Made by a program: the position numbers and the translations under genes | Assembly (NCBI GenBank): GCA_958295925.1 | Contig: CATQHL010000001.1 | Coordinates: 152,676-216,675 of the forward strand | Reading direction: 5' to 3' | Origin: an uncultured Acidimicrobiales bacterium | Lineage (GTDB): Bacteria > Actinomycetota > Acidimicrobiia > Acidimicrobiales > CATQHL01 | Length of the DNA stretch: 64,000 nucleotides | Part shown: positions 1 to 64,000 of the stretch, one piece after another | Layout of the letters: each line of letters opens with the position of its first letter | Numbering within the stretch: position 1 is the first letter of the stretch | The notes under the pieces: generated by a model | Told to the model about the DNA's origin: nothing | What the model saw: the letters and a program-made list of their open reading frames with translations, nothing else | Databases searched by the model: none

Positions 1-56
1 CCCCTGGGAAGGCGTCTCTCGTCGACATGCCTGCGATAATAGCCAAGAGTAGCAGG

Positions 57-851
57 CTAGGGGGGATTATTTCCGGAAGCCTCCCAAAACAACGGTCGCT
101 GTTCGAACAGGGTCTTGCCCAGGCGCACCATGTTCGACCCCTCGGCAACCGCCAACTCCCAGTCGCTGCTGATGCCCATGCTGCGTACCGGCAGCTCAAG
201 GGAGTCAGCCAGCCTTCTGAGGGCGCCGAATTCCTCCCTGACCTCCCCAGGCGGGCCTGGCAATGCCATCGTCATGAGGCCCTTGACTGAGAGCCCCAGA
301 TCAAGCGATTGCTCCAGAAGCAGCGGGGCCTCTTCGAACAGACATCCGCCCCGACCTGCCACATGCCGGGAGGAAACCTGAAGCAGCACGGAGGCGCCTG
401 GGGCCCTTCGTGCTATCTCGGCCGCAACGCCCCGACGCCAGACGCTCTGCCAGACGCTCACCGATCCCGCAATCCTGCGCACTTTGTTGCTTTGCAGGTT
501 CCCTATGAAATGCCATCGTGGCCCCGGGGCGTCCTCGCTGCAAGCTTGGGTTCGCATCGTCTCCGAGAACGCGGCCGCCTTGTGCATGAACTCGTCGGAA
601 TAGTTCTCGCCGAGGTCTTCAATGCCCGAGCGGAAGGCTGCGAGGGCCTCCTCGACGGTGCGGCCCTTGGTGGCCGCGACGATTCTGATGCCCGAAGGGT
701 CGGCACCCAGATCGGCCATGCGGTTGCGTACCCGCTCGAGGTTGGCCGTGAAGACTGGCTTCAATCGCTCTTCCAGACTGCTAGCGCGTGCCGCTGCTTC
801 TCTTTGCGGGCCCTGTGCGAGAACCAGCGGGAGTCCTCGCAGGAAGTGCAT
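57..851 (-). CDS. yggS: YggS-family pyridoxal-phosphate homeostasis protein (PLPBP, alanine-racemase-like fold)
   Basis: The translation has YggS hallmarks (IRIVAATKGRTVEE, WHFIGNLQSNKV). It lies downstream of ftsZ-pgeF, as in many Gram-positives. The longest ORF overlaps the pgeF 3' end, so the true start is probably internal (for example TTG at 764). Confidence 0.85.
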   Translation of the reverse strand: MHFLRGLPLVLAQGPQREAAARASSLEERLKPVFTANLERVRNRMADLGADPSGIRIVAATKGRTVEEALAAFRSGIEDLGENYSDEFMHKAAAFSETMRTQACSEDAPGPRWHFIGNLQSNKVRRIAGSVSVWQSVWRRGVAAEIARRAPGASVLLQVSSRHVAGRGGCLFEEAPLLLEQSLDLGLSVKGLMTMALPGPPGEVREEFGALRRLADSLELPVRSMGISSDWELAVAEGSNMVRLGKTLFEQRPLFWEASGNNPP

Positions 852-1420
852 GCGCCAGCTTCGCTGATGTCTGTCACCCCTTCTTTGCGAAGGGCGCTCT
901 TTGCCATCTCAGGCAGGGAAAGGGCGGGCGATCCCCATGCTGTCTCGGAGCGCACGGCATGCCCGAACCGGCTTGCGAACCTCTCAATCAGGGAAGCGTC
1001 GAACTCGTAGCACTCCGGATGGATGCACGGGCCTATGAAGGCCTCCAGCCTCCTCGCACCCAGGCCGCGGGCCGAGTTCACTGCGGCTTCAACCACCCCG
1101 GCTGCGATGCCCCTCCATCCGGCGTGAATCACTCCGAGCACCCCCTCGGGGGAGACCAGGGAGACTGGGGCGCAGTCGGCCACCCTCACCGAGATGACAG
1201 CGCCCGCAGCGTCGGTAACCGCCGAGTCGGCCTCGAAAGGTTGTTGCCTGCCGGCTTCCCCCACTACCTGGGCACGAGCGCCGTGACGCTGGCGGAGCGC
1301 CGTCCACGGAAGGTCTACGACTTTTCTCCGCCTCTCAGCCAAGCCGGGTGAATCGGAAAAGTCGCCCTCGGACCGGCTTGTAAATCTGATCTGGGCTGTG
1401 AGACCGTTTTCCAGCGGCAA
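761..1420 (-). CDS. pgeF: Peptidoglycan editing factor PgeF / YfiH (DUF152 laccase-domain protein)
   Basis: Motifs SVRVADCAPV, GVIHAGWRG and IGPCIHPECYEF are present. The position directly after ftsZ is conserved. Confidence 0.85.
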   Translation of the reverse strand: MPLENGLTAQIRFTSRSEGDFSDSPGLAERRRKVVDLPWTALRQRHGARAQVVGEAGRQQPFEADSAVTDAAGAVISVRVADCAPVSLVSPEGVLGVIHAGWRGIAAGVVEAAVNSARGLGARRLEAFIGPCIHPECYEFDASLIERFASRFGHAVRSETAWGSPALSLPEMAKSALRKEGVTDISEAGACTSCEDSRWFSHRARKEKQRHALAVWKSD

Positions 1421-1446
1421 GGAAAGGGCGATGCAGCCCGCATCGG

Positions 1447-2532
1447 CTATCGGAGGAATGAGGGAAGTTCCAGATCGTCCTCTAGTTCCGGTTCCACGGC
1501 TGGCGACCGTTCCGCGAAGGGGTCAGGCAAGTCCTCAATATGTCCCGCTTCACGTGCACTGGTCGGCGCCTGGGTTCGTTTTCCGTCCCAGCGCTCGAAT
1601 CCCGCCGCTATGACAGTCACCCGCATGCTCTCCCCGAGGCTGTCGTCGATGACAGTCCCGAAGATTATGTTGGCGTCGTCGTGCGACATCGCAGCAACGG
1701 CTTCCGCCGCCGAGGTGACCTCTTTGAGGCTCATCTGGGAATTGCCGGAGATTGTCAGAAGGAGACCGCGTGCCCCTTCCAGAGAGGCCTCGAGCAGAGG
1801 GGACGACACCGCCCTGCGGGCTGCGTTGACCGCCCTTTCCTCACCGCTCGAAACCCCCACCCCCATGAGCGCCGAGCCGGCGTCCTTGAGAATTGTGCGA
1901 ACGTCGGCAAAGTCTGTGTTTATCAGCCCCGGCGTTGTTATCAGATCGGTTATTCCCTGCACGCCCTGCAGGAGCACGTCGTCAGCAAGCTGGAAGGCAT
2001 CGAGCAGCGAGGTTCCCTCGGGCACCTCGCTCAGGAGCCGGTCGTTGGGAATTACGATTTGCGTGTCGACCTTCTCCTTGAGGGCGTTGATGCCCCTGTC
2101 GGCCTGCATTGCCCGCTTGCGCCCTTCGAACCGGAACGGTCGTGTAACAACGCCTATGGTGAGGGCCCCGAGCTCACGGGCGATCTCGGCGATCACCGGC
2201 GCGGCGCCCGTACCGGTGCCTCCGCCTTCACCTGCGGTTATGAACACCATGTCCGAGCCGTCTATGGCCTGGCGGATTTGCTCCTCCGCCGCCTTCGCAG
2301 CCGTCTCCCCCACGTCAGGGTCGCTTCCAGCTCCAAGGCCATGCGTGAACTCACGCCCGATATCTATCTTGATGTCGGCATCGCTCATCAAGAGAGTCTG
2401 CGCGTCGGTGTTTACAGCCACGAACTCGACTCCCCGCAGGTTTGCCTCGATCATGCGGTTAAGGGCGTTGACTCCCCCACCACCTACGCCGACTATTCGA
2501 ATTACTGCCAGGTATTGATGTGCGGTATTCAC
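1447..2532 (-). CDS. ftsZ: Cell division protein FtsZ
   Basis: Tubulin signature VGVGGGGVNALNRM and GGGTGTGAAPVIAEIA. I set the start at GTG 2532, which follows a GAAGGAAAC Shine-Dalgarno. The ORF track extends to a TTG at 2610, which would add a non-FtsZ-like leader. Confidence 0.95.
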   Translation of the reverse strand: MNTAHQYLAVIRIVGVGGGGVNALNRMIEANLRGVEFVAVNTDAQTLLMSDADIKIDIGREFTHGLGAGSDPDVGETAAKAAEEQIRQAIDGSDMVFITAGEGGGTGTGAAPVIAEIARELGALTIGVVTRPFRFEGRKRAMQADRGINALKEKVDTQIVIPNDRLLSEVPEGTSLLDAFQLADDVLLQGVQGITDLITTPGLINTDFADVRTILKDAGSALMGVGVSSGEERAVNAARRAVSSPLLEASLEGARGLLLTISGNSQMSLKEVTSAAEAVAAMSHDDANIIFGTVIDDSLGESMRVTVIAAGFERWDGKRTQAPTSAREAGHIEDLPDPFAERSPAVEPELEDDLELPSFLR

Positions 2533-2737
2533 GTTCTTGTTTCCTTCGACTAGTTGGGGCACAGTTTGTATTTTGCATATTGGCGTGCCAATCGCATACT
2601 GACGTGCCAATCAAGTTTAGGACATCCACCGTTTCAATTGGTGATTAGCCCAAAACCTTTTAGTTAAACTTGATAGTTAGAGTTAAAATTAGGGTTATGT
2701 AAGGATACAGTGCTTTGCTTTAATGTGCAGAGTCATC

Positions 2738-3589
2738 CTATCTGCAGTCAGCCGTTCGTGTCAATACCGGTGCGGCAGCGGCACGGACATCGATTTTTTC
2801 AAGGCAACGCAAGTCAACCTGGGTTATGAATGCCTCCACCGTGTTCAATTTCTCGCCGACGTTTCGGCTGTCCCCGAGTAACACGTAACCAGCTATGTTG
2901 AGATCCAACACTAAACCCTCATGTTCAACTTTGATTGCCCTCACGTGACCCTTCAGTGATTCATCCATCGCCCCGGCAACGCTCAAGGGTCCTTTCAGGT
3001 GGGTCATCTCCAGCCACTCCCCCGGTTGGGGGGGCTCCATCCAGAGACCTTCCACAGCCGGCAGCCCCTGAGTCAATTCGGAGTTGAGCTCGAGAACGCG
3101 TCCGTGTCCATCGATGGTCGCCCACGCCCCTGGGACTGCCAGCGCAGCCACCGGGGTTCTTTCGGTGATAGCAAAGCTCACGTCGCCCGACCAGTTGCGC
3201 TCGCTGCGCACGGACTCAACCCAGGGGAACTCCAAAATGCTTGCTTTGGCTTCATCCAGGTTCAGGCCCAGCAAGGCGTCCCCTGGCACGATTCCCGATG
3301 CCTCCAGGATGGAGTCGGCGTTAATCCGATTTACGCCGCTCACACCCAGGGAGTCCACGTCCATGTAGCTGCTCTGGCTGAACCAGAACAGGAAAGCCGC
3401 TGTTGCGCCCAATATGGCCAGCGTCAAGAGTGTGATCTGACGTCTTGCAAGGGGATCCCGGGTGCTTCTCGCAGTTGTCCCCGTCGCTGTCTTGGCGGTT
3501 TGGTTCGCCTCGTCGGGATTTCCTTCCGGCCTCTTGGCGGGCGTCCGCACGTGAGGTGCTCCGAGGGGGGGTGCGTGGATGGTTGTCAT
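2738..3589 (-). CDS. ftsQ: Cell division protein FtsQ (POTRA domain)
   Basis: A single TM segment (LLTLAILGATAAFLFWF) is followed by a POTRA-like region (VSGVNRINADSILEASGI ... FPWVESVRSER). I set the start at ATG 3589, which overlaps the murB stop (ATGA). The longest ORF reaches 3622. Confidence 0.8.
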   Translation of the reverse strand: MTTIHAPPLGAPHVRTPAKRPEGNPDEANQTAKTATGTTARSTRDPLARRQITLLTLAILGATAAFLFWFSQSSYMDVDSLGVSGVNRINADSILEASGIVPGDALLGLNLDEAKASILEFPWVESVRSERNWSGDVSFAITERTPVAALAVPGAWATIDGHGRVLELNSELTQGLPAVEGLWMEPPQPGEWLEMTHLKGPLSVAGAMDESLKGHVRAIKVEHEGLVLDLNIAGYVLLGDSRNVGEKLNTVEAFITQVDLRCLEKIDVRAAAAPVLTRTADCR

Positions 3590-4554
3590 GTCGACTCCCT
3601 TTCGCTCAGGAATTCCTGCCAAGGCGAGTCAAACCCCGCCAGCCGCGTCTCCGGTATGAGTGTCACGTTGCTTCTTTGCTTCACTGCGCAGGCCACCTCG
3701 GCCATGAGATGCAGGACGTCGTCAGCCGATCCCCCTGAATCTGCGATGATGAAGTTGGCGTGCTTGGGTGACACGACAGCGCAACCGAAGCGCATGCCCT
3801 TACAGCCCGCTTCGTCTATGAGCCTCCCGGCTGAGTCACCCTCGGGGTTCATAAACACAGACCCCGCGTTGCTTCCCCCCGGCTGATTGACGCGCCTCCA
3901 GCGCACGACGGAGGCCAGCACCTCTTTCTCGGTTCCCGGATCGCTTGGCCGGAGCCCGAAGACGGCTTCGGCCAGCACCATTTGGCGACTCACTGCGGAA
4001 CGCCTGTACCCAAGCCGGAGTTCCCGCTTTGTCAAGGTGAATGCGCTGCCTGAGAGGAGGTCGACGCCGGAAACCGAGAGCAGCACCTCAGCGATGTCCG
4101 ATCCGTGTCCGCCGGCGTTCATGCGCACCGCACCGCCCACGCTTCCCGGAACCCCTACCGCCCAGCTGAAACCCCCGAGTCCCGCTGAGGCCGCCATTCT
4201 GGCTGCTGCGGGCATGGTCAGGGCGGCCCCCGCCGTGACTCTGGAGCCTTCGATGCGACAGCCTGCGAACGCTTCCCCGAGGCGAATTGCCAGACCCTCG
4301 AAACCCTTGTCGCTGATGAGAAGGTTTGAGCCGCGCCCGATTGCCAGGATGGGCATTTCACTGAAGCGCGACGTGATCCGCGCCAGGCTCGCGAGGTCGT
4401 CGTGGCTGCCCGCCTCAACAAAAAGTCTTGCCGCCCCGCCCACCCTGTAGGTGGTCATCGGCCCTAGGGGCTTATCGAGACGGACGCTGCTGACGCTCAT
4501 GGAGTCACGCAGCTGCCCGGCCAAGTGCTTCCAGTCGATGGCAGGGGGCGTCAT
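3586..4554 (-). CDS. murB: UDP-N-acetylenolpyruvoylglucosamine reductase MurB
   Basis: FAD-binding N-terminus (TTYRVGGAARLFVE, GRGSNLL) and a MurB C-terminal domain (GSVFMNP, SPKHANFI). I set the start at ATG 4554, which overlaps the murC stop. The longest ORF reaches 4620. Confidence 0.9.
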   Translation of the reverse strand: MTPPAIDWKHLAGQLRDSMSVSSVRLDKPLGPMTTYRVGGAARLFVEAGSHDDLASLARITSRFSEMPILAIGRGSNLLISDKGFEGLAIRLGEAFAGCRIEGSRVTAGAALTMPAAARMAASAGLGGFSWAVGVPGSVGGAVRMNAGGHGSDIAEVLLSVSGVDLLSGSAFTLTKRELRLGYRRSAVSRQMVLAEAVFGLRPSDPGTEKEVLASVVRWRRVNQPGGSNAGSVFMNPEGDSAGRLIDEAGCKGMRFGCAVVSPKHANFIIADSGGSADDVLHLMAEVACAVKQRSNVTLIPETRLAGFDSPWQEFLSEREST

Positions 4555-5939
4555 CGTTCCAGGCGGGCCATGAGCTCGTCGGGCAGCGTCGTCAAGTCGC
4601 CTGCGTTCAGTGTGAGGCATACGTCGCCCGGTGAGAGTTCCCGGCGAAGGTGCTCAATCAGGTCCCGGCGGTGCGGGAACCACCCCGCCCTCTTGCGAGG
4701 CTCGGCCCCCAACAGGGCGTCGAGCACGAGCTTTCCGCTGACCCCGGGCAGGGGTTTCTCCCCGGCACCGTAGATGTCGGTTATAACGACGAAGTCGGCG
4801 TCCTTAAAGGAATTTGCGAAGTCTCTGTGAAGGTGTGAGATGCGGCTGAACCGATGGGGTTGAAAGACGCACACGACCCGATCCCATTCCCCAGCCCTAG
4901 CCGTTTGAAGCACCCTTTCGACTTCACCCGGGAGGTGCGCGTAATCGTCGATGAACGTCACCCCCCTGGCCGCTCCCCGAAACTCGTATCGCCGGGAGAC
5001 CCCGCCGAAGCTCTCGAGGATTCGGGCGCTCGTCTGAATCGGGACTCCAAGCTCCCTGGCGCATGCGGCCGCGCAGGTTGCGTTGAGCGCGTTGTGAAGC
5101 CCCGGCTGCGGAAGTCGAAGGCGTGCACGCCCCCCGGAGGACTCCAAAATCGTGAACTCGACCGCTGAGCGCCCCAGGGCGGCTTCCACCACACGCAGGT
5201 CGGCGCCCTCCGAGCATCCGTAGGTGAGAACCCCCTGACGCCCGGCTGCGTAGCTTCTCCCCCACTCCTCATCGGCGAAAACGAGTCTGAAGCCGGCAAC
5301 ACTCTCGAGGAACTCTGCGAAGGACGCCCGGAAGGTCTCCTCCGTGCCGTAGTAGGAAAGGTGATCGACGTCGGTGCTGGTGACAACGGCTGCCTCAGGT
5401 GCGAGGGAAAGGAACGTCCCGTCGCTCTCGTCTGCCTCAACCACCAGCCAAGGCCCTTCGCCCCAGAGGGCGCCGCTTCCGATCTCGTTTACCTCCCCTC
5501 CCACCAGAAAGGAAGGATCAAGGCCAGCCTCGCGCAGTATGAGCCCCAGCATCGACGTCGTGGTGGTCTTTCCGTGGGTGCCTGCAATGGCCAGTGTGCG
5601 ACGAAGCCGGCAAACCGCCGCAAGCACCTCGGCGCGCGAAAACACCGGGATCCCGGCGTCGCGCGCCGCTGCCACCTCCAAGTTGGAGTCCCCGACTGCG
5701 CTCGAGCGCGTCACGATGTCGGGCAGGCGTCCGCCTGCCCCGCGGATGTTTTCACGGCGGTGGCCGATCTCCACCCCTATGCCATCGGCGGCGAGACGAT
5801 CTGTCACCGGTGAGGCTTTCAGATCAGATCCGCTGACGTGGTGGCCTGTGGCCGACAGGACCGTGGCAAGGGTGCTCATGCCCGCTCCCCCGATTCCTAC
5901 GACGTGAACGCTTTGCGGAAATGAGAGGTCGACCGTCAT
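4551..5939 (-). CDS. murC: UDP-N-acetylmuramate--L-alanine ligase MurC
   Basis: VHVVGIGGAGMSTLA N-terminus, AGTHGKTTTTSM P-loop and Mur ligase middle and C-terminal domains. Confidence 0.95.
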   Translation of the reverse strand: MTVDLSFPQSVHVVGIGGAGMSTLATVLSATGHHVSGSDLKASPVTDRLAADGIGVEIGHRRENIRGAGGRLPDIVTRSSAVGDSNLEVAAARDAGIPVFSRAEVLAAVCRLRRTLAIAGTHGKTTTTSMLGLILREAGLDPSFLVGGEVNEIGSGALWGEGPWLVVEADESDGTFLSLAPEAAVVTSTDVDHLSYYGTEETFRASFAEFLESVAGFRLVFADEEWGRSYAAGRQGVLTYGCSEGADLRVVEAALGRSAVEFTILESSGGRARLRLPQPGLHNALNATCAAACARELGVPIQTSARILESFGGVSRRYEFRGAARGVTFIDDYAHLPGEVERVLQTARAGEWDRVVCVFQPHRFSRISHLHRDFANSFKDADFVVITDIYGAGEKPLPGVSGKLVLDALLGAEPRKRAGWFPHRRDLIEHLRRELSPGDVCLTLNAGDLTTLPDELMARLER

Positions 5940-7183
5940 TGCTTTGCGTGCTCCTCGAGTAGATCGGCCAGATCATCTGCTGCATGGGGGCGGGCGAGGG
6001 TGGCTGACGCCTCGCTCATTTTCTCGAGCCGGGCGGCGTCGCTGATCAGTTCCCCCAGGGCTGATGCCAGCGTTTCCGCGCTGAGGTCACCCTCCTCGAG
6101 GAGGACGGAGGCGCCGCTTTCAACGTATGCCCTGGCGTTGGCGTGCTGGTGGCCCTCGGCGGCAGAGGACAGGGGAATCAGCAGGGAGGGGCGCGCTGCT
6201 GCGGCCAGTTCGGCCAGCGCCCCTCCCCCGGCTCGTGAGAGCACGATCTCGGAGGCAGCCAGGGCAGTGGCCATGTCGTCTTCGAACGGGAGAATCCGGT
6301 AGTGGCGGCTCACAGGCTGAGGCCGGCTCCAGTCCTCTTCCCGCCAAGCCCTGGGGCCCACCACGTGGCGGATGGCGACGTCCCCGCTCGCAAGCAGCCG
6401 CCCAGCGGCTTCACGAGTCGCAGCGTTTATGCTCGCCGAGCCAAGGGAGCCGCCCAGTACCAGGATCAAACGGCGCTCCTGCGGCAGCCCCAGTGCTGCT
6501 TTGGCAGCCTGCCTCGAGTCGGGGGTGAGTGCGGCTTCGCCTTCCGGGGCGCTGTTTGCGGCCCGTCGCCTCAACGGGCCTTTCAGATGCTCGACGCGCT
6601 CGGGGCTGTCGGCTAGCGCTGCGATTTCCGGGCGAACCGGCGTGCCTGTAAGCACCTGGCGGGGAAGCCCTGTCCCGGAAAAGGCGACGGCGCAGGCGCG
6701 CGCCCGGCGCGAAGCCAGGCGCGAAGCCAGGCCCGCGGCTGCGTTGGCCTCAAAGACCACGCTCGGGATGCCCCGCAGGCGAGCGGCGACGGCGCAGGAC
6801 GCGCTCACGTACCCGCCCTGCAGAAGCATCACGGCGGGCCTCAGACGCCCCAGCAGGCGCCACGCCACCCATGCGCCGTGCAGGATGGAGGCAGCGGTGG
6901 CCAGGAACGAGAGGGAAGCCTTGCGCGCCAGCCCCTTCCCGGGAATCGTTGCGTGGGGATAGCCCGCATCTTCCAGGAGGTGAGCGTCCGCCCCCTTTTC
7001 GCTCACGAAGAAGAGCACCTCGCTGCGGCTGCGTCCCCGACCCACGAGGGTCTCGGCGACTGCGAGACCTGGGATGATGTGGCCTGCCGTGCCGCCGCCT
7101 GCCATTACGGCCCAGGTCCCGGCTTGAGCCTGGCCGCCAAGCCGCCGCTCGGTCTGCGTCCTGCGCAACATTGTTCGCCTCAT
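5936..7183 (-). CDS. murG: Lipid II-forming N-acetylglucosaminyl transferase MurG
   Basis: AGGGTAGHIIPGLAVAE G-loop and a GT28 C-terminal domain (LSRAGGGALAELAA). Confidence 0.92.
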   Translation of the reverse strand: MRRTMLRRTQTERRLGGQAQAGTWAVMAGGGTAGHIIPGLAVAETLVGRGRSRSEVLFFVSEKGADAHLLEDAGYPHATIPGKGLARKASLSFLATAASILHGAWVAWRLLGRLRPAVMLLQGGYVSASCAVAARLRGIPSVVFEANAAAGLASRLASRRARACAVAFSGTGLPRQVLTGTPVRPEIAALADSPERVEHLKGPLRRRAANSAPEGEAALTPDSRQAAKAALGLPQERRLILVLGGSLGSASINAATREAAGRLLASGDVAIRHVVGPRAWREEDWSRPQPVSRHYRILPFEDDMATALAASEIVLSRAGGGALAELAAAARPSLLIPLSSAAEGHQHANARAYVESGASVLLEEGDLSAETLASALGELISDAARLEKMSEASATLARPHAADDLADLLEEHAKQ

Positions 7184-8451
7184 CGGGTGCTTGGGCGCGC
7201 CTGGCGGGCGATGTTGAGGAGGATCCCCACGGCGATGAGGTTCAACAGCAGCCCGGAGCCTCCGTAGGAGATAAACGGGAGCGGAACGCCGGTGGTGGGG
7301 GCGAGGCCAACCGCGACCGCGATGTTCATGAAACCCTGAAAGACGATCCAGGTGCTGATTCCAATGGCCAGGATGCTCCCGTAGGCGTCGGGGGCTTCCC
7401 TGGCTATCCGAATCCCCAGCACCCCGAAGAGCAGGAAGCCCAGGACGACCAGGCCCGATCCGATGAGGCCCAGCTCCTCAGCGATGATGGCGAATATGAA
7501 GTCTGAATGGGCGTAGGGCAAGTAGGCCAGGGCGGCCCGGCTGCTGCCGGGGCCCAGGCCGGTCAGCCCGCCCGAGGCGATCCCGATCTGAGCCTGGATT
7601 GTCTGGTATCCGACGTCGTAAGGGTCGGACCAGGGGTCGAAGAACGCCAGCAGGCGTGCGCGCCTGTAGGCCGTCCCCATCACGAACGCGGCCACCGTCC
7701 CAGCCCCGAGCAGGGAAAGTGCGCCAAGCTGCTTCACAGGCAGCCCCGCAATGAAGAGCATCGCCAGGAAAATCCCTGCGAGCACCAATACCGATCCCAG
7801 GCTCGGCTGAAACACGATGAGGCCTGCCAGAAGCAGGAACACGATCATGACAGGACCGAGCACATTTCGGACTCTGTGGACTTGCTTGATGCGTCGCGAC
7901 ACCACCGAGGCGGTGAAGAGAATCAGCGAGAGCTTGGCGAGCTCGGATGGCTGAAAGAACATCGGGCCTATGCGCAGCCATCGGGTGGCGCCGTTTACCG
8001 TGATGCCCATGCCCGGCACGAAAAGGGCCAGGAGCATCGCCACGGTGACAAGCATGATCGCCTTGGTGAGCATCGGCTTGCGCCATGCGTGGTAGTCGAT
8101 TCGCATGACCACCACTGCGGCAATCACGCCCAGGCACAGCCAGGCCACTTGTCGCTGGACGTGGTACCAGGCCCTGCCCACTTCGTCGATGGAGGTGACC
8201 ACCGAGGATGTGAGCACCATCACAAGCCCGAGGGCGCAGAGCAGCGCTGAAATGACGAACAGCAGCTTGAAGGAACGGGATGCCCGCCCTACCGGTGCGC
8301 CTCTAAACAGATTGCGGGGATTCCCTCCCTGACGCCTCTTTCGCCCCCCATTCTGTCTCGTTCTTCGTGTCGGGGCGGGGCGGGGCGGGGACGGGCGGGG
8401 CGCGACGCTGCGAATCACCGTGGAGCTGTGGCGATGCTCGTAGGGCCTCAC
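7180..8451 (-). CDS. ftsW: SEDS-family peptidoglycan polymerase FtsW
   Basis: Polytopic FtsW/RodA/SpoVE-type protein (QPSELAKL, PTTGVPLPFISYGGS). The GTG start overlaps the murD stop. Confidence 0.9.
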   Translation of the reverse strand: MRPYEHRHSSTVIRSVAPRPSPPRPAPTRRTRQNGGRKRRQGGNPRNLFRGAPVGRASRSFKLLFVISALLCALGLVMVLTSSVVTSIDEVGRAWYHVQRQVAWLCLGVIAAVVVMRIDYHAWRKPMLTKAIMLVTVAMLLALFVPGMGITVNGATRWLRIGPMFFQPSELAKLSLILFTASVVSRRIKQVHRVRNVLGPVMIVFLLLAGLIVFQPSLGSVLVLAGIFLAMLFIAGLPVKQLGALSLLGAGTVAAFVMGTAYRRARLLAFFDPWSDPYDVGYQTIQAQIGIASGGLTGLGPGSSRAALAYLPYAHSDFIFAIIAEELGLIGSGLVVLGFLLFGVLGIRIAREAPDAYGSILAIGISTWIVFQGFMNIAVAVGLAPTTGVPLPFISYGGSGLLLNLIAVGILLNIARQARPSTR

Positions 8452-9839
8452 TGGCGCACCAGCCTTGGAGTCTCGATCTCAAGGACGCTCCCCGGGCGGC
8501 TCGATGTTGCCAGGGCGGCTCTTACGGCTGATGAGAAGTCCTCGCCGCGCTCGCTGTAGGAGCCGTACCAGTCAAAGGAGGCGCACCCTGGAGAGAGCAG
8601 CACGGCGTCGCCCGGATTCGCAAAGTTGCCTGCGAACCCGACCGCGTCGGGCATGTCGGCGGCGACGCGCACCGGACTGCGACCCTCGAACAGCTTGGCG
8701 ACATCAAATGCAGACTCGCCGATCGCCACCACCGCACGGATCGCCTGCGGGGCGGCTAGGAGCGAGAGATCGAGCCCCTTGCTGCGTCCACCGGCAATGA
8801 GCACGACCGAGTCGAAGGCCGCCGCGGCGCTGGCGGCGGCTTCGGGCGTGGTGGCCTTGGAGTCGTTGTACCAGGCAACCCCCGCAGATTCCGCCACGAG
8901 CTCGAGGCGGTGGGGAAGACCACGAAACTCCTGCAGGGAAGAGCGCGTCTCCTCGCGCCCGGCCCCCGCCTCGATGGCGCAGGCCGCCGCGGCCGTGGCG
9001 TTCAGGAGGTCGTGGGGAAACCGTCGCCGCAGATGCTCGACCTCGATGATGAGCTCGTCGAACGCGTAGATGGCTTCGCCGTCTGTCGAGTAGTCGCTGT
9101 CAGGCCGCCCAAAGGTGCGCACCGTGGCGGTCTTGGGGCTGTGGAAGGCGACGACCCCGTCGGCTTCGTTGACAACTGCGGTGCTCCCTGGCCCGTGGTT
9201 GCGCCAGATGGCTGCCTTGGCGTTTCGGTAACTCTCCAGGCTGTCGTGAACGTCGAGGTGGTCGGGGGCGAAGTTCAGCCAGGCTGCCACCTTCGGGGAA
9301 AAGCGGCTGCTGTGCCCCAGGCGAAAGGAGGAGGCCTCCACCACGAACGCCTGCGCCCTGTCGTCTTCAATGGCGCTCACGAGCGGCAGGTCGTTGTTGC
9401 CGGCCAGGACGGCATCGAACCTCGACGCAAGGGCGTCTGCAATGATGGTGGTGACCGTGGTCTTGCCGTTGGTGCCGGTGACTGCGGCTATCGGTCGTGA
9501 GTCCCAGCTTGCCGCCAGGTCGAACTCGCTCAGGATCGGGGTTCCGCCTTCGCGCGCCAGGGCAAACAGCGGATGCCTCTCCGGAAGCCCCGGTGTAGGC
9601 AGAGCCGCCCCGCAGCGCCTCAGCAGGTCTCGAATCGAATCCTCGTCGGGCGCCTCGCTGATTTTCAGACCAAGGGCATCCAGCCGCTCCCTGAGGTTCT
9701 CGTCAACCCTGTCGTCGCAGACCAGCACCTCTCCGCCGCGTCGCATGACCGCACGGGCCACGGCTTCGTTCGTGGCCCCAAAACCCCATAGCAGCATCGG
9801 CTCCCGCAGATCGGGGGAGGCGGCGCCCGCGGTCTTCAC
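8448..9839 (-). CDS. murD: UDP-N-acetylmuramoylalanine--D-glutamate ligase MurD
   Basis: AVTGTNGKTTVTT P-loop and Mur ligase domains, in the canonical position between mraY and ftsW. Confidence 0.92.
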   Translation of the reverse strand: MKTAGAASPDLREPMLLWGFGATNEAVARAVMRRGGEVLVCDDRVDENLRERLDALGLKISEAPDEDSIRDLLRRCGAALPTPGLPERHPLFALAREGGTPILSEFDLAASWDSRPIAAVTGTNGKTTVTTIIADALASRFDAVLAGNNDLPLVSAIEDDRAQAFVVEASSFRLGHSSRFSPKVAAWLNFAPDHLDVHDSLESYRNAKAAIWRNHGPGSTAVVNEADGVVAFHSPKTATVRTFGRPDSDYSTDGEAIYAFDELIIEVEHLRRRFPHDLLNATAAAACAIEAGAGREETRSSLQEFRGLPHRLELVAESAGVAWYNDSKATTPEAAASAAAAFDSVVLIAGGRSKGLDLSLLAAPQAIRAVVAIGESAFDVAKLFEGRSPVRVAADMPDAVGFAGNFANPGDAVLLSPGCASFDWYGSYSERGEDFSSAVRAALATSSRPGSVLEIETPRLVRQ

Positions 9840-10867
9840 GTCCCGCTCACCCGGAAGAAGTCGGCGTAAAAGAGCCCCAGGCCCACGGCGGTGGAAAAAC
9901 CCGCCAGGAGCCAGAACCGGACGATCACCCAGGTCTCGTGCCAGTTTCGCTGTTCAAAGTGGTGGTGCAGCGGAGCCATTGAGAACACCCGCCGGCCGGT
10001 GAGGCGAAACACCCCCACCTGGATCATGACCGAACAGGTCTCCAGCACGAAGAGCAGGCAGAGGATGGGCAGGAGGAGGTGGGTGTTGGTGACGAGAGCC
10101 AGGCAGGCGAGGGCTGTCCCCAGGGCCAATGAGCCTGTGTCACCCATGAAGATCTGCGAGGGGGCGGCGTTCCACCAGAGGAAGCCGGCGCACCCCCCCA
10201 GCATGGCGATGGCCACCACCGCCAGATCCAGCGCATGCGGAAGGTCGTAGACCTCGAAGTTGCGAAAAGCCCAGTAGCCGATGAGGGTGAACGCCGCAAA
10301 GCTGAAAATGGAGGAGCCGGCCGCCAGCCCGTCCACGCCGTCGGTGAGGTTCACTGCGTTTGCAGTTGCCACGATCATGAAAACCGCCCAGAAAGCCCAG
10401 CCGACCTCACCGAGGTCAAACCCAATGGATCCTGAGCGCGTGAAGGAGAGCTCGGTGTTCACGTCGGTGAAACCGACGGTGATTCCGGCGAAGCCCCCTG
10501 CCACCAGGAGCAGGCCGATCATCTTGGATTTCTTGCTGAGGCCAAGGCGGTTTGGTCTGGTCTTCTTAAGCCAGTCGTCCACCGCCCCGACGGCGGCGGC
10601 GCAGACCACCGTCAGCATCACGAACAGCCCTGTGTAGGTGAACACGCCCCGGTAGACGAAGTGGCTGACGGCGTATCCCGCGCATGCCCCGAAGACGATC
10701 CCTATGCCGCCCATGCTCGGCGTTCCCGCTTTGCGGGCATGGGACGCGGGGCCGTCCTCCCTGATTGGCTGTGAGAGATTCCGGTGTCGGAAGAAGGCGA
10801 TGAGCAGCCTCGTGGAGATCAGCGACGTGGCAGCTGCAATTCCCCCTGCCAGCAGAAGCCGGATCAT
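9836..10867 (-). CDS. mraY: Phospho-N-acetylmuramoyl-pentapeptide transferase MraY
   Basis: GTPSMGG, NLTDGVDGLA, GDTGSLALG and HHHFE motifs. Confidence 0.95.
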   Translation of the reverse strand: MIRLLLAGGIAAATSLISTRLLIAFFRHRNLSQPIREDGPASHARKAGTPSMGGIGIVFGACAGYAVSHFVYRGVFTYTGLFVMLTVVCAAAVGAVDDWLKKTRPNRLGLSKKSKMIGLLLVAGGFAGITVGFTDVNTELSFTRSGSIGFDLGEVGWAFWAVFMIVATANAVNLTDGVDGLAAGSSIFSFAAFTLIGYWAFRNFEVYDLPHALDLAVVAIAMLGGCAGFLWWNAAPSQIFMGDTGSLALGTALACLALVTNTHLLLPILCLLFVLETCSVMIQVGVFRLTGRRVFSMAPLHHHFEQRNWHETWVIVRFWLLAGFSTAVGLGLFYADFFRVSGT

Positions 10868-12294
10868 CCACGCCCTCCTGCGTGCAGCGCCTCGGCAGCC
10901 ACTTCCCTGTCGGAGAAGCGTTGTCGGCCGGCGGCGGTGACCTGGGTTGTCTCGTGCCCCTTCCCGGCAATGAGCACGATTTCACCTTCCGCTGCCGACT
11001 CGAGCGCCGCCCATATGGCCTTCCGCCTGTCGAGTTCCAGTTTGATCTCGGCAGTACCCGCCGCTTCGCGGGCGCCTCTGAGGATTGCCTCTGCGATCTG
11101 CGAGGGGTCTTCGCTGCGCGGGTTGTCTGTGGTTACAAACACCCTGTCGGACAGATCGGCGGCAAGGCGCCCCATCTCCGCCCGCTTGCCCTCATAGCGG
11201 TCCCCGCCACAGCCGAACACGACGCTCAGACGGGCTCCAGGCGTCAGCAGAGAGCGCGCAGAGCGCAGCAGGGCAGTCAGGGAGCCGGGGGTGTGGGCGA
11301 AGTCCACGATCACCGTGAACCCCTCCACCGAGACCACTTCGAACCTGCCGGGCAGGGCCGGAACCGCCTCCAGGCCTTCCCTTATCGCCGATGCAACCAC
11401 GCCCAGCGACAGCGCAGCCTCGCCGGCCGCCACAGCGTTGGAGACGTTCACCATCCCACCGAGGGGCAGGCAAACGTCCAGCCCGCGCCAAAGGAACCGG
11501 CTCGACCTGGCGTTGGCGGAGAGCACCTCCGCGTCGTTTAACGAGTAGCGGCGCATCTCCCTGCGCCGTTCGCACGCAAGGCGCCTGCCCCAGCGGTCGT
11601 CGCTGCAGATCACCGCCGTCCGTGTGCGGCATCCTTCGAAAAGTTGTCGCTTGGCGAGGTAGTAGCGCTCCATCGAGCCGTGGTAGTCGAGGTGATCCTG
11701 CGACAGGTTGGTGAAGACCCCCACCTCGAAGCGCAGACCCTCCACCCGCCTCTGCTCGAGTGCGTGCGAGGAGACCTCCATCACCACCACGTCGGCGCCT
11801 CGCCCCCGGCTGCTCGCCAGGATGCTTGCCAGATCCGCAGCCGGCGGGGTGGTGAAGTCGCCGCTCAGCGTCCCCACCACGTCGGGTGAGTGACCAGCTG
11901 CCGCCAGTATCGACGCCAGCATTCGCGACACGGTGGTCTTCCCGTTGGTGCCTGTCACCCCTGCGATCATCAGGCGCTCCTGGGGAAAGCCTTTCACTGT
12001 CAACGCAAGCGGGCCGATGAGGGCGCGCACGTCCTGAACCACCGCCTGCGGGACTGCTACATCAAGTTTTCGCTCCACCACGAGTGCCACTGCCCCTGCC
12101 CCCACGGCAGCCCAGGCGTGATCGTGTCCGTCAAAGCGCCTTCCCTTGACGCAGCAGAAGAGCGCACCAGGGGAGATCTTCCGGGAGTCCTCCACCACTG
12201 AGGTGACAATGGGATCGGCGATCGGCCCGGCGAGGGCTTCGACGCTCAGCCCGCAGAGCCGCAGGAGCTCGAGCAGAGAGGTTCCCTCAGTCAT
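10864..12294 (-). CDS. murE: UDP-MurNAc-L-Ala-D-Glu--2,6-diaminopimelate ligase MurE
   Basis: GVTGTNGKTT, TNLSQDHLDYHG and DFAHTPGSL motifs, plus the MurE-specific DNPRSEDP (DNPR) motif near the C-terminus. These argue for MurE and against MurF. Confidence 0.85.
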   Translation of the reverse strand: MTEGTSLLELLRLCGLSVEALAGPIADPIVTSVVEDSRKISPGALFCCVKGRRFDGHDHAWAAVGAGAVALVVERKLDVAVPQAVVQDVRALIGPLALTVKGFPQERLMIAGVTGTNGKTTVSRMLASILAAAGHSPDVVGTLSGDFTTPPAADLASILASSRGRGADVVVMEVSSHALEQRRVEGLRFEVGVFTNLSQDHLDYHGSMERYYLAKRQLFEGCRTRTAVICSDDRWGRRLACERRREMRRYSLNDAEVLSANARSSRFLWRGLDVCLPLGGMVNVSNAVAAGEAALSLGVVASAIREGLEAVPALPGRFEVVSVEGFTVIVDFAHTPGSLTALLRSARSLLTPGARLSVVFGCGGDRYEGKRAEMGRLAADLSDRVFVTTDNPRSEDPSQIAEAILRGAREAAGTAEIKLELDRRKAIWAALESAAEGEIVLIAGKGHETTQVTAAGRQRFSDREVAAEALHAGGRG

Positions 12295-14098
12295 CGCCGA
12301 CCCCCACCGAGGCCAGCCGCACCTCCGGGCCGCCTGCCTCCGGGCCCTGGGCCTCGAGCGGCTCGGGGTCGTTCGCAGGCGGCGGAATCCTGAGCCGCCG
12401 CATTGCGATCTCCCCCATCTCCTTGAATGCGGGCGCGGCTGCGGTGCCCCCGTAGATGGTGGCCGAGGGCTCGTCGATTACAACCAGGATTGACACCTCG
12501 GGATTCGAGGCGGGAAGGAAGCCGACGAAGGCTGCCACGTATTTGTACTGCGACTCCTCCTCGCCGTAGCCGATCCAGGGCAGGGGCTTGCGCGCCGTGC
12601 CCGTTTTTCCGGCGGGCTCGTAGTTGGGCACCTCTGCCCGCTTACCCGTGCCGATCCTCACGGCGTCCCTGAGAATCCCACGCATCAGCACCCCGACCTC
12701 CTCATCGAAGACCCGGCGGGCGTTCACCGTGGAGGGCGGCACCCACCTGTCGCCGTCCGGCTCGACCACCTCCGAGACCAGGCGGGCAGGCACGTAGAGA
12801 CCGTCGTTGGCGATGACGTTGAAGGCGAACAGGAGCTGAATGGGCGTGACCGACACGCCCTGGCCGATTGCGATGGTGGGCAGTGACGTCCCCGACCAGT
12901 TCCGCGCCTGCTCGAGCAGGCCGGCGGACTCCCCCGGCAGGTCGAGGCCGCTCAGCCTGCCCAGCCCGAAGTTCCGCAGGTAGCTCTCGAGGGCTTCCGA
13001 TCCCAGCCTCTGTGCCCATTGAATCGTTCCGATGTTTGAGGACTTGACCAAAATCTCTGCAAGCGAGTAGTCCAGGACGGGGTGCGGGTTGTAGTCGCTG
13101 AACTCCGACTCGTATATGACCAGGCGGTCCGGCACGCTGGTGACGGAGGAGGGTGTCCCCAGTCCGCTGTCGAGCACGGCCGAGAACGTCAAGCCCTTCA
13201 TCACCGAGCCGGGTTCAAACACCCAGGTAAGGGAGCGGTTCTGCTGACCGACGACGACGTTCCCCTCCTCGTTTCGGTCGGCGCTGACCATGGCGAGAAT
13301 CTCCCCGGTTCGTGGACGGCTAACCATCAGGGCGCCACCCAGGGCGTCTACCTCATCGACCTGCTCGGCGAGGATTCTGGCGGCTTCAAACTGCATCAGG
13401 CGATCGATTGTGAGGCGAATGTCGGCCCCGTTTACCGCAGGCTTGATCTTGGAAATGCCACCTGGAATGCTGCGCCCGCCCGGGTACTGCTCCTGGACGA
13501 TCTCCCCAGGCGATCCCAGCAGGTCGTCGTTGAACTTGGCCTCTATGCCTGAGATGCCCTGCTCATAGTCACCCACCCGCCCCACGACTTCAGAGGCTGA
13601 TTCCTGCAGGGAGTAGTGGCGGCGAGAGGCCTGCTGGGTGGCTATGCCATCGAGGTCCAACTCCTCCACCAACTCGGCCAGATCTTGGTTGACTGTCCGC
13701 TGCAGATAGACGAACTGCCCGGGCGAGGAGAGTTTGGCGGCGATTGCCTCAGCCTCCATGTTCAAGATCGGTGCCAGAATCTCGGCCTCCCGCAGCGGGT
13801 CGGTCACGAGCGAGGGGTCGGCAAAGATGTTCGCCCCGGAAAATGACGTTGCCAGCACCTCGCCCGTGCGGTCGAGGATGTTGCCACGCATGCCCATCGT
13901 GTAGATGGTCCTGAGCCTGTGCTGCTCGCCCCAGGAGGTGATCCTCTCGGCCTGGTTGAACTGCAAGTCGTAGGTCTTCCAGATAAGCAAGCCCGCCATG
14001 AGGGAGATCGCCAGCAGAGCGCATATCCGCCTGCGACGTGAGCAACTGGGTGCAGTTCGGGGGCGGGGCGGGCCCAGAGGGGGGGGAGCGTGCCGCAT
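12287..14098 (-). CDS. ftsI: Class B penicillin-binding protein / division transpeptidase FtsI
   Basis: N-terminal TM segment and PBP dimerisation domain. Transpeptidase motifs SVMK (SxxK), SSN (SxN) and KTGTA (KTG). Confidence 0.9.
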   Translation of the reverse strand: MRHAPPPLGPPRPRTAPSCSRRRRICALLAISLMAGLLIWKTYDLQFNQAERITSWGEQHRLRTIYTMGMRGNILDRTGEVLATSFSGANIFADPSLVTDPLREAEILAPILNMEAEAIAAKLSSPGQFVYLQRTVNQDLAELVEELDLDGIATQQASRRHYSLQESASEVVGRVGDYEQGISGIEAKFNDDLLGSPGEIVQEQYPGGRSIPGGISKIKPAVNGADIRLTIDRLMQFEAARILAEQVDEVDALGGALMVSRPRTGEILAMVSADRNEEGNVVVGQQNRSLTWVFEPGSVMKGLTFSAVLDSGLGTPSSVTSVPDRLVIYESEFSDYNPHPVLDYSLAEILVKSSNIGTIQWAQRLGSEALESYLRNFGLGRLSGLDLPGESAGLLEQARNWSGTSLPTIAIGQGVSVTPIQLLFAFNVIANDGLYVPARLVSEVVEPDGDRWVPPSTVNARRVFDEEVGVLMRGILRDAVRIGTGKRAEVPNYEPAGKTGTARKPLPWIGYGEEESQYKYVAAFVGFLPASNPEVSILVVIDEPSATIYGGTAAAPAFKEMGEIAMRRLRIPPPANDPEPLEAQGPEAGGPEVRLASVGVGDD

Positions 14099-14809
14099 CT
14101 ACCCGTCAGGGGGATGCAAGTACACGACCGTCGTGGGCGTGGTCATTCCCAGCCGCTCCCTGGCCACGCTCACCACCCGCTCTGGGGAGATCAGCTCAGT
14201 TCTCTGCTGTACAAGCTTCAGGTTCAGGTCTTTTCCGTCAGCTATCTGATCCTCAAGGCGGTCAAGGTGCACCTGTGTCTGCGTTATGAAGCCTTGCAGC
14301 ATCGCTATTAGAAACAGCGCAATAAGCAGGCAGGCAGTAAAGGCAAGAATGCTGCGGCGCAACGACCTCCATCCGCCTTGCGCCTGGCTCTCGTTCGGGT
14401 CGCGGGCGGCAGTTTCCGGGCCGCTTCCTCCGGGCCGCTTCTTCCGGGCCGCTGCGTCTTTTCCTTGTTGACCTGCTTGCGGGCGCCCCGGCGGGCGCGC
14501 GGCGTTTGCGCGCCGTGGGTTTCCGGGCGCACCAGCAGGGCGCTTCGAAGGGTGGGAACTCGGACGCGCATTTGGCCCGTGATTGTGACCGGGCCTCGCA
14601 GCCTGCCGGGAACTCGGACGCGCAGCCTGCCGGGGACTCGGCCGCGCAGCCTGCCGGGGACTCGGCCGCGCAGCCTGCCGGGGACTCGGCCGCGCAGCCT
14701 GCCGGGGACTCGGCCGCGCAGCCTGCCGGGGACTCGGCCGCGCAGCCTGCCGGGGACTCGGCCGCGCAGCCTGGCGTCCGCCTCGCTCTCGACTGGCTGT
14801 GGCTTTCAT
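14099..14809 (-). CDS. ftsL: FtsL/DivIC-type septum formation initiator with a repeat-rich cytoplasmic tail
   Basis: The C-terminal part has a TM segment (ILAFTACLLIALFLIAML), a short coiled coil and a GMTTPT tail typical of actinobacterial FtsL. It sits between rsmH and ftsI. I set the start at ATG 14809, 5 nt after the rsmH stop. The longest ORF (to 15088) overlaps rsmH and is rejected. Confidence 0.7.
   Translation of the reverse strand: MKATASRERGGRQAARPSPRQAARPSPRQAARPSPRQAARPSPRQAARPSPRQAARPSPRQAARPSSRQAARPGHNHGPNARPSSHPSKRPAGAPGNPRRANAARPPGRPQAGQQGKDAAARKKRPGGSGPETAARDPNESQAQGGWRSLRRSILAFTACLLIALFLIAMLQGFITQTQVHLDRLEDQIADGKDLNLKLVQQRTELISPERVVSVARERLGMTTPTTVVYLHPPDG
14597..14775 (-). 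repeat. In-frame tandem repeat: 24-bp unit CGCAGCCTGCCGGGGACTCGGCCG, about 7.5 copies
   Basis: Read directly. Five central copies are identical and the flanking copies are degenerate. The repeat encodes (QAARPSPR)n in the FtsL N-terminal tail. Confidence 0.95.
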
Positions 14810-14813
14810 ACGA

Positions 14814-15749
14814 CTACAACTTCTCGAAGAAGCGAAGCCGGGCGCTGGCAGAACGCGGGTTGCGGGACGTCTCCTCGAAACCCGGGCGAAGCGGGCCCCT
14901 CCGGTGAAGCCGAACCCTCGGGGTGGCCCCGCAGCGGCACGGGAGCCTCGGCGGGCAGGAGCAGTCACCCCTGGCAGCCGAACGCAGGGTGTTCTTGACG
15001 ATGCGGTCCTCGCCCGAGTGATAGCTGAGCACCGCACCCCTTCCCAAGGGCTCCAACCGGTCAATCGCCTGGCGAAGGGCCGGTTCAAGAACCTGGAGTT
15101 CCTCGTTCACGGCGATGCGCAGGGCTTGAAAGCTGCGCTTGGCGGGGTGTCCGCCGCGGCGCCGGGAGGCGTCCGGGACGGCCGAGGAGATTACCTCGGC
15201 CAGCTCAAGGGTGTCGTTAAGCGGACGGGCGGCGACAATGGCGCGGGCGATCCTCATGGCGAATCGCTCGTCGCCATATCGCTGCAACAAGGCCGCTATC
15301 CGCCCCTGCGGCCAGTGATTGACGATCTCGGCGGCATTCAGGGTGTTCGCGGGGTTCATGCGCATGTCGATCGGGCCGCTACGGGTGTAGGAGAACCCCC
15401 GATCGGGATCGTCGATTTGCATAGAGCTCACCCCCAAGTCGAAGAGCGCTCCAACGATGCTCTCGATCCCAAGTTCCGTCAGCACCCCCTCCAGGGAGTC
15501 AAAGCGTCCCTGGCGGAGCACCGAATCGCCCCCCAGCCGCCCGCGCGCCGAGGAAATCGCAGTCGGGTCTTGATCAAGCCCCACCAGGGAAAGATCTCCC
15601 CGCTTTTTCAGCAGTGCGGCTGCGTGGCCCCCCGAACCAACCGTGGCGTCGAGGAAGACACCGGAGGGGATGCTTGCCATGATTTCCGTGACCTCTGAAA
15701 CCATGACCGATTCGTGCGTGCCTGCCCAGCGAGGCTCATGCGTTTCCAC
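14814..15749 (-). CDS. rsmH: 16S rRNA (cytosine1402-N4)-methyltransferase RsmH (MraW)
   Basis: DATVGSGGHA SAM motif, DLGVSSMQID and SYHSGEDRIVK. Confidence 0.95.
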   Translation of the reverse strand: METHEPRWAGTHESVMVSEVTEIMASIPSGVFLDATVGSGGHAAALLKKRGDLSLVGLDQDPTAISSARGRLGGDSVLRQGRFDSLEGVLTELGIESIVGALFDLGVSSMQIDDPDRGFSYTRSGPIDMRMNPANTLNAAEIVNHWPQGRIAALLQRYGDERFAMRIARAIVAARPLNDTLELAEVISSAVPDASRRRGGHPAKRSFQALRIAVNEELQVLEPALRQAIDRLEPLGRGAVLSYHSGEDRIVKNTLRSAARGDCSCPPRLPCRCGATPRVRLHRRGPLRPGFEETSRNPRSASARLRFFEKL

Positions 15750-15761
15750 TGGGAGGAACTC

Positions 15762-15900
15762 CTGGCGGGCATCCCCTCAGCATTCCCCCTGCTGCCAGGT
15801 CCTCGCAGGGATCGCTCCCTGGACGAGGAGTTTGGCAAGTGGGCGGTATAGGGGATGCTGTTCCCAGCAACAGGATGAATCCTGAGGGGATGCCCGCCAG
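15762..15900 (-). promoter_or_regulatory. Structured mraZ-rsmH intergenic element closed by a perfect 19-bp long-range stem
   Basis: Plus-strand CTGGCGGGCATCCCCTCAG (15762-15780) is the exact reverse complement of CTGAGGGGATGCCCGCCAG (15882-15900). An inner hairpin CAGGGA-GCGA-TCCCTG is present. The 3' arm abuts an AGGAG located about 9 nt before the rsmH GTG. Confidence 0.45.
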
Positions 15901-15905
15901 AGATC

Positions 15906-16376
15906 TCACAGCCATTCGCTGCCTACCTCGGCATCGAAGCTGCTTGCGTCTGTGTATGCCTCTGCGCCGCCGACATTCCGCTCCCACAATTCGGCGTTCC
16001 AGAGCTCGATTCGTTGTCCAACCCCAGCCACGAAGACTCGTGCGTCGGGATCCTCAGGGTCGACGGCCAAGACGTTTCGCAAAGGTTCAGGTACGAGGAT
16101 TCGACCCTGGGTGTCGGGTTTCACTTCGTATCCATTGCCGGAGAACCAGCGCAGCAGGTTCTGGTTGGCTCCGCTTTCCCGCACTTTGTCCTGCAGCCGC
16201 TGGTAGGTGGCCTGGAAGCTCCCCGTCCTCCAAAGCCCCAGGCAAGGCGAACCGGGAACGCGCCCAAGAACGCATCTGTCGTCCCCCTCGCCCCGCTTCC
16301 GAAACTCCGGGGGCAGGGAGACACGCCACTTTGCGTCAATCATGCGCTGGTGGTTCCCTGAGAAGTTTTTTTCCAT
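15906..16376 (-). CDS. mraZ: Transcriptional regulator MraZ
   Basis: Two SpoVT/AbrB-like halves (IDAKWRVSLPPEFR and DTQGRILVPEPLR). I set the start at ATG 16376 (MEKNFSGNHQ...). The longest ORF extends to 16508. Confidence 0.9.
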   Translation of the reverse strand: MEKNFSGNHQRMIDAKWRVSLPPEFRKRGEGDDRCVLGRVPGSPCLGLWRTGSFQATYQRLQDKVRESGANQNLLRWFSGNGYEVKPDTQGRILVPEPLRNVLAVDPEDPDARVFVAGVGQRIELWNAELWERNVGGAEAYTDASSFDAEVGSEWL

Positions 16377-16432
16377 CTCCCCGGCTCTACCTTTCTCCTG
16401 CTCGTTGATCTCGACTGAATGTAGGGAAATTT

Positions 16433-16469
16433 CCCCACAAATCACTACTTTACCCCACAACTCCCCACA
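16433..16469 (-). promoter_or_regulatory. Putative MraZ operator: three TGTGGGG boxes spaced 10 and 20 nt apart
   Basis: CCCCACA occurs on the plus strand at 16433-16439, 16453-16459 and 16463-16469, which reads TGTGGGG on the mraZ strand. The boxes lie 60-90 nt upstream of the mraZ ATG. MraZ is known to bind phased GTGGG-type direct repeats. Confidence 0.5.
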
Positions 16470-16514
16470 TAGCAAGCGGGAATCTGGATTCGCCAAAATG
16501 GTTTCCACAACGGC

Positions 16515-16544
16515 AAACCCACCCAGCCAAAGTGGGAGGGTGGG
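16515..16544 (-). terminator. Possible intrinsic terminator after the HNH/LplA-like operon
   Basis: CCCACCC (16518-16524) pairs with GGGTGGG (16538-16544). On the minus strand the hairpin is followed by TTTGCCGTTG. It sits between the LplA-like stop and the mraZ promoter region. Confidence 0.35.
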
Positions 16545-16592
16545 TGCCCCCAGTCCTGGCAGAGGCGGTCGCCCCGGAAGGCGCCAGGACGC

Positions 16593-17378
16593 CTATTCGG
16601 GAAGAGCCTTGAGAAACTCCTTCAGTGCCCGGCCAGGGTCCACCGGCACGGAAGCAACACGTGCCTTGAGGTGCAAGAGCAGGCTCTCTGCCTCGGCGCT
16701 GCCCAGACGCAGCAGGGCAGTCGTTTCCTCAGGGTGCCACTTGCACAACAGCGCCGACTGAAAGCGGGCGGCGCGCATGCTGCGGCGCTGCGAGATGCCC
16801 AGGACCTTGGCCCCGCCCGCCAGCAGTTCGCCCTGGTTCAGACCGGCAAAGCAGACAAGCCTCCCCCACTCCCCCTGCACCGAAGGCCCGGTGTGCATGT
16901 CGGTGACCACCCCACAGGCGGCCAGGGCCTTCTGCCACGTGCGCCCGAGCCACTCAAAGGAACGGCCTACGTCGCTGCTCAAAAGGGTGTCGCCGGCCGC
17001 GAGGATCACATCCACCCACAGAACGCTCCCCGGCCTCAGCAACACAACACCCCCGCCGGAGCGGCGCCTCACCACCGCCCGCCCCGTCGCGCAGCTCAGG
17101 ATGTCGTGCTTCTGGCTGCTTCCCAGAACCACAGCCTCCGACGTTGCCCGCAGTTCCCAGACCTCGCGACGGTGTAGGGGGGGTCTTGTCTCCTTGCTGC
17201 GCCCCGCTTCGGGCACCCGCTCTCCCCCGCCCGCCTCAAGGCCCCCGGGAAACCTGAGCGCATGCAGCTGCTCAGGCGTGCCGCAATATCTTCTGAATCT
17301 CCAGGAGGATTCCCCCGTTTTCGGTTTGCCCACCTCATAAAGGCTTGTCGCCGGCTGAGACTCGCCGACGGGTCTCAC
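16593..17378 (-). CDS. Biotin/lipoate A/B protein ligase family protein (LplA/LipB-like domain)
   Basis: VVRRRSGGGVVLL resembles the RRxSGGG motif of the BPL_LplA_LipB fold, and KVLGISQRR resembles the K-containing strand. The start codon overlaps the HNH gene stop. Confidence 0.55.
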   Translation of the reverse strand: MRPVGESQPATSLYEVGKPKTGESSWRFRRYCGTPEQLHALRFPGGLEAGGGERVPEAGRSKETRPPLHRREVWELRATSEAVVLGSSQKHDILSCATGRAVVRRRSGGGVVLLRPGSVLWVDVILAAGDTLLSSDVGRSFEWLGRTWQKALAACGVVTDMHTGPSVQGEWGRLVCFAGLNQGELLAGGAKVLGISQRRSMRAARFQSALLCKWHPEETTALLRLGSAEAESLLLHLKARVASVPVDPGRALKEFLKALPE

Positions 17379-17878
17379 GCAGAACGAGGGTGCGTCAAGT
17401 AGGAGCTCCAGTGATCGGGGACCTCGCCCGCCCGCAGCATTATCAAGGCGGCGCGCGAGGGCGGGCGGGGGGGGCGTACCAGCGTCATGTTGACCTCGCC
17501 GGGAAGACGATCCTTCTTTCTGGAGTTGCAGCGCCTGCAGGCGGCTACGACGTTGTCCCAGGTGTGGGTTCCCCCGCGGCTGCGGGGGTTGATGTGATCC
17601 ACACTGTCGGCGTGAAGCCCGCAGTACTGGCAGCAGTGCTCGTCACGCGCAAGCACCCCCCTGCGGGAAATGGAGTTGCGCCGAAAGTATGGCACGTGCA
17701 CGTACTTCCTGAGCCTCACAACAGAGGGGACCTCAAGCACCATCCGCTCTGAGCGGAGCACCGACCCCGACAGGCAGACAGTGTCCGCCCGTTCACTGAA
17801 GACCAGAATCGCGGCCCTTCGCGCCGGGACAACGCTCAGAGGCTCGTACGTGGTGTTCAACACCAGTGATAGATGCAC
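17375..17878 (-). CDS. HNH endonuclease family protein
   Basis: CQYCG ... DHINPRSRGG ... WDNVVAACRRCNSRK, a classical HNH/zinc-finger arrangement. Confidence 0.85.
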   Translation of the reverse strand: MHLSLVLNTTYEPLSVVPARRAAILVFSERADTVCLSGSVLRSERMVLEVPSVVRLRKYVHVPYFRRNSISRRGVLARDEHCCQYCGLHADSVDHINPRSRGGTHTWDNVVAACRRCNSRKKDRLPGEVNMTLVRPPRPPSRAALIMLRAGEVPDHWSSYLTHPRSA

Positions 17879-17961
17879 TGCATCAAGCTATCTAAACCAG
17901 GGGGTTTCCAGTCGCATCCAGTCTCTTGAACGCCGAGAGGGGCAGGCTAGCCTAAGAATCC

Positions 17962-18957
17962 GTGAGCGTGCTGAGACAGGAAGCGAATATTCGGAAAATA
18001 GGCAGACGCGAGCCCATTAACGAGCTCGCCTTTGCCGATCTTTTCGATTCGATATCCAAGAATGTCCAGCGGATAATCATGGGAAAGGTCGCCCTTATCA
18101 GGTCGATTCTGACCTGCCTGATCTCGGAGGGGCACGTCCTGTTGCAGGACGCGCCTGGTTTAGGGAAGACCACGATGGCCAAGGCGATGGCGCGTTCCCT
18201 GGGGCTGGAGTTCGGGCGTGTGCAATTCACCCCCGACCTGCTGCCGTCCGACATCCTCGGCGTCCCTGTCTGGGACAACAATCTCAGCGAGTTCAACTTC
18301 CAGCCGGGCCCCGTCTTTTCCGGGCTCCTGCTGGCGGACGAGATCAACCGCACCTCCCCAAAGACGCAGGCTGCGCTGCTCGAGGCCATGGCCGAGCGTC
18401 AGGTGACTGTCAACGGCCTGACCTACCCTCTTCACAATCCGTTCCTGGTGATAGCCACACAGAACTCCCTTGAGAGCGAGGGCACGTTTCCCCTCCCACT
18501 CAGCCAGCTGGACCGCTTCTTGATGAGCATGCACCTCGGGTACCCCGACCACCACTCGGAACTGGCGATACTCGACGCGCACGGCGGCCCCGACATTCTG
18601 GAGACACTCGATCCGGTTGTCGACGCCGAGACGGTTGAGGAGATGATTCGGTTTGGCCGCTCGGTCTACGTGGCCCCCGCCCTGAAGGGCTACATGGTGA
18701 ATCTTGCCGCGGCGTCCCGCAGCCATCCTTCGCTGGATTACGGAATGTCCCCTCGGGCGACGCTGGGGCTGCAGCGCTGCGCGAGGGTGCGGGCGGCGGC
18801 CGATGGCCGGAACTTTGTGATTCCAGACGACATCAAGGCCGTGTTCACCTCGACCATCGAACACCGTGTGATGCTGAGCTCGGTAGTGGCGTCGACGCTT
18901 GAGGTGCTCGAGGAGATACTGGCTTACACACCGGTTCCGCACCTGTCGAGCAGATAA
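17962..18957 (+). CDS. moxR: MoxR-family AAA+ ATPase
   Basis: Walker A APGLGKTT and Walker B LLADEINR. AAA_3/MoxR pattern FTPDLLPSDILG and FLVIATQN. Confidence 0.92.
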   Translation: MSVLRQEANIRKIGRREPINELAFADLFDSISKNVQRIIMGKVALIRSILTCLISEGHVLLQDAPGLGKTTMAKAMARSLGLEFGRVQFTPDLLPSDILGVPVWDNNLSEFNFQPGPVFSGLLLADEINRTSPKTQAALLEAMAERQVTVNGLTYPLHNPFLVIATQNSLESEGTFPLPLSQLDRFLMSMHLGYPDHHSELAILDAHGGPDILETLDPVVDAETVEEMIRFGRSVYVAPALKGYMVNLAAASRSHPSLDYGMSPRATLGLQRCARVRAAADGRNFVIPDDIKAVFTSTIEHRVMLSSVVASTLEVLEEILAYTPVPHLSSR

Positions 18958-19000
18958 CGCCTTTGAAGTAGACAGCCGGGCGCGGCGCTACAGACCCCCG

Positions 19001-20161
19001 ATGCTCAATCGAGCAGGAATCCTTACTCTGCTGATCACGCTGACAGGGGGGGCGTCTGCGCTGTTGTGGGGGCTGCCCGCTGTTTTCGTGGCTTCCGCAG
19101 TTGTGGGGGCCTTGCTGATCCTTTCGCTGATTTCCGTTAACCTCCCCCTGAGAGTGGGGGCGGAGCGCCTCCTGACGCCTGCAAGGGCGGCTTTCGGAAC
19201 CCGAATACTCGTAACGCTCAGGTTCTACGGCTTCCGGAGACTGTTCGGGCGTTCAGTAAGGCTGCAGGAGTTCTCCGCAACCGAGGAACCCGCAGTGCGC
19301 GACCTCGGCATGCTCCCCTCCGGCAGGAAGGCCAGGCTCACGTATTACGTCGAGCCGAGCAGGCGTGGGATAGTGGAAATGGGCCCGCTCCGCCTTACTG
19401 CAAACGACCCGTTTGACCTCGCTCGGCGGTCTCAGATATCCGACGGGGGGGCAGGAGAGGTGTCGAGAGCCCTGATCTGGCCCTACTTCGAGGAAATCTG
19501 GCTACCCATGTCAGTTTCCGAGTTGGCGGGTGCTTCAAGAAACAGGCTGACCAAACACCTCCCAGCTTCTGAAGAGGAATTTGCAGGGCTGCGGGAGTAC
19601 GCGGTGGGCGACGACCCTCGCCGCATCCACTGGCCTTCCAGCGCCCGCCACGGCGAGCTCATGGTCCGCCAGGTCGAGCACGACTTCCTGGAAGAGGCTG
19701 TGATCTACCTGGACACGGATTGGCGGGCGGCATCTGAGCAGGTTTTTGAGGAGATGGTCTCGGCGGCGGCAGGGCTGGTAGCGACATGCTGCAAGCTCTT
19801 CCACAACATCCGTCTTATGACACCCACAGGATCGGCGTCGGTCGTGAGAAGCGGGGTGGAGGGCGCGTATGCCGCCCCTTTGCTGGACAAGCTCTCGCTG
19901 GTAGCTCAGACGGACTTCGCCAGCTCCGCCCGGGTTGTGCGCCCAAGCAGCGACGGGACGACTCTCTTTGCCGTACTAGGCAAGCTTCCCGAAACAACCC
20001 GCCAACCCTGGGGAATGGCGCTCGGAGGCGCTCGGAGGCGCTACCTGGTTCAATTCTGCAATCCGCACGACGCCATGTCCGGCGCTGATGTGATTCTGGT
20101 TCAACCTGGCGAGTCGTTCCCTGAGCGTTGGCACGCTGCGCTGGGGGACTTGAAGGCTTGA
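19001..20161 (+). CDS. DUF58 domain-containing protein (MoxR partner)
   Basis: Two N-terminal TM helices and the DUF58 signature FAGLREYAVGDDPRRIHWPSSARHGELMVRQ. I set the start at ATG 19001. The longest ORF begins at 18899, overlapping moxR. Confidence 0.88.
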   Translation: MLNRAGILTLLITLTGGASALLWGLPAVFVASAVVGALLILSLISVNLPLRVGAERLLTPARAAFGTRILVTLRFYGFRRLFGRSVRLQEFSATEEPAVRDLGMLPSGRKARLTYYVEPSRRGIVEMGPLRLTANDPFDLARRSQISDGGAGEVSRALIWPYFEEIWLPMSVSELAGASRNRLTKHLPASEEEFAGLREYAVGDDPRRIHWPSSARHGELMVRQVEHDFLEEAVIYLDTDWRAASEQVFEEMVSAAAGLVATCCKLFHNIRLMTPTGSASVVRSGVEGAYAAPLLDKLSLVAQTDFASSARVVRPSSDGTTLFAVLGKLPETTRQPWGMALGGARRRYLVQFCNPHDAMSGADVILVQPGESFPERWHAALGDLKA

Positions 20162-20163
20162 GG

Positions 20164-22467
20164 ATGCCAGCCGCCGACGCCCCCAAAGGTCGAGGGTCCG
20201 CCGAACGGGTTCGCGGTTTCTTCTCCGAGGTTCTTTTTTTCGGGCTCAGCGCATCGCTCACGGCGAGCCTCGCGCTCCTCTTTGTGGACTGGTCGTTCTT
20301 CGCCCCCTTGCTGCTAAACGCCTTCATAGCCCACCTCACAATCTTTGCCCTTAGGCGGCTGCGGGTGCATGTCCTTCCCGCCGCCTTCATTTCGCTGCTG
20401 CTCACAATCCTGGCGCTGGCGTGGGTGCACTACCCCCAGACCACCTACTACGGAATTCCCTGGAGCGAGACCGGAATGGCGGTCGGCTTGGACATCAGGG
20501 AGTCGGTTGACACGATCTTGGCCTCGTCGGTTCCGCTTCCAGTGCAGACGGGCTTGCTGTTCATGCTCTCCATCGTCCTGTGGCTGGTCGTGTTCCTAGG
20601 GGACTGGGGGGCATTCAGGCTGGGGTCGTCGCAGGTGGAAGTGCTTGCGCCTGCGGCCGCCATCTACGTAGCCCTCTCCTTCTTTGGTGAGGGAACCGCC
20701 CGAATCTGGTACGCCGTCCTGGTCGTCTGCGCCGCTCTTGCGTTCTCGGTTGTGCATCCCTCGAAACGCTCAGGGCATAGGCAGCGTCCCGGCGATTCGC
20801 CCAGCAGAGGAATCGCCGGGGGTCTGATAGCGGTGGCGGCTGTGCTGCTGTCGCTGGTGGGCACGAGAATCGCCTACGGGTACATGGAGAACTCGCCCTT
20901 CGACCTCAGGAAGACCGGACAGGAGGAAGGCGAGGAGCGGGAGGGAGGGCGCGCAGTGCCCAGTCCGCTGGTGAGCGTGCAGGCGCAGTTGCGGCAGCTC
21001 AGCAACATTCAGGTGTTCACCGTCCGCGCAAGCGCCCCGGCCTACTGGCGGCTGACCGCCCTGGAGACGTTCGACGGCGAATCCTGGTCGCTGCGTGCAA
21101 GCCACTTCCGTGTGGAGGACAACAAGCAGTTGCCCAACACCACTCCCACGGCCGACGGAAACGAGACGATCCAAAGTTTCAGCATCGACAACCTTGCTTC
21201 GGTCTGGCTGCCCGCCGCGTACCAGCCGGTTTCCCACGCGAGCGCAACCGAGAGGGAGGTGCGCTTCGCAGCCGACACCTCCACGCTGCTGCTTCAATCG
21301 GGATCCTCCGAAGATTTTGAATATGAGGTGCGTTCAGTCGTGCCGAGCTTTGAGGCCGACAGGCTCAGGGCGGTGGGCGAAGAAGATCTGGGCGGCGTGC
21401 CTGACGGCCTGCGGAATGTGCCCGAAAGCGTGAGCGCGAGTGTTCGGGAACTGTCGTGGCATGTGGTCGCAGGCACGAGCACCCCATATGATCGGGCGCT
21501 TGCCTTGCAGTTCTGGCTGCGGGAAAACTTCGAGTACGACTTGAACGTTCCGAGCGGACACTCCGGCTCACACCTCGATCGGTTTCTGTTTGAGACGCGC
21601 CGGGGATACTGCGAGCAATTCACCACTGCCTTTGCTGCCATGGGTCGGGTGGTCGGGCTGCCCACGAGGGTTGCCGTGGGATTCACGAGCGGGGAGCACT
21701 CGGGGAGTTTCCCCAACGGCGACGCCCTCTACACGGTGCGGGGCAGGCACGCCCACACGTGGCCGGAGGTGCACCTGGCCGACGCCGGTTGGGTGGCCTT
21801 TGAACCGACTCCAGGACGCGGGGCCCCTGGGGCGGAGGCATACACGCTCTTGGAGCCCGAACAAGACGCCTCCCCGCTGCCGAGCACGACAACCACCCAG
21901 TCGGTGTCCCCCTCGCCCACACAGGAGACACCCCCCGATCCGCAAGGGGAGGTTGATCCCGCCAATCCGACATCTGCGACGTCGCCCCTGGAAGGAGCCC
22001 CTGGGCGGGGCGGACTGGCCTGGTGGGGAAGGACGCTGCTGGCACTCGGCGGCATTCTTGGCGCCTACCTGCTGGCAACCACCCTCCTTTCGTTTTGCCG
22101 ACTGCGATCCCGCAGGCTAAGAGGCACCCGAAGCCCGAAGATGCAGGTGCTGGTGAACTGGGAGTCGACACTGGAAATGCTGGAATACGCAGGCGTTAGG
22201 GGCTCTGTCGGCGAAACGCCGCTGGAACTCTCGAGGCGGGCCGCCGTGAGCCTGAGAATGGAACCCGAGCCATGGCTCGACCTGGGGAGGGCGGTGTCGT
22301 ATGCGGGTTACTCAGACCCCGCAGTCACCACCGGCCTGTCGCAGCAGACATCCTCGGAATACATCCTGAAGAAGCTGCGGTCGCAGCTGACACGCCGCCA
22401 AAAGCTCGCCGGGGTGGTGGGGTTGAGGGTCTGGGGGTTTCGTCGAGGCGACAGGAGGACTGGCTGA
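20164..22467 (+). CDS. Membrane transglutaminase-like protein (TgpA-like, DUF4129-type tail)
   Basis: N-terminal polytopic TM block. Transglutaminase core with RRGYCEQFTTAF (Cys) and HAHTWPEV (His). P/T-rich linker, a late TM segment and a C-terminal helical tail. I set the start at ATG 20164, just after the DUF58 stop. Confidence 0.85.
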   Translation: MPAADAPKGRGSAERVRGFFSEVLFFGLSASLTASLALLFVDWSFFAPLLLNAFIAHLTIFALRRLRVHVLPAAFISLLLTILALAWVHYPQTTYYGIPWSETGMAVGLDIRESVDTILASSVPLPVQTGLLFMLSIVLWLVVFLGDWGAFRLGSSQVEVLAPAAAIYVALSFFGEGTARIWYAVLVVCAALAFSVVHPSKRSGHRQRPGDSPSRGIAGGLIAVAAVLLSLVGTRIAYGYMENSPFDLRKTGQEEGEEREGGRAVPSPLVSVQAQLRQLSNIQVFTVRASAPAYWRLTALETFDGESWSLRASHFRVEDNKQLPNTTPTADGNETIQSFSIDNLASVWLPAAYQPVSHASATEREVRFAADTSTLLLQSGSSEDFEYEVRSVVPSFEADRLRAVGEEDLGGVPDGLRNVPESVSASVRELSWHVVAGTSTPYDRALALQFWLRENFEYDLNVPSGHSGSHLDRFLFETRRGYCEQFTTAFAAMGRVVGLPTRVAVGFTSGEHSGSFPNGDALYTVRGRHAHTWPEVHLADAGWVAFEPTPGRGAPGAEAYTLLEPEQDASPLPSTTTTQSVSPSPTQETPPDPQGEVDPANPTSATSPLEGAPGRGGLAWWGRTLLALGGILGAYLLATTLLSFCRLRSRRLRGTRSPKMQVLVNWESTLEMLEYAGVRGSVGETPLELSRRAAVSLRMEPEPWLDLGRAVSYAGYSDPAVTTGLSQQTSSEYILKKLRSQLTRRQKLAGVVGLRVWGFRRGDRRTG

Positions 22468-22506
22468 GCGGCTGCGTCAGGCGCCCTGAGCCGGCCCTGG
22501 CCTGGT

Positions 22507-22875
22507 TCAGGGTCCGCGTTCGCGGTTGAAGCGGTCGCGCATCCTCTGAGAGGCAGAGCCGACGCCCTCTTTCCAGGGCTTGCGGGAAATTGCCTGGAAA
22601 CCGGCCTTGCCCACTCGACGGGCCGCCCTCTCGAACCAAAGGGCGCATCCGAGCATGATCAAGAAGCCGATGAACGAAAGCCACCAGCTTGTGCTCAGCA
22701 GGAAAATCATCAGCAGCACCCCCCCGAGGAAGCCCAGGGCTGCTCGGCGCATGTTGCGGAACCCGTGTCTGAAGACCGTGGTGTCCCGCACCTCTTCGGC
22801 AAGGTCGGGATCGGTCTCGTACAGGTTTGCTTCTATCTCGCTGAGAATTCGTTGCTCGTCGTCTGACAGCGGCAA
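22507..22875 (-). CDS. DUF3040 domain-containing membrane protein
   Basis: PLSDDEQRILSEIEANLYETDP signature plus two C-terminal TM helices. I set the start at TTG 22875, behind an AAGGGGG Shine-Dalgarno. The longest ORF reaches 22971. Confidence 0.75.
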   Translation of the reverse strand: MPLSDDEQRILSEIEANLYETDPDLAEEVRDTTVFRHGFRNMRRAALGFLGGVLLMIFLLSTSWWLSFIGFLIMLGCALWFERAARRVGKAGFQAISRKPWKEGVGSASQRMRDRFNRERGP

Positions 22876-22974
22876 GGCAGTCCCCCTTAAACAGATCCTG
22901 TCAATAGTTTCGCATATATGCGGGAAACTTGCAACCAGATTTCCCGCATGTCCCGGAACGCCCACAATCATTGG

Positions 22975-24282
22975 CTACGCGGACGCGTCTGGCCCCCAGG
23001 CGCCCCGCTGGCGGTTGTACTCCAAAAGGGCGGCTGGGGCCACCGCCTCGTCCCCGAAGCGTGAGCGGATGCTGTCGACGGCCTCGTCGAGGGCCTCGCT
23101 GGAAAGCTCCTCACCGTCGAGGGACATCTGAACGGGTTCGTTGAAGCTCAAGCCGGACACACCCACCCCCATCAGGCGGAAGCCCTCGAAGCCCTGACGC
23201 AGCCCCCCCAGGTACTCCCGAAGCAAGAATCTTGCCTCCCGGCAAATCAGCGCGCCATGCCGGGTGGGGCCCTTGAGTGTGCGGGAACGGGTCAGCGTAC
23301 GAAAGTCGGGGTGGCGGAGCTTCAGCACCACCGTTCGTGCCGAGCATCCCGCCTTTCGCAAACGTCTGGCCAGCGCCTCCGACTGACGCAGGATCTCCTT
23401 TTCGAGCTCGTCAACCGAGGAGACATCGGTCGCGAAAGTCACCTCCGAGCTCATCGACTTCGGAGGACGGTAAGGCACCACCGGGCTCTCGTCGATTCCC
23501 CGTGCAATGTTGTGGAGGTGCTGCCCGTGGGCGTTCCCGAACACCTCCGCCAGAGCCGTAAGCGAGATCTCGGCCAGATCTGCGACAGTGCGCAGTCCCA
23601 TCCTTTCGAGTTTCCGCAGCGTGCTCGCCCCAACGCCCCACATCTCCTCCAGAGCCATGGGGTTGAGGAAGGCCTTCTCCCCCGAAGGCGGGATATGCAC
23701 CACCCCCCTGCCAGGAATCAGGCAGTCGGCACCCGGCCTGGGCTTGGCCCTGCGGGAGGCCAGTTTCGCCAGCAGTTTGTTCGAGGCCACTCCCACCGAG
23801 CAGTTCAGCCCTTCCTGGGCGAGGACGTCAGCCCGGATGCGATGGCCGATCTCAAGGGAGCATCCGAAGCGAAGCTGCGACCCCGAGACATCCATGAAGG
23901 CCTCGTCGGCCGAGACCGCCTCCACCAAGGGGGTGAACGATCTGAGCACCTCCTTGACGCGTGTCCAGATGCCCTCGTAATAGTCGTGGTCGCCTGGAAT
24001 GAATTCGGCCTGTGGACAGAGGCGACGGGCTTGCGCGCTGGGCATGCCTGAACTGAGCCCGTAGTAGCGGGCCTCATAGGACGCGGCCGCCACCACCCCC
24101 CTGCGGCCCGCTCCGCCGACCACTACCGGCCTGCCTGCCAACTCCGGTCGGCGCAACAGTTCCGCGGAGACAAAGAAGGCGTCGAGGTCGACGTGCAAGA
24201 TGGAAGCCTGGGTGTCGCCGGCACCCGTTGGCTTCAAGGTTGCGTCTTCGGGCATTTCGCCGATCGTCCAGTTATGCGGCAT
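22975..24282 (-). CDS. dinB: DNA polymerase IV (Y-family)
   Basis: ILHVDLDAFFVSAE, SADEAFMDV and GVASNKLLAKLAS, with a little-finger domain. Confidence 0.92.
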   Translation of the reverse strand: MPHNWTIGEMPEDATLKPTGAGDTQASILHVDLDAFFVSAELLRRPELAGRPVVVGGAGRRGVVAAASYEARYYGLSSGMPSAQARRLCPQAEFIPGDHDYYEGIWTRVKEVLRSFTPLVEAVSADEAFMDVSGSQLRFGCSLEIGHRIRADVLAQEGLNCSVGVASNKLLAKLASRRAKPRPGADCLIPGRGVVHIPPSGEKAFLNPMALEEMWGVGASTLRKLERMGLRTVADLAEISLTALAEVFGNAHGQHLHNIARGIDESPVVPYRPPKSMSSEVTFATDVSSVDELEKEILRQSEALARRLRKAGCSARTVVLKLRHPDFRTLTRSRTLKGPTRHGALICREARFLLREYLGGLRQGFEGFRLMGVGVSGLSFNEPVQMSLDGEELSSEALDEAVDSIRSRFGDEAVAPAALLEYNRQRGAWGPDASA

Positions 24283-24303
24283 GAAGCCGGTCTCTTCACG
24301 GGG

Positions 24304-24345
24304 CCGTTCGCAGGGTCATGCCCGCCGTTCGCAGGGTCATGCCCC
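24304..24345. repeat. Perfect-type tandem duplication, 21 bp x 2 (CCGTTCGCAGGGTCATGCCC[G/C])
   Basis: Read directly. It lies about 22 nt upstream of the dinB longest-ORF start. Confidence 0.9.
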
Positions 24346-24429
24346 GGGGCGGAAACTGAGGTGGCCTGCTTGGACATCCATCTTCAACAATAAAGAACCT
24401 GCGCGACAAACAGCCAAACCACTTCGTCC

Positions 24430-24882
24430 ATGAGAAAATCAGCCCGCAAGCGCATGTCCTGGGCGGGGGGCGAATCCACAGCCTGCGGCTGCGGCCAGCG
24501 GCCCCGGCGTCCTACCATGTGGGCGATGAATGTCGAAGAAACGGGATCGCGCTCGGCCGCTCCCGGGCCGTGGGCGAAGGTGATCTCGGTGGCGGCAATC
24601 CTTGGGGCCGGGGCGTGTGGCGGCCTGATCGGCTACGCGCTCGTCGACATCTCCTGCGAGGGCGACTGCTCGACGCAGCTCGGGCTTGGGGCGCTCACTG
24701 GCTCAGTCATCTGCGCAGTGGGGGTGGCCATCGTGGTTGCGCTCACGCTGCGGGCTTTGGTCGTCCGCCCCACCGCCACGGGGCGGGCCTTCTTCAGATT
24801 CACCCGTCAATCGGCACCAGGGGGTCCCGCCCCGGAAGGCCTGCCCCCTTCGGCTGGCGCGGCGTCCGTCGACGCGCGATAG
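24430..24882 (+). CDS. Hypothetical small membrane protein (two predicted TM helices)
   Basis: GC-rich third codon positions. Hydrophobic segments VISVAAILGAGACGGLIGYALV and LGALTGSVICAVGVAIVVALTL. No family recognised. The start may be an internal ATG (24517 or 24526). Confidence 0.45.
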   Translation: MRKSARKRMSWAGGESTACGCGQRPRRPTMWAMNVEETGSRSAAPGPWAKVISVAAILGAGACGGLIGYALVDISCEGDCSTQLGLGALTGSVICAVGVAIVVALTLRALVVRPTATGRAFFRFTRQSAPGGPAPEGLPPSAGAASVDAR

Positions 24883-24912
24883 TAGCTTGCTTAACACCCT
24901 GCCCACTTTGGC

Positions 24913-24948
24913 CGACGCTCCCCGCCGTGCCGACGCTCCCCGCCGTGC
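24913..24948. repeat. Perfect tandem duplication, 18 bp x 2 (CGACGCTCCCCGCCGTGC)
   Basis: Read directly. It lies about 34 nt upstream of the mtrA-like ATG. Confidence 0.9.
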
Positions 24949-24981
24949 TGCCAGACAGGGAAATACGCAAAAGAAAGATCC

Positions 24982-25662
24982 ATGCCCACTCGCATCCTGA
25001 CAGTAGAAGACGACGAACGCATCAGAACCTCCCTCAAGATGGCCCTTGAAGACGAGGGATGGGACGTGGAGGAGGCACAGAACGGCGAGGCGGCCTTGCT
25101 GAAGTTTCGAGGCAACCCGGCGGATGTTGTGCTCATCGACATAGGGCTGCCAGGAATAGACGGCTTCGAGCTCTGTCGGACGCTGCGGCGCATCAGCAGC
25201 GTGCCCATAGTGATGATCACGGCCAGGGAGGACACCCATGACGTGGTTGCGGGCCTTGAGGCGGGGGCAGACGACTACCTGACCAAACCCTTTGCCCCAA
25301 AGGAGTTGTCGGCGCGCATCAGGGCGATGCTCCGCAGGGTGCGCACCGTTGACCCTGCCCTGCGCAGCCTCATCCTGGGCCAGCTGGACATCGTGCCGGA
25401 GGAAAACGTCGTCTACATTCGCGGCGAGCGCATCGCCGTCAGCAAGACCGAGATGCGTCTGCTGACCGAGTTGGCATCTGAGTCCGGGGCAACGCTCAGC
25501 AGGGAGGAGCTCCTCGAAAGGGTCTGGGGACTGGACTACTTCGGGGACAGCCGCCTGGTGGACGTGCATATTCGCCGTCTGCGAACAAAGATAGAGCGAG
25601 ACCCCGCCAATCCGCAGCTGATCCTCACCGTGCGTAGGCAGGGCTACAAGCTGCAGACCTGA
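24982..25662 (+). CDS. mtrA: OmpR-family response regulator (MtrA-like)
   Basis: Receiver domain (ILTVEDDE, VVLIDIGLPGIDG, TKPF) and a winged-helix output domain (VDVHIRRLRTKIE, RRQGYKL). Confidence 0.9.
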   Translation: MPTRILTVEDDERIRTSLKMALEDEGWDVEEAQNGEAALLKFRGNPADVVLIDIGLPGIDGFELCRTLRRISSVPIVMITAREDTHDVVAGLEAGADDYLTKPFAPKELSARIRAMLRRVRTVDPALRSLILGQLDIVPEENVVYIRGERIAVSKTEMRLLTELASESGATLSREELLERVWGLDYFGDSRLVDVHIRRLRTKIERDPANPQLILTVRRQGYKLQT

Positions 25663-25670
25663 ATATCCGG

Positions 25671-27110
25671 ATGCGCCACAGCGGGGCGCCTTCCCCGTCC
25701 TCACGCTCCGACAGGCCTCGTAGACCCAGGCGCTGGATCTTGCCGCGCCTGACGCTGCGCTTCCGAGTGAGCCTGCTTTTCGGGCTGGGGGCACTGATGG
25801 TGACTGTCGCCCTGTCTCTTATCACCCACGAGCTGACCCGTGACAACCTCCTTTCACGCCGCGAGGAGATCTCCTTGGCAAGGGTCTTCTTCAACGCAAT
25901 CCAGGTAAGCCGGCTTAGCGGCGAGGAGACCACAGAGGAGCGTCTAAGGGAACTGGTGCAAGACCTCTACACCCCCCTGGGCGCCCGCCCGGTTATCCGC
26001 TTCGGTGAACAGTGGATTTCCGCCAACCCGGTGGAGTTCAGCGAACCTCAGATCCGTCAATCCCTCAAGGATTCAGTCGCCGCCGGCGTCGCCGCGCAGA
26101 TGCGCTACGCAGTCAACGAGACACCGTTCATGGTCATCGGGCTCCCCTACCCGCAAATCAACGCTGCCTACTACGAGGCCGTCCCTCTCACCGACATCGA
26201 CGACACCCTGAGCGCCCTGCGGATCACCCTCCTCACAAGCAGCGCCATTACGGTGCTGCTTGCCATAGGCATCGGCATCTGGGCTGCACAGAGGACAGTC
26301 CGTCCCCTGGCCGACATCGGTGAGGCCGCTGAGGCGATTGCGGCGGGCGACCTCAGCACGCGGCTCGAAGGCATAGACCCCGACTTGGAGCGCCTGTCAC
26401 GCTCGTTCAACCAGATGGCCAGCGCCCTCGAGGAGCGCATTGAGCGCGACGCCCGATTCGCCTCCAACGTGAGCCACGAGCTGCGCTCACCACTGATGGC
26501 GCTCACTGCCTCGATGGAGGTGCTGAATCACAGGAAAAGCGAGTTGCCAGAGCGCTCTCAGACGGCGCTCAACCTGATCGCCAGCGACCTCGAGCATTTC
26601 AAGCAGCTGGTTACCGACCTGCTGGAGATATCCCGCTACGACGTCGGGGTGGCGGCACTGGAGCTCGAGGAGTTCAACATTGCGGAGTTCCTTCAGCAGG
26701 CACTGCGGGCAGGCGGCTACGACGTGAAGGTGGCCATTTCGAAGGACGTCTCAGAGGTGATGCTGCGAGCCGACCGCCGACGGCTGGCGCAGGTCATTGC
26801 CAACCTCCTGGAGAACGCCGAGCAGTACGGCGGCGGGGCTGTGGAGGTGAGGGTGGAGCGTGCGGGCCCGATGCTGGAGATTCACGTCATCGACGAGGGC
26901 CCAGGCGTGGCGAAGGCCGACCAAAAGGTGATTTTCGATCGATTCTTTCGCGGCAAGGACCACTCCGGGGTGGCGGGCACCGGCCTGGGGCTGGCTCTGG
27001 TTACCGAGCACGTGAAGCTGCACGGGGGTTCAGTGCGGGTGCAGGGCCGCCCGGGGGGAGGACGGGGCGCCTGCTTCGTGGTTAGCCTTCCGACGCCCGT
27101 GGAGTCGTGA
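25671..27110 (+). CDS. mtrB: Sensor histidine kinase (MtrB-like)
   Basis: Two TM segments, a HAMP domain, H-box FASNVSHELRSPL, and N/G boxes ANLLENA, DEGPGV and GTGLGLALV. Confidence 0.88.
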   Translation: MRHSGAPSPSSRSDRPRRPRRWILPRLTLRFRVSLLFGLGALMVTVALSLITHELTRDNLLSRREEISLARVFFNAIQVSRLSGEETTEERLRELVQDLYTPLGARPVIRFGEQWISANPVEFSEPQIRQSLKDSVAAGVAAQMRYAVNETPFMVIGLPYPQINAAYYEAVPLTDIDDTLSALRITLLTSSAITVLLAIGIGIWAAQRTVRPLADIGEAAEAIAAGDLSTRLEGIDPDLERLSRSFNQMASALEERIERDARFASNVSHELRSPLMALTASMEVLNHRKSELPERSQTALNLIASDLEHFKQLVTDLLEISRYDVGVAALELEEFNIAEFLQQALRAGGYDVKVAISKDVSEVMLRADRRRLAQVIANLLENAEQYGGGAVEVRVERAGPMLEIHVIDEGPGVAKADQKVIFDRFFRGKDHSGVAGTGLGLALVTEHVKLHGGSVRVQGRPGGGRGACFVVSLPTPVES

Positions 27111-27742
27111 GCCAGGCCTTGAAGAGCCAGATGGCCTCAATCCACCTCCTCGCAACGCCAGGGAAGGCTCTCGCAGCCGTGTTCGTCGCAGGTCTCCTTG
27201 CGGCGGCCTGCGGCATACCCCTGGACACTGAGCCGCGCATTCTCGACGCATCCTCCATTCCTCCCGAACTGATGGATCCCACGACCACCACCCTCCCCCC
27301 TGAGACTTCGGCACAGAGCCGCACCCTGAGGGTCTTCTTTGTGAACGAGGACGGGGTGCTTTCCTCGAGGGAGCGGGAGTTCCCCACCCCGGTGACGCTG
27401 GACGAGCCGCTGAGATCCCTCTTCGCAGGCCCAACCGACGATGAGACCGAGCTGGGGCTCACCTCCGCGCTGCCTGCTGAGACGGAGATTCTCGGCATCG
27501 ATCTGAGCGACGACGGGCTGTTGGTGCTGAACCTGGCCGAGGGGACGCTGGAGCAGATCGAGGGGGAGCTTCAGCGCCTGGCCATCGCGCAGCTGGTGTT
27601 CACAGCCACCGAACTGTTCGGCGTGGAGTGGGTCTGGGTGCAGATTGAGAATGAGCCTCGCGCCCTGCCCACCGACGAGGGCGACCTGGAGACCCCGGTT
27701 GGTCGACAGCACTACGCCTCGCTGACGGAAGGTGAGACCTGA
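27107..27742 (+). CDS. GerMN-domain lipoprotein (short LpqB-like)
   Basis: Signal peptide with lipobox LLAAAC|G. GerMN-like segment (LRVFFVNEDGVLSS ... SLFAGPTDDE ... GLLVLNL). The start overlaps the mtrB stop, mirroring mtrA-mtrB-lpqB synteny. Confidence 0.65.
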   Translation: MSQALKSQMASIHLLATPGKALAAVFVAGLLAAACGIPLDTEPRILDASSIPPELMDPTTTTLPPETSAQSRTLRVFFVNEDGVLSSREREFPTPVTLDEPLRSLFAGPTDDETELGLTSALPAETEILGIDLSDDGLLVLNLAEGTLEQIEGELQRLAIAQLVFTATELFGVEWVWVQIENEPRALPTDEGDLETPVGRQHYASLTEGET

Positions 27743-27744
27743 CA

Positions 27745-27771
27745 TCAAAACGGCCGATCCCCTGATCGGCC
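27745..27771 (-). terminator. Intrinsic terminator-like hairpin downstream of the aminotransferase gene
   Basis: GGCCGATC-CCCT-GATCGGCC (27752-27771) is followed on the minus strand by GTTTTGATG. Confidence 0.45.
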
Positions 27772-27798
27772 AGGCGGCGGGCCAGCCCGGGGGCGGCC

Positions 27799-28980
27799 TC
27801 AGACCGACTCGAAGAGCCTGCGCAGGTTTCGGACAGCCTGGGTGATGCGCTGTTCGTTCTCGATGAGGGCGAAGCGCACGTGCCCCTCACCGCCCGGCCC
27901 GAACCCGCTGCCGGGCGAAACGGCGACCTTTGCCTCCCTCACCAGCAGTGAGCAGAACTCAAGTGAGTTCAGGTGGGCAAAAACCGGTGGCACCGGCGCC
28001 CACACGAACATTGTCCCCTTGGGCGGCTCCACCTCCCAGCCGATCCGGTTCAGCCCCGCGCAGAGCGTGTTCCTGCGGCTCTGGTAGGTCTCGTTGACCA
28101 GTTTCGGGTATTCGGACGCCTCGTTCAGGGTCACCGTGGCCGCGATCTGGATGGGCTGGAACGTGCCGTAGTCAAGATAGGACTTGAGCTTGGCAAGCGC
28201 AGCGACGACCTCCCGGTTGCCGACCATGAAGGCCACCCGCCAGCCGGCCATCGAGAATGACTTGGTAAGCGAGTAGAACTCCACCGCCACGTCCTTGGCG
28301 CCCTCGGCCTGCAGGATGGAAGGCGGGCTGTAGCCGTCGAAGGCGATGTCGGCGTAGGCGAAATCGTGCACGATGAGGGCGTCGTGCTCGCGGGCGAAAT
28401 CCACTATCGATTGCATGAACCCCAGGTCGACGCAGGCCGTGGTGGGGTTGTGCGGGAAGGAGAGGAGGATGACCCTCGGCTTCGGCCAGGAGTACTCCCA
28501 GCGTTGACGCAGGGACTCCTCCATGTCGGTTTGCGTGCTCAAAGGCACTTTGCGCACTTCCGCCCCGGCAAAGAGCGGCGCAAAAAGGTGGATGGGATAC
28601 GACGGCGACGGCACCAGCACAGCGTCGCCCGGCTGGAGAAGCACCCACATGAGGTGGGAGAGGCCTTCCTTGGCGCCGATGGTGTTGATGACCTCCGTCT
28701 CGGGGTCAAGCCCCACCCCGAAGCGGTGCAGGTAGAGATCGGAGACCGCGGCGCGCAGCTTTGGTATGCCCCGGCTGAGGGAGTAGCGGTGATTTCGGGG
28801 CGAACGGGCGGCTTCCGCCAGCTTCTCCACCGCCACGTCAGGTGAGGGTATGTCAGGGTTCCCGAAACCAAGATCCACTATGTCCTCGCCGCGGCGGCGA
28901 CCTTCCACCTTGAGCCCGTCGATGATCGAAAACACGTAGGGCGGGAGGTTGGTGATTCGGCGGAACTCCATCGCCTGCAT
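27799..28980 (-). CDS. Class I/II pyridoxal-phosphate-dependent aminotransferase (AlaT/AspC-like)
   Basis: NLPPYVF and GFGNPD motifs, with the PLP lysine in YSLTKSFSMAGWR. I set the start at ATG 28980 (MQAMEFRR). The longest ORF reaches 29064. Confidence 0.88.
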   Translation of the reverse strand: MQAMEFRRITNLPPYVFSIIDGLKVEGRRRGEDIVDLGFGNPDIPSPDVAVEKLAEAARSPRNHRYSLSRGIPKLRAAVSDLYLHRFGVGLDPETEVINTIGAKEGLSHLMWVLLQPGDAVLVPSPSYPIHLFAPLFAGAEVRKVPLSTQTDMEESLRQRWEYSWPKPRVILLSFPHNPTTACVDLGFMQSIVDFAREHDALIVHDFAYADIAFDGYSPPSILQAEGAKDVAVEFYSLTKSFSMAGWRVAFMVGNREVVAALAKLKSYLDYGTFQPIQIAATVTLNEASEYPKLVNETYQSRRNTLCAGLNRIGWEVEPPKGTMFVWAPVPPVFAHLNSLEFCSLLVREAKVAVSPGSGFGPGGEGHVRFALIENEQRITQAVRNLRRLFESV

Positions 28981-29081
28981 GCTACCTCTGCGTCCTTTCG
29001 CGGCAGGTGAACCAGGGGCTGTGGCCTGGGCGAGCAAAGGCTGCCCCAGCCCAGCCGGCCACAACCTGGCTCAAGTGGGCC

Positions 29082-30146
29082 CTAGTCCGCACCCGGCTGG
29101 TCACGCGCCAGCAAGGCGGCGCCGATGGCTCCCGCCCTGTCGCCGAGCTCCGCCCGGCGCAGCGCCACTGCCGGCCGCCTGCGGCCGTAGCTGAGCATCC
29201 CCTCCAGGGCCACCTTCAGCCTCGACAGCAGAAACCCGCCCGCCTCGGCCTCGGCAAAGAGGCCACCCCCCATAACCACCACTTCAGGGTCCAGCATCGC
29301 CACGAGGTTGTTGACTCCCACTGCCACGTTTTCCGCGAACTCCCCCAGCAGATCACAGGCGACCCGGTCGCCGCTGCGGGCCAGCATGGTGACGTGCTCC
29401 GCGCGAATGCCCTTTGTCTGCCCGCCTCCCAAAGCCCGCAGCGATTCCCATCCGCCCGCCTCCGCCCGCCCGCGAGCCAGGCGGCCAAGAGCCGTACCCG
29501 ACGCCGACTGCTCCCAGCATCCCCTCCCTCCGCAGCCGCATGGCCTGCCACCCCGCTCGAAGATCATGTGGCCGGCCTCGCCTGCGAGGTTGTGGGATCC
29601 TCGCCGGATTGCACCGTCGGTCATCACCGCTGCCCCGATGCCCGTCCCGAGCGTCAGAAACACGGCGTCGGAAGCGCCGGCCGCGGCGCCCAGGGAAGCC
29701 TCGGCCACTGCTGCCGCCGTTGCGTCGTTGTCCAGCGCCACCCGACGGCCCAGCCGCTCTGCCAGCAGCGCCCGCAGCGGGACGCCTTTGAAACCGGGGA
29801 TGTTGGGGGACGCCAGCACCACCCCGTCGCGGCCGATCAATCCTGCGCAGCCCACGCCGACTGCGGCTATGCGGCTGCTGATCTCCTCGCCCGCAGACGC
29901 CGTCATCTCCTCGACGATGCCCATTACCGCCTCTGGAAGCCGCCCCTCGGGCGGCGGGAGCCTGTGCGGGCCGCCCGCTTCGGGTATCCCCTCGAAAGCC
30001 TGCCCCTGCGCCGTCTCCGAGGCTCCAGGAAGTGCTCGGCGCAGGCTTGTCCTCAGCTGCAGCGGGCATCCGTGGCTGTCGAGCACCTCGGCCCGGATAT
30101 TCGAACCGCCTATGTCAAATCCGATGAAATGGGGGGTCTCCACCAC
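29082..30146 (-). CDS. ROK-family sugar kinase (glucokinase-like)
   Basis: FDIGGSNI, GCAGLI, LGTGIGAAV and GEAGHM motifs, plus the ROK zinc motif CGCGGRGCWE. Confidence 0.85.
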   Translation of the reverse strand: MVETPHFIGFDIGGSNIRAEVLDSHGCPLQLRTSLRRALPGASETAQGQAFEGIPEAGGPHRLPPPEGRLPEAVMGIVEEMTASAGEEISSRIAAVGVGCAGLIGRDGVVLASPNIPGFKGVPLRALLAERLGRRVALDNDATAAAVAEASLGAAAGASDAVFLTLGTGIGAAVMTDGAIRRGSHNLAGEAGHMIFERGGRPCGCGGRGCWEQSASGTALGRLARGRAEAGGWESLRALGGGQTKGIRAEHVTMLARSGDRVACDLLGEFAENVAVGVNNLVAMLDPEVVVMGGGLFAEAEAGGFLLSRLKVALEGMLSYGRRRPAVALRRAELGDRAGAIGAALLARDQPGAD

Positions 30147-30147
30147 C

Positions 30148-30675
30148 TCAGCAGGCCTGCGAACTCCTCTCGTGCTCGGTCTCCCTCCAGAGGTCCTCCA
30201 CCCGTCGCCGGAACCCGTCCAGTGCCGTTTGCAGAATGCGGGCCTCGGCTCGACGTTTCACGAAACCCGGCACGGACACGGCCAGATCCACCGTGAGGGA
30301 ATACGTGAGCAGGGTTTTTCCGGCCTCGCCAGGAGCGGGCGCCAGCTTGTACTCGCCGTCAAGGCGGCGCACCAGGTCGCCTTCCCTCAGCTTCCAGATC
30401 ACCTTGGGGGGATCGCTCTCGTAGGAGTACTGCAGGATGTAGGTCGTGTTGCGCCCCATGGCCGCCACCGTGAACTCGATGAGATGGCCGCGCTCATCCT
30501 CGTTGCGGCGCAACACACGGATGCGCTCGAGGTCGCTCACCCATTCCGGGTAGCTCTCAAAATCGATCACCACCTCGAAGCAGAACCCCGGGGGGGCGTC
30601 CACGAGCATCTGCCGGGTGGAATGCTCAACCACGGCTGCTGTGAAACCTGGCCGGGAAGCGTGCGTACTTGGCAC
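30148..30675 (-). CDS. SRPBCC-family protein (polyketide cyclase/dehydrase-like)
   Basis: Typical START-like beta-strand/helix pattern (QMLVDAPPGFCFEVVIDFESYPEW). Confidence 0.75.
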   Translation of the reverse strand: MPSTHASRPGFTAAVVEHSTRQMLVDAPPGFCFEVVIDFESYPEWVSDLERIRVLRRNEDERGHLIEFTVAAMGRNTTYILQYSYESDPPKVIWKLREGDLVRRLDGEYKLAPAPGEAGKTLLTYSLTVDLAVSVPGFVKRRAEARILQTALDGFRRRVEDLWRETEHERSSQAC

Positions 30676-31093
30676 CCCACAGCGACATCATCCCGAGCCC
30701 AAACACGGGGGCAAGAATAGCGAATGCCAAGGGCGAATACAGCCGAACGCCCGCCCCGGTGAAGGCAACCGCCAGCTGAATCCCCACCAGAGACCAGAAA
30801 ATGCCCTTGAAGCGTGTATTCACACCCTCAAGAAGAAGAAACGCCCCGGCCACCGACATCTCCTCCAATCCGCTTCTTCGGGTGGCTACCAGCAATGACC
30901 AGACAAATCCGACGCAACCGAGGACGAAGAGGCTGAGGGAAACAATCACGGCAAGTTGATCGAGGCGCCCCCCAATCACCGCGGCGCAGATGACGGTGGC
31001 AGCGAATACCAGTGTCCCGGCGGCGTTCGCCTGCCAGATCCAGTCGCCGGCCTGCCCTCGAGGGGCGCTCCCTTGGGAACCGCCGTCGCCCAT
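30626..31093 (-). CDS. Hypothetical integral membrane protein (about 4 TM)
   Basis: Hydrophobic helices throughout. The ATG shares one base with the GT4 stop. No family recognised. Confidence 0.5.
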   Translation of the reverse strand: MGDGGSQGSAPRGQAGDWIWQANAAGTLVFAATVICAAVIGGRLDQLAVIVSLSLFVLGCVGFVWSLLVATRRSGLEEMSVAGAFLLLEGVNTRFKGIFWSLVGIQLAVAFTGAGVRLYSPLAFAILAPVFGLGMMSLWGAKYARFPARFHSSRG

Positions 31094-32295
31094 TAAACAG
31101 CTTCGGGGGACGGAGGGGCGCCGATCCCCGGTTCAGGGGCATCCTTCAGCCCGCCTGAGGGCGCTCCGTTGCCCAGCGCCGCAGAGAGACGCTGCGCCAG
31201 GATGTCGTAGGAGAACTCCCTCACCGCCCTTGATCGGGCGGAGATGCCCATCTCGCGCCGGCGCTCAGCGTCGTCGATCAGCAAGGCGAGGGCTTCGACA
31301 GCCTCCTCCGGACCGTCATTGGAGTTGACCACCAGGCCGGTCTCGCCGTTGGAAACCGCTTCGGCCGATCCTCCGCTTGCCCCGGCCACCTGCGGCACGC
31401 CGGCGGCCGCGGCCTCAAGGAAGACGATGCCGAATCCTTCCTGCTCCGCTTCCCGCCAGCGCCTGCGACAGAGCATCGCAAAGACGTCGGCGGCTCCGTA
31501 GAGGTCGGGCAGGCGGCTCTCGCTGAGCGCGCCGAGCAGCCTCACGGGCACTCCAAGGCGTTTGATCTGTGCGGAAAGACGGGCTTTTTCGCGTCCCTCC
31601 CCGGCGATCGCAGCCCGCAGGCTGGGACGTGTGGGGGCCAGCCTGGCAATGGCGTCGACGAAGACGTCCATGCCTTTTCGGGGGACGAGGCGGCTCACGC
31701 TCAAAACCAGCGTTTCGTGTGGTTGCACCCCGAGGGCTCGGCGCACCTCCTGACGTCTGTCGGCGGGGAGCGGGCGGAAGCGTGCACAGTCCACGCCTGG
31801 CGGAACGAGAACCGACCGGGCAGGTTCGCCGTATCGATCCCCAAGATGGTCGGCAAGGAAGCCCGACGCCCACCCGCTGGCGTTGATCACGAGTTCCGCT
31901 CCGGCGAGGAGCCGCCCGAGCCGGGGGCGCGCGACGGAAAGGCTCGCAGGAATCGTGGCCTCAGCCCCGTGGATGACCAACCCGTAGGGGCAGTCCAGGT
32001 ACGGGCCCAGCACCCCCAGGATCATCACGGGATCGAGAACCACAATCTCGGCGCCGATTCTCCTGATCTCCCTGTTGATCTCCGAGCGGAGGACAGGGGT
32101 GGGAATCATCTGCAGGGGCGCCATGCGCGCAATCCGGTAGCGCTGACCGCGGTCGAACTCATCTGAGCGGGCATGGGAACGGGTGAGGACGGAGAAAGAC
32201 TCCGGCGGCAGCCGCCTCCAGAGTTCCCAGAGGTAGTTCTGGATGCCCCCTACCTTGGGGGGAAAGTCGTTGGTAGCCAGCAGATGCTTCTTCAT
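31093..32295 (-). CDS. GT4-family glycosyltransferase (PimB-like mannosyltransferase)
   Basis: MKKHLLATNDFPPKVGGIQNYLWEL N-terminus and an E-x7-E region EQEGFGIVFLEAAAAGVPQV. I set the start at ATG 32295. The longest ORF reaches 32475. Confidence 0.8.
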   Translation of the reverse strand: MKKHLLATNDFPPKVGGIQNYLWELWRRLPPESFSVLTRSHARSDEFDRGQRYRIARMAPLQMIPTPVLRSEINREIRRIGAEIVVLDPVMILGVLGPYLDCPYGLVIHGAEATIPASLSVARPRLGRLLAGAELVINASGWASGFLADHLGDRYGEPARSVLVPPGVDCARFRPLPADRRQEVRRALGVQPHETLVLSVSRLVPRKGMDVFVDAIARLAPTRPSLRAAIAGEGREKARLSAQIKRLGVPVRLLGALSESRLPDLYGAADVFAMLCRRRWREAEQEGFGIVFLEAAAAGVPQVAGASGGSAEAVSNGETGLVVNSNDGPEEAVEALALLIDDAERRREMGISARSRAVREFSYDILAQRLSAALGNGAPSGGLKDAPEPGIGAPPSPEAV

Positions 32296-32315
32296 GGGCT
32301 GAGAGACCGGGGCCT

Positions 32316-33977
32316 TCAGCTGCGGATTTTCTTGATCACGTGCAGCAGCTGGACGGGAGAAAGCAGGTTCGCGCCCAGCGACTCGGCCGGGTCGCGCACA
32401 CCCAGGTCGCCGGCGGTTTCCCCCCGGTCGGCGGAGACCACCACCAGCGCGCGGTCGCGAGGGGCGTCTCGGCACTCGCGGATGATGAGGGAGTCTGCGC
32501 TTTCGCCTTCTGCGGAAAACGTCTCCCTGACTCCGCTGTCGCGCCCCCGGGTGAGGGGCACCTCCGACTGCTTCCCGTCGTAGACAATCAGAAACACGTT
32601 CCTGCTTCTTCCGTGAATCTCCTCGAGATCTTTCTTGAGCTTCTGCCGCTCCACCCGCAGCCCATGTTTTCCTAAAAGCTGTTCCTTTGCGAGATCCACC
32701 CTTTTGTCAGCCGCCCGCTTGAAGATGAAGTTGTACCCGTCAACGATTACGAATGAAGATTTGTTCAGCAGCAGATGCTCGGCCGCCTCGGCCGAATTGT
32801 CGTAAATGCCAGGCGGCAGCTCCGCCTTTTCCCTGGGTCGGATCTGCAGCTCCCCAACGGCGACCGAGCGACGGTCGAGAGGCCCCAGATGCACGTCGAG
32901 CAGCCTGGCCGCCTGCTCGATCGCCTCGCCTGCAGACTTCCGGAGGCTCTCGTGGTCATCTGAGGTTTCCAGTGCTTCCCGGATTTGCTCCAGGGCCTCA
33001 GTGGAGTTTTTTCGCTGCTTCGACACCAGGCTCCCCGTCTCCTCCTGCAGCTTGGCAATCTCGGCGTCTTTCCCCATGCGCTCCCCGTCCCACTTCTTGT
33101 GCTCTTCGTAGAGACGCTGCTTGGAGGCGCGGAGGTCTTCACGGGCCTCGTCCCTCTGAGCGGTGAGCCTCGCTGCATCCTCTTCCCTGCGCTCAAGCTG
33201 TCTGCTGGCGTCGCGAAGCTTCCCCTCCAGCTCCTTCGCCAGCTTGGCGTCCTCCCTGGGATTCTTCTTGAGCGTTTGTATCTGCGCCGACAGCCTTGAT
33301 TTCTCCTCTTTCCAGTTTCTTTTCTGTTTCTTCAGCTTGTTCAGGTCTTTCGACTGCCGATCGAGCCTTGAATCCATTTCCTTTGACTTCTCAGCCGCCT
33401 TGGACAATCTCAAATGCAGCCCGTAGACGGCTCTCCAGCCCGCAGGGCGTGACAAAAAAAGAAGCGACGCGCAAGACGCGCACTCAGACAGCTCAACCAT
33501 TGGCTGTACGGGGTCACGGCCCGGGCCCTGCTCCTCGGGCTCTTCGTCCTCGTCAGGGATTTCCGTTTTTTCAGGGGAGCCTTCCTCCTCCGGGGATTCC
33601 TCGGACAATGCCTTGACTCGGCTGCCCTGCGACCTGGTGTCGTCGTCGAGGCCGCAGATGTGGTGCTTCCTGAAGTGCTCGGCCACATCGCCCCTGAAAA
33701 CCGATTCCGCCTCCAGCACCGACTTGATCACGGAGTAGTCGCCCTTGCCGAAGCGCGGCCTATTCCTGGGGGTGCCCTTGGAGATGCGCCCTACAAGCCC
33801 CTTCAGGGCCTCGGGCGGGTCTTCCCCCTCGGACGCCTGCCGCTCGTAGGAGTAACGGAGCGCGTGCTCGAGGGCGGGGCGCAGACACTGCAGTTCTGCC
33901 TTGCTGAGTGGCTCGATTTGTATTTTTCGGTTCTCGACCGACGAATTCCTATTCTCCGGTCTTCGGGTCTCGCCCAT
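32316..33977 (-). CDS. Coiled-coil protein with a C-terminal YacP-like NYN (PIN-like) ribonuclease domain
   Basis: The C-terminus reads FVIVDGYNFIF ... FLIVYDGK ... ESADSLII ... VVVSADR, matching the NYN_YacP acidic-residue pattern. The middle ~200 aa are K/E/R-rich heptad-like sequence. An acidic linker (EESPEEEGSPEKTEIPDEDEEPEEQ) is present. The N-terminal ~120 aa are unrecognised. Confidence 0.7.
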   Translation of the reverse strand: MGETRRPENRNSSVENRKIQIEPLSKAELQCLRPALEHALRYSYERQASEGEDPPEALKGLVGRISKGTPRNRPRFGKGDYSVIKSVLEAESVFRGDVAEHFRKHHICGLDDDTRSQGSRVKALSEESPEEEGSPEKTEIPDEDEEPEEQGPGRDPVQPMVELSECASCASLLFLSRPAGWRAVYGLHLRLSKAAEKSKEMDSRLDRQSKDLNKLKKQKRNWKEEKSRLSAQIQTLKKNPREDAKLAKELEGKLRDASRQLERREEDAARLTAQRDEAREDLRASKQRLYEEHKKWDGERMGKDAEIAKLQEETGSLVSKQRKNSTEALEQIREALETSDDHESLRKSAGEAIEQAARLLDVHLGPLDRRSVAVGELQIRPREKAELPPGIYDNSAEAAEHLLLNKSSFVIVDGYNFIFKRAADKRVDLAKEQLLGKHGLRVERQKLKKDLEEIHGRSRNVFLIVYDGKQSEVPLTRGRDSGVRETFSAEGESADSLIIRECRDAPRDRALVVVSADRGETAGDLGVRDPAESLGANLLSPVQLLHVIKKIRS

Positions 33978-34076
33978 AATTTCCGACTTTACCCATGCGC
34001 CTAAAAATTACTGCATGCGCCGCCTTCAAGAGATCGGCTGCCGCAGCCTATGGCCGGCGCCAGGCGCCTGCGAGGT

Positions 34077-34124
34077 GGCGCTCAGCCCGCCAGGGACTGT
34101 GGCGCTCAGCCCGCCAGGGACTGC
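34077..34124. repeat. Tandem duplication, 24 bp x 2, spanning the trpD stop codon
   Basis: GGCGCTCAGCCCGCCAGGGACTG[T/C] occurs twice. Copy 2 holds the real trpD stop (34106-34108) and last six codons. Copy 1 is a downstream duplicate. Confidence 0.9.
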
Positions 34125-35134
34125 GAGACTTCCACCCAGCGCTCCAGCGCCCTGGCCGCGGCGCCGTTGTCCACCGCCTCCGAAGCCTGCGCCAGGCCGT
34201 CGGAAAAGCCCCCGGCCAACTCGCCCACCATCAGGGCAGCCGCAGCGTTGAGAAGCACCACGCCGCGCCAGGGAACGTCCTCGCCTGCGAGCAGGGAACG
34301 CGTCGCCTCCGCCGACGCTGCGGCGTCGGACCCGGCCAGATCGGAGAGGCCTACACGCTTCAGCCCCAGCGCCTCAGGGGTTATCTCACGGCGCGAGACC
34401 TCGCGGCCACGAACCTCGAGTATCGAGGACGGCCCCACTGTTGACAGCTCGTCCAGGCCCGGGTAGCCGTGCACCACCATTGCCCGAAGGGTGCCTGTCA
34501 CCGACATGACCTCGGCCATCCTCTCCGCCATTGCGGGGTCGTTGACACCGATTACCTGGCGTTGAACGCCCCCGGGATTGGCCATTGGCCCCAGGTAGTT
34601 GAATGCCGTGGCGATGCCCAACTCGCGCCGGGTGGGGCCTGCGTGCCTCAGGGCGGGGTGGAACAGCGGCGCCAGGCAGAAACCCAGGCCCGCCCGCTCT
34701 ATGCACCTCGCCACACCCTCGGCGTCGAGGTCCACGACCACCCCCAGCGCTTCCAGCAGGTCGGCGGAACCGCACGACGAGGAGACAGCACGGTTGCCGT
34801 GCTTGCATAGCCGCAGCCCGGCGCCCGCGGCCACCAGGGCCGCCATCGTGGAGACGTTCAACGAGCCGCTTCCGTCCCCGCCCGTCCCGGCGGTGTCGAC
34901 CAGGCGCATCCCCTCGGCGTCCACAGGCACCCTCACCCCGGCCTCTCGAAGACCCTCTAGAAGCCCGACGAGCTCCACGGCGGTCTCCCCCTTCGTTCTG
35001 AGGGCTATGAGCAACCCCGCCATCTGCGCCGGGGACGCCTTTCCTGCCAGCATGGCGTCCGCCACGCCGCGGGCCTCAGAGCGCGTGAGGCTCTCCCCTT
35101 CCACGAGCTTGGCAAGCACGTCAGGAACCCTCAA
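34106..35134 (-). CDS. trpD: Anthranilate phosphoribosyltransferase
   Basis: GTGGDGSGSLNVST, KHGNRAVSSSCGSADLLE and NYLGPMANP. Confidence 0.95.
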   Translation of the reverse strand: MRVPDVLAKLVEGESLTRSEARGVADAMLAGKASPAQMAGLLIALRTKGETAVELVGLLEGLREAGVRVPVDAEGMRLVDTAGTGGDGSGSLNVSTMAALVAAGAGLRLCKHGNRAVSSSCGSADLLEALGVVVDLDAEGVARCIERAGLGFCLAPLFHPALRHAGPTRRELGIATAFNYLGPMANPGGVQRQVIGVNDPAMAERMAEVMSVTGTLRAMVVHGYPGLDELSTVGPSSILEVRGREVSRREITPEALGLKRVGLSDLAGSDAAASAEATRSLLAGEDVPWRGVVLLNAAAALMVGELAGGFSDGLAQASEAVDNGAAARALERWVEVSQSLAG

Positions 35135-35265
35135 CCTGGCTTCCCCATTCTCTCGTCAAGGCGCCCGTCACCCTTGCCTGCGCCTGCCCTGCCTCCGAGG
35201 GCTTCCACGGCTGCGATGTCCATCTCTGATGCTCTTTCATTGAACGGGATCACTAACATCTTCGC

Positions 35266-36732
35266 ATGGCTCGACTTCCCGGCCCGTTCGTGTTGGTGAT
35301 AGACGTGGGGACGACAAGCGTAATAGCGGCGCTTGTGGACGGGCGGGGGCGCCTGTCGAACGTCCACAGCGCCCCAGTCCCTCCATCCGTCCACGCCCCG
35401 GGCCTGATCGAGTTCAACCCTAGCGACGTGGCGCGGAAGGCATTGGGCGTGGCGCGCCAGGCGCTTGCCGGCTGCCCCGGCGCGCCAGTGGCAGTCGGGA
35501 TCGCCAATCAACGCTGCTCCACGCTCGCCTGGCGACGCAGCAGCGGCGAGCCGACGGGACCCGGGCTGGGCTGGGCTGATCTTCGCACAGCCGGGATGTG
35601 CCTGGAGCTTCAGGCACACAACCTGCGCCTCGCCCCGAACCAGACTGCCACCAAGGCGTCTCACCTGCTGGCGCTGGCAGCCGACGAGGACGCCGACGAC
35701 CTCTGCGTGGGCACGCTGGACTCGTGGCTCGTCTGGCACCTCTCCGAAGGGGCGGAACACGTCACCGACGCCACGAACGCCGCCATCGGGGGGCTCTGCA
35801 AAATTGAGGACGGGGCACCGGCCTGGGATTCTTTCATCCTCGATCGTCTGGGCATCCCGCAAGGCTGCCTGCCCAGGATCGTGGACAGCAGCGGGGAGTT
35901 GGCACTGGCCAGCGCCCTGGACGGCTCCCCCCCGGTGATGGGGATCGCCGGCGATCAACAGGCGTCGCTGATCGGCTCCGGCTGCGTGCGCCGCGGCGAC
36001 GTCAAGATCACCTTTGGAACCGGGGGGATGCTGGACATGACACTGGGCGCCGACGCGCCCGCCGCCGAGCGATGCCCCGGGGGCTCCTTCCCCATTGCCG
36101 CCTGGCAGCGCGAGGGCAGGGCCGTCTGGGGGATAGAGGCGATGATGCTGGGAGCAGGCTCCTGCGTGGACTGGTTCTGCGCCCTCTCCGACGCCCTCGA
36201 CTCGCCTGAGGCCAGCGACGCGCTGGCCTCAGGCTGCGGGGACAGCGCAGGGGTTGTGTTTCTTCCCCTGCTGGACGGCCTGGGCGCCCCCCGATGGGAC
36301 TTCGGGGCGCGCGGCCGCATAGCGGGCGTAACCACCGCCACCCGACCTGCACACCTGGCGAGGGCGCTTCTGGATGGCCTGGCCCAGCGCGGGGTCGACC
36401 TCATCGAGACCGCGGAGTCCGACAGCGGAATAGCCATAGAGGAGCTGAGCATCGACGGCGGGATGAGTGCCAACCCCACGTTCGCCCAGGCCCTGGCCGA
36501 CTGTTCAGGGAGAATCGTGAGCCTGGCCCCGGAAGTTGAGTGCACCGCCCTGGGGGCCGCCTACCTGGCGGGGGTGGCGGCCGGCGTGTGGCCCGGCCTT
36601 GAGGAAGCCGCTGCCCTGCGCCCGCCCCGAGCGGTCTTGAAGCCTCAGCGGGATTTCAACCGCGCACGCTGGAGGGGCGACCTTGAGCGCTGCGCCGGCT
36701 GGCACCCGGAGCTAAGCGCAATCTCGTTCTGA
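35266..36732 (+). CDS. FGGY-family carbohydrate kinase (glycerol kinase-like, divergent)
   Basis: VIDVGTTSV, GIANQRCSTLAWRR and a C-terminal DGGMSANPTFAQALAD pattern typical of GlpK/FGGY kinases. Confidence 0.8.
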   Translation: MARLPGPFVLVIDVGTTSVIAALVDGRGRLSNVHSAPVPPSVHAPGLIEFNPSDVARKALGVARQALAGCPGAPVAVGIANQRCSTLAWRRSSGEPTGPGLGWADLRTAGMCLELQAHNLRLAPNQTATKASHLLALAADEDADDLCVGTLDSWLVWHLSEGAEHVTDATNAAIGGLCKIEDGAPAWDSFILDRLGIPQGCLPRIVDSSGELALASALDGSPPVMGIAGDQQASLIGSGCVRRGDVKITFGTGGMLDMTLGADAPAAERCPGGSFPIAAWQREGRAVWGIEAMMLGAGSCVDWFCALSDALDSPEASDALASGCGDSAGVVFLPLLDGLGAPRWDFGARGRIAGVTTATRPAHLARALLDGLAQRGVDLIETAESDSGIAIEELSIDGGMSANPTFAQALADCSGRIVSLAPEVECTALGAAYLAGVAAGVWPGLEEAAALRPPRAVLKPQRDFNRARWRGDLERCAGWHPELSAISF

Positions 36733-36810
36733 GACGCCCGGGCGCCGGCCAGGAACGGCGCCCGACCTGAGATGGCGACTGCATGGAAGCCGGCCTAAAA
36801 TGAGTGTGAC

Positions 36811-37170
36811 GGCGAGCCGGCCGGGCGGCCGCGCCGTCGGGCCTCTGGCAGGTCACGGCGGTGAGGAAGGTCGGGGCTCCGCAGGACGACGGCGCTGGCT
36901 AAGCCAGTCGAGGCGACTCGCAGGAAAGTGCCACAGAAACAAACCGCCGACGGCTCCAGCCAGGGCCGGGCAAGGGTGAAAAGGTGCGGTAAGAGCGCAC
37001 CGTGTCTCGGGCAATCGGGGCAGCTAGGCAAACCCCGCCGGGAGCAAGGTCAAGCAGGGGGAGGTGGTCCGCCGGCGCCGGAAGGCGCAACCCCCGGGTA
37101 GGCCGCTTAGATGGATGGCCGCACAGGGCATCAGTGCCTGGACAGAACCCCGCCTACAGGCCGACTCGCC
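36811..37170 (+). ncRNA. rnpB: RNase P RNA, bacterial type A
   Basis: Conserved blocks GAGGAAGGTCGGGGCTCC (P4 5' side), AGGGTGAAAAGGTGCGGTAAGAGCGCACC and ACAGAACCCCGCCTACAG (P4 3' side). The P1 helix pairs GGCGAGCCGG with CCGACTCGCC. Confidence 0.9.
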
Positions 37171-37220
37171 GTCGCCCCCCACCGCGCTGCGGGCCGCTGC
37201 GGTGCGGGGTCGTGCAGGGG

Positions 37221-37964
37221 TCAGATAACCAGCAGGCGCCCGCAGGACGGGCACGTGGTGAAGCCCCTGCTGCGCCGGCCGGTCTCGGATTCGCCTTCAG
37301 GAGGCATCTTGCGGAGCTGATCGAGTTCCATGAGCGACAGGAAGAGGTGGCACCCGGTGCATGTCGATCCATCCAGCCTCGCCACGCCCACCCCTCCCAG
37401 CTGGCTCCGAAGGGATTCATACGTCGCCTTGAGATCCTCGGGAATGCCGGCCGCCAACTCCCACCGCAGCGACTGGACCTCCTGCGTCCGGGAGTCGAGC
37501 TCGCCCTCGATCTCGGCCAGCCTGCCCCGCAGCGACTCCTCCCGCTGCTCGAGAGCGGTCTTTTGCGCCTCCAGGGAGGCGATCTCCTCGTTCAAGGGGT
37601 CGAGTTCCTCGAGCACTTCCAGCAACTTGTCCTCGACTACCTCAAGTCGCCTGGTGAGAGCGGCTATCTCCTGTTCAATGGCCTGCAGCTCCCGCACCCC
37701 TGTGACCTCGCCGGAGTAGAGAAGCCTTTTCTCCTGATCTCGCTTGCGCTGCAAGGTGGCAATCTCGACCTCGCAGCGTTTTTGAACCTTCGTCCTTTCC
37801 AGCCTGATGGCAGCTGCCTGCTCGTGTCGGGCATCGAGTTTCGCCGCCCCCTCGTGGATGCTCCTCAAGTCGGAACGCTCCGGGAGGTTCTCCCTGCGAT
37901 GCCTGATCTGCTCGAGGTGCGTGTCGTGACTCTGCAAGACGAGCAGGCGTTCAAGGAAACTCAT
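37221..37964 (-). CDS. Coiled-coil / C4 zinc-ribbon protein (COG1579, zf-RING_7 type)
   Basis: Long heptad-rich N-terminus, then CTGCHLFL ... CPSCGRLLV. Confidence 0.8.
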   Translation of the reverse strand: MSFLERLLVLQSHDTHLEQIRHRRENLPERSDLRSIHEGAAKLDARHEQAAAIRLERTKVQKRCEVEIATLQRKRDQEKRLLYSGEVTGVRELQAIEQEIAALTRRLEVVEDKLLEVLEELDPLNEEIASLEAQKTALEQREESLRGRLAEIEGELDSRTQEVQSLRWELAAGIPEDLKATYESLRSQLGGVGVARLDGSTCTGCHLFLSLMELDQLRKMPPEGESETGRRSRGFTTCPSCGRLLVI

Positions 37965-38022
37965 CCCTGATTTCCTGTATCCGCTTTATTCACGGACTGC
38001 CGGGGGTGCGCCATCGGGGGGC

Positions 38023-38050
38023 ATTTTATTGCCCAAGCCGCTTTCGGCAA
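38023..38050 (-). promoter_or_regulatory. Sigma-70-like promoter candidate for the COG1579 gene
   Basis: On the minus strand: TTGCCG, a 16-nt spacer, then TAAAAT, about 55 nt upstream of the ATG at 37964. Confidence 0.35.
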
Positions 38051-38279
38051 GGGCTGCAAGGCGGATTGGGGATTGTGTACGCGATTGACGCTGCTATAAT
38101 GATCGTCGTGGCATAGCCACGGGGTATAGCGGGTCTGGAGAACAATTTCGCTGATCCCGGCTGCTCCAACAGTCCCAGGCCCGCACAACCTCGACCCGCA
38201 TGGCTTCATACCGAGTGACCCAGGCTGCTCCCTCCGGCGACAGGCACCCCTCCTCCACCCACGATCACAAGGCTGGCGG

Positions 38280-38353
38280 TGGGCGCTGACGGACTTGAAC
38301 CGCCGACCCCTTCCTTGTAAGGGAAGTGCTCTGGCCTTCTGAGCTAAGCGCCC
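38280..38353 (-). tRNA. tRNA-Val (anticodon TAC)
   Basis: Cloverleaf read by hand: acceptor GGGCGCT/AGCGCCC, D arm GCTC..GAGC, anticodon stem-loop CTTCC-CTTACAA-GGAAG, T arm GGCGG-TTCAAGT-CCGTC. CCA is not encoded. Confidence 0.9.
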
Positions 38354-38366
38354 TAGGACGGCAAGG

Positions 38367-39110
38367 CTACTCAGCGTCTTCATCCGCCGACGCGGGGTCG
38401 TCTTGAGGTGACCGGAGATCGGCGCAGGACATCAAAGCCTCGGCCAGCCCGGGGGTGCAGGCGGCCAGGAGGGTTCGCCGCTCCAGTGGGTCGACGACAG
38501 TGAGTTCCCTGCCGAGAATGTCGCAGATCACAGCCCCCGACTGCTCGCACACCAGCATTGCCCCCATGTAGTCCCAGGGGCGGTGGGCGTGGTAGTCCAG
38601 GAAGCCGTCCAGCCCCCCGTCGGCGACGGTGCACAGATCAAGCGCACTGGATCCCCTCGCCCTGAACTGCCACCATCCTGGGATACTCGGCGGATACCCC
38701 GAAATCCCCACCACCGCCCTGGGGAGTTCCGTCTGAGTGGAAGGCCTTATGGGGACGCCGTCCCTGTACGCCCCCGCTCCCCTTACAGCCGTGTATCGCA
38801 GCCCGGTGGCCAGGTTTTGCACGAGTGCCGCCAGCGCCCCCCCGGAGTCAACCGCGCAAAGGCTGATCGAGTACCAGGGATGCCCCAAGGCGGCATTCGT
38901 GGAGCCGTCAACGGGATCAAGAACCACCACCACGTCCCTGTCTGCGGAGTGCATCCCCGACTCCTCGCTGCAGACACCCAGCCCTGATTCCAGCAGCAGG
39001 GGGACAGCCGCCTCGTCAGCCGCCAGATCGCAGCGATACTGGCCTGCCCGCGAGCCTGCAAGTCCCCAGTCCTCCAACCTCCCCAGCGCCTCCACGACAG
39101 CCTCGGCCAC
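38367..39110 (-). CDS. Inositol monophosphatase family protein
   Basis: DPVDGSTNA metal-binding motif and WDYMGAMLVCEQSG. Confidence 0.85.
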   Translation of the reverse strand: MAEAVVEALGRLEDWGLAGSRAGQYRCDLAADEAAVPLLLESGLGVCSEESGMHSADRDVVVVLDPVDGSTNAALGHPWYSISLCAVDSGGALAALVQNLATGLRYTAVRGAGAYRDGVPIRPSTQTELPRAVVGISGYPPSIPGWWQFRARGSSALDLCTVADGGLDGFLDYHAHRPWDYMGAMLVCEQSGAVICDILGRELTVVDPLERRTLLAACTPGLAEALMSCADLRSPQDDPASADEDAE

Positions 39111-39207
39111 ATCCTCAAACAGGGCAAGCAGTTCCGCAGGCGACTTTGCAGGAGCGATTCCGGCACGCTACCACCAGAGCCTGCGCCGACGGAACCGAAT
39201 AGGTAGA

Positions 39208-39858
39208 ATGGACGAGGGACGAACGAAGCCCGCTGATTCACGCAGCGTCGCCCTAATTGCGCTCAGGAAGGATGGCCATTTGTCGCTAGTAGACATCCCC
39301 GGATTCGTAATTGACCTGAAACACCACGCCCTCGAGGCCGGTTTTCACACCCATGAGGAGCACCACTATCTGAACATCACCACAGGACGCCAGTGGTGGG
39401 AGTTTCAGATGCACCCTGACTACGACTGCGAGGGCCCGCTGGAGCTGCATGTGGTGATCGACCTCGACAAGAGGATGCAATTCGCCTTTGAGGACGCGGT
39501 TGAGACTCTGCCCGAAGACGCTGATCTGCCGATGGACGGCTTCGACTTGCAGCTTGCCTTCAATTGGCGGTTGCCCCCTCTTCCCAACTGCCCGAACCTT
39601 CTGCAGCTGGCCACCGAAATCTCCCCCATCGGCGGCGCCACGCTGCCCCTGCACGTCTGGGCTTTGGACACCATCGCAACAGTCACAGACAAAGCGGCGC
39701 GCACCGTGAACGTGGAGGCCAGTGTCGGCGTACCCCTGGCCCTCGCCCACGACGACCACGACTCAATCGACGAGACGTTCAGACGAGTCAAGGACGTGAC
39801 GCTGTATCTGTACGACCGGGCGCCGGCTTGGCTGGGGGAAGCCTCCTCGGAACAGTAA
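39208..39858 (+). CDS. Hypothetical acidic protein, no family recognised
   Basis: ATG at 39208 within a longer open frame. Codon third positions are G/C-biased. His-rich patch HHALEAGFHTHEEHHY and many D/E residues. Confidence 0.5.
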   Translation: MDEGRTKPADSRSVALIALRKDGHLSLVDIPGFVIDLKHHALEAGFHTHEEHHYLNITTGRQWWEFQMHPDYDCEGPLELHVVIDLDKRMQFAFEDAVETLPEDADLPMDGFDLQLAFNWRLPPLPNCPNLLQLATEISPIGGATLPLHVWALDTIATVTDKAARTVNVEASVGVPLALAHDDHDSIDETFRRVKDVTLYLYDRAPAWLGEASSEQ

Positions 39859-39961
39859 TACTGAGGCCGCTGTCGGCTCCACGTGGGCCGGATGCGTTTG
39901 CCGCTATGAACACCGCACCGTCGAGGCGGGGGCGGTGGACCACCCGGCCGGGCCGTCGAGG

Positions 39962-40034
39962 TGGGCTCGGTGGGGATCGAACCCACGACCAAACGATTAT
40001 GAGTCGTCTGCTCTGACCACTGAGCTACGAGCCC
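39962..40034 (-). tRNA. tRNA-Met (anticodon CAT; elongator type, or possibly Ile2 if lysidinylated)
   Basis: Acceptor GGGCTCG/CGAGCCC, D arm GCTC-AGTGGTCA-GAGC, anticodon loop CTCATAA, T arm GTGGG-TTCGATC-CCCAC. It lacks the three G-C pairs of an initiator anticodon stem. Confidence 0.88.
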
Positions 40035-40049
40035 GCATTCGCCGCTCGG

Positions 40050-40122
40050 CTCCGGGGGTGGGACTCGAACCCACAACAAACGGCTTAACAGGCCGCTGCT
40101 CTGCCAATTGAGCTACCCCGGA
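40050..40122 (-). tRNA. tRNA-Asn (anticodon GTT)
   Basis: Acceptor TCCGGGG/CCCCGGA, anticodon stem-loop GCGGC-CTGTTAA-GCCGT, T arm GTGGG-TTCGAGT-CCCAC. Confidence 0.9.
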
Positions 40123-40172
40123 TTGGCGAAATCAGGATACCGGAACCTGCGTCGGGCCTATCGGATCGGGAC

Positions 40173-41948
40173 TCATTCACCGGAGCGCAGCAACCCTGCC
40201 ACCTCGGCGGATCTCCCGGCCTCCCAGTCGTGCAGGCGCAGGTCGTCCACAGCCTGCTTCAGGGCCGTCAGGCGTTGCGCAAGCGTCTGATCCTTTGTGT
40301 GCTTGAATCGGATCAGCAGGTCCTGGATTTCCCGTTCCGCGGCCTCATGCACAAGGCGCCCAAAGATTGTGACGCTCAGGTTGGTGGGCTCGCTGGCAGC
40401 CAGGTCAGCCAGCAGGCGACCCTCAGCCGTACCGCCGGCGTCTTCGGAGGCGAGCATCGAGATCGCCGCTCCGAGGGAGTCGGACCGACGCAGGGCTTCG
40501 AACACCGCCCGCTGGAGGGGCCGCTCGAAGAGATCCGACGAGATGTAGCCGGGCACCAGATCTGGGTTGTGGGCGCATATCCGCAGTACTTGCATCGCAA
40601 TCCCCGAGGTCCTGGCCGTGACGTCGGGTGCCGTCGCCGCCGATCTTTCGCCTTCCTCGCCCGTCGGCGGTCGTTGCCTCATCCGTACCGCGGCCGCCCT
40701 CAGCTGGTCGGGGGGAAGCCCGAGACGATCGGCGACCTGCATCAAGTACTGGTCCCGGACGATCTCGTCGTGGTGCTCATCGATTACCCCCAACGCCGCT
40801 GCGCCTGCTCGGGAGAGCCCCTCTGGCGTTGAGCGGTCGACCCCCCTGACTGCCCTGTTCAGCCTGAACGCCATGTAAGGGTCGGGGGAGGACACCGCCT
40901 CCTGCAAGGCTCCGGGGTCGCTGCGGGCGAGGTCGCCCGGGTCGCTGCCTTCGGGGAGGGATGCCACGAACGTCTGGATTAAGTACTTGCCCTCCCAGCG
41001 GTAGATGCGCTCGGCGGCCGCCGCCCCCGCAGCGTCGGCGTCGAAGGCAAGCACGAAGCGCTCGGTGAAGCGTCGCAGCAGTTTCACGTGATCCTCCGTC
41101 AGGGATGTGCCGCATGTAGCCACGCAATTCTCAACCCCCACCGACGACAGCCCCAGCACGTCGGTGTATCCCTCGCAGATCACCACCTCGCCCGACCGCA
41201 CGATGCTTTCCTTGGCGTGGTGGAGGTTGTAGAGGAGCCTGGTTTTCACGTAGACGGGGCTCTCGGGGGAGTTCTTGTACTTGGGGGGCCGGCCGTCGGG
41301 CAGTGCCCTGCCGCCAAATCCCACCGGGGTGCCCCGGATGTCGCAGACAGGGAACATGATGCGTGCCCGGAAAGCGTCGATTGAGCCCCGCCCGCCCTGC
41401 TGCAGCAGGCCGGCGGCCAGCAGATCGTCCTCAGGCAGGCCCAGGGAGGAACGCAGGGTTTCCCAGGCGTCGGGTGCCCAGCCCAGCCGGAATTCGCGCA
41501 CCTGCTCGCCTTCGACGCCCCTCGAGCGCAGATAGCTGCGCGCCTGGGCAGCCTCGGGGTGGGAGAGCAGACGCTCGTGATACCAGGCAGCCGCAGCTGC
41601 TACCGCCTCGGTGAGGCGTTTCCGGCGCCGGTAGTCGCCCGTCTCTTCGCTGCTGGTGTAGGTAAGGGTGATCCCGGCCCGAGCGGCCAGGAACTCCACG
41701 CTGCCCACAAAATCCAGCCCCTCGGTCTGCTGGACGAATGTAAAGACGTCGCCGGAGGCTTCGCAGCCAAAGCACTTGTAGAGGCCCTCCTCGGCGTTGA
41801 CGTTGAAGGAGGGCGTCTTCTCTGAGTGAAAGGGGCAGAGCCCCACCCAGCGGCGCCCCACCCTTCGCAGAGCGGAGCGGCTCTGCACCAGGGAGAGAAT
41901 GTCGCTGGCCTCCCTTACACGGGGTATGTTCTCAGCGGCGATACCCAC
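40173..41948 (-). CDS. dnaG: DNA primase
   Basis: Zinc finger CPFHSEKTPSFNV...CFGCEASGD and Toprim motif VICEGYTDV. GTG start behind a GAGGGAGG Shine-Dalgarno. Confidence 0.95.
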   Translation of the reverse strand: MGIAAENIPRVREASDILSLVQSRSALRRVGRRWVGLCPFHSEKTPSFNVNAEEGLYKCFGCEASGDVFTFVQQTEGLDFVGSVEFLAARAGITLTYTSSEETGDYRRRKRLTEAVAAAAAWYHERLLSHPEAAQARSYLRSRGVEGEQVREFRLGWAPDAWETLRSSLGLPEDDLLAAGLLQQGGRGSIDAFRARIMFPVCDIRGTPVGFGGRALPDGRPPKYKNSPESPVYVKTRLLYNLHHAKESIVRSGEVVICEGYTDVLGLSSVGVENCVATCGTSLTEDHVKLLRRFTERFVLAFDADAAGAAAAERIYRWEGKYLIQTFVASLPEGSDPGDLARSDPGALQEAVSSPDPYMAFRLNRAVRGVDRSTPEGLSRAGAAALGVIDEHHDEIVRDQYLMQVADRLGLPPDQLRAAAVRMRQRPPTGEEGERSAATAPDVTARTSGIAMQVLRICAHNPDLVPGYISSDLFERPLQRAVFEALRRSDSLGAAISMLASEDAGGTAEGRLLADLAASEPTNLSVTIFGRLVHEAAEREIQDLLIRFKHTKDQTLAQRLTALKQAVDDLRLHDWEAGRSAEVAGLLRSGE

Positions 41949-42047
41949 GCTGCGCCTCCCTCAGGATTTTTCCTTGCCGTGCCGCCCTTCCCCCTCGGCT
42001 CTCCCCTGCCCCTATTGCCCCGGCCCACTGCGCCTCACGCCTGCGGC

Positions 42048-43409
42048 TCAGTCTGCCAGTCGTGTTGAGAGGTAGTCCACCAGTTTGGAGATCGGGAGGC
42101 GGTCCTGGTGCATGCTGTCGCGGTCGCGAATGGTCACCGCCCCGTCGTCGAGCGTGTCGAAGTCCACCGTTACGCAGTAGGGGGTTCCCAACTCGTCCTG
42201 GCGCCGGTAGCGCCTGCCGATGGACTGCGTCTCGTCGTAGTCCACCATCCAGTGCGGGGAGAGAATCCCCAGCACCTCCCTGGCGCGCCCGGTGAGCGCG
42301 TCCTTCCTGGAGAGGGGCAGCACGGCCGCCTTGAACGGCGCCAGCGAATGATGCAGCCTCAGCACCACCCTCCTTTCCCCGCGCACCTCCTCGGTGTGGT
42401 AGGCGGCCAGCAAGAACGCCATCATCGCCCTGGTGGCGCCGGCGGCAGGCTCGATCACATATGGCACGTAGCGTTCCCCGGTGGCGGCATTGTGATACTC
42501 AAGCCTTTGCCCTGAGTGCCCGGCGTGGGCTCGCAGGTCGTAATCGGTGCGGTTGGCAATTCCCTCCAGCTCCCCCCACCCCCAGGGGTAGCGAAACTCC
42601 ACGTCGGAGGTGGCCTCCGAGTAGTGGCTCAGCTCATCGGCGTCGTGCGGGCGAAGTCGCAGCAGCGCCTCGGGGATGCCCAGGCCGGAGTACCAGCGGA
42701 GCCTCTCCGCACACCAGTACTCGTGCCATCGGGCGGCATCGGGGGGCGGGACGAAGAACTCCATCTCCATCTGCTCGAACTCGCGTGTGCGGAAGATGAA
42801 GTTGCCTGGCGTGATCTCGTTGCGGAACGACTTTCCGATCTGGGCAATCCCGAAGGGCGGGCGCAGCCGGCTGACGCGCATCACGTTTGCGAAGTTCACG
42901 AACATCCCCTGGGCTGTCTCCGGGCGCAGGTAGACCTCGGCGGCGGCATCCGCCACCGGGCCGGCGTGGGTGCGGAACATGAGGTTGAACTGCCTGGGCT
43001 CGCCCAGGTCGCCCGCTACCCCGCAGTGGCTGCAGCGCTCCGGATCTGCGAGTTGGTCGAGGCGGTGGCGCCTGCCGCAATTCGAGCACTCCACCAGAGG
43101 GTCGGTAAAGCCTGTGAGGTGCCCGGAGGCTTCCCAGACGGCGGGCGGGGAAAGGATGGAGGCGTCGAGTCCCACCACATCGGCCCGCTGCTGCACCATC
43201 GCGTTCCACCACGCCTCCTTCACGTTGCGCAGCATCAACACCCCCACCGGCCCGTAGTCGTAGGCGGAGCGGAACCCGCCGTAGATGTCAGCCGACTGGA
43301 AGACGAAACCACGCCTCTTTGCGAGGTTCACCACAGCCTCGCCAACTTCGACGGAGACCTGCCCGACGCCTGAGCGGGCTGCGCTATCTTCAGACGGCGG
43401 CGGAGGCAT
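42048..43409 (-). CDS. glyQS: Glycine--tRNA ligase (dimeric class II GlyQS)
   Basis: LAKRRGFVFQSADIYGG, FNLMFRT and GIGQSFRNE-type motifs (here IAQIGKSFRNE), with an anticodon-binding C-terminus. The start is uncertain: ATG 43409 is used, and the longest ORF reaches 43493, overlapping recO. Confidence 0.9.
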   Translation of the reverse strand: MPPPPSEDSAARSGVGQVSVEVGEAVVNLAKRRGFVFQSADIYGGFRSAYDYGPVGVLMLRNVKEAWWNAMVQQRADVVGLDASILSPPAVWEASGHLTGFTDPLVECSNCGRRHRLDQLADPERCSHCGVAGDLGEPRQFNLMFRTHAGPVADAAAEVYLRPETAQGMFVNFANVMRVSRLRPPFGIAQIGKSFRNEITPGNFIFRTREFEQMEMEFFVPPPDAARWHEYWCAERLRWYSGLGIPEALLRLRPHDADELSHYSEATSDVEFRYPWGWGELEGIANRTDYDLRAHAGHSGQRLEYHNAATGERYVPYVIEPAAGATRAMMAFLLAAYHTEEVRGERRVVLRLHHSLAPFKAAVLPLSRKDALTGRAREVLGILSPHWMVDYDETQSIGRRYRRQDELGTPYCVTVDFDTLDDGAVTIRDRDSMHQDRLPISKLVDYLSTRLAD

Positions 43410-44175
43410 CGGAGGGCAGGCTAGCGACCCTGCCCACGAAGTAGAGTGCCCGCAGCGGGCGCTCAATGTGCCGTTCGAGGATGCGCACGCCAAGCCTCTC
43501 GAACTCCGAGGCGGCCTGCCCCGTTGTCCTGCCCAGCACTGCTGCGGTGCGTCCCTCCAGGGAGTCCCTGATGATCCTTGCCGTCTCCGGCCTCAGCGGG
43601 GCTCCCCTGCAACAGCCTGCACAGGTGAATCCCCCCCTTTCCAAGTCCAAGGCGACCGGGTTGGCGGGCTCCTCGCATCCGACGCAGAAGCCGGGCGCCG
43701 GCGCTATCCCCTCCAGCTGCGCCAGGCGCCAGAGAAACGCCCCGACGATCAGCGGGGAGGGGTGGGTGTGCAGGGAGCGCAGTCCCCGCACCAGCAGATC
43801 GTAGAGGGCGGGGTTGGGCGTCCGCTCAAGGGCCAGGTGCCCGGCGGCTTCGAGCATCGCCATCGCCTTGCCAAAAAGCTCCAGCTTGTCGGCGAGAAGC
43901 CTCGGGTGCTCGAAAGGGTGGAGTTCCACGCTCTCTGCGGAGGTGAGCGTGTCGAGATCTCCCCTGCCGCGCCAAAGCCGCACGTTCAGGTGCGTGGCCG
44001 GCTGCAGACGCCCCCCGAACCTGTTGCGCACCTTGCGCGCCCCCTTCGCCACGCACCGTATGAGGCCGTGGGCCTCACCCAGCATCACAACTATGCGGCT
44101 GGTCTCACCCAGTCGATAGGTGCGCAGCACCACTGCCCTGTCCCGGTACGGGCCTGTCCACTCCGGCGGGCTCAC
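43390..44175 (-). CDS. recO: DNA repair protein RecO
   Basis: OB-fold N-terminus (AVVLRTYRLGETSRIVVML...) and zinc motif CVGC...CAGC. GTG start at 44175. Confidence 0.9.
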   Translation of the reverse strand: MSPPEWTGPYRDRAVVLRTYRLGETSRIVVMLGEAHGLIRCVAKGARKVRNRFGGRLQPATHLNVRLWRGRGDLDTLTSAESVELHPFEHPRLLADKLELFGKAMAMLEAAGHLALERTPNPALYDLLVRGLRSLHTHPSPLIVGAFLWRLAQLEGIAPAPGFCVGCEEPANPVALDLERGGFTCAGCCRGAPLRPETARIIRDSLEGRTAAVLGRTTGQAASEFERLGVRILERHIERPLRALYFVGRVASLPSDASAAV

Positions 44176-44266
44176 AGGCGGCTCACAGGCGGCTCACGCA
44201 CCCTGTCGCCGTGCGTATCCACACCCGACCGTGCGGCCTGTCCACTCCGGCGGGCTCACAGGCGGC
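44151..44266. repeat. 32-bp perfect direct repeat duplicating the recO start region, plus an internal 11-bp x 2.5 tandem
   Basis: GGCCTGTCCACTCCGGCGGGCTCACAGGCGGC occurs at 44151-44182 (containing the recO GTG) and again at 44235-44266. GCTCACAGGCG is tandemly repeated at about 44170-44197. Confidence 0.9.
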
Positions 44267-44299
44267 GGCCTGCCGCAACCGCCCTGCCCCGCCACCTGT

Positions 44300-45055
44300 T
44301 CACTGATCCAGCCCCCCGAACCGGCGCTGCCTTGCCTGATACTCGGCCACGGCGTCGAACAGGTGAAGGCGGGTGAAATCTGGCCAGAGGACGTCCAGGA
44401 AAAACATCTCCGAGTACGCCATCTGCCAGAGCAGGAAGTTTGAGATCCGGTGCTCCCCGGAGGTTCGGATCACCAGGTCGGGGTCGGGAGCCTCTGGTGT
44501 GTAGAGGTGCTTGGCCACAACCTCCTCGTCGATCTGCGCGGGCTCATATCCCGCCTTGACAATGGAGCGCACGGCGTCGGTGATCTCTGTCCGGCTGCCG
44601 TAGTTGAACGCCACGCTAAGGATGAGCCGGCGGTTCGGGGCGGTCAGTTCGGCGGCCTTGTCCATTTCCCTGAGGAGCGACCCTGCCAGGCGGCGGTCCC
44701 GGCGTCCGATGATACGAAGGCGCACCCCCTTTTCGTTCAGCTCGTCGCGGCGGCGGCGCAGGATCTCCCTGTTGAATTCGAGCAGAAAGCGCACCTCCTC
44801 GACCGGGCGTCGCCAATTCTCGGTAGAGAAGGCGAAGACGGTCAGCCACTTCACGCTCAACTCCAGGCAGCCATCCACGGCCTCAAAGAGTGCGTCCAGG
44901 CCTGCTTCGTGGCCCTTGCTGCGGGGAAGCCCGCGAACGGCCGCCCAGCGCCCGTTGCCGTCCATCACGCACGCCAGGTGCCGGGGAACTGAGGAAAAAT
45001 CAATGCGCTCCAGGCTCATGCTGTTTTTCAAACTAACCCGCCAACCGTCTGCCAA
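44300..45055 (-). CDS. uppS: Isoprenyl (undecaprenyl/decaprenyl) diphosphate synthase, cis-prenyltransferase
   Basis: CVMDGNGRWA, FSTENWRRP and RTSGEHRISNFLLWQ. Confidence 0.95.
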   Translation of the reverse strand: MADGWRVSLKNSMSLERIDFSSVPRHLACVMDGNGRWAAVRGLPRSKGHEAGLDALFEAVDGCLELSVKWLTVFAFSTENWRRPVEEVRFLLEFNREILRRRRDELNEKGVRLRIIGRRDRRLAGSLLREMDKAAELTAPNRRLILSVAFNYGSRTEITDAVRSIVKAGYEPAQIDEEVVAKHLYTPEAPDPDLVIRTSGEHRISNFLLWQMAYSEMFFLDVLWPDFTRLHLFDAVAEYQARQRRFGGLDQ

Positions 45056-45063
45056 GACGACGC

Positions 45064-47157
45064 GTGGCGTGCCCTCCCCGCCTGGCCTCAGCCGCGGCTT
45101 CGCCCTGTGACACCGCCAAGAGCGGCCTTTGGGCGCTCAAGGGGCGGCTGCCAGCCCCAGTGTGTCCACTAACCCCCACAAGGGTGACCACTAGCCTCTT
45201 GGCGGTGGCCTCGCACCTCCCCGACCTGGAAGCCGACAGCCTGGAAGCCCTCGCCCGGGCGGTTGACGCGCTCGGCGATGAGGGGGAGCGCCGGGCGCAG
45301 CAGGAGGAGATGACCGCCGCCGTGTCGAGGGCGATTGTCAATGACGGCCACTTGGCGGTGAGGGCGGGCACCGGCGTCGGCAAGTCCCTGGCATACCTGA
45401 TCCCGGCAGCCCTCTCCGGCCGCAGGACGGTCGTGTCCACCGCCACCCGGGCGCTTCAGGACCAGCTCAACAGGAAAGAGCTTCCCTTTGTGGCCGAACT
45501 CCTTCCCCCCCGCTTTGGGGAGGGGAAGGACCGCCCGCTGCGATGGGTCGTCCTCAAGGGTCGCTCCAACTACCTGTGCCTGCAGCGCCTCGAGGAGGAG
45601 CTTGAAGGCAGGCTTCTGCCGAGCGGCGGGCACGGCTTTCCTGAAGGCGGGCTCGAAACCTTCATCGAGTGGTCGAAGATCACCAGCACCGGCGACCGAA
45701 GCGAGTTCCCCGGCAGGCTGCCCGCCGAAACGTGGGCCCGCTTCAGCGTCTCCTCCAATCAGTGCCCAGGCAGATCCCTCTGCCGGCACGGCTCTCAGTG
45801 CTTCACAGAGCAGTCCCGCAGGCACGCCCGGCAGGCGGATGTCGTGATAGTGAACTCCGCGCTGTTGGCGACCTCCTTGACTGGAACCGAGTCGGTCCCG
45901 TCCCCCGACCTTTTTGTGATTGACGAGGCCCACGCCTTCGCCGAGGTCGTCTCCAGGATTGCAGGCGCCACCCTGCACCATGCCTCCTTCGAAGAGGTGG
46001 CGAAAGCCGCCGAGTCCGTCGAGGAAGGTCTCGGGTCACCCTTGAGGAACTCCGGGGCGCAAATCGCCCAACACCTCGAAAGGCACGCAGGGCAGTCCGT
46101 GAGCCCTGATGAAGCCCCCGACCTCTGGGACGCCCTGATACTGGCCGGCGAGCGCCTCGCGGAAGCCCGCCAAGGCCTCATGGACAACCAGACGATGGAG
46201 CTCATCTTCGACGCCGAGGTCGCCAAGCGGAGCGGAGAGGCCCGCAGGCAGCGCTCCATTGCGACCGCCGGGGCCCTGCGCGAGGAAATCAACCGCTTCC
46301 TCGATCCTGCGGAGGGATGCGCGATGTTCGTGGATCGGCATGCCCACAGCCTGCGCCTCGCCCCCCTCGATGTCTCGGAACTGCTGCAGGACGGCATGTA
46401 CGAGGGCGCAACCGTGATACTCACCTCGGCGACCCTGGACGAGTCAGCGCCGGCCAGCCTCGGGCTTAACGAGGACAGCCACCAGTACCTCGACCTGGGA
46501 AGCCCTTTCGACTACCGAAAGGCGGGGCTGTTCTACTGCGCCGCCCACCTCCCGGGACCGAGGGATGATCCCTTTGTCCGCAACGATGCGCTCGCCGACG
46601 AGCTGGAGGAACTGATCAACGCCGCGGGAGGCCGCACCCTGGCGCTGTTCACAAGTTGGCGGGTTCTGGAGGAGGTGCACGGGAAACTGGAGGGGCGGCT
46701 GCGCTGGCCGCTGTTGAGGCAGCAGACCCACCAGGCCACCCCTGCCGCCGAGTTTCTCAGGGAGTTCGCGGCGAACAAGGACGCCTGCCTATTCGCAACG
46801 ATGTCCTTCTGGCAGGGGGTGGACGTGCCGGGCCCGTCGCTGTCGCTGGTGGCGCTGGACAAGCTGCCGTTCCCACCCATGAATGACCCCCTTATCAACG
46901 CCAGGAGGGACCACGCAGGCCGCGACAGGTCCTTCGCCAAGGTCGACCTGCCACACTGCGCCGTGCTGCTGGCTCAGGGTGCGGGGCGTCTTATCCGCAG
47001 TTCCGGGGACAGGGGGGTGGTGGCGCTGCTTGATCCCCGCCTGCCCAAGGCCGGGTACCGCAACGAGGTCCTAAAGCTGATGCCACCATTCAAGCGGACG
47101 ATCGACAAGGGGGATGTGCTCGCTTTTCTGAGAGGACTCCGCAGGGAAAGCCCCTGA
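45064..47157 (+). CDS. dinG: DinG/XPD-family ATP-dependent DNA helicase (Fe-S type)
   Basis: Walker A GTGVGKSLAYL, DEAH box VIDEAHAF, Cys cluster (YLCLQRL, CPGRSLCRHGSQC) and a helicase C-terminal domain (QGAGRLIRS). The true start is probably downstream of 45064. Confidence 0.85.
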   Translation: MACPPRLASAAASPCDTAKSGLWALKGRLPAPVCPLTPTRVTTSLLAVASHLPDLEADSLEALARAVDALGDEGERRAQQEEMTAAVSRAIVNDGHLAVRAGTGVGKSLAYLIPAALSGRRTVVSTATRALQDQLNRKELPFVAELLPPRFGEGKDRPLRWVVLKGRSNYLCLQRLEEELEGRLLPSGGHGFPEGGLETFIEWSKITSTGDRSEFPGRLPAETWARFSVSSNQCPGRSLCRHGSQCFTEQSRRHARQADVVIVNSALLATSLTGTESVPSPDLFVIDEAHAFAEVVSRIAGATLHHASFEEVAKAAESVEEGLGSPLRNSGAQIAQHLERHAGQSVSPDEAPDLWDALILAGERLAEARQGLMDNQTMELIFDAEVAKRSGEARRQRSIATAGALREEINRFLDPAEGCAMFVDRHAHSLRLAPLDVSELLQDGMYEGATVILTSATLDESAPASLGLNEDSHQYLDLGSPFDYRKAGLFYCAAHLPGPRDDPFVRNDALADELEELINAAGGRTLALFTSWRVLEEVHGKLEGRLRWPLLRQQTHQATPAAEFLREFAANKDACLFATMSFWQGVDVPGPSLSLVALDKLPFPPMNDPLINARRDHAGRDRSFAKVDLPHCAVLLAQGAGRLIRSSGDRGVVALLDPRLPKAGYRNEVLKLMPPFKRTIDKGDVLAFLRGLRRESP

Positions 47158-47264
47158 TCAGGGCGGAGCGGCAAAATCCGACCAGCAAGGCTGCCGCGCA
47201 GCGGCGACATCATCGGCGTGCGCCGGTCCAGGCGGCCCCGGGGCGGAGGCCCGCGGCCGGCGTT

Positions 47265-48125
47265 TCAGCCGAACAGCCGCTTGAGGGCCTCGGGGGAGTT
47301 CTGCCAGTCGCGCTCCACCCTCACCCGCAAGTCCAGATACGCCCCTTCGGGCATCTGCAGGCGCACGGCAGTCCCCACCTTCTTCAGCGTCTCCCCCCTC
47401 TTTCCCACCACGATGCCGCGCTGGGACTCCCGCTCGACGATTATCTCACAGCGGATGTACGGCCATCTCCAGTCTGTGACGCGAGTCAATATTGAATAGG
47501 GCAACTCATCGCGCATTACCGCCAGCAGTTGCTCGCGCACGAGTTCCGCCGTCTCCACCTCGCGGGGAAGGCCGTCCGGCGCGCCCTCCGGGTAGTAGGG
47601 CGGACCGGCCGGCATCAGCCGATCCACGTAGTCGACCAGCAAGTCCAGCCCGTCGCCTGTGAAGGCCGAGACCGGAAAGTAGGCGTCGGCGCCCAAGTCG
47701 CCTGCTGCCTCCAGTTGGCCGAGCACCGCACGGCGCGAGACCTTGTCTATCTTGCTCACCACCACTGCGAATCTCCCCTGCAGCCTCTCTGCCAGGAAAC
47801 GGTCACCCCGGCCGAGGGGGGCGGAGGCGTCGAGGACGAGGCAGGCCACGTCGACGCCCTCTGCCGCCTCCTCTGCGGTGGAGTTGAGGTGGCGGCCAAG
47901 CTCGTTACGGGGCTTGTTTACCCCTGGCGTGTCCACGAGGACGATCTGGCAGCCGGCTCGGTTGAGCACGCCCTGGACGGGGCGCCGCGTGGTTTGCGAC
48001 TTGTCGCTCACAATGCTGACCTTCCGCCCGCAAAGGCGGTTGACGAGCGTGGACTTACCGGCGTTGGGGCGGCCCAGGAAAGCCACGAAACCAGATCGGA
48101 ATTCGGGATCGGCCGCTTCACCCAC
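47265..48125 (-). CDS. era: GTPase Era
   Basis: G1 GRPNAGKST, G3 DTPG and a C-terminal KH domain (GIVVGKRGETLK). Confidence 0.95.
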   Translation of the reverse strand: MGEAADPEFRSGFVAFLGRPNAGKSTLVNRLCGRKVSIVSDKSQTTRRPVQGVLNRAGCQIVLVDTPGVNKPRNELGRHLNSTAEEAAEGVDVACLVLDASAPLGRGDRFLAERLQGRFAVVVSKIDKVSRRAVLGQLEAAGDLGADAYFPVSAFTGDGLDLLVDYVDRLMPAGPPYYPEGAPDGLPREVETAELVREQLLAVMRDELPYSILTRVTDWRWPYIRCEIIVERESQRGIVVGKRGETLKKVGTAVRLQMPEGAYLDLRVRVERDWQNSPEALKRLFG

Positions 48126-48182
48126 CCGGGTTCACCTCGGCTCTCGATGACAGGGCGGGCGCAGGGCGGAAGACCCCGAGCC

Positions 48183-49418
48183 TCAACCTTCGCCGCCTGG
48201 CGCAACCAGCACCCGCGCGATACGCCTTCGCAACACCCGCTCAACCTGAAGCCGGTGGCCGTTCACGTCCAGGCTCTCACCCTCGAGGGGCACCCTGCCC
48301 AGTCGGGTGAAGATGAGCCCCCCGACGGTGCGCCAGCGTCCGGTGGGAAGGTCGGTGCCGAGCAGGTCGGAGAGATCGTCGAGTGGCAGCCGGCCGCTTA
48401 CCCGGAAGCGTCCGGCCCCCAGATCATCCACCAGCACCCTCTCCACGTCGAACTCGTCGGTGATCTCGCCGAAGACCTCCTCCAGCAGGTCTTCGAGCGT
48501 GGCCAGCCCGGCGGTTCCGCCGTACTCGTCGATTACCACGACCATGTGGAAGTGCTCGTTCTGCATCTCCCGCAGCAACTCCGCCGAGCGTTTCGTGTCG
48601 GGCACGAATCTGGCCTCGCGCATCGCCTCGCTCACGGGATCGTCCTCGCCATTGCGCCGCAGAGCCGCTATGAGGTCACGCACGTGTGTTACGCCCTCGA
48701 TGTCGTCGACACCCTTACCGCAGACCGGCAGGCGGGTGAGTCCGTTGAAGAGGGCGACGTCCAAGGCCTCTGCGACGGTGCAGGACATTTCCACCGTAAC
48801 CATGTCGGTGCGGGGAACCATCACCTCACGCACGAGGGTGTCCCCGAAGGAGATCACCGACTCGATGATCTGCTGCTCTGAGACTTCAATGCTGGCGTCC
48901 TCTGCTGCCTGCTCGGCCACGGCCAGAAGCTCCTCCTCCGAGACCTGCTCCCCGTCGTCGCCCTTCTGTCTGAGGACACCGATCGTGCTCAGCAGCCGCC
49001 TCACCGGCGAGAGCAGCCTCAAGGGGCGCAGCAATGGCGCGACCCGGCGAAGCGCCCGCTCCGGATCTGCCCCTGCCAGCGACTTGGGCAGGGCCTCGGC
49101 CAGCAGATACAAGACGCCGACCTGGAGCGCGAAGGCAATCCCCAGCCCGGCAACCCCCCAGCGGGGCAGTGCCCACCATGCGATGAGCGCAGCCACCCCC
49201 AGCTGCGAGACAAGGGCGAACAGCAGCACCCAGGCAAGGGCCTCACGGCGATGCCTCAGCAGCCAGGCGAGCATGCCGCCCTCCTCGCTCTCGTCAATGA
49301 GGACGCGGCAGCGGGTACGGCTGAGTCGCGTGAGGCTGGTCTCGGCCACCGCAAGGATCGCGGCGAGGAGGGTAAGCGCCGCAACACCCGCAAGCGCAAG
49401 TGTCTCCCAGCCGCTCAT
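48183..49418 (-). CDS. CNNM/hemolysin-family membrane protein (DUF21 + CBS pair + CorC_HlyC)
   Basis: N-terminal TM block, CBS-pair region (VREVMVPRTDM ...) and a CorC_HlyC tail. I set the start at ATG 49418, which overlaps the ybeY stop (ATGA). The longest ORF reaches 49595. Confidence 0.88.
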   Translation of the reverse strand: MSGWETLALAGVAALTLLAAILAVAETSLTRLSRTRCRVLIDESEEGGMLAWLLRHRREALAWVLLFALVSQLGVAALIAWWALPRWGVAGLGIAFALQVGVLYLLAEALPKSLAGADPERALRRVAPLLRPLRLLSPVRRLLSTIGVLRQKGDDGEQVSEEELLAVAEQAAEDASIEVSEQQIIESVISFGDTLVREVMVPRTDMVTVEMSCTVAEALDVALFNGLTRLPVCGKGVDDIEGVTHVRDLIAALRRNGEDDPVSEAMREARFVPDTKRSAELLREMQNEHFHMVVVIDEYGGTAGLATLEDLLEEVFGEITDEFDVERVLVDDLGAGRFRVSGRLPLDDLSDLLGTDLPTGRWRTVGGLIFTRLGRVPLEGESLDVNGHRLQVERVLRRRIARVLVAPGGEG

Positions 49419-49999
49419 TGGGCGTGCAGCCTCGCCAGGACGGCGCTCGTCTGCGCCCGCATCGCCTCGGCCTCCTGCTCTTCGGCGTGGTCGTACCCGA
49501 ACAGGTGCAGCACGCCGTGAACCACCAGCAAGGCCACCTCGTCTGCAAGTCGCCGCCTCGCGGACGCGGCTTGGCGGGCGGCCACGTCCGGGCACACCAC
49601 CACGTCTCCCAGCATCAACGGAGGGGTGGGGCCTGCCGTCTGACCGTGGGCTGCGAAATCCGCCGCATCGATCGGGAAAGCCAGAACGTCGGTGGGGAGG
49701 TTGCTGCCAAGGTGCCTTCCCGCCAGTTCCGCCATTGCATCGGCGTCAACGAAACTGAGCCCCATCTCGGCGTCAACGTCAATTCCCCTGTCGCTCCCAA
49801 CACCTGCCGCCGCCCCCCCGGCGAGCAGTCCCCAGCGGGCGAGGTCGAGAGGCAGGGAGGCGGGCATGCCCCGATTGTCGGCGACTTCCACTGCGACCCT
49901 CCCGACGCGGAGCTCCAGCCGCATCCCATCCTCGACGCGACGACCGTCGCCCCCCGGCTTGCGCCCCTTCGGGTGCGGATCGTTCATCGGGGATGTCAA
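49415..49999 (-). CDS. ybeY: rRNA maturation endoribonuclease YbeY
   Basis: Zinc motif HGVLHLFGYDH. The start may be the internal ATG at 49924. Confidence 0.92.
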   Translation of the reverse strand: MTSPMNDPHPKGRKPGGDGRRVEDGMRLELRVGRVAVEVADNRGMPASLPLDLARWGLLAGGAAAGVGSDRGIDVDAEMGLSFVDADAMAELAGRHLGSNLPTDVLAFPIDAADFAAHGQTAGPTPPLMLGDVVVCPDVAARQAASARRRLADEVALLVVHGVLHLFGYDHAEEQEAEAMRAQTSAVLARLHAQ

Positions 50000-50092
50000 T
50001 GCGGGGCTGTCGGCGGAAATCTCATCAAGTGCCTCGACGTGAAAAGATCGGGGATGATTCGACGGAACAGTTCAGGATTCTCCTCAGCAATG

Positions 50093-51052
50093 TCAGGAAC
50101 TGCTGCGGGCGTCTTCGGTTTCCACCTTGTCGTAGGCGTTCACGATGTCGGAGACAATGGCGTGCCTGACCACGTCCCGGCTGCTGAGATGCACGAAGCT
50201 GACCCCCTCCACACCCCCCAATATAGGCTCAAGCCCCAGCAGGCCGCTACGCCCTCCGGCAACGTCCACCTGCGTCACGTCGCCCGTGACGACAGCCTTG
50301 GAGCCGAATCCGATGCGGGTTAGGAACATCTTCATCTGCCGGGGCGTGGTGTTCTGCGCCTCGTCGAGGATGATGAAACTCCTGTTCAGCGTGCGCCCGC
50401 GCATGAACGCAAGGGGCGCCACCTCCACCACTTCCCGCTCAAAGAGTTGCCTTGTGTCCGGTACGCCAAGCATGTCGTAGAGGGCGTCGTAGAGGGGACG
50501 CAGGTAGGGGTCGACCTTTGCCGTGAGGTCGCCCGGCAGAAAGCCCAGGCTCTCCCCTGCCTCCACCGCAGGGCGGGTGAGGATGATCCTCTCCACCTCC
50601 CGCTCCCGAAGGGCGTTGATGCCCGCCGCCACGGCGAGCCAGCTCTTCCCCGTGCCGGCAGGCCCGATTGCGAACGTCACAACATTCGAGCCGATTGCGT
50701 CCACGTAGCGCTTTTGACCCCGCGAGCGTGGCCGCACCGCAGACCCGCCGGATCGCCGCAGAACCTCGTGCCCGAGGATTTCCTGCGGGTCCTCGTCGGC
50801 TGCGACCAGGTCGATTACGTGCACGACGCTGCGGGTGTCGACGGCCTGACCCTCCTGGAGCAGTCGCATCAGCTCCTCGAGCACCCGGGCCACGCCGTGG
50901 GACTCTGCGCCGGTGGCGGTGATCTCGTTGCCCCTTGCGTGGATGCCCACACCGGGGAAGGCCGCCTCCAGCAGGCGCAGGTTGCGATCTTCCGGCCCCA
51001 GCAAGGCGGCGAGCAGATGCGGCCCTGGGACGGTGAGCCGTATTCGACTCAC
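50093..51052 (-). CDS. phoH: PhoH-family ATPase
   Basis: Walker A GPAGTGKSWLAVA, ILDEAQN and TGDVTQVD. Confidence 0.93.
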   Translation of the reverse strand: MSRIRLTVPGPHLLAALLGPEDRNLRLLEAAFPGVGIHARGNEITATGAESHGVARVLEELMRLLQEGQAVDTRSVVHVIDLVAADEDPQEILGHEVLRRSGGSAVRPRSRGQKRYVDAIGSNVVTFAIGPAGTGKSWLAVAAGINALREREVERIILTRPAVEAGESLGFLPGDLTAKVDPYLRPLYDALYDMLGVPDTRQLFEREVVEVAPLAFMRGRTLNRSFIILDEAQNTTPRQMKMFLTRIGFGSKAVVTGDVTQVDVAGGRSGLLGLEPILGGVEGVSFVHLSSRDVVRHAIVSDIVNAYDKVETEDARSSS

Positions 51053-51142
51053 ACCCTGAGCGTCATCCTCCCTGGCGCTCCTGTCGGGAGGGGAAGCAAA
51101 GGCGCTTGCCGTTGCTTCCTGTGCCGGCGACAGTTGGCGAAC

Positions 51143-51433
51143 CTACTGGGTCTGCTGCGGATCGGGGTAAAGGTGCTTGAGAGTCCCAGGAATGATCCGG
51201 CATGCTTCGATGAACTCCTCGATGTCGCGTCTCTTCACACGAATGACCCGTCCAAACCGGTAGCCGGTCAGCAGCCCCTCGTCGATGAAGCGATACAGGG
51301 TTCGAGAGCTCACGCTGAGCATTTCAGCGGCCTTTCCTGAACTCAACCATTCTGATAGCATCTTATCTTTAGGCATGACTGTAAGTATAGCGGACATTAC
51401 ACCAGCTTTGTGGATTTTCCGATAATACACCAA
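51143..51433 (-). CDS. Excisionase-family (MerR-like HTH_17) DNA-binding protein
   Basis: AAEMLSVSSRTLYRFIDEGLLTGYRFGRVIRVKRRDIEEFIE matches the Xis-type helix-turn-helix pattern. The 5' part and upstream region are distinctly AT-richer than their surroundings. The start may be ATG 51376. Confidence 0.7.
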   Translation of the reverse strand: MVYYRKIHKAGVMSAILTVMPKDKMLSEWLSSGKAAEMLSVSSRTLYRFIDEGLLTGYRFGRVIRVKRRDIEEFIEACRIIPGTLKHLYPDPQQTQ

Positions 51434-51491
51434 TTTCAGCAGAATACGCTGTTCGATTCAGCTGAGAGGCGGGGGCGCCGCCCGGTCTGGC

Positions 51492-52472
51492 CTACTCGGC
51501 GATGACAAGCAGAATCTTTCCGAAGTTGGCGTTGGACTCCATCCACCGATGCGCCTCTGCCGCTTTCGAGAGGGGGTAGCGGGAGTCGATCACCGGGTGC
51601 AGCAGGCCACTGTCAAAGAGCGGCAGCACCTCGGCCGCGAACCTTCTGCTGAGGGTGATCTTCTCCTCGAGAGGTCGGGAGCGCAGCGCAGTCCCGATCA
51701 GGTGAACCCTCTTGGAGAGCAGCTTCCCGAGCGACACGCGGGCGCCTCCACCGGCCAGCAGCCCCACCTGAAGAATGCGCCCGCCCACGCGCACGGCCTC
51801 AAGATTGCGGTTCACGTACTCGCCGCCCAGCACGTCGAGCACAACGTCGGCCCCGCGCCCGGAGGTGAACCCCCTCACCGCCTCCACGAAGTCGTCGGCT
51901 GCGTAGTCGAGCGCCAGATCCGCCCCCAGGGCGCTGCAGAGTTCCGTCTTGCGTGCCGAGGAGGTGGTGACGATGCTCGCCCCGAGGGCCTTTACCAGCT
52001 GAATGGCTGCGCTCCCCACGCCCGAGCCGCCTCCATGCACCAGCGCCGTCCTCCCTGAAGTGAGCCCCCCCTGACAGACGAGGGCGTCGAAGGCTGTGAT
52101 CCAGACTTCCGGGATGGCGGCTGCATCCAGGGTGGGCGTCCCCTCCGGCACGGTCATGGCAACCCGCTCATGCACGGTCAGCTGCTCCGCATACCCGCCC
52201 GCCGACACCAGTCCCATCACCGAGTCGCCAACCGAATGCTCTTGTACTCTGCCCCCGACGGCGGCCACCGAGCCGGCGAACTCCAGGCCTGGTATGTCGA
52301 ACTCAGCCGGCGGGCCAGGGTGGAGACCCATCCGCTGCAGCACGTCCGCCCTGTTCACTGCGGTGGCGGCCACGTCCACGAGGATCTCCTCCGGGCCTGG
52401 GACGGGTGCCGGCACCTCACGGGGCACGAGCATCTCGCATCCCCCGTAGCCGGCGAGTGTTATGGCCTTCAC
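51492..52472 (-). CDS. NAD(P)H:quinone oxidoreductase (MDR superfamily, PIG3/Qor type)
   Basis: VNRADVLQRMG and cofactor loop HGGGSGVGSAAIQL. Confidence 0.88.
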   Translation of the reverse strand: MKAITLAGYGGCEMLVPREVPAPVPGPEEILVDVAATAVNRADVLQRMGLHPGPPAEFDIPGLEFAGSVAAVGGRVQEHSVGDSVMGLVSAGGYAEQLTVHERVAMTVPEGTPTLDAAAIPEVWITAFDALVCQGGLTSGRTALVHGGGSGVGSAAIQLVKALGASIVTTSSARKTELCSALGADLALDYAADDFVEAVRGFTSGRGADVVLDVLGGEYVNRNLEAVRVGGRILQVGLLAGGGARVSLGKLLSKRVHLIGTALRSRPLEEKITLSRRFAAEVLPLFDSGLLHPVIDSRYPLSKAAEAHRWMESNANFGKILLVIAE

Positions 52473-53374
52473 CGCTGAAGCTTACGGGTGGGCCTGCCGG
52501 AGCTGACGACGCCAAGGAGCATGCGGGCGCCGATGAGGATCATCAAAACGGCGATCAGCACGCTGGAAAGACGAGGATCCAGCTCTCCGGCGAGCGTGGC
52601 CCCGCCGAAAGCCGACGCCGCCCCGGCGCATCCGGTGAGCAGCGCACCCCGTGCGTCCACGTTGCGATATTTCCAGTTGCGGCAGCTCCCGATGGCCGCT
52701 GTCACCAGCACGACCGTGAGGGAGGTGCCCTTGGCCAAGAGTTCGCTCATTTCGAAAAAGAAGACAAGCCCAGGGACAATGAGTATCCCCCCGCCGATTC
52801 CCAGCAGGCCGGCCAAGATCCCCACCCCGACACCCAGCACCACCAGAGCGGCCACTCTCAGCGCCGTGAGGTCCACGGCACCCCTTCCGACCGGTATGCC
52901 ACCCAGGAAGCGCCCTGCGGCGGCCCCCAGCAGCAGGGAGAACCCGAGCTGAAGGCCGCGTGTGGGAGCGCTCTGAAGCAGCCGGGTGCCGGCTACTACG
53001 CCTGTCGCCGAGCCTGCAATGATGATCAGGGCGTACGTCAGGTTGACGTGGCCCTCGTAGGCGTAGACCGCCACGCCCGCAGAGGCAAAGAGGACAGTGG
53101 CGGCCAGGGAGGTCCCGTGCGCCCGGCGCTGCGACAAGCCGGCGAAGTAGACCAGGCCGGGCACCATGAGAATTCCGCCCCCCACGCCGAACAGCCCCGA
53201 CAGAAAGCCGGCGCAAAGGCCGACGGGGGCGAACCGAAGCCAGGATGCCTGCCCGCCTGAGGGGTTCAGGGAAAGGCGACGAGAGAACGGGCCGGGTCTC
53301 AGGAACCTGGCCAGTTTCTTTCGTAACGGGAAACCAGCCAGCGGTTGAATTGAACCAGGGTCTCCTCCTGCCAT
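52469..53374 (-). CDS. TauE/SafE-family anion (sulfite) exporter
   Basis: Repeated GLFGVGGGILMVPGL and GLLGIGGGILIVPGL motifs in a polytopic protein. The start probably lies downstream of the Rieske gene stop (53299). Confidence 0.8.
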   Translation of the reverse strand: MAGGDPGSIQPLAGFPLRKKLARFLRPGPFSRRLSLNPSGGQASWLRFAPVGLCAGFLSGLFGVGGGILMVPGLVYFAGLSQRRAHGTSLAATVLFASAGVAVYAYEGHVNLTYALIIIAGSATGVVAGTRLLQSAPTRGLQLGFSLLLGAAAGRFLGGIPVGRGAVDLTALRVAALVVLGVGVGILAGLLGIGGGILIVPGLVFFFEMSELLAKGTSLTVVLVTAAIGSCRNWKYRNVDARGALLTGCAGAASAFGGATLAGELDPRLSSVLIAVLMILIGARMLLGVVSSGRPTRKLQR

Positions 53375-54462
53375 GAGTACCTGCCCCTGGGGGCAAACAC
53401 CGAGTTGAGGCCCACCTGCACCATCGTGTCGGCGTAGACGTCCTGGACGTTGAAGTTGTTCACACCCTGCTCCGCCTGCTCAAAGAGATACTCAAAAAGA
53501 GGGTCCCTCAGCGCCGAAGGCTCGAGGCAGTAACCGATGTGGATGCTGATCTCGCCCGGCCCGTCGGGGCTGATGATGAAGTAGGCGACCTCGTCAGGCA
53601 CGATCGCCAGGGAGAGCGTGGGCGGGATGAGGACGAACGAGCCCCTCTTGCGCTGTTCGGGGGTGAGACCTGAGAAGACGGGCAGCAGGCACTTCTGCGA
53701 CGGGTTGAAGGAGCTGTCGATCTCGGTGAAGTGCTGGATGCGTGCTATGGCGCCGTCGTCGTCGTCCCACTCCAGGAAGTCGTTCATGTGGCTTGGGGCA
53801 AAGGTTTGAAGGGGGCCGTGCAGGCGGCTGGCGTGGTAGGGGTCGTTGAAGTTCTCCATCATCACCTTCCAGTTCCAAGGCAGGTTGGAAAGCGTCTTTC
53901 CGGTGCGGGTTACGGTGTCGGGGAGGTTGAAGTTCTCCAGAATCTCGTCGACCTTTGCCAGGCGCGGCCCCAGCGGGCGGGCGTCGGCGTTGAAGTTGCA
54001 GAACACGAAGCCCTGCCAGATCTCGGTCTTGAGCCTTGGCAGGCCGCAGGCGGACTTGTCGAAGCCAACCGCCCGATCCATAGCCGGGGCGCCGAGGAGA
54101 TCGCCGTCGAGGGCGTACGTCCAGTGGTGATACGGGCAGATGAAACGCCGGGTGTTGCCGCCGCCCTCAACCACCACCATCCCCCGGTGCTGACAGACCG
54201 CCGAGAGCACCAGCAGTTCCCCCTCCGGGTTTCGCACCAGAATCAGCGGCTCGCCCGCGATGGTGATGCACCGGTAGTCGCCGGGGTCTGGCACCTGATC
54301 GACCCTTCCCACGCACAGCCACTCCCGCTGAAAAATGGCTCGTCTCTCGAACTCGTAGAACTCCCCTGAGGTGTAGATGACCGGGGGCAGCAGGCAGGCT
54401 TCGTTGATCGGCTTCACCGACCCCGTGAATGACTCCCGCAACTCTGAGGTGAGGACGCTCAC
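53299..54462 (-). CDS. Rieske non-heme iron oxygenase, alpha subunit
   Basis: Rieske motif CQHRG...CPYHHW and a mononuclear iron region NDPYHASRLH. Confidence 0.85.
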   Translation of the reverse strand: MSVLTSELRESFTGSVKPINEACLLPPVIYTSGEFYEFERRAIFQREWLCVGRVDQVPDPGDYRCITIAGEPLILVRNPEGELLVLSAVCQHRGMVVVEGGGNTRRFICPYHHWTYALDGDLLGAPAMDRAVGFDKSACGLPRLKTEIWQGFVFCNFNADARPLGPRLAKVDEILENFNLPDTVTRTGKTLSNLPWNWKVMMENFNDPYHASRLHGPLQTFAPSHMNDFLEWDDDDGAIARIQHFTEIDSSFNPSQKCLLPVFSGLTPEQRKRGSFVLIPPTLSLAIVPDEVAYFIISPDGPGEISIHIGYCLEPSALRDPLFEYLFEQAEQGVNNFNVQDVYADTMVQVGLNSVFAPRGRYSWQEETLVQFNRWLVSRYERNWPGS

Positions 54463-54491
54463 TGTCGTCTCCTTTCGCAGCTGATTGTTGA

Positions 54492-54785
54492 CTAAGGGTG
54501 GTAGTGGATGAAGAGATCCTCGATGAGTTCCTTGATTCCCTGAGAGAATGCCCCCTTGCTCAGTTCAAGCGTCACGACGTTGGAGTGGATGTGGATGCGG
54601 TCGATCTCGAACTCCTCGAACAGGCGGCGCGCCAACTCGTCGGGAGGACGCCCCAGGGTGCCCGGGGGAGGATCCTCGTAGGTCTCGTGCCCCATGCCGG
54701 TGAGCGATCGGTTGAGCTCGAAGCGAAGAATGCCCGGGCGGGACGAGGGCTTCTGGACGACGGTTACGGGCTGGCCCACAGCCAA
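54492..54785 (-). CDS. Small Nfu_N-like (NifU N-terminal-type) domain protein, tentative
   Basis: The pattern RPGILRFELN ... LARRLFE ... IHIHSNVVTLEL ... IEDLF resembles the Nfu/NifU N-terminal scaffold fold. This is a weak call made by eye. Confidence 0.35.
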   Translation of the reverse strand: MAVGQPVTVVQKPSSRPGILRFELNRSLTGMGHETYEDPPPGTLGRPPDELARRLFEEFEIDRIHIHSNVVTLELSKGAFSQGIKELIEDLFIHYHP

Positions 54786-54823
54786 ATCATACCTGAACCC
54801 CTGAGGGGGCTAGATTTCGCCGT

Positions 54824-55504
54824 GTGGCGCAGGGGGATGGAGGGCCGGCGGCGGAGCGTGCGGACGCCAGCCTGGAACGAAGACTCTGGCTCGACGGCGC
54901 GGCGGTGATCGCCGGCTTGGACGAGGTGGGGCGGGGGGCCTGGGCTGGGCCCCTGGTGGTGGGCGCCGTTGCGCTCGATGCCTCCTGCGCCGATGCGCTG
55001 CCCCACGGGGTTGCCGACTCAAAGCAGCTTTCGCCATCTGAGCGTGAACGGCTGTATCCGCTCATCGCATCTGGCTGTCTTGCCTGGGCGGTCGGGGTGG
55101 CGGGCCACTCCGAATGCGACAGGCTGGGGATGACTGAAGCCCAGCGCCTGGCGGCGGCGCGTGCCCTCGAAGACCTCGGCGTCAGCTGTGACCATCTAAT
55201 CCTCGACGGGCGCCGGGACTTCGTAGGCAACGGCCTGCGTGTCACCACCGTCGTTCGGGGCGACGCCAAGTGCGTCTCCGTGGCGGCGGCCTCGGTGCTG
55301 GCCAAAGTCTGGAGAGACCGCCTGATGATCGGCCTTTCCCGCCACTACCCCCAGTTCGACTTCCACCTCAACAAGGGATACCCCTGCCCCCGCCACAGGG
55401 CTGCCCTGGCCGCCTGGGGGCCGACGGCCATCCACCGCCGCACCTGGGCGTTCATGGATTACCTGCCCGAGGGCCTGGCTACGGGCTGTTCACCCCAGTC
55501 CTGA
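54824..55504 (+). CDS. rnhB: Ribonuclease HII
   Basis: GLDEVGRGAWAGPLVVGA and DSKQLS motifs, with a C-terminal GYP..H region. Confidence 0.92.
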   Translation: MAQGDGGPAAERADASLERRLWLDGAAVIAGLDEVGRGAWAGPLVVGAVALDASCADALPHGVADSKQLSPSERERLYPLIASGCLAWAVGVAGHSECDRLGMTEAQRLAAARALEDLGVSCDHLILDGRRDFVGNGLRVTTVVRGDAKCVSVAAASVLAKVWRDRLMIGLSRHYPQFDFHLNKGYPCPRHRAALAAWGPTAIHRRTWAFMDYLPEGLATGCSPQS

Positions 55505-56529
55505 GCCGAGAGCTCCCCCCACAGGTGCCGGTAGGCAACCCCCGCGCTGCGCTCCCCGTCCAGCACGGCCTGCAGCTCGGCGGCTATGGGCACGTACACG
55601 TCGTGCTCCTCCGCCAGTTCCATCACCGCGCCGGTGGTTCTCGGGCCTTCGGCCACCTGAGTCATGGAATCTAGAATCTCGTCGAGCTTTCTTCCCCGCC
55701 CGAGCTGTTCGCCCACGAAGTGGTTGCGGCTGTGCGGGCTCAGGCACGTGGCCAGGAGGTCGCCCAGGCCCGCCAGCCCCGCAAAAGTGGCCGGGTCGCC
55801 CCCCATCGCCACCCCCAGCCGGGTCAGCTCCTCCAACCCCCTGGTGATGATCGCCGCGCGGGTGTTGTCGGATATGCCGAGACCGTCGGCCATCCCCACC
55901 ACCATCGCCACCACGTTCTTGAGCGCCCCCGCCAACTCGCAGCCAATCACGTCATCGGTCACGTACACGCGGAACGCCTCCGTGGAGAACAGCGGCTGCA
56001 GAACCTTGGCCAGGCCGGTGTCCTGCATCGCCAGCACTGCCGCCGCCGACTCCCCAGCCAGCACCTCCCTGGCCAGGTTGGGCCCAGTCAGAACTCCGGC
56101 CTGGCTGAAGGGCGACTCCTCCAGCACGATCTCGGTCATGCGCCTGTGTGTCACCTGCTCCAGGCCCTTTGAGAAGCTCACTACAGGTATCCCGGCCTGC
56201 AGGTGCCCGGCCACTTTCCTCATCACGCCGCGAAAAACGTGCGACGGCACCGCCATGGCCACAACGTCGGCTTCCGACAGCGTCTGCGCCATGTCCACCG
56301 AGGCGACGATGCCGGGCGTGAGGCTGAAGCCGGGCAGGTACTGCCCGTTGGTCGAGTCCTCGTTGATCTCCTCGGCGATCTCCGCCCTGCGGCACCAGAG
56401 GCGGGTAGGCGTCTTCGTGGCTATGAGCGAGGCGATGGTAGTGCCCCAGGAGCCTCCTCCGATCACCGCTACTTGCGTAGGTGGGGCTGTGTGGTGCGCC
56501 GACAGGGACATTGAGGGGAGATTAGCCAA
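55459..56529 (-). CDS. gpsA: NAD(P)H-dependent glycerol-3-phosphate dehydrogenase
   Basis: VAVIGGGSWGTT, GPNLAREV and SRNHFVGEQLGRG. Confidence 0.93.
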   Translation of the reverse strand: MANLPSMSLSAHHTAPPTQVAVIGGGSWGTTIASLIATKTPTRLWCRRAEIAEEINEDSTNGQYLPGFSLTPGIVASVDMAQTLSEADVVAMAVPSHVFRGVMRKVAGHLQAGIPVVSFSKGLEQVTHRRMTEIVLEESPFSQAGVLTGPNLAREVLAGESAAAVLAMQDTGLAKVLQPLFSTEAFRVYVTDDVIGCELAGALKNVVAMVVGMADGLGISDNTRAAIITRGLEELTRLGVAMGGDPATFAGLAGLGDLLATCLSPHSRNHFVGEQLGRGRKLDEILDSMTQVAEGPRTTGAVMELAEEHDVYVPIAAELQAVLDGERSAGVAYRHLWGELSAQDWGEQPVARPSGR

Positions 56530-56566
56530 AACTCCGCCGCCCTATCGGATCGACGCCGTCCGACGC

Positions 56567-57811
56567 TCAGGCGATTGCACCCGCATCCCGCAGTTCATCT
56601 GCCCGCCGGCCTCCCATCGCGCCCACGATCTCATCGGTGTCCCTGCCCGGGGTCGGCGCACTCCAGCCCGGTGCGGCGGGTGTTCCACCGAAACGCACGG
56701 GCATCCCGGCCTGGCGCACCCTCCCGACGGCTGGATGACCGGTCTCCACAAAGAAGCGCCTCTCTCGCAGGTGACTGTTGGCGGGCAGATCGGCCAGCGG
56801 CACCGCTGGGCTGTTGGGCACGTCCCTGGCCTCCAGCAGGCGGGTGGCCTCCTCCGTGGGTATCTCGCCCAGACGCCTGCGAATCTCCCTCCACGCTGCG
56901 CCGGCAGCCGCCCGGTTGCCGTGGCGGGCGGCCATGGTCGCCACGTCCTCGCCAAAGGGGACGCCCAGCGCCTTGCAGAGCCCCTCGAACTGCCCGTCGG
57001 TTAGCGCCACCACGTAGATCCAGCCGTCGGAGGTCTTCAGCGGCTTCACGTGGGCGGCCGGGTCGGAGCGCTGCGGGCCGTCGTAGTCGAGCAGGGTCTC
57101 GCGCCCCGCCGCATCCATCCACAGGAAGGCGGCGGAGACCTCCAGCATTGACACCTCCACTACCTGCCCGGCGGCCCCCCGCTCCCTGGCCAGCAGGGCT
57201 GCGGTGGCGGCCTGGGCGGCGTAGAGGGCTGCGAGTTTGTCGGAGACGGTGTGCCGAAGGGTGTGCGGGCGGCCAGTCCCGTCGTCGGCCTCGAGCGCCG
57301 CGAACCCCGACATCGCCTGGACTATGCCGTCGTATGCCGCCCGCCCTGCCAGAGGGCCGCTGAGACCGAAGCCGGTCACCCAAACCACGATGAGGTCAGG
57401 GTTGGCGGCGTGCAAGTCCTGTGGCGCCAGCCCCAGCCGACCCGCCACGCCAGGACGAAAGTTCATGAACACGACATCCGCCCCCCTGGCCAAGTCCAGG
57501 ACGATTTTGAGGCCCTGTTCGGTGCGGAGGTTCACGGTTGCGACCCGCTTGGAGCGGTTGGTCATCTGATACAGCCCGGACACCTCTGCGATGGCAGGCC
57601 CTATGTGGCGGATCACGTCCCCGGGCGCCGGGGGCTCAAGCTTGATCACGTCCGCCCCCTGGTCGGCCAGCATGCCTGAGGCCATCGGCGCGGCCAGGGC
57701 GGTGGCGATGTCCAGCACCCTCACCCCTGCAAGCGGCGGGGCGTCGGGGCTGCGACGGCCACGTTCGGGGGAAAGCCAGGGGCTGCCGGGTTCGCTCGCA
57801 CTCATTGGCAT
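56567..57811 (-). CDS. Family III CoA-transferase (CaiB/BaiF)
   Basis: GVRVLDIATALAAPMASGMLADQGADVIKLEPP N-terminal signature. Confidence 0.88.
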   Translation of the reverse strand: MPMSASEPGSPWLSPERGRRSPDAPPLAGVRVLDIATALAAPMASGMLADQGADVIKLEPPAPGDVIRHIGPAIAEVSGLYQMTNRSKRVATVNLRTEQGLKIVLDLARGADVVFMNFRPGVAGRLGLAPQDLHAANPDLIVVWVTGFGLSGPLAGRAAYDGIVQAMSGFAALEADDGTGRPHTLRHTVSDKLAALYAAQAATAALLARERGAAGQVVEVSMLEVSAAFLWMDAAGRETLLDYDGPQRSDPAAHVKPLKTSDGWIYVVALTDGQFEGLCKALGVPFGEDVATMAARHGNRAAAGAAWREIRRRLGEIPTEEATRLLEARDVPNSPAVPLADLPANSHLRERRFFVETGHPAVGRVRQAGMPVRFGGTPAAPGWSAPTPGRDTDEIVGAMGGRRADELRDAGAIA

Positions 57812-57873
57812 CTCGCATTCATTGGCAGGCAGCCTAAGTGCAAAGGGTTATCGCCCCGCAAGGCGCCTTCCGA

Positions 57874-57961
57874 ATCCAGGGGGCCTGACCGGGCCGCCCC
57901 CTGATCCAGGGGGCCTGACCGGGCCGCCCCCTGATCCTGGGCCTGACCGGGCCGCCCCCTG
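57874..57961. repeat. 30-bp tandem repeat x about 3, each unit an 8-bp GC hairpin (CAGGGGGC-N11-GCCCCCTG)
   Basis: ATCCAGGGGGCCTGACCGGGCCGCCCCCTG occurs at 57874-57903 and 57904-57933. A 28-bp degenerate copy lies at 57934-57961. The array sits in the divergent CoA-transferase/hsp20 spacer. Confidence 0.9.
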
Positions 57962-58051
57962 CGGAAATTCGGGGCCGCCCCTGCGGGAATAATGCGATGC
58001 GCCTGTTCGTTTGATCAGTCAAGCAACAGACAAACCACGAAAGGAGAAAGC

Positions 58052-58498
58052 ATGTTCCTTAAATCATTTACCCCCCTCCACGAGCTGGAGAACTTCCTCC
58101 TGCCATCGGGTGCAGGCCGCAGGGCCGACGCCGGGGCTTCAGCCCTGTTCGGCGCCCCTTACGACATCTACCGCCACGAGGACAGGATCGAGGTCTGGAT
58201 CGACCTTCCAGGCCTTGATGCCTCAGCCATCAACCTGACGGTTTCGGGGCGCAGCCTGGAAATCTCAGGGCGACGCGAGCGCAGAGGCCCCGGCGAAGGC
58301 ACTGCAATCGCTTCCCACCGCAGATTCGGCGACTTCAAGTACCACCTTCAGATTGGCGGCGAGCTCGACCCTTCCCGCGTCTCCGCCGACTACGTCGACG
58401 GCGTGCTGAAGGTGACGCTGCCGCTGGCCGAGCAGGCCAAGCCCCGCAGGATTGCAGTGGGGTCGGCAGTCGGGGGCGAACTAGAGGATCCCCGGTAG
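58052..58498 (+). CDS. Hsp20/alpha-crystallin small heat-shock protein
   Basis: YDIYRHEDRIEVWIDLPGLD ... GVLKVTLP. ATG 58052 follows an AAAGGAG Shine-Dalgarno. The longest ORF starts at 57992. Confidence 0.9.
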   Translation: MFLKSFTPLHELENFLLPSGAGRRADAGASALFGAPYDIYRHEDRIEVWIDLPGLDASAINLTVSGRSLEISGRRERRGPGEGTAIASHRRFGDFKYHLQIGGELDPSRVSADYVDGVLKVTLPLAEQAKPRRIAVGSAVGGELEDPR

Positions 58499-58509
58499 GC
58501 ATCCCAGGA

Positions 58510-58559
58510 AAGCGGGCCCGGCTCGCCGGTTCGTACCCGCCAGCGAGCAAGGCCCGCTT
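58510..58559 (+). terminator. Long imperfect GC hairpin after hsp20 (possible terminator)
   Basis: AAGCGGGCC (58510-58518) pairs with GGCCCGCTT (58551-58559). An inner GCTCGC/GCGAGC stem is present. There is no U-tract. Confidence 0.3.
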
Positions 58560-58626
58560 CAGCCTGGGCCCGGCTCGGCCGCCAGGCAAGGCCAGGGCGT
58601 CGCCCGTCCACAACACCCCCCCGTCA

Positions 58627-59322
58627 ATGTCATCGGCTGATGCGGCTGTGCTTGTGCCTGTAAAGGCGTTTGCCTTCGCAAAAAATCGGCTGGCACCCGA
58701 ACTCTCCCCTCTAGACCGGAGCGAATTGGCCAGGCTGATGGCGGGGCACGTGCTGGCTGTCGCCGCCCCCTTGCCGACATTCGTGGTCTGCGATGACGAG
58801 GAGGTGGCAGCGTGGGCAAGAGACGCTGCGGAGGTGATAGTGCGGCCGGAAGCCGGGCTCAACGGGGCAGTGGCCGGAGGTTTCTCCCACTTGCTGAAGC
58901 GGGGTTTTGCGAAGGTCGTCGTCGCACACGGCGACTTGCCGCTTGCCAGGGGCTTTTCGCACCTGCTCGGCTTCGACGGCGTGACCGCCGTGCCCGACCG
59001 GGCGGAAGACGGCACCAACGTGCTCTGCCTGCCCTCCTCGGCAGGGGCGTTCGGGTTTGGCTACGGGGCGGGATCGTTTGCCCGGCACTGCGCCGAGGCC
59101 CGTCGGCTGGGGCTGCAGCTGAGGGTGCTGCATGACCCTGACCTGGCCCTTGACATCGACACCCCCGCGGACCTTGCCGAACTCACGGGACTGGGGCGCC
59201 AAACCCCTTTCCTACCTGGGCTTGCGCACCGGCGGCAGCCACCGGAAGAAGCGGACGCCCACGAGAGCGCCCGCCAGCAGCCACGCGGCCATGACCCCCA
59301 GGTTGGACCAGTCCCAGGCTGA
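58627..59322 (+). CDS. cofC: 2-phospho-L-lactate / phosphoenolpyruvate guanylyltransferase (F420 biosynthesis, CofC/FbiD)
   Basis: AVLVPVKAF..AKNRL, GLNGAV, AHGDLPLA, DGTNVL and DIDTPADL. Confidence 0.8.
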   Translation: MSSADAAVLVPVKAFAFAKNRLAPELSPLDRSELARLMAGHVLAVAAPLPTFVVCDDEEVAAWARDAAEVIVRPEAGLNGAVAGGFSHLLKRGFAKVVVAHGDLPLARGFSHLLGFDGVTAVPDRAEDGTNVLCLPSSAGAFGFGYGAGSFARHCAEARRLGLQLRVLHDPDLALDIDTPADLAELTGLGRQTPFLPGLAHRRQPPEEADAHESARQQPRGHDPQVGPVPG

Positions 59323-60102
59323 GACCCCGGAAAGCAGCGGGTTCGTGGTATTCGACATCTGGCTCACGAAGGGCTTCAACGGTGTTACGTCCCCGACGAC
59401 CCGCAACCACGTGGGGGGGTCATCCATCGGGATGAAGACGTTGGAGACGAACGCCAGGGGGAGGATGGTGATGTTGGCGATGGCAGGCGTAGCGGTGGCG
59501 GAGGGGGTCAGGGCGGCCAGCGCCACCCCCAGCGCGGCGAACGTGGTGGAGCCCAGGAGGAAGGAGACCACCGCCCCCGGGATCTGCGAGGCCGCCCCGA
59601 ATGAGACGTCCATGGCCAGCACCCCCACCAGAATCATCATCAGGAACCCGAACCCCGCCAGGACGATGCTTGAAACGACCTGCCCTACAACAAAAGTGGT
59701 GGCAGACACGGGGGTTGAGCGAATTCGCTTCAGGGTGCCGTCGTCGCGCTGGAATGCAATCCCGATGCCAAGGTTCGTGTAGGTGGAGGACGCTATGGAG
59801 AAACAGCCGATGGCCGGGGCGTAGAACTGGGCCAACGACAGCATCACGCCCTCGATTTCCACCGACCCGGGAATCAACGAGGCAAGCAGCACGAACATCA
59901 GCAGAGGAAAGATCACCGTGAAGAAGGCCGCCATGGGAGTCCGCCAGACGGTCAGCTGATTAAAGCGGATGGTAATTCCGAGCACCCTCAGGGTTTCCCG
60001 CGCCCGTCCTATGATGCGCCTCGCAGCCTCGGCCGAGGTGCTCATGGCGTCGCCGGGGGCTGGTTCGCGCACACGCTGATGAGCCTTTTCGTCGGGCATC
60101 AT
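59212..60102 (-). CDS. ABC-2 type transporter permease
   Basis: Six-TM ABC-2 pattern. The start overlaps the stop of the upstream ATPase gene. Confidence 0.8.
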   Translation of the reverse strand: MMPDEKAHQRVREPAPGDAMSTSAEAARRIIGRARETLRVLGITIRFNQLTVWRTPMAAFFTVIFPLLMFVLLASLIPGSVEIEGVMLSLAQFYAPAIGCFSIASSTYTNLGIGIAFQRDDGTLKRIRSTPVSATTFVVGQVVSSIVLAGFGFLMMILVGVLAMDVSFGAASQIPGAVVSFLLGSTTFAALGVALAALTPSATATPAIANITILPLAFVSNVFIPMDDPPTWLRVVGDVTPLKPFVSQMSNTTNPLLSGVSAWDWSNLGVMAAWLLAGALVGVRFFRWLPPVRKPR

Positions 60103-61010
60103 TCGGCGGCTGCCGCTACCAGCGACAGGTAGACGTCCTCCAGGCTCGGCCTGCTCACGCTCAGTTCGCCCAACTCCAAGCCGCGTGCGGCGGCCCAGCC
60201 TGTGATCTCGGCCAGGTCCGCGGTCGGGCTCCTGAGCACAATCCGAACCGAGCGCCCGTCGCCGGCAAGCCCCTCCCGCAGGCGGTCCGGCATCTCCTCG
60301 GCCGCGACGCCGGCAGGAAGGCTGAATGTCAGCTGTGGGCGCTCGCCCCCAAGGAGCGAGTCAAGCGACCCGCACGCCGCCAGCCTGCCCCCCGCGATGA
60401 TCGCCACCCGGTCGGCCAGATACTGAGCCTCCTCCATGTAGTGGGTCGTAAGAAGGATCGTCCTGCCAAGGCCGCGAAAGGCCTTCAGGACCTCCCAGGC
60501 CTCCCGGCGGGCCTCCGGGTCGAAGCCGGTCGTGGGCTCGTCCAGGAAGAGCACGTCAGGATCCGCCAGCAGCCCCATCCCCAAGTCCAGGCGCCGCCTC
60601 TCCCCGCCCGACAGCGACTTGATGCGCCGGCGGCGCCTGCCCTCCAAGCCGACGAGGGACAGGACGTGGTCGATGTCAAGGCGGCTGCGATAGGCGCCGC
60701 CCCACAACCTCATGTTTTCCTCCACGGTCAGGGCGGTTTCCCTGCTCACGTCCTGCAGGACGACACCTATCCTCTCACGGAACTCCCGATCCCTTGCATA
60801 GGGGTCATAACCAAGGACGCGCACCGACCCCCCGCTGGGCTTTCGGAAGCCCACCAGCGTGTCCACCGTGGTGGACTTCCCGGCCCCGTTAGGCCCCAGC
60901 AGGGCGAACAACTCCCCCTTCGACACCTCAAAGGAGATCCCCCGCACGGCCTTCACCGTCCCGAAGTTCTTGGTGAGATTGCTGACCTCGATGGCCGCCT
61001 CGCCGCTCAT
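60099..61010 (-). CDS. ABC transporter ATP-binding protein (DrrA/ABC-2 type)
   Basis: Walker A GPNGAGKSTT, signature LSGGERRRL and Walker B LFLDEPT. Confidence 0.92.
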   Translation of the reverse strand: MSGEAAIEVSNLTKNFGTVKAVRGISFEVSKGELFALLGPNGAGKSTTVDTLVGFRKPSGGSVRVLGYDPYARDREFRERIGVVLQDVSRETALTVEENMRLWGGAYRSRLDIDHVLSLVGLEGRRRRRIKSLSGGERRRLDLGMGLLADPDVLFLDEPTTGFDPEARREAWEVLKAFRGLGRTILLTTHYMEEAQYLADRVAIIAGGRLAACGSLDSLLGGERPQLTFSLPAGVAAEEMPDRLREGLAGDGRSVRIVLRSPTADLAEITGWAAARGLELGELSVSRPSLEDVYLSLVAAAAE

Positions 61011-61043
61011 CGTTGAAGAATCACCAATGCGGTAAGTGCCCGC

Positions 61044-61820
61044 CTATCGGCGGCGGCGTTGCTCCGCCCTCTGTTTGGCCTGCTCCTCCATCAGGGCCAT
61101 CAACCCGGGAAACCCTGGCACTTTGGAAAGGCTGCGCGCGAGGGCGTAGAGGCCGACAACGGTAATGAACACGTACAAGGGCCAGTTGATGAGCAGTCTC
61201 CACAGCACGTAGGAGTTGGCGGAGATATCACCACTCAGCAGCCAAATGTCGAAGGATGCAGAGGCAGCGAGCACCGCGCCGAGTGCTAGGAGGCTCCGAT
61301 CTATCGGCTTGCGGAACTCAGGCAGGTCGCATACCTCCTTGGCCAGCCCCAGCGCACGACGGAGCGAGAGGTCGGCGATCCTCAGCTTGAGCGGCACCGT
61401 CAGGGCCACCCCCAGGGCGATCGCATACTTGTAGGCAATCCCTATGCCAAAGTAGACATCCGGGTTATTGGCGACAATCCCGATCACCCCGCGTATGAGT
61501 ACCGCGACTATCACCACGGGCAGGATGATTCCGATGGAGATCCCGAGTCGGACGCGCAGCACCGCCGAGGCAATCCCCACTGCAGTGGTGGCGATGATCG
61601 CCGCCATCAGGCTGACCCAGCTGTTGAACATCAGGAAGGCCGCCACTGCCAGCACGGAGTCGTAACCAACCCACCAGGGCAGATAGAGGTCTTCGTCCTG
61701 CGATGTGAACGAGATGGCGGGTTCGCCGGGCGGCTTCACGAGATCACCGGCGCCGGCGCCGGCCTCGAGCCCGTCCGCCCCTGCGTCCTTGCCCACCCCT
61801 TCCTCGTGCGTCATGTCCAT
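61044..61820 (-). CDS. Hypothetical polytopic membrane protein
   Basis: Acidic N-terminus, then five or more hydrophobic helices and a basic C-terminal tail (KQRAEQRRRR). No family recognised with confidence. Confidence 0.5.
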   Translation of the reverse strand: MDMTHEEGVGKDAGADGLEAGAGAGDLVKPPGEPAISFTSQDEDLYLPWWVGYDSVLAVAAFLMFNSWVSLMAAIIATTAVGIASAVLRVRLGISIGIILPVVIVAVLIRGVIGIVANNPDVYFGIGIAYKYAIALGVALTVPLKLRIADLSLRRALGLAKEVCDLPEFRKPIDRSLLALGAVLAASASFDIWLLSGDISANSYVLWRLLINWPLYVFITVVGLYALARSLSKVPGFPGLMALMEEQAKQRAEQRRRR

Positions 61821-61838
61821 CTGCTCAGCCCCCAGGTC

Positions 61839-62591
61839 TCAGCTGCTGACCGACATCCACTCCTCGGCCACGCGCCGATCCCCGAGCACCTCCAACTCAT
61901 CTAGGGCGATGCACCCCCAGAGCGCCATTATGAGCTTCTCCGCGCTTGCGCGCACTGCGGCGTCGCCCTTGGCGTGACGGCGTTCAAGCCGCAGATCGCC
62001 GCCCTCCATCCAGCACAGCCACTCCCCCGGCCCGTCCGTCCGATGCAGGTGCAGGCTCCCCTCCGGCTGGTGGGCGCTGCGCAGATCCTGCTGAAATGGC
62101 AGCACCACCCCGAGCATCTCGTCCACCCCGTCGGCGGCGAAGTCCCCGTCGAAGCCGTCGGGCACGCCCACTGCGCTCTGCGCGTCCCAGCGATGGATCG
62201 CTGTCTCGTGGGCCATGCGACGGTGATAGAAGCCGCCCGTCTTGTCCTTCGACCAGCTCCAGATCTCCTCTTCAGGCTCAAGCGAGCGCAGCGCCTCGAG
62301 GACGGAGGCGAGGGAGTCGGTGAACCAGCCCCGAATGGCCTCACCTTCCGGGGGGCGGGGAATCCGATCCGGCTGAACCCGGCCCTGAGGCCGCTGTCGT
62401 ATCTGCTCGCCTACCGAGCAGTAGATGCGCCCGACGTGCCCAACCAGGCGCTCCAGGCTCCAGCCCGGGCATCTCGGCACCGCCAGCGGGAGGTGATCGA
62501 TGGAAATCGTGTCGGCAATCGCTTCGGCTTCGCTGGCCACTGCAGCGATGTATTCATCTTTAGAGAGTTTCATTGGGTGCCTTCTCTCCAA
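61839..62591 (-). CDS. Maleylpyruvate isomerase-family mycothiol-dependent enzyme (MDMPI_N/DinB_2)
   Basis: PRCPGWSLERLVGHVG N-terminal metal-binding pattern, with HRRMAHETAIHRWD. Confidence 0.8.
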   Translation of the reverse strand: MERRHPMKLSKDEYIAAVASEAEAIADTISIDHLPLAVPRCPGWSLERLVGHVGRIYCSVGEQIRQRPQGRVQPDRIPRPPEGEAIRGWFTDSLASVLEALRSLEPEEEIWSWSKDKTGGFYHRRMAHETAIHRWDAQSAVGVPDGFDGDFAADGVDEMLGVVLPFQQDLRSAHQPEGSLHLHRTDGPGEWLCWMEGGDLRLERRHAKGDAAVRASAEKLIMALWGCIALDELEVLGDRRVAEEWMSVSS

Positions 62592-62667
62592 CGGGAAATT
62601 GCTCCGATCACCCTATAGTGGCGCGGGCTTCCCTGGCAGGGCTGCCCGATTACGGAAGGGAAATCCT

Positions 62668-63115
62668 GATGCGAACATTCAATTTGGACGTAGACGCGCT
62701 GCGCAGTTTCCTGCACCTGCTCAGCGTCGGCGTGTGGATCGGCGGTCAGATCGTCGTGGCCGGCCTCATCCCCATTGTCCGCAAGGTCAGCAACCAGGTC
62801 GCAACACCCGAGGGCGAAAAGACGGTCACCCAGAAGATCGCCCACAGGTTCAGCCGGATCGCCTGGCCCTTCTTCGCGCTTGCGATCATCACGGGACTCT
62901 GGAACCTCGAGGCGGTCGCCCCGGAGTGGGGGAACACCTCCCTTGGCTGGAAGGTGGGCTTCTTTGCGAAGCTCGTCCTCGTGGCTCTCTCCGGCGTGGG
63001 CGCCTGGCTGCACGGCAGGGCGCGTCGGCCGGCTGAGCGGGCGATCTTTGCTTCGCTCGCCTCGCTCTCCGCCCTTGTGGCGCTGCTGCTGGCCGCCAGT
63101 TTCAACGTCACCTGA
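62668..63115 (+). CDS. Hypothetical 4-TM membrane protein (CopD-like pattern, tentative)
   Basis: LHLLSVGVWIGGQIVVAGL resembles CopD-type helix 1. ATG at 62668. Confidence 0.45.
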
Positions 63116-63189
63116 ACGCTCCGGCCAGATCAGCAGGCACCCTGCAGCGGGCGCCTGCATCCTCTCCCAACCCGCTCCCCACCTCGGGC

Positions 63190-63393
63190 CTATTCGGTGT
63201 CCGAGGTGGAGTCCGAGCCTTTCCTGAACGCCCGACCGACAAGCCTGCCCAGGCCCCTCAGGAGCTTGCCGATCGCAATGAAACCATGCTTAAGGAGCTT
63301 GCCGACTCCTTTGGCCAGGACTTTTATCAGCTTGCCCACGCCCTTGAAGATGGTCTTGAGGAGCTTGCCAATTCCGCTGAAGAGTCTTTTCAT
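63190..63393 (-). CDS. 67-aa cationic peptide built from 11-residue amphipathic repeats
   Basis: Sequence: MKRLFSGIGKLLKTIFKGVGKLIKVLAKGVGKLLKHGFIAIGKLLRGLGRLVGRAFRKGSDSTSDTE. The ATG shares its A with the TGA of the upstream TrmH gene (TGATG). It is preceded by GGAAAGGAAGG, a strong Shine-Dalgarno. Third codon positions are mostly G/C. Confidence 0.55.
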   Translation of the reverse strand: MKRLFSGIGKLLKTIFKGVGKLIKVLAKGVGKLLKHGFIAIGKLLRGLGRLVGRAFRKGSDSTSDTE

Positions 63394-64000
63394 CAGCCTT
63401 CCTTTCCGTTCGCCTCGCCTTTCGGCTTTTGTTTTATCACGTGCTCGCAGACCCACGCGTACATCGCTATGCCGCTGGCCACCCCGGCGTTGATGGAGCG
63501 CGTCGAGCCGAACTGCGTGATGCAGCGCATCGAATCGCACGCCTCCACCGCCTCCGCCGACAGCCCCGGCCCCTCCTGCCCGAAGAACAGCACGCAGAGC
63601 TCAGGTGGCGGGCTGGTCTCCAGCGGCTCCGCCCCTGGCATGTTGTCGATACCGACGACAGCAAGCCTCTCACCCTCCGCCCATGACCTCAGGTCGGACA
63701 CGTCGGGGTGGTGGAGCACGGTCTGGTAGCGGTCGGTGACCATCGCCCCGCGCCGGTTCCAGCGCCTGCGCCCCACGATGTGCACCGCCCGCGCCCCGAA
63801 GGCATTTGCGTTGCGAACCGCCGCCCCGATGTTGAGGTCGTGCCGCCAGTTCTCGATGGCCACGTGATAGGGGTGGCGCCGAGCCTCGAGGTCTTCCACT
63901 ATCGCGTCGTGTCGCCAGTAGCGGTATCGGTCGACCACGTTTCGACGGTCACCGCCGGCCAGGAGAACGGGATCGAGGCGGGGGTCGTCCGGCCAGGGCT
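63393..64000 (-). CDS. TrmH/SpoU-family RNA 2'-O-methyltransferase (5' end probably beyond the window)
   Basis: NIGAAVRNANAFGA, FGQEGPGLS and GSTRSINAGVASGIAMY motifs. The frame stays open upstream of the ATG at 63938 to the window edge. Confidence 0.85.
   Translation of the reverse strand, partial: PWPDDPRLDPVLLAGGDRRNVVDRYRYWRHDAIVEDLEARRHPYHVAIENWRHDLNIGAAVRNANAFGARAVHIVGRRRWNRRGAMVTDRYQTVLHHPDVSDLRSWAEGERLAVVGIDNMPGAEPLETSPPPELCVLFFGQEGPGLSAEAVEACDSMRCITQFGSTRSINAGVASGIAMYAWVCEHVIKQKPKGEANGKEG

Follow-up and report, generated by a model that had tools for sequence, protein, structure and literature searches.

A short open reading frame (ORF) that directly follows an RNA methyltransferase gene, and that would specify a lysine-rich peptide built of 11-residue units, raises two questions: whether it is a gene at all, and, if it is, what its product may do. 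Both are considered here for an ORF at 63190..63393 (minus strand) in a stretch of 64,000 nucleotides from an uncultured Acidimicrobiales bacterium; the whole of that stretch is referred to as the window.

The ORF and its repeats

The ORF extends from an ATG at 63393-63391 to a TAG at 63192-63190, and the translation of 63190-63393 on the minus strand is MKRLFSGIGKLLKTIFKGVGKLIKVLAKGVGKLLKHGFIAIGKLLRGLGRLVGRAFRKGSDSTSDTE*. In the predicted microprotein of 67 aa, MKRLFS comes first, the five 11-residue repeats take up residues 7-61, and SDSTSDTE forms a polar, acidic tail. It contains 16 Lys and Arg residues and three Asp and Glu residues, giving a net charge of +13. Both this count and the 67-aa translation had been claimed in an earlier reading of the DNA (the sequence-only reading), and both were reproduced from the minus strand. 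The peptide has no Cys, and 18% of its residues are Gly.

The repeat follows a strict 11-residue register, with units starting at residues 7, 18, 29, 40, and 51, and no 12-residue unit is required to keep it. Within the unit, positions 2, 5, 6, 9, and 10 are hydrophobic, positions 4, 7, and 11 are Lys or Arg, and positions 1 and 3 are Gly; the pattern described earlier (hydrophobic residues at the same five positions and Lys at 4, 7, and 11) is therefore present in this register. The peptide shows 20 identities with itself at a lag of 11 residues and at most 11 at any other lag. The observed repeat pattern is far beyond chance. The local GC content dips to 52-53% at the ORF because of the Lys/Leu/Ile/Phe composition of the product, while GC3 there is still 0.77.

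Homologues in the same slot

The ORF faces a convergent gene on the plus strand (62669..63115) for a CopD-like membrane protein of 148 aa (PF05425, E = 4.9e-6, which is below the Pfam cut-off). Relatives of the locus were found through this neighbour: the contigs of its closest relatives were fetched, and loci of 10 kb were taken from them. Every fetched contig that reaches far enough carries a small ORF in the same slot and the same orientation, that is, 3' of trmH, co-oriented with it, and convergent to the CopD-like gene. Five further distinct homologues of 53-63 aa were thus obtained from related uncultured genomes (loci L084, L085, L087, L088/89, and L090), and the six distinct members of the family, from four sub-lineages, are alike in slot and orientation. 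In L087-L090 the gene order is ABC-2 permease, ABC ATPase, membrane protein, MDMPI, and CopD-like, followed on the opposite strand by the peptide, trmH, HlyIII, and DUF1015. Gene callers had called the peptide ORF in L084, L085, L088, L089, and L090.

The ORFs in L084, L085, and L090 are of 63 aa and read MKEIFSTLG(R/K)FIKALLKG.GKL.K.L.RYAGKALKGV.KGLGKA.KGLFGK....SSKTE.S., and those in L087 and L088/L089 are of 53 aa and read MKEFW.FLKRLLGGLWKLLK..LK.VGKILGK.F..LGKLLG.SS.KKES.... Alignments of all of them with the window peptide are collinear, and the identity is 40-50%. Every member has the strict 11-residue repeat hGKhhKxhhKG, a net charge of +9 to +13, and a short Ser/Thr/acidic tail. The sequence-only reading had made its claim depend on conservation of the frame in related genomes; homologues exist, and they are under purifying selection (see below).

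Start signals and the operon

The gene upstream of the ORF on the minus strand (63393..64000) encodes a SpoU/TrmH-family RNA 2'-O-methyltransferase (PF00588, E = 3.7e-22) and is represented by its 3' part. Its frame is open to base 64000 and runs past the end of the window; the earlier description of this gene is to be corrected to the extent that the trmH ORF is incomplete within the window. The window TrmH is 62-72% identical to orthologues across Actinomycetota among the matches listed.

The TGA stop of trmH (63393..63395, minus strand) has one base in common with the ATG of the microprotein, and the TGATG overlap that had been claimed can be read directly at 63395-63391. A Shine-Dalgarno-like (SD) element, GGAAAGGAAGG, was read from the sequence at 63397..63407 (minus strand), within the last trmH codons, and a GAAAGGAA(G/A) motif is found 7-10 nt 5' of the start in L087 and L088 as well as in the window. 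A GTGA stop/start overlap forms the trmH/peptide junction of L084 and L090. In the family, the start is preceded either by a GAAAGGAAG ribosome-binding site or by a GTGA overlap. In L087 and L088 the peptide gene does not overlap trmH, the gaps being 32 nt and 105 nt, respectively, and has an SD of its own. The translational coupling proposed earlier is thus in keeping with the overlaps in the window, L084, and L090, but does not extend to L087 and L088. Membership of the trmH transcription unit is supported, and the microprotein gene is the last cistron of a (DUF1015)-HlyIII-trmH operon.

Between the two convergent stops lies a GC-rich hairpin, GCAGGCGCCC-GCUGCA-GGGUGCCUGC (63133..63158, minus strand), with a stem of 10 bp and a regional z-score of -1.4. 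It has no U-tract and is a possible, weak candidate for a terminator. A consensus terminator scan found none in the region, a consensus promoter scan found no promoter-like site on either strand of it, and an Rfam scan of 62900-63600 gave no match.

Evidence for coding and choice of strand

Close pairs of homologues give dN/dS values of 0.08-0.30 in the peptide frame (Fisher tests, p between 5e-3 and 9e-10). For the same pairs the values are 0.09-0.17 in the CopD-like gene and 0.14 in trmH, so that the peptide frame falls in a like range. The Ka/Ks comparison suggested by the sequence-only reading was in this way carried out, and its outcome is purifying selection. The codon-usage score of the peptide frame in the window is 0.39 bits/codon; for windows of 67 codons, the mean of real genes is 0.45 and the 99th percentile of wrong frames is 0.21. 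The scores in L087, L088, and L090 are 0.21, 0.25, and 0.15, respectively, and in these three loci and the window the sense frame is the best of the six by codon usage. The frame, the start, the repeat register, the charge, and the type of tail are all kept where synonymous sites are saturated. The earlier claim of genuine coding agrees with the existence of homologues, the purifying selection, the gene-like codon usage, and the SD or stop/start overlap, and 63190-63393 is very probably a translated gene.

It may be asked whether the real gene is instead the opposite-strand ORF at 63197-63493 (98 aa, rich in Pro, Ser, Leu, and Arg), of which the peptide frame would be the mirror image. The antisense frame is open over most of the region in all homologues, and it has a similar GC3 (0.77) and dN/dS (0.10-0.26) because the wobble position is common to both frames; GC3 and dN/dS cannot tell the two apart. 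As the antisense dN/dS is also low, the assignment of the strand rests on codon usage, the SD, the conservation of start and stop, and the logic of the operon. By codon usage the antisense frame scores 0.003 bits/codon in the window; the values for L087, L088, and L090 are -0.28, -0.05, and -0.04, respectively. In L087 a stop interrupts this frame, and there is no conservation of its ends: the ORF varies from 51 to 137 aa, and its overlap with the 3' end of trmH from 53 to 248 nt, or there is no overlap. Its GTG has no SD before it, and the gene callers picked the peptide frame over it. The antisense chain is also without strong phase-coherent amphipathicity, its hydrophobic moment having z = 2.4 relative to shuffles (4.6-7.5 in the peptide frame). 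That the antisense ORF is the gene, which the sequence-only reading had named as a finding that would refute its claim, is extremely improbable.

Another reading is that there is no functional protein here, but merely an open stretch of repeat-expanded intergenic or 3'-UTR sequence, or the decaying fragment of a phage tape-measure gene. Short tandem repeats are abundant in the slot of L087 and L088, GC dips to 52-53%, no gene was called in the slot of L087, and the exact peptide is absent from a collection of 15 billion proteins and so was apparently not called in its source genome. For a relic, there is the resemblance of the peptide to the repeats of tape measure proteins. In contrast, the features kept at synonymous saturation, the dN/dS far below 1 with significant Fisher tests, and the gene-like codon usage all speak against a non-functional sequence, and against a relic there is the lack of phage genes nearby and of matches in phage, plasmid, and viral collections. 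This reading is very improbable.

Predicted structure

The hydrophobic moment of the whole chain is 0.63 and peaks at 98.2 degrees (z = 7.5; reached in 0 of 2000 shuffles). In all six members the peak is at 97-98 degrees, with muH of 0.43-0.63 and z of 4.6-7.5 relative to shuffles. Such a peak corresponds to 11/3, and not 18/5, periodicity, and therefore the hydrophobic stripe would not drift round the helix over approximately 55 residues. On an 11/3 wheel the positions follow one another as G1, L5, h9, V2, L6, h10, G3, K7, K11, K4, and x8, which gives an apolar face of five positions, borders of Gly, and a Lys face of three positions. The AF2 model, computed from the single sequence, is helical over residues 4-36 and 38-60, with a pLDDT of 78, and its tail is disordered. 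A Foldseek search of this single-helix model against the PDB gave no match, as is expected for a lone helix.

No transmembrane (TM) segment is found, the maximal 19-residue Kyte-Doolittle mean being 1.04. The longest uncharged run is of six residues, and the h-region of a signal peptide is therefore not possible. Two earlier claims, that the chain is an 11/3 cationic amphipathic helix and that it has neither signal peptide nor TM helix, are in line with the moment peak and the AF2 helix in the one case and with the hydropathy and the short uncharged runs in the other. With good confidence, the peptide may be regarded as a long cationic 11/3 amphipathic helix. A second amphipathic signal in the window, at 45806-46177 (minus strand), was rejected, as it lies in the wrong frame inside a gene of 697 aa.

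Distribution and origin of the gene

Sister lineages keep the gene order around the slot, but the slot itself is of 22-139 nt and contains no ORF. In L002 and L091 the stop codons of trmH and the CopD-like gene are 22-23 nt apart, with no peptide gene; in L094 and L095 the slot has 139 nt and no ORF; and in L092 and L093 there is no trmH at this position, and no peptide gene. No related or physicochemically similar ORF is present at 80 other actinobacterial trmH loci (≤ 72% identity), among the GTDB matches listed. In a neighbour-joining tree of the CopD-like protein, the sequences from peptide-bearing loci form one clade. Since the sister lineages keep the order and yet have no ORF in the slot, the peptide family is a clade-specific addition in one small group of Acidimicrobiia-like actinobacteria. 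A single gain in the ancestor of the clade is the simplest history, given the monophyly of the CopD-like clade and the absence at the 80 other trmH loci listed; the tree alone, with its two sister clades, also allows one loss.

The 33-nt units of the ORF are 52-67% identical at the DNA level, and TRF sees no tandem repeat in it. It follows that the repeat is old and has been maintained at the protein level, and recent slippage or an assembly artefact is ruled out. In L087 and L088 the flanking spacer contains many short tandem repeats, indicating that the slot is prone to repeat expansion. Most likely, the gene would have originated when a 33-nt unit expanded in the intergenic slot between trmH and the CopD-like gene in the ancestor of the clade. 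A fuller version, in which a 33-nt repeat amplified between convergent housekeeping genes, gained the trmH junction or an SD, and was fixed as an effector resembling an antimicrobial peptide, is rather unlikely as a whole. If this de novo birth were true, the product would be the first bacterial hendecad-repeat membrane-active peptide, and the sister genomes with and without the gene would make the birth event reconstructable.

Neighbouring genes and the case for a released toxin

The sequence-only reading had named a convergent four-TM gene, which is the CopD-like gene, and a nearby ABC-2 exporter (59212-61010) as candidates for immunity or export. Neither is a dedicated partner, because both exist with or without the peptide. 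The CopD-like gene bounds the slot in either case, and the order of ABC-2/ABC-ATPase, MDMPI, CopD-like, HlyIII, and DUF1015 is kept in the peptide-less L002, L091, L092/93, and L094/95. In the 10-kb loci compared, the presence of the peptide is not tracked by any transporter, immunity, or regulator gene, and no phage gene lies within any peptide-bearing locus of that length.

These observations bear on the possibility that the product is a released leaderless membrane-active toxin, that is, a bacteriocin-like, cytolytic, or phenol-soluble modulin (PSM)-like peptide. Its exit from the cell would be by lysis or through a non-adjacent or co-opted transporter (e.g. the ABC-2 system at a distance of 2 kb), and it would permeabilise the anionic membranes of competitors by a carpet or toroidal-pore action. 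In net charge and hydrophobic moment (+9 to +13, muH 0.43-0.63) the family agrees with the linear cationic helical antimicrobial peptides, and a peptide of this kind should harm the cell if kept in the cytoplasm. The exporters of PSMs are likewise not adjacent to the psm genes. An alignment of residues 7-29 with MSI-594, a designed hybrid of magainin and melittin, has 14 identities in 23 positions, and a spider antimicrobial peptide family is matched below threshold. In AMPSphere, small ORFs for candidate antimicrobial peptides are enriched beside genes for ABC transporters and the ribosome machinery, and most have no homologues (bioRxiv 10.1101/2023.08.31.555663), and this pattern also counts in favour of a toxin.

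On the other side, no accessory gene tracks the peptide, and the gene is co-transcribed, and in part translationally coupled, with a housekeeping methyltransferase. Searches of Pfam, NCBIfam, and PHROGs matched no family of bacteriocins, PSMs, or lysis proteins. A helix of approximately 55 residues in 11/3 phase is much longer than bilayer-spanning pore formers and resembles lipid binders that lie on the surface, the conserved polar tail is atypical, and the genomes are small (2.4-2.8 Mb). A released toxin is thus unlikely, though it is the main rival reading, and nothing found specifically favours a bacteriocin. A type I toxin or another small hydrophobic membrane toxin was rejected, since the peptide lacks a TM segment and neither an Rfam match (in 62900-63600) nor a promoter-like site was found.

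A proposed role at the membrane surface

The reading that best accommodates these results, put forward with some reserve, is that of a clade-restricted small protein gene whose product is made in the cytoplasm and binds the membrane surface as an amphipathic helix. Having no signal peptide or TM segment, the product would be synthesised in the cytoplasm. Residues 4-60, approximately, would form a single long helix of roughly 8 nm, in which the 5-of-11 hydrophobic stripe (positions 2, 5, 6, 9, and 10) would be in phase over the full length, with Gly (1 and 3) on its flanks and Lys/Arg (4, 7, and 11) opposite, while the tail of 7-10 Ser/Thr/Asp/Glu residues would remain disordered. The free peptide would be unfolded in water because of its 18% Gly and its charge of +13. 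On contact with anionic lipid (PG, cardiolipin, or PI) it would fold and lie flat in the interfacial zone of the cytoplasmic membrane, where it may be a peripheral membrane-binding or membrane-perturbing factor.

The expectation of folding on lipid is drawn from the known behaviour of magainin/melittin-type peptides and of lipid binders with 11-residue repeats, and by this analogy binding to the membrane surface is reasonably probable. The cytoplasmic face of the producer's membrane is taken as the default site because there is no export signal and no co-varying transporter; that the peptide acts there, rather than after export, is weakly suggested. In a SecE homologue, P0004, comparable repeats, likewise cationic and amphipathic, lie on the N-terminal side of the SecE (PF00584) region, and the known topology of SecE would presumably place them on the cytoplasmic side. 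This case suggests that such repeats may be tolerated on that side of the membrane.

As a counterpoint, the accumulation of a +13 amphipathic helix of this kind should be harmful to the membrane of the producing cell itself, and this fits an exported toxin at least equally well.

A possible coiled coil or polyanion binder

The a-d-e-h hendecad pattern also specifies straight coiled-coil bundles.

The microprotein could accordingly be a Lys-rich straight bundle that binds RNA, ribosomes, or TrmH, and that serves as an accessory subunit or RNA chaperone. Hydrophobic positions 2, 5, 6, and 9 are those of the a-d-e-h pattern, the protein is strongly basic, and the only formally significant library match is to the 11-residue repeat region of a phage tape measure protein. 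Tape measure proteins form elongated assemblies of helices. In the window, L084, and L090, moreover, the start of the gene overlaps the trmH stop, as is often the case for interacting subunits. In contrast, two Gly per 11 residues and a charge of +13 disfavour a stable soluble bundle, and approximately 45% large hydrophobic residues, with Lys rather than Arg, are lipid-like rather than like an RNA-binding motif. L087 and L088 have lost the coupling, a search of 85 TrmH orthologues found none with a fused cationic amphipathic tail (and hence there is no Rosetta-stone support), and TrmH works without the peptide in all other actinobacteria among the matches listed. Such a role is improbable, and the membrane-surface helix is retained as the preferred reading.

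Database searches

The peptide has no hit above threshold in Pfam, NCBIfam, PHROGs, or PADLOC and no family match in the PDB, in agreement with the earlier statement that no described family has this repeat. An index of 5.8 billion proteins returned nothing at E ≤ 10, by single sequence or by a profile of three sequences, which is explained by the fact that a 67-aa query at approximately 45% identity cannot reach significance at that size. Scans of the JGI metagenomes with the peptide, and of phage, plasmid, and IMG/VR collections, gave no match. With the alignment, the JGI scan returned L086 only, a hydrophobic peptide of 57 aa encoded after an actin-like partition gene, on a contig of low GC content. 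It has MKR(I/L)FSGIG in common with the window peptide but is neither amphipathic nor cationic, and a relationship is doubtful.

An exhaustive phmmer search of 1.84 billion representatives found periodic look-alikes only (a tape measure protein, an SGDGKLNKE-repeat protein, and a SecE extension). The one match at E < 1e-10 among these representatives is P0002, a protein of 999 aa (E = 1.7e-11) assigned as a tape measure protein by PHROGs. Its repeat zone aligns in many registers at 30-35% identity, and the similarity is thus periodic. The PHROG tape-measure match of the peptide has E = 0.0075, and a weak match to phrog_305 points likewise.

Significance

The gene adds a conserved microprotein under purifying selection to the uncultured Acidimicrobiia, in which small proteins are almost unstudied, and it indicates that a housekeeping operon can stably include an ORF that resembles a designer antimicrobial peptide. 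The sister genomes, with like synteny and a gap of 22 nt in place of the gene, make a clean comparative system for new small genes in bacteria. Single-sequence searches with small repetitive proteins fail even against billions of sequences, and retrieval guided by synteny succeeds. If the peptide were active, it would offer a ready-made natural scaffold of 53-67 aa for the design of membrane-active peptides. The gene would be notable if its product were shown to be an endogenous effector active on membranes, or if its birth by repeat expansion were documented.

Comparison with known systems

Among known sequences, the best match in the PDB is MSI-594 (2k98/2l36), to which residues 7-29 are identical at 14 of 23 positions; with E = 0.23 the match is not significant, and convergence rather than homology is indicated. 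Magainin 2, melittin, and MSI-594 are like the window peptide in the GIGK start, the Lys/Leu-rich amphipathic helix, the Gly at the boundary between the polar and apolar faces, and the lack of Cys. The net charge, hydrophobic moment, predicted helix, and absence of disulfides of linear cationic amphipathic alpha-helical antimicrobial peptides are all found here. In contrast to the magainin/melittin type, the window peptide is two to three times longer, has five exact 11-residue repeats and a polar acidic tail, and is bacterial, made in the cytoplasm without a precursor, and encoded in a housekeeping operon.

The leaderless class II bacteriocins (aureocin A53/lacticin Q, enterocin L50, and aureocin A70 types) are likewise small, cationic, leaderless, helical, ribosomal, and unmodified. 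Those bacteriocins form compact, Trp-rich, saposin-like bundles (30-53 aa), and their genes are accompanied by dedicated ABC transporter or immunity genes and often lie on accessory elements. Of these features, a small cationic leaderless peptide (53-67 aa) is found in the present family, and dedicated transporter or immunity genes are not; the window peptide differs in being a repetitive linear helix with no co-varying gene. For the members tested, similarity to leaderless bacteriocin families in Pfam/NCBIfam is absent even at E ≤ 1. The PSMs and delta-toxin of staphylococci are also leaderless amphipathic helices encoded in the core genome, damaging to the producer if unhandled, with an exporter that is not adjacent; there is no homology between the PSMs and the window peptide. 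PSMs are of 20-44 aa, weakly charged, non-repetitive, Agr-regulated, and restricted to staphylococci.

The N-terminus of alpha-synuclein, the exchangeable apolipoproteins, the perilipins, and the group 3 LEA proteins have in common with the peptide an 11/3 periodicity, a hydrophobic face that stays in phase over more than 50 residues, and small residues at the interface. The window peptide differs from these lipid-surface binders in its unit, hGKhhKxhhKG as against the KTKEGV type, in its far higher positive charge and wider hydrophobic face, and in being bacterial. No Pfam family of synucleins, apolipoproteins, perilipins, or LEA proteins is matched, and Phasin_2 is reached only below threshold (E = 0.02-0.1). 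The 11-residue period, at approximately 98 degrees per residue, that marks hendecad (11/3) repeat proteins is present in all six members.

The 11-residue F-x-G-x-G-K repeats of phage tape measure proteins share the period and the GxGK core, which is the source of the phmmer score, but they are not cationic-amphipathic. The peptide is not itself a tape measure protein, as the ORF is of 53-67 aa and not hundreds, the context is chromosomal and housekeeping, and there are no phage or viral matches; a common origin of the two kinds of repeat is doubtful. The SecE homologue P0004 (locus L081, 5' of nusG) has cationic amphipathic repeats of the IGKV..K kind (hhalign probability 85% over 18 columns). 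Its repeats differ in being fused to the SecE transmembrane anchor, in an unrelated low-GC organism, and the similarity is short and periodic. A member of no described family, the peptide is a new sequence family of a known physicochemical kind.

Genomic context and the trmH junction

The RNase P RNA of bacterial class A (36813-37172, + strand; 207 bits) and three tRNA genes (38280-38353, 39962-40034 and 40050-40122, all on the - strand) are ordinary housekeeping RNAs, and they confirm the chromosomal context of the window.

The trmH frame at 63393-64000 on the - strand stays open all the way to the end of the window (..PWPDDPRLDPVLLAGGDRRNVVDRYRYW..). What the ORF tool lists as a GTG-started ORF of 181 aa therefore lacks the N-terminal part of the gene. 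The trmH orthologues are 217-296 aa long, with low-complexity and variable N-termini. Past the GSTRSxNxG motif, the C-terminal tail has a median of 20 residues in 85 orthologues, and is unusually long at two related loci, with 78 residues in L087 (5823-6713) and 39 in L088 (5882-6610). These are the two lineages in which trmH no longer overlaps the microprotein gene, and the long tails thus suggest that the 3' end of trmH and its junction with the microprotein gene have been remodelled there.

At two loci of a sister lineage, L092 (GCA_026702815.1) and L093 (GCA_009837005.1), trmH is absent at about 3465-3530 from an otherwise conserved cluster, and a convergent HlyIII gene directly follows the CopD-like gene after a gap of 64 nt.

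Repeats in the spacer

Short tandem repeats, with periods of 9-24 nt and 2-3 copies each, crowd the spacer between the stop codons of the CopD-like and microprotein genes in L087 (5440-5620) and L088 (5476-5625). At the equivalent position in L082, the motif GTGCGCTCAGCC is repeated. The slot that holds the microprotein gene seems prone to repeat expansion, and such expansion may be the origin of the microprotein gene with its 33-nt units.

Amphipathic and other look-alikes

The highest 33-residue amphipathic moment of the whole window (0.78) is at 45806-46177 on the - strand. It belongs to a wrong frame, opposite the coding strand of a gene of 697 aa (45064-47157, + strand). Even a non-coding frame can thus produce amphipathic periodicity as such.

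The 57-aa hydrophobic peptide MKRIFSGIGVLLLTILKWIGMIILGALRLILELAKFFLLLFGLVARVFLAFVRAGTP of L086 (1440-1613), on a low-GC metagenome contig, is encoded downstream of an actin-like (ALP/ParM-type) partition gene, with AGGAAGGAA as its Shine-Dalgarno sequence. It has its first 9 residues and an 11-residue spacing of K/R in common with the peptide of the window, yet it is not amphipathic. The likeness could be a coincidence, or the L086 product could be a plasmid toxin-like peptide.

The SecE homologue P0004 (L081:6001-6477), directly upstream of nusG in the low-GC genome GCA_965309465.1, is extended at its N-terminus, before the SecE region, by about 90 residues that consist of cationic amphipathic IGKV/LK repeats. 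PHROG profiles of phage tail tape measure proteins weakly match this extension too.
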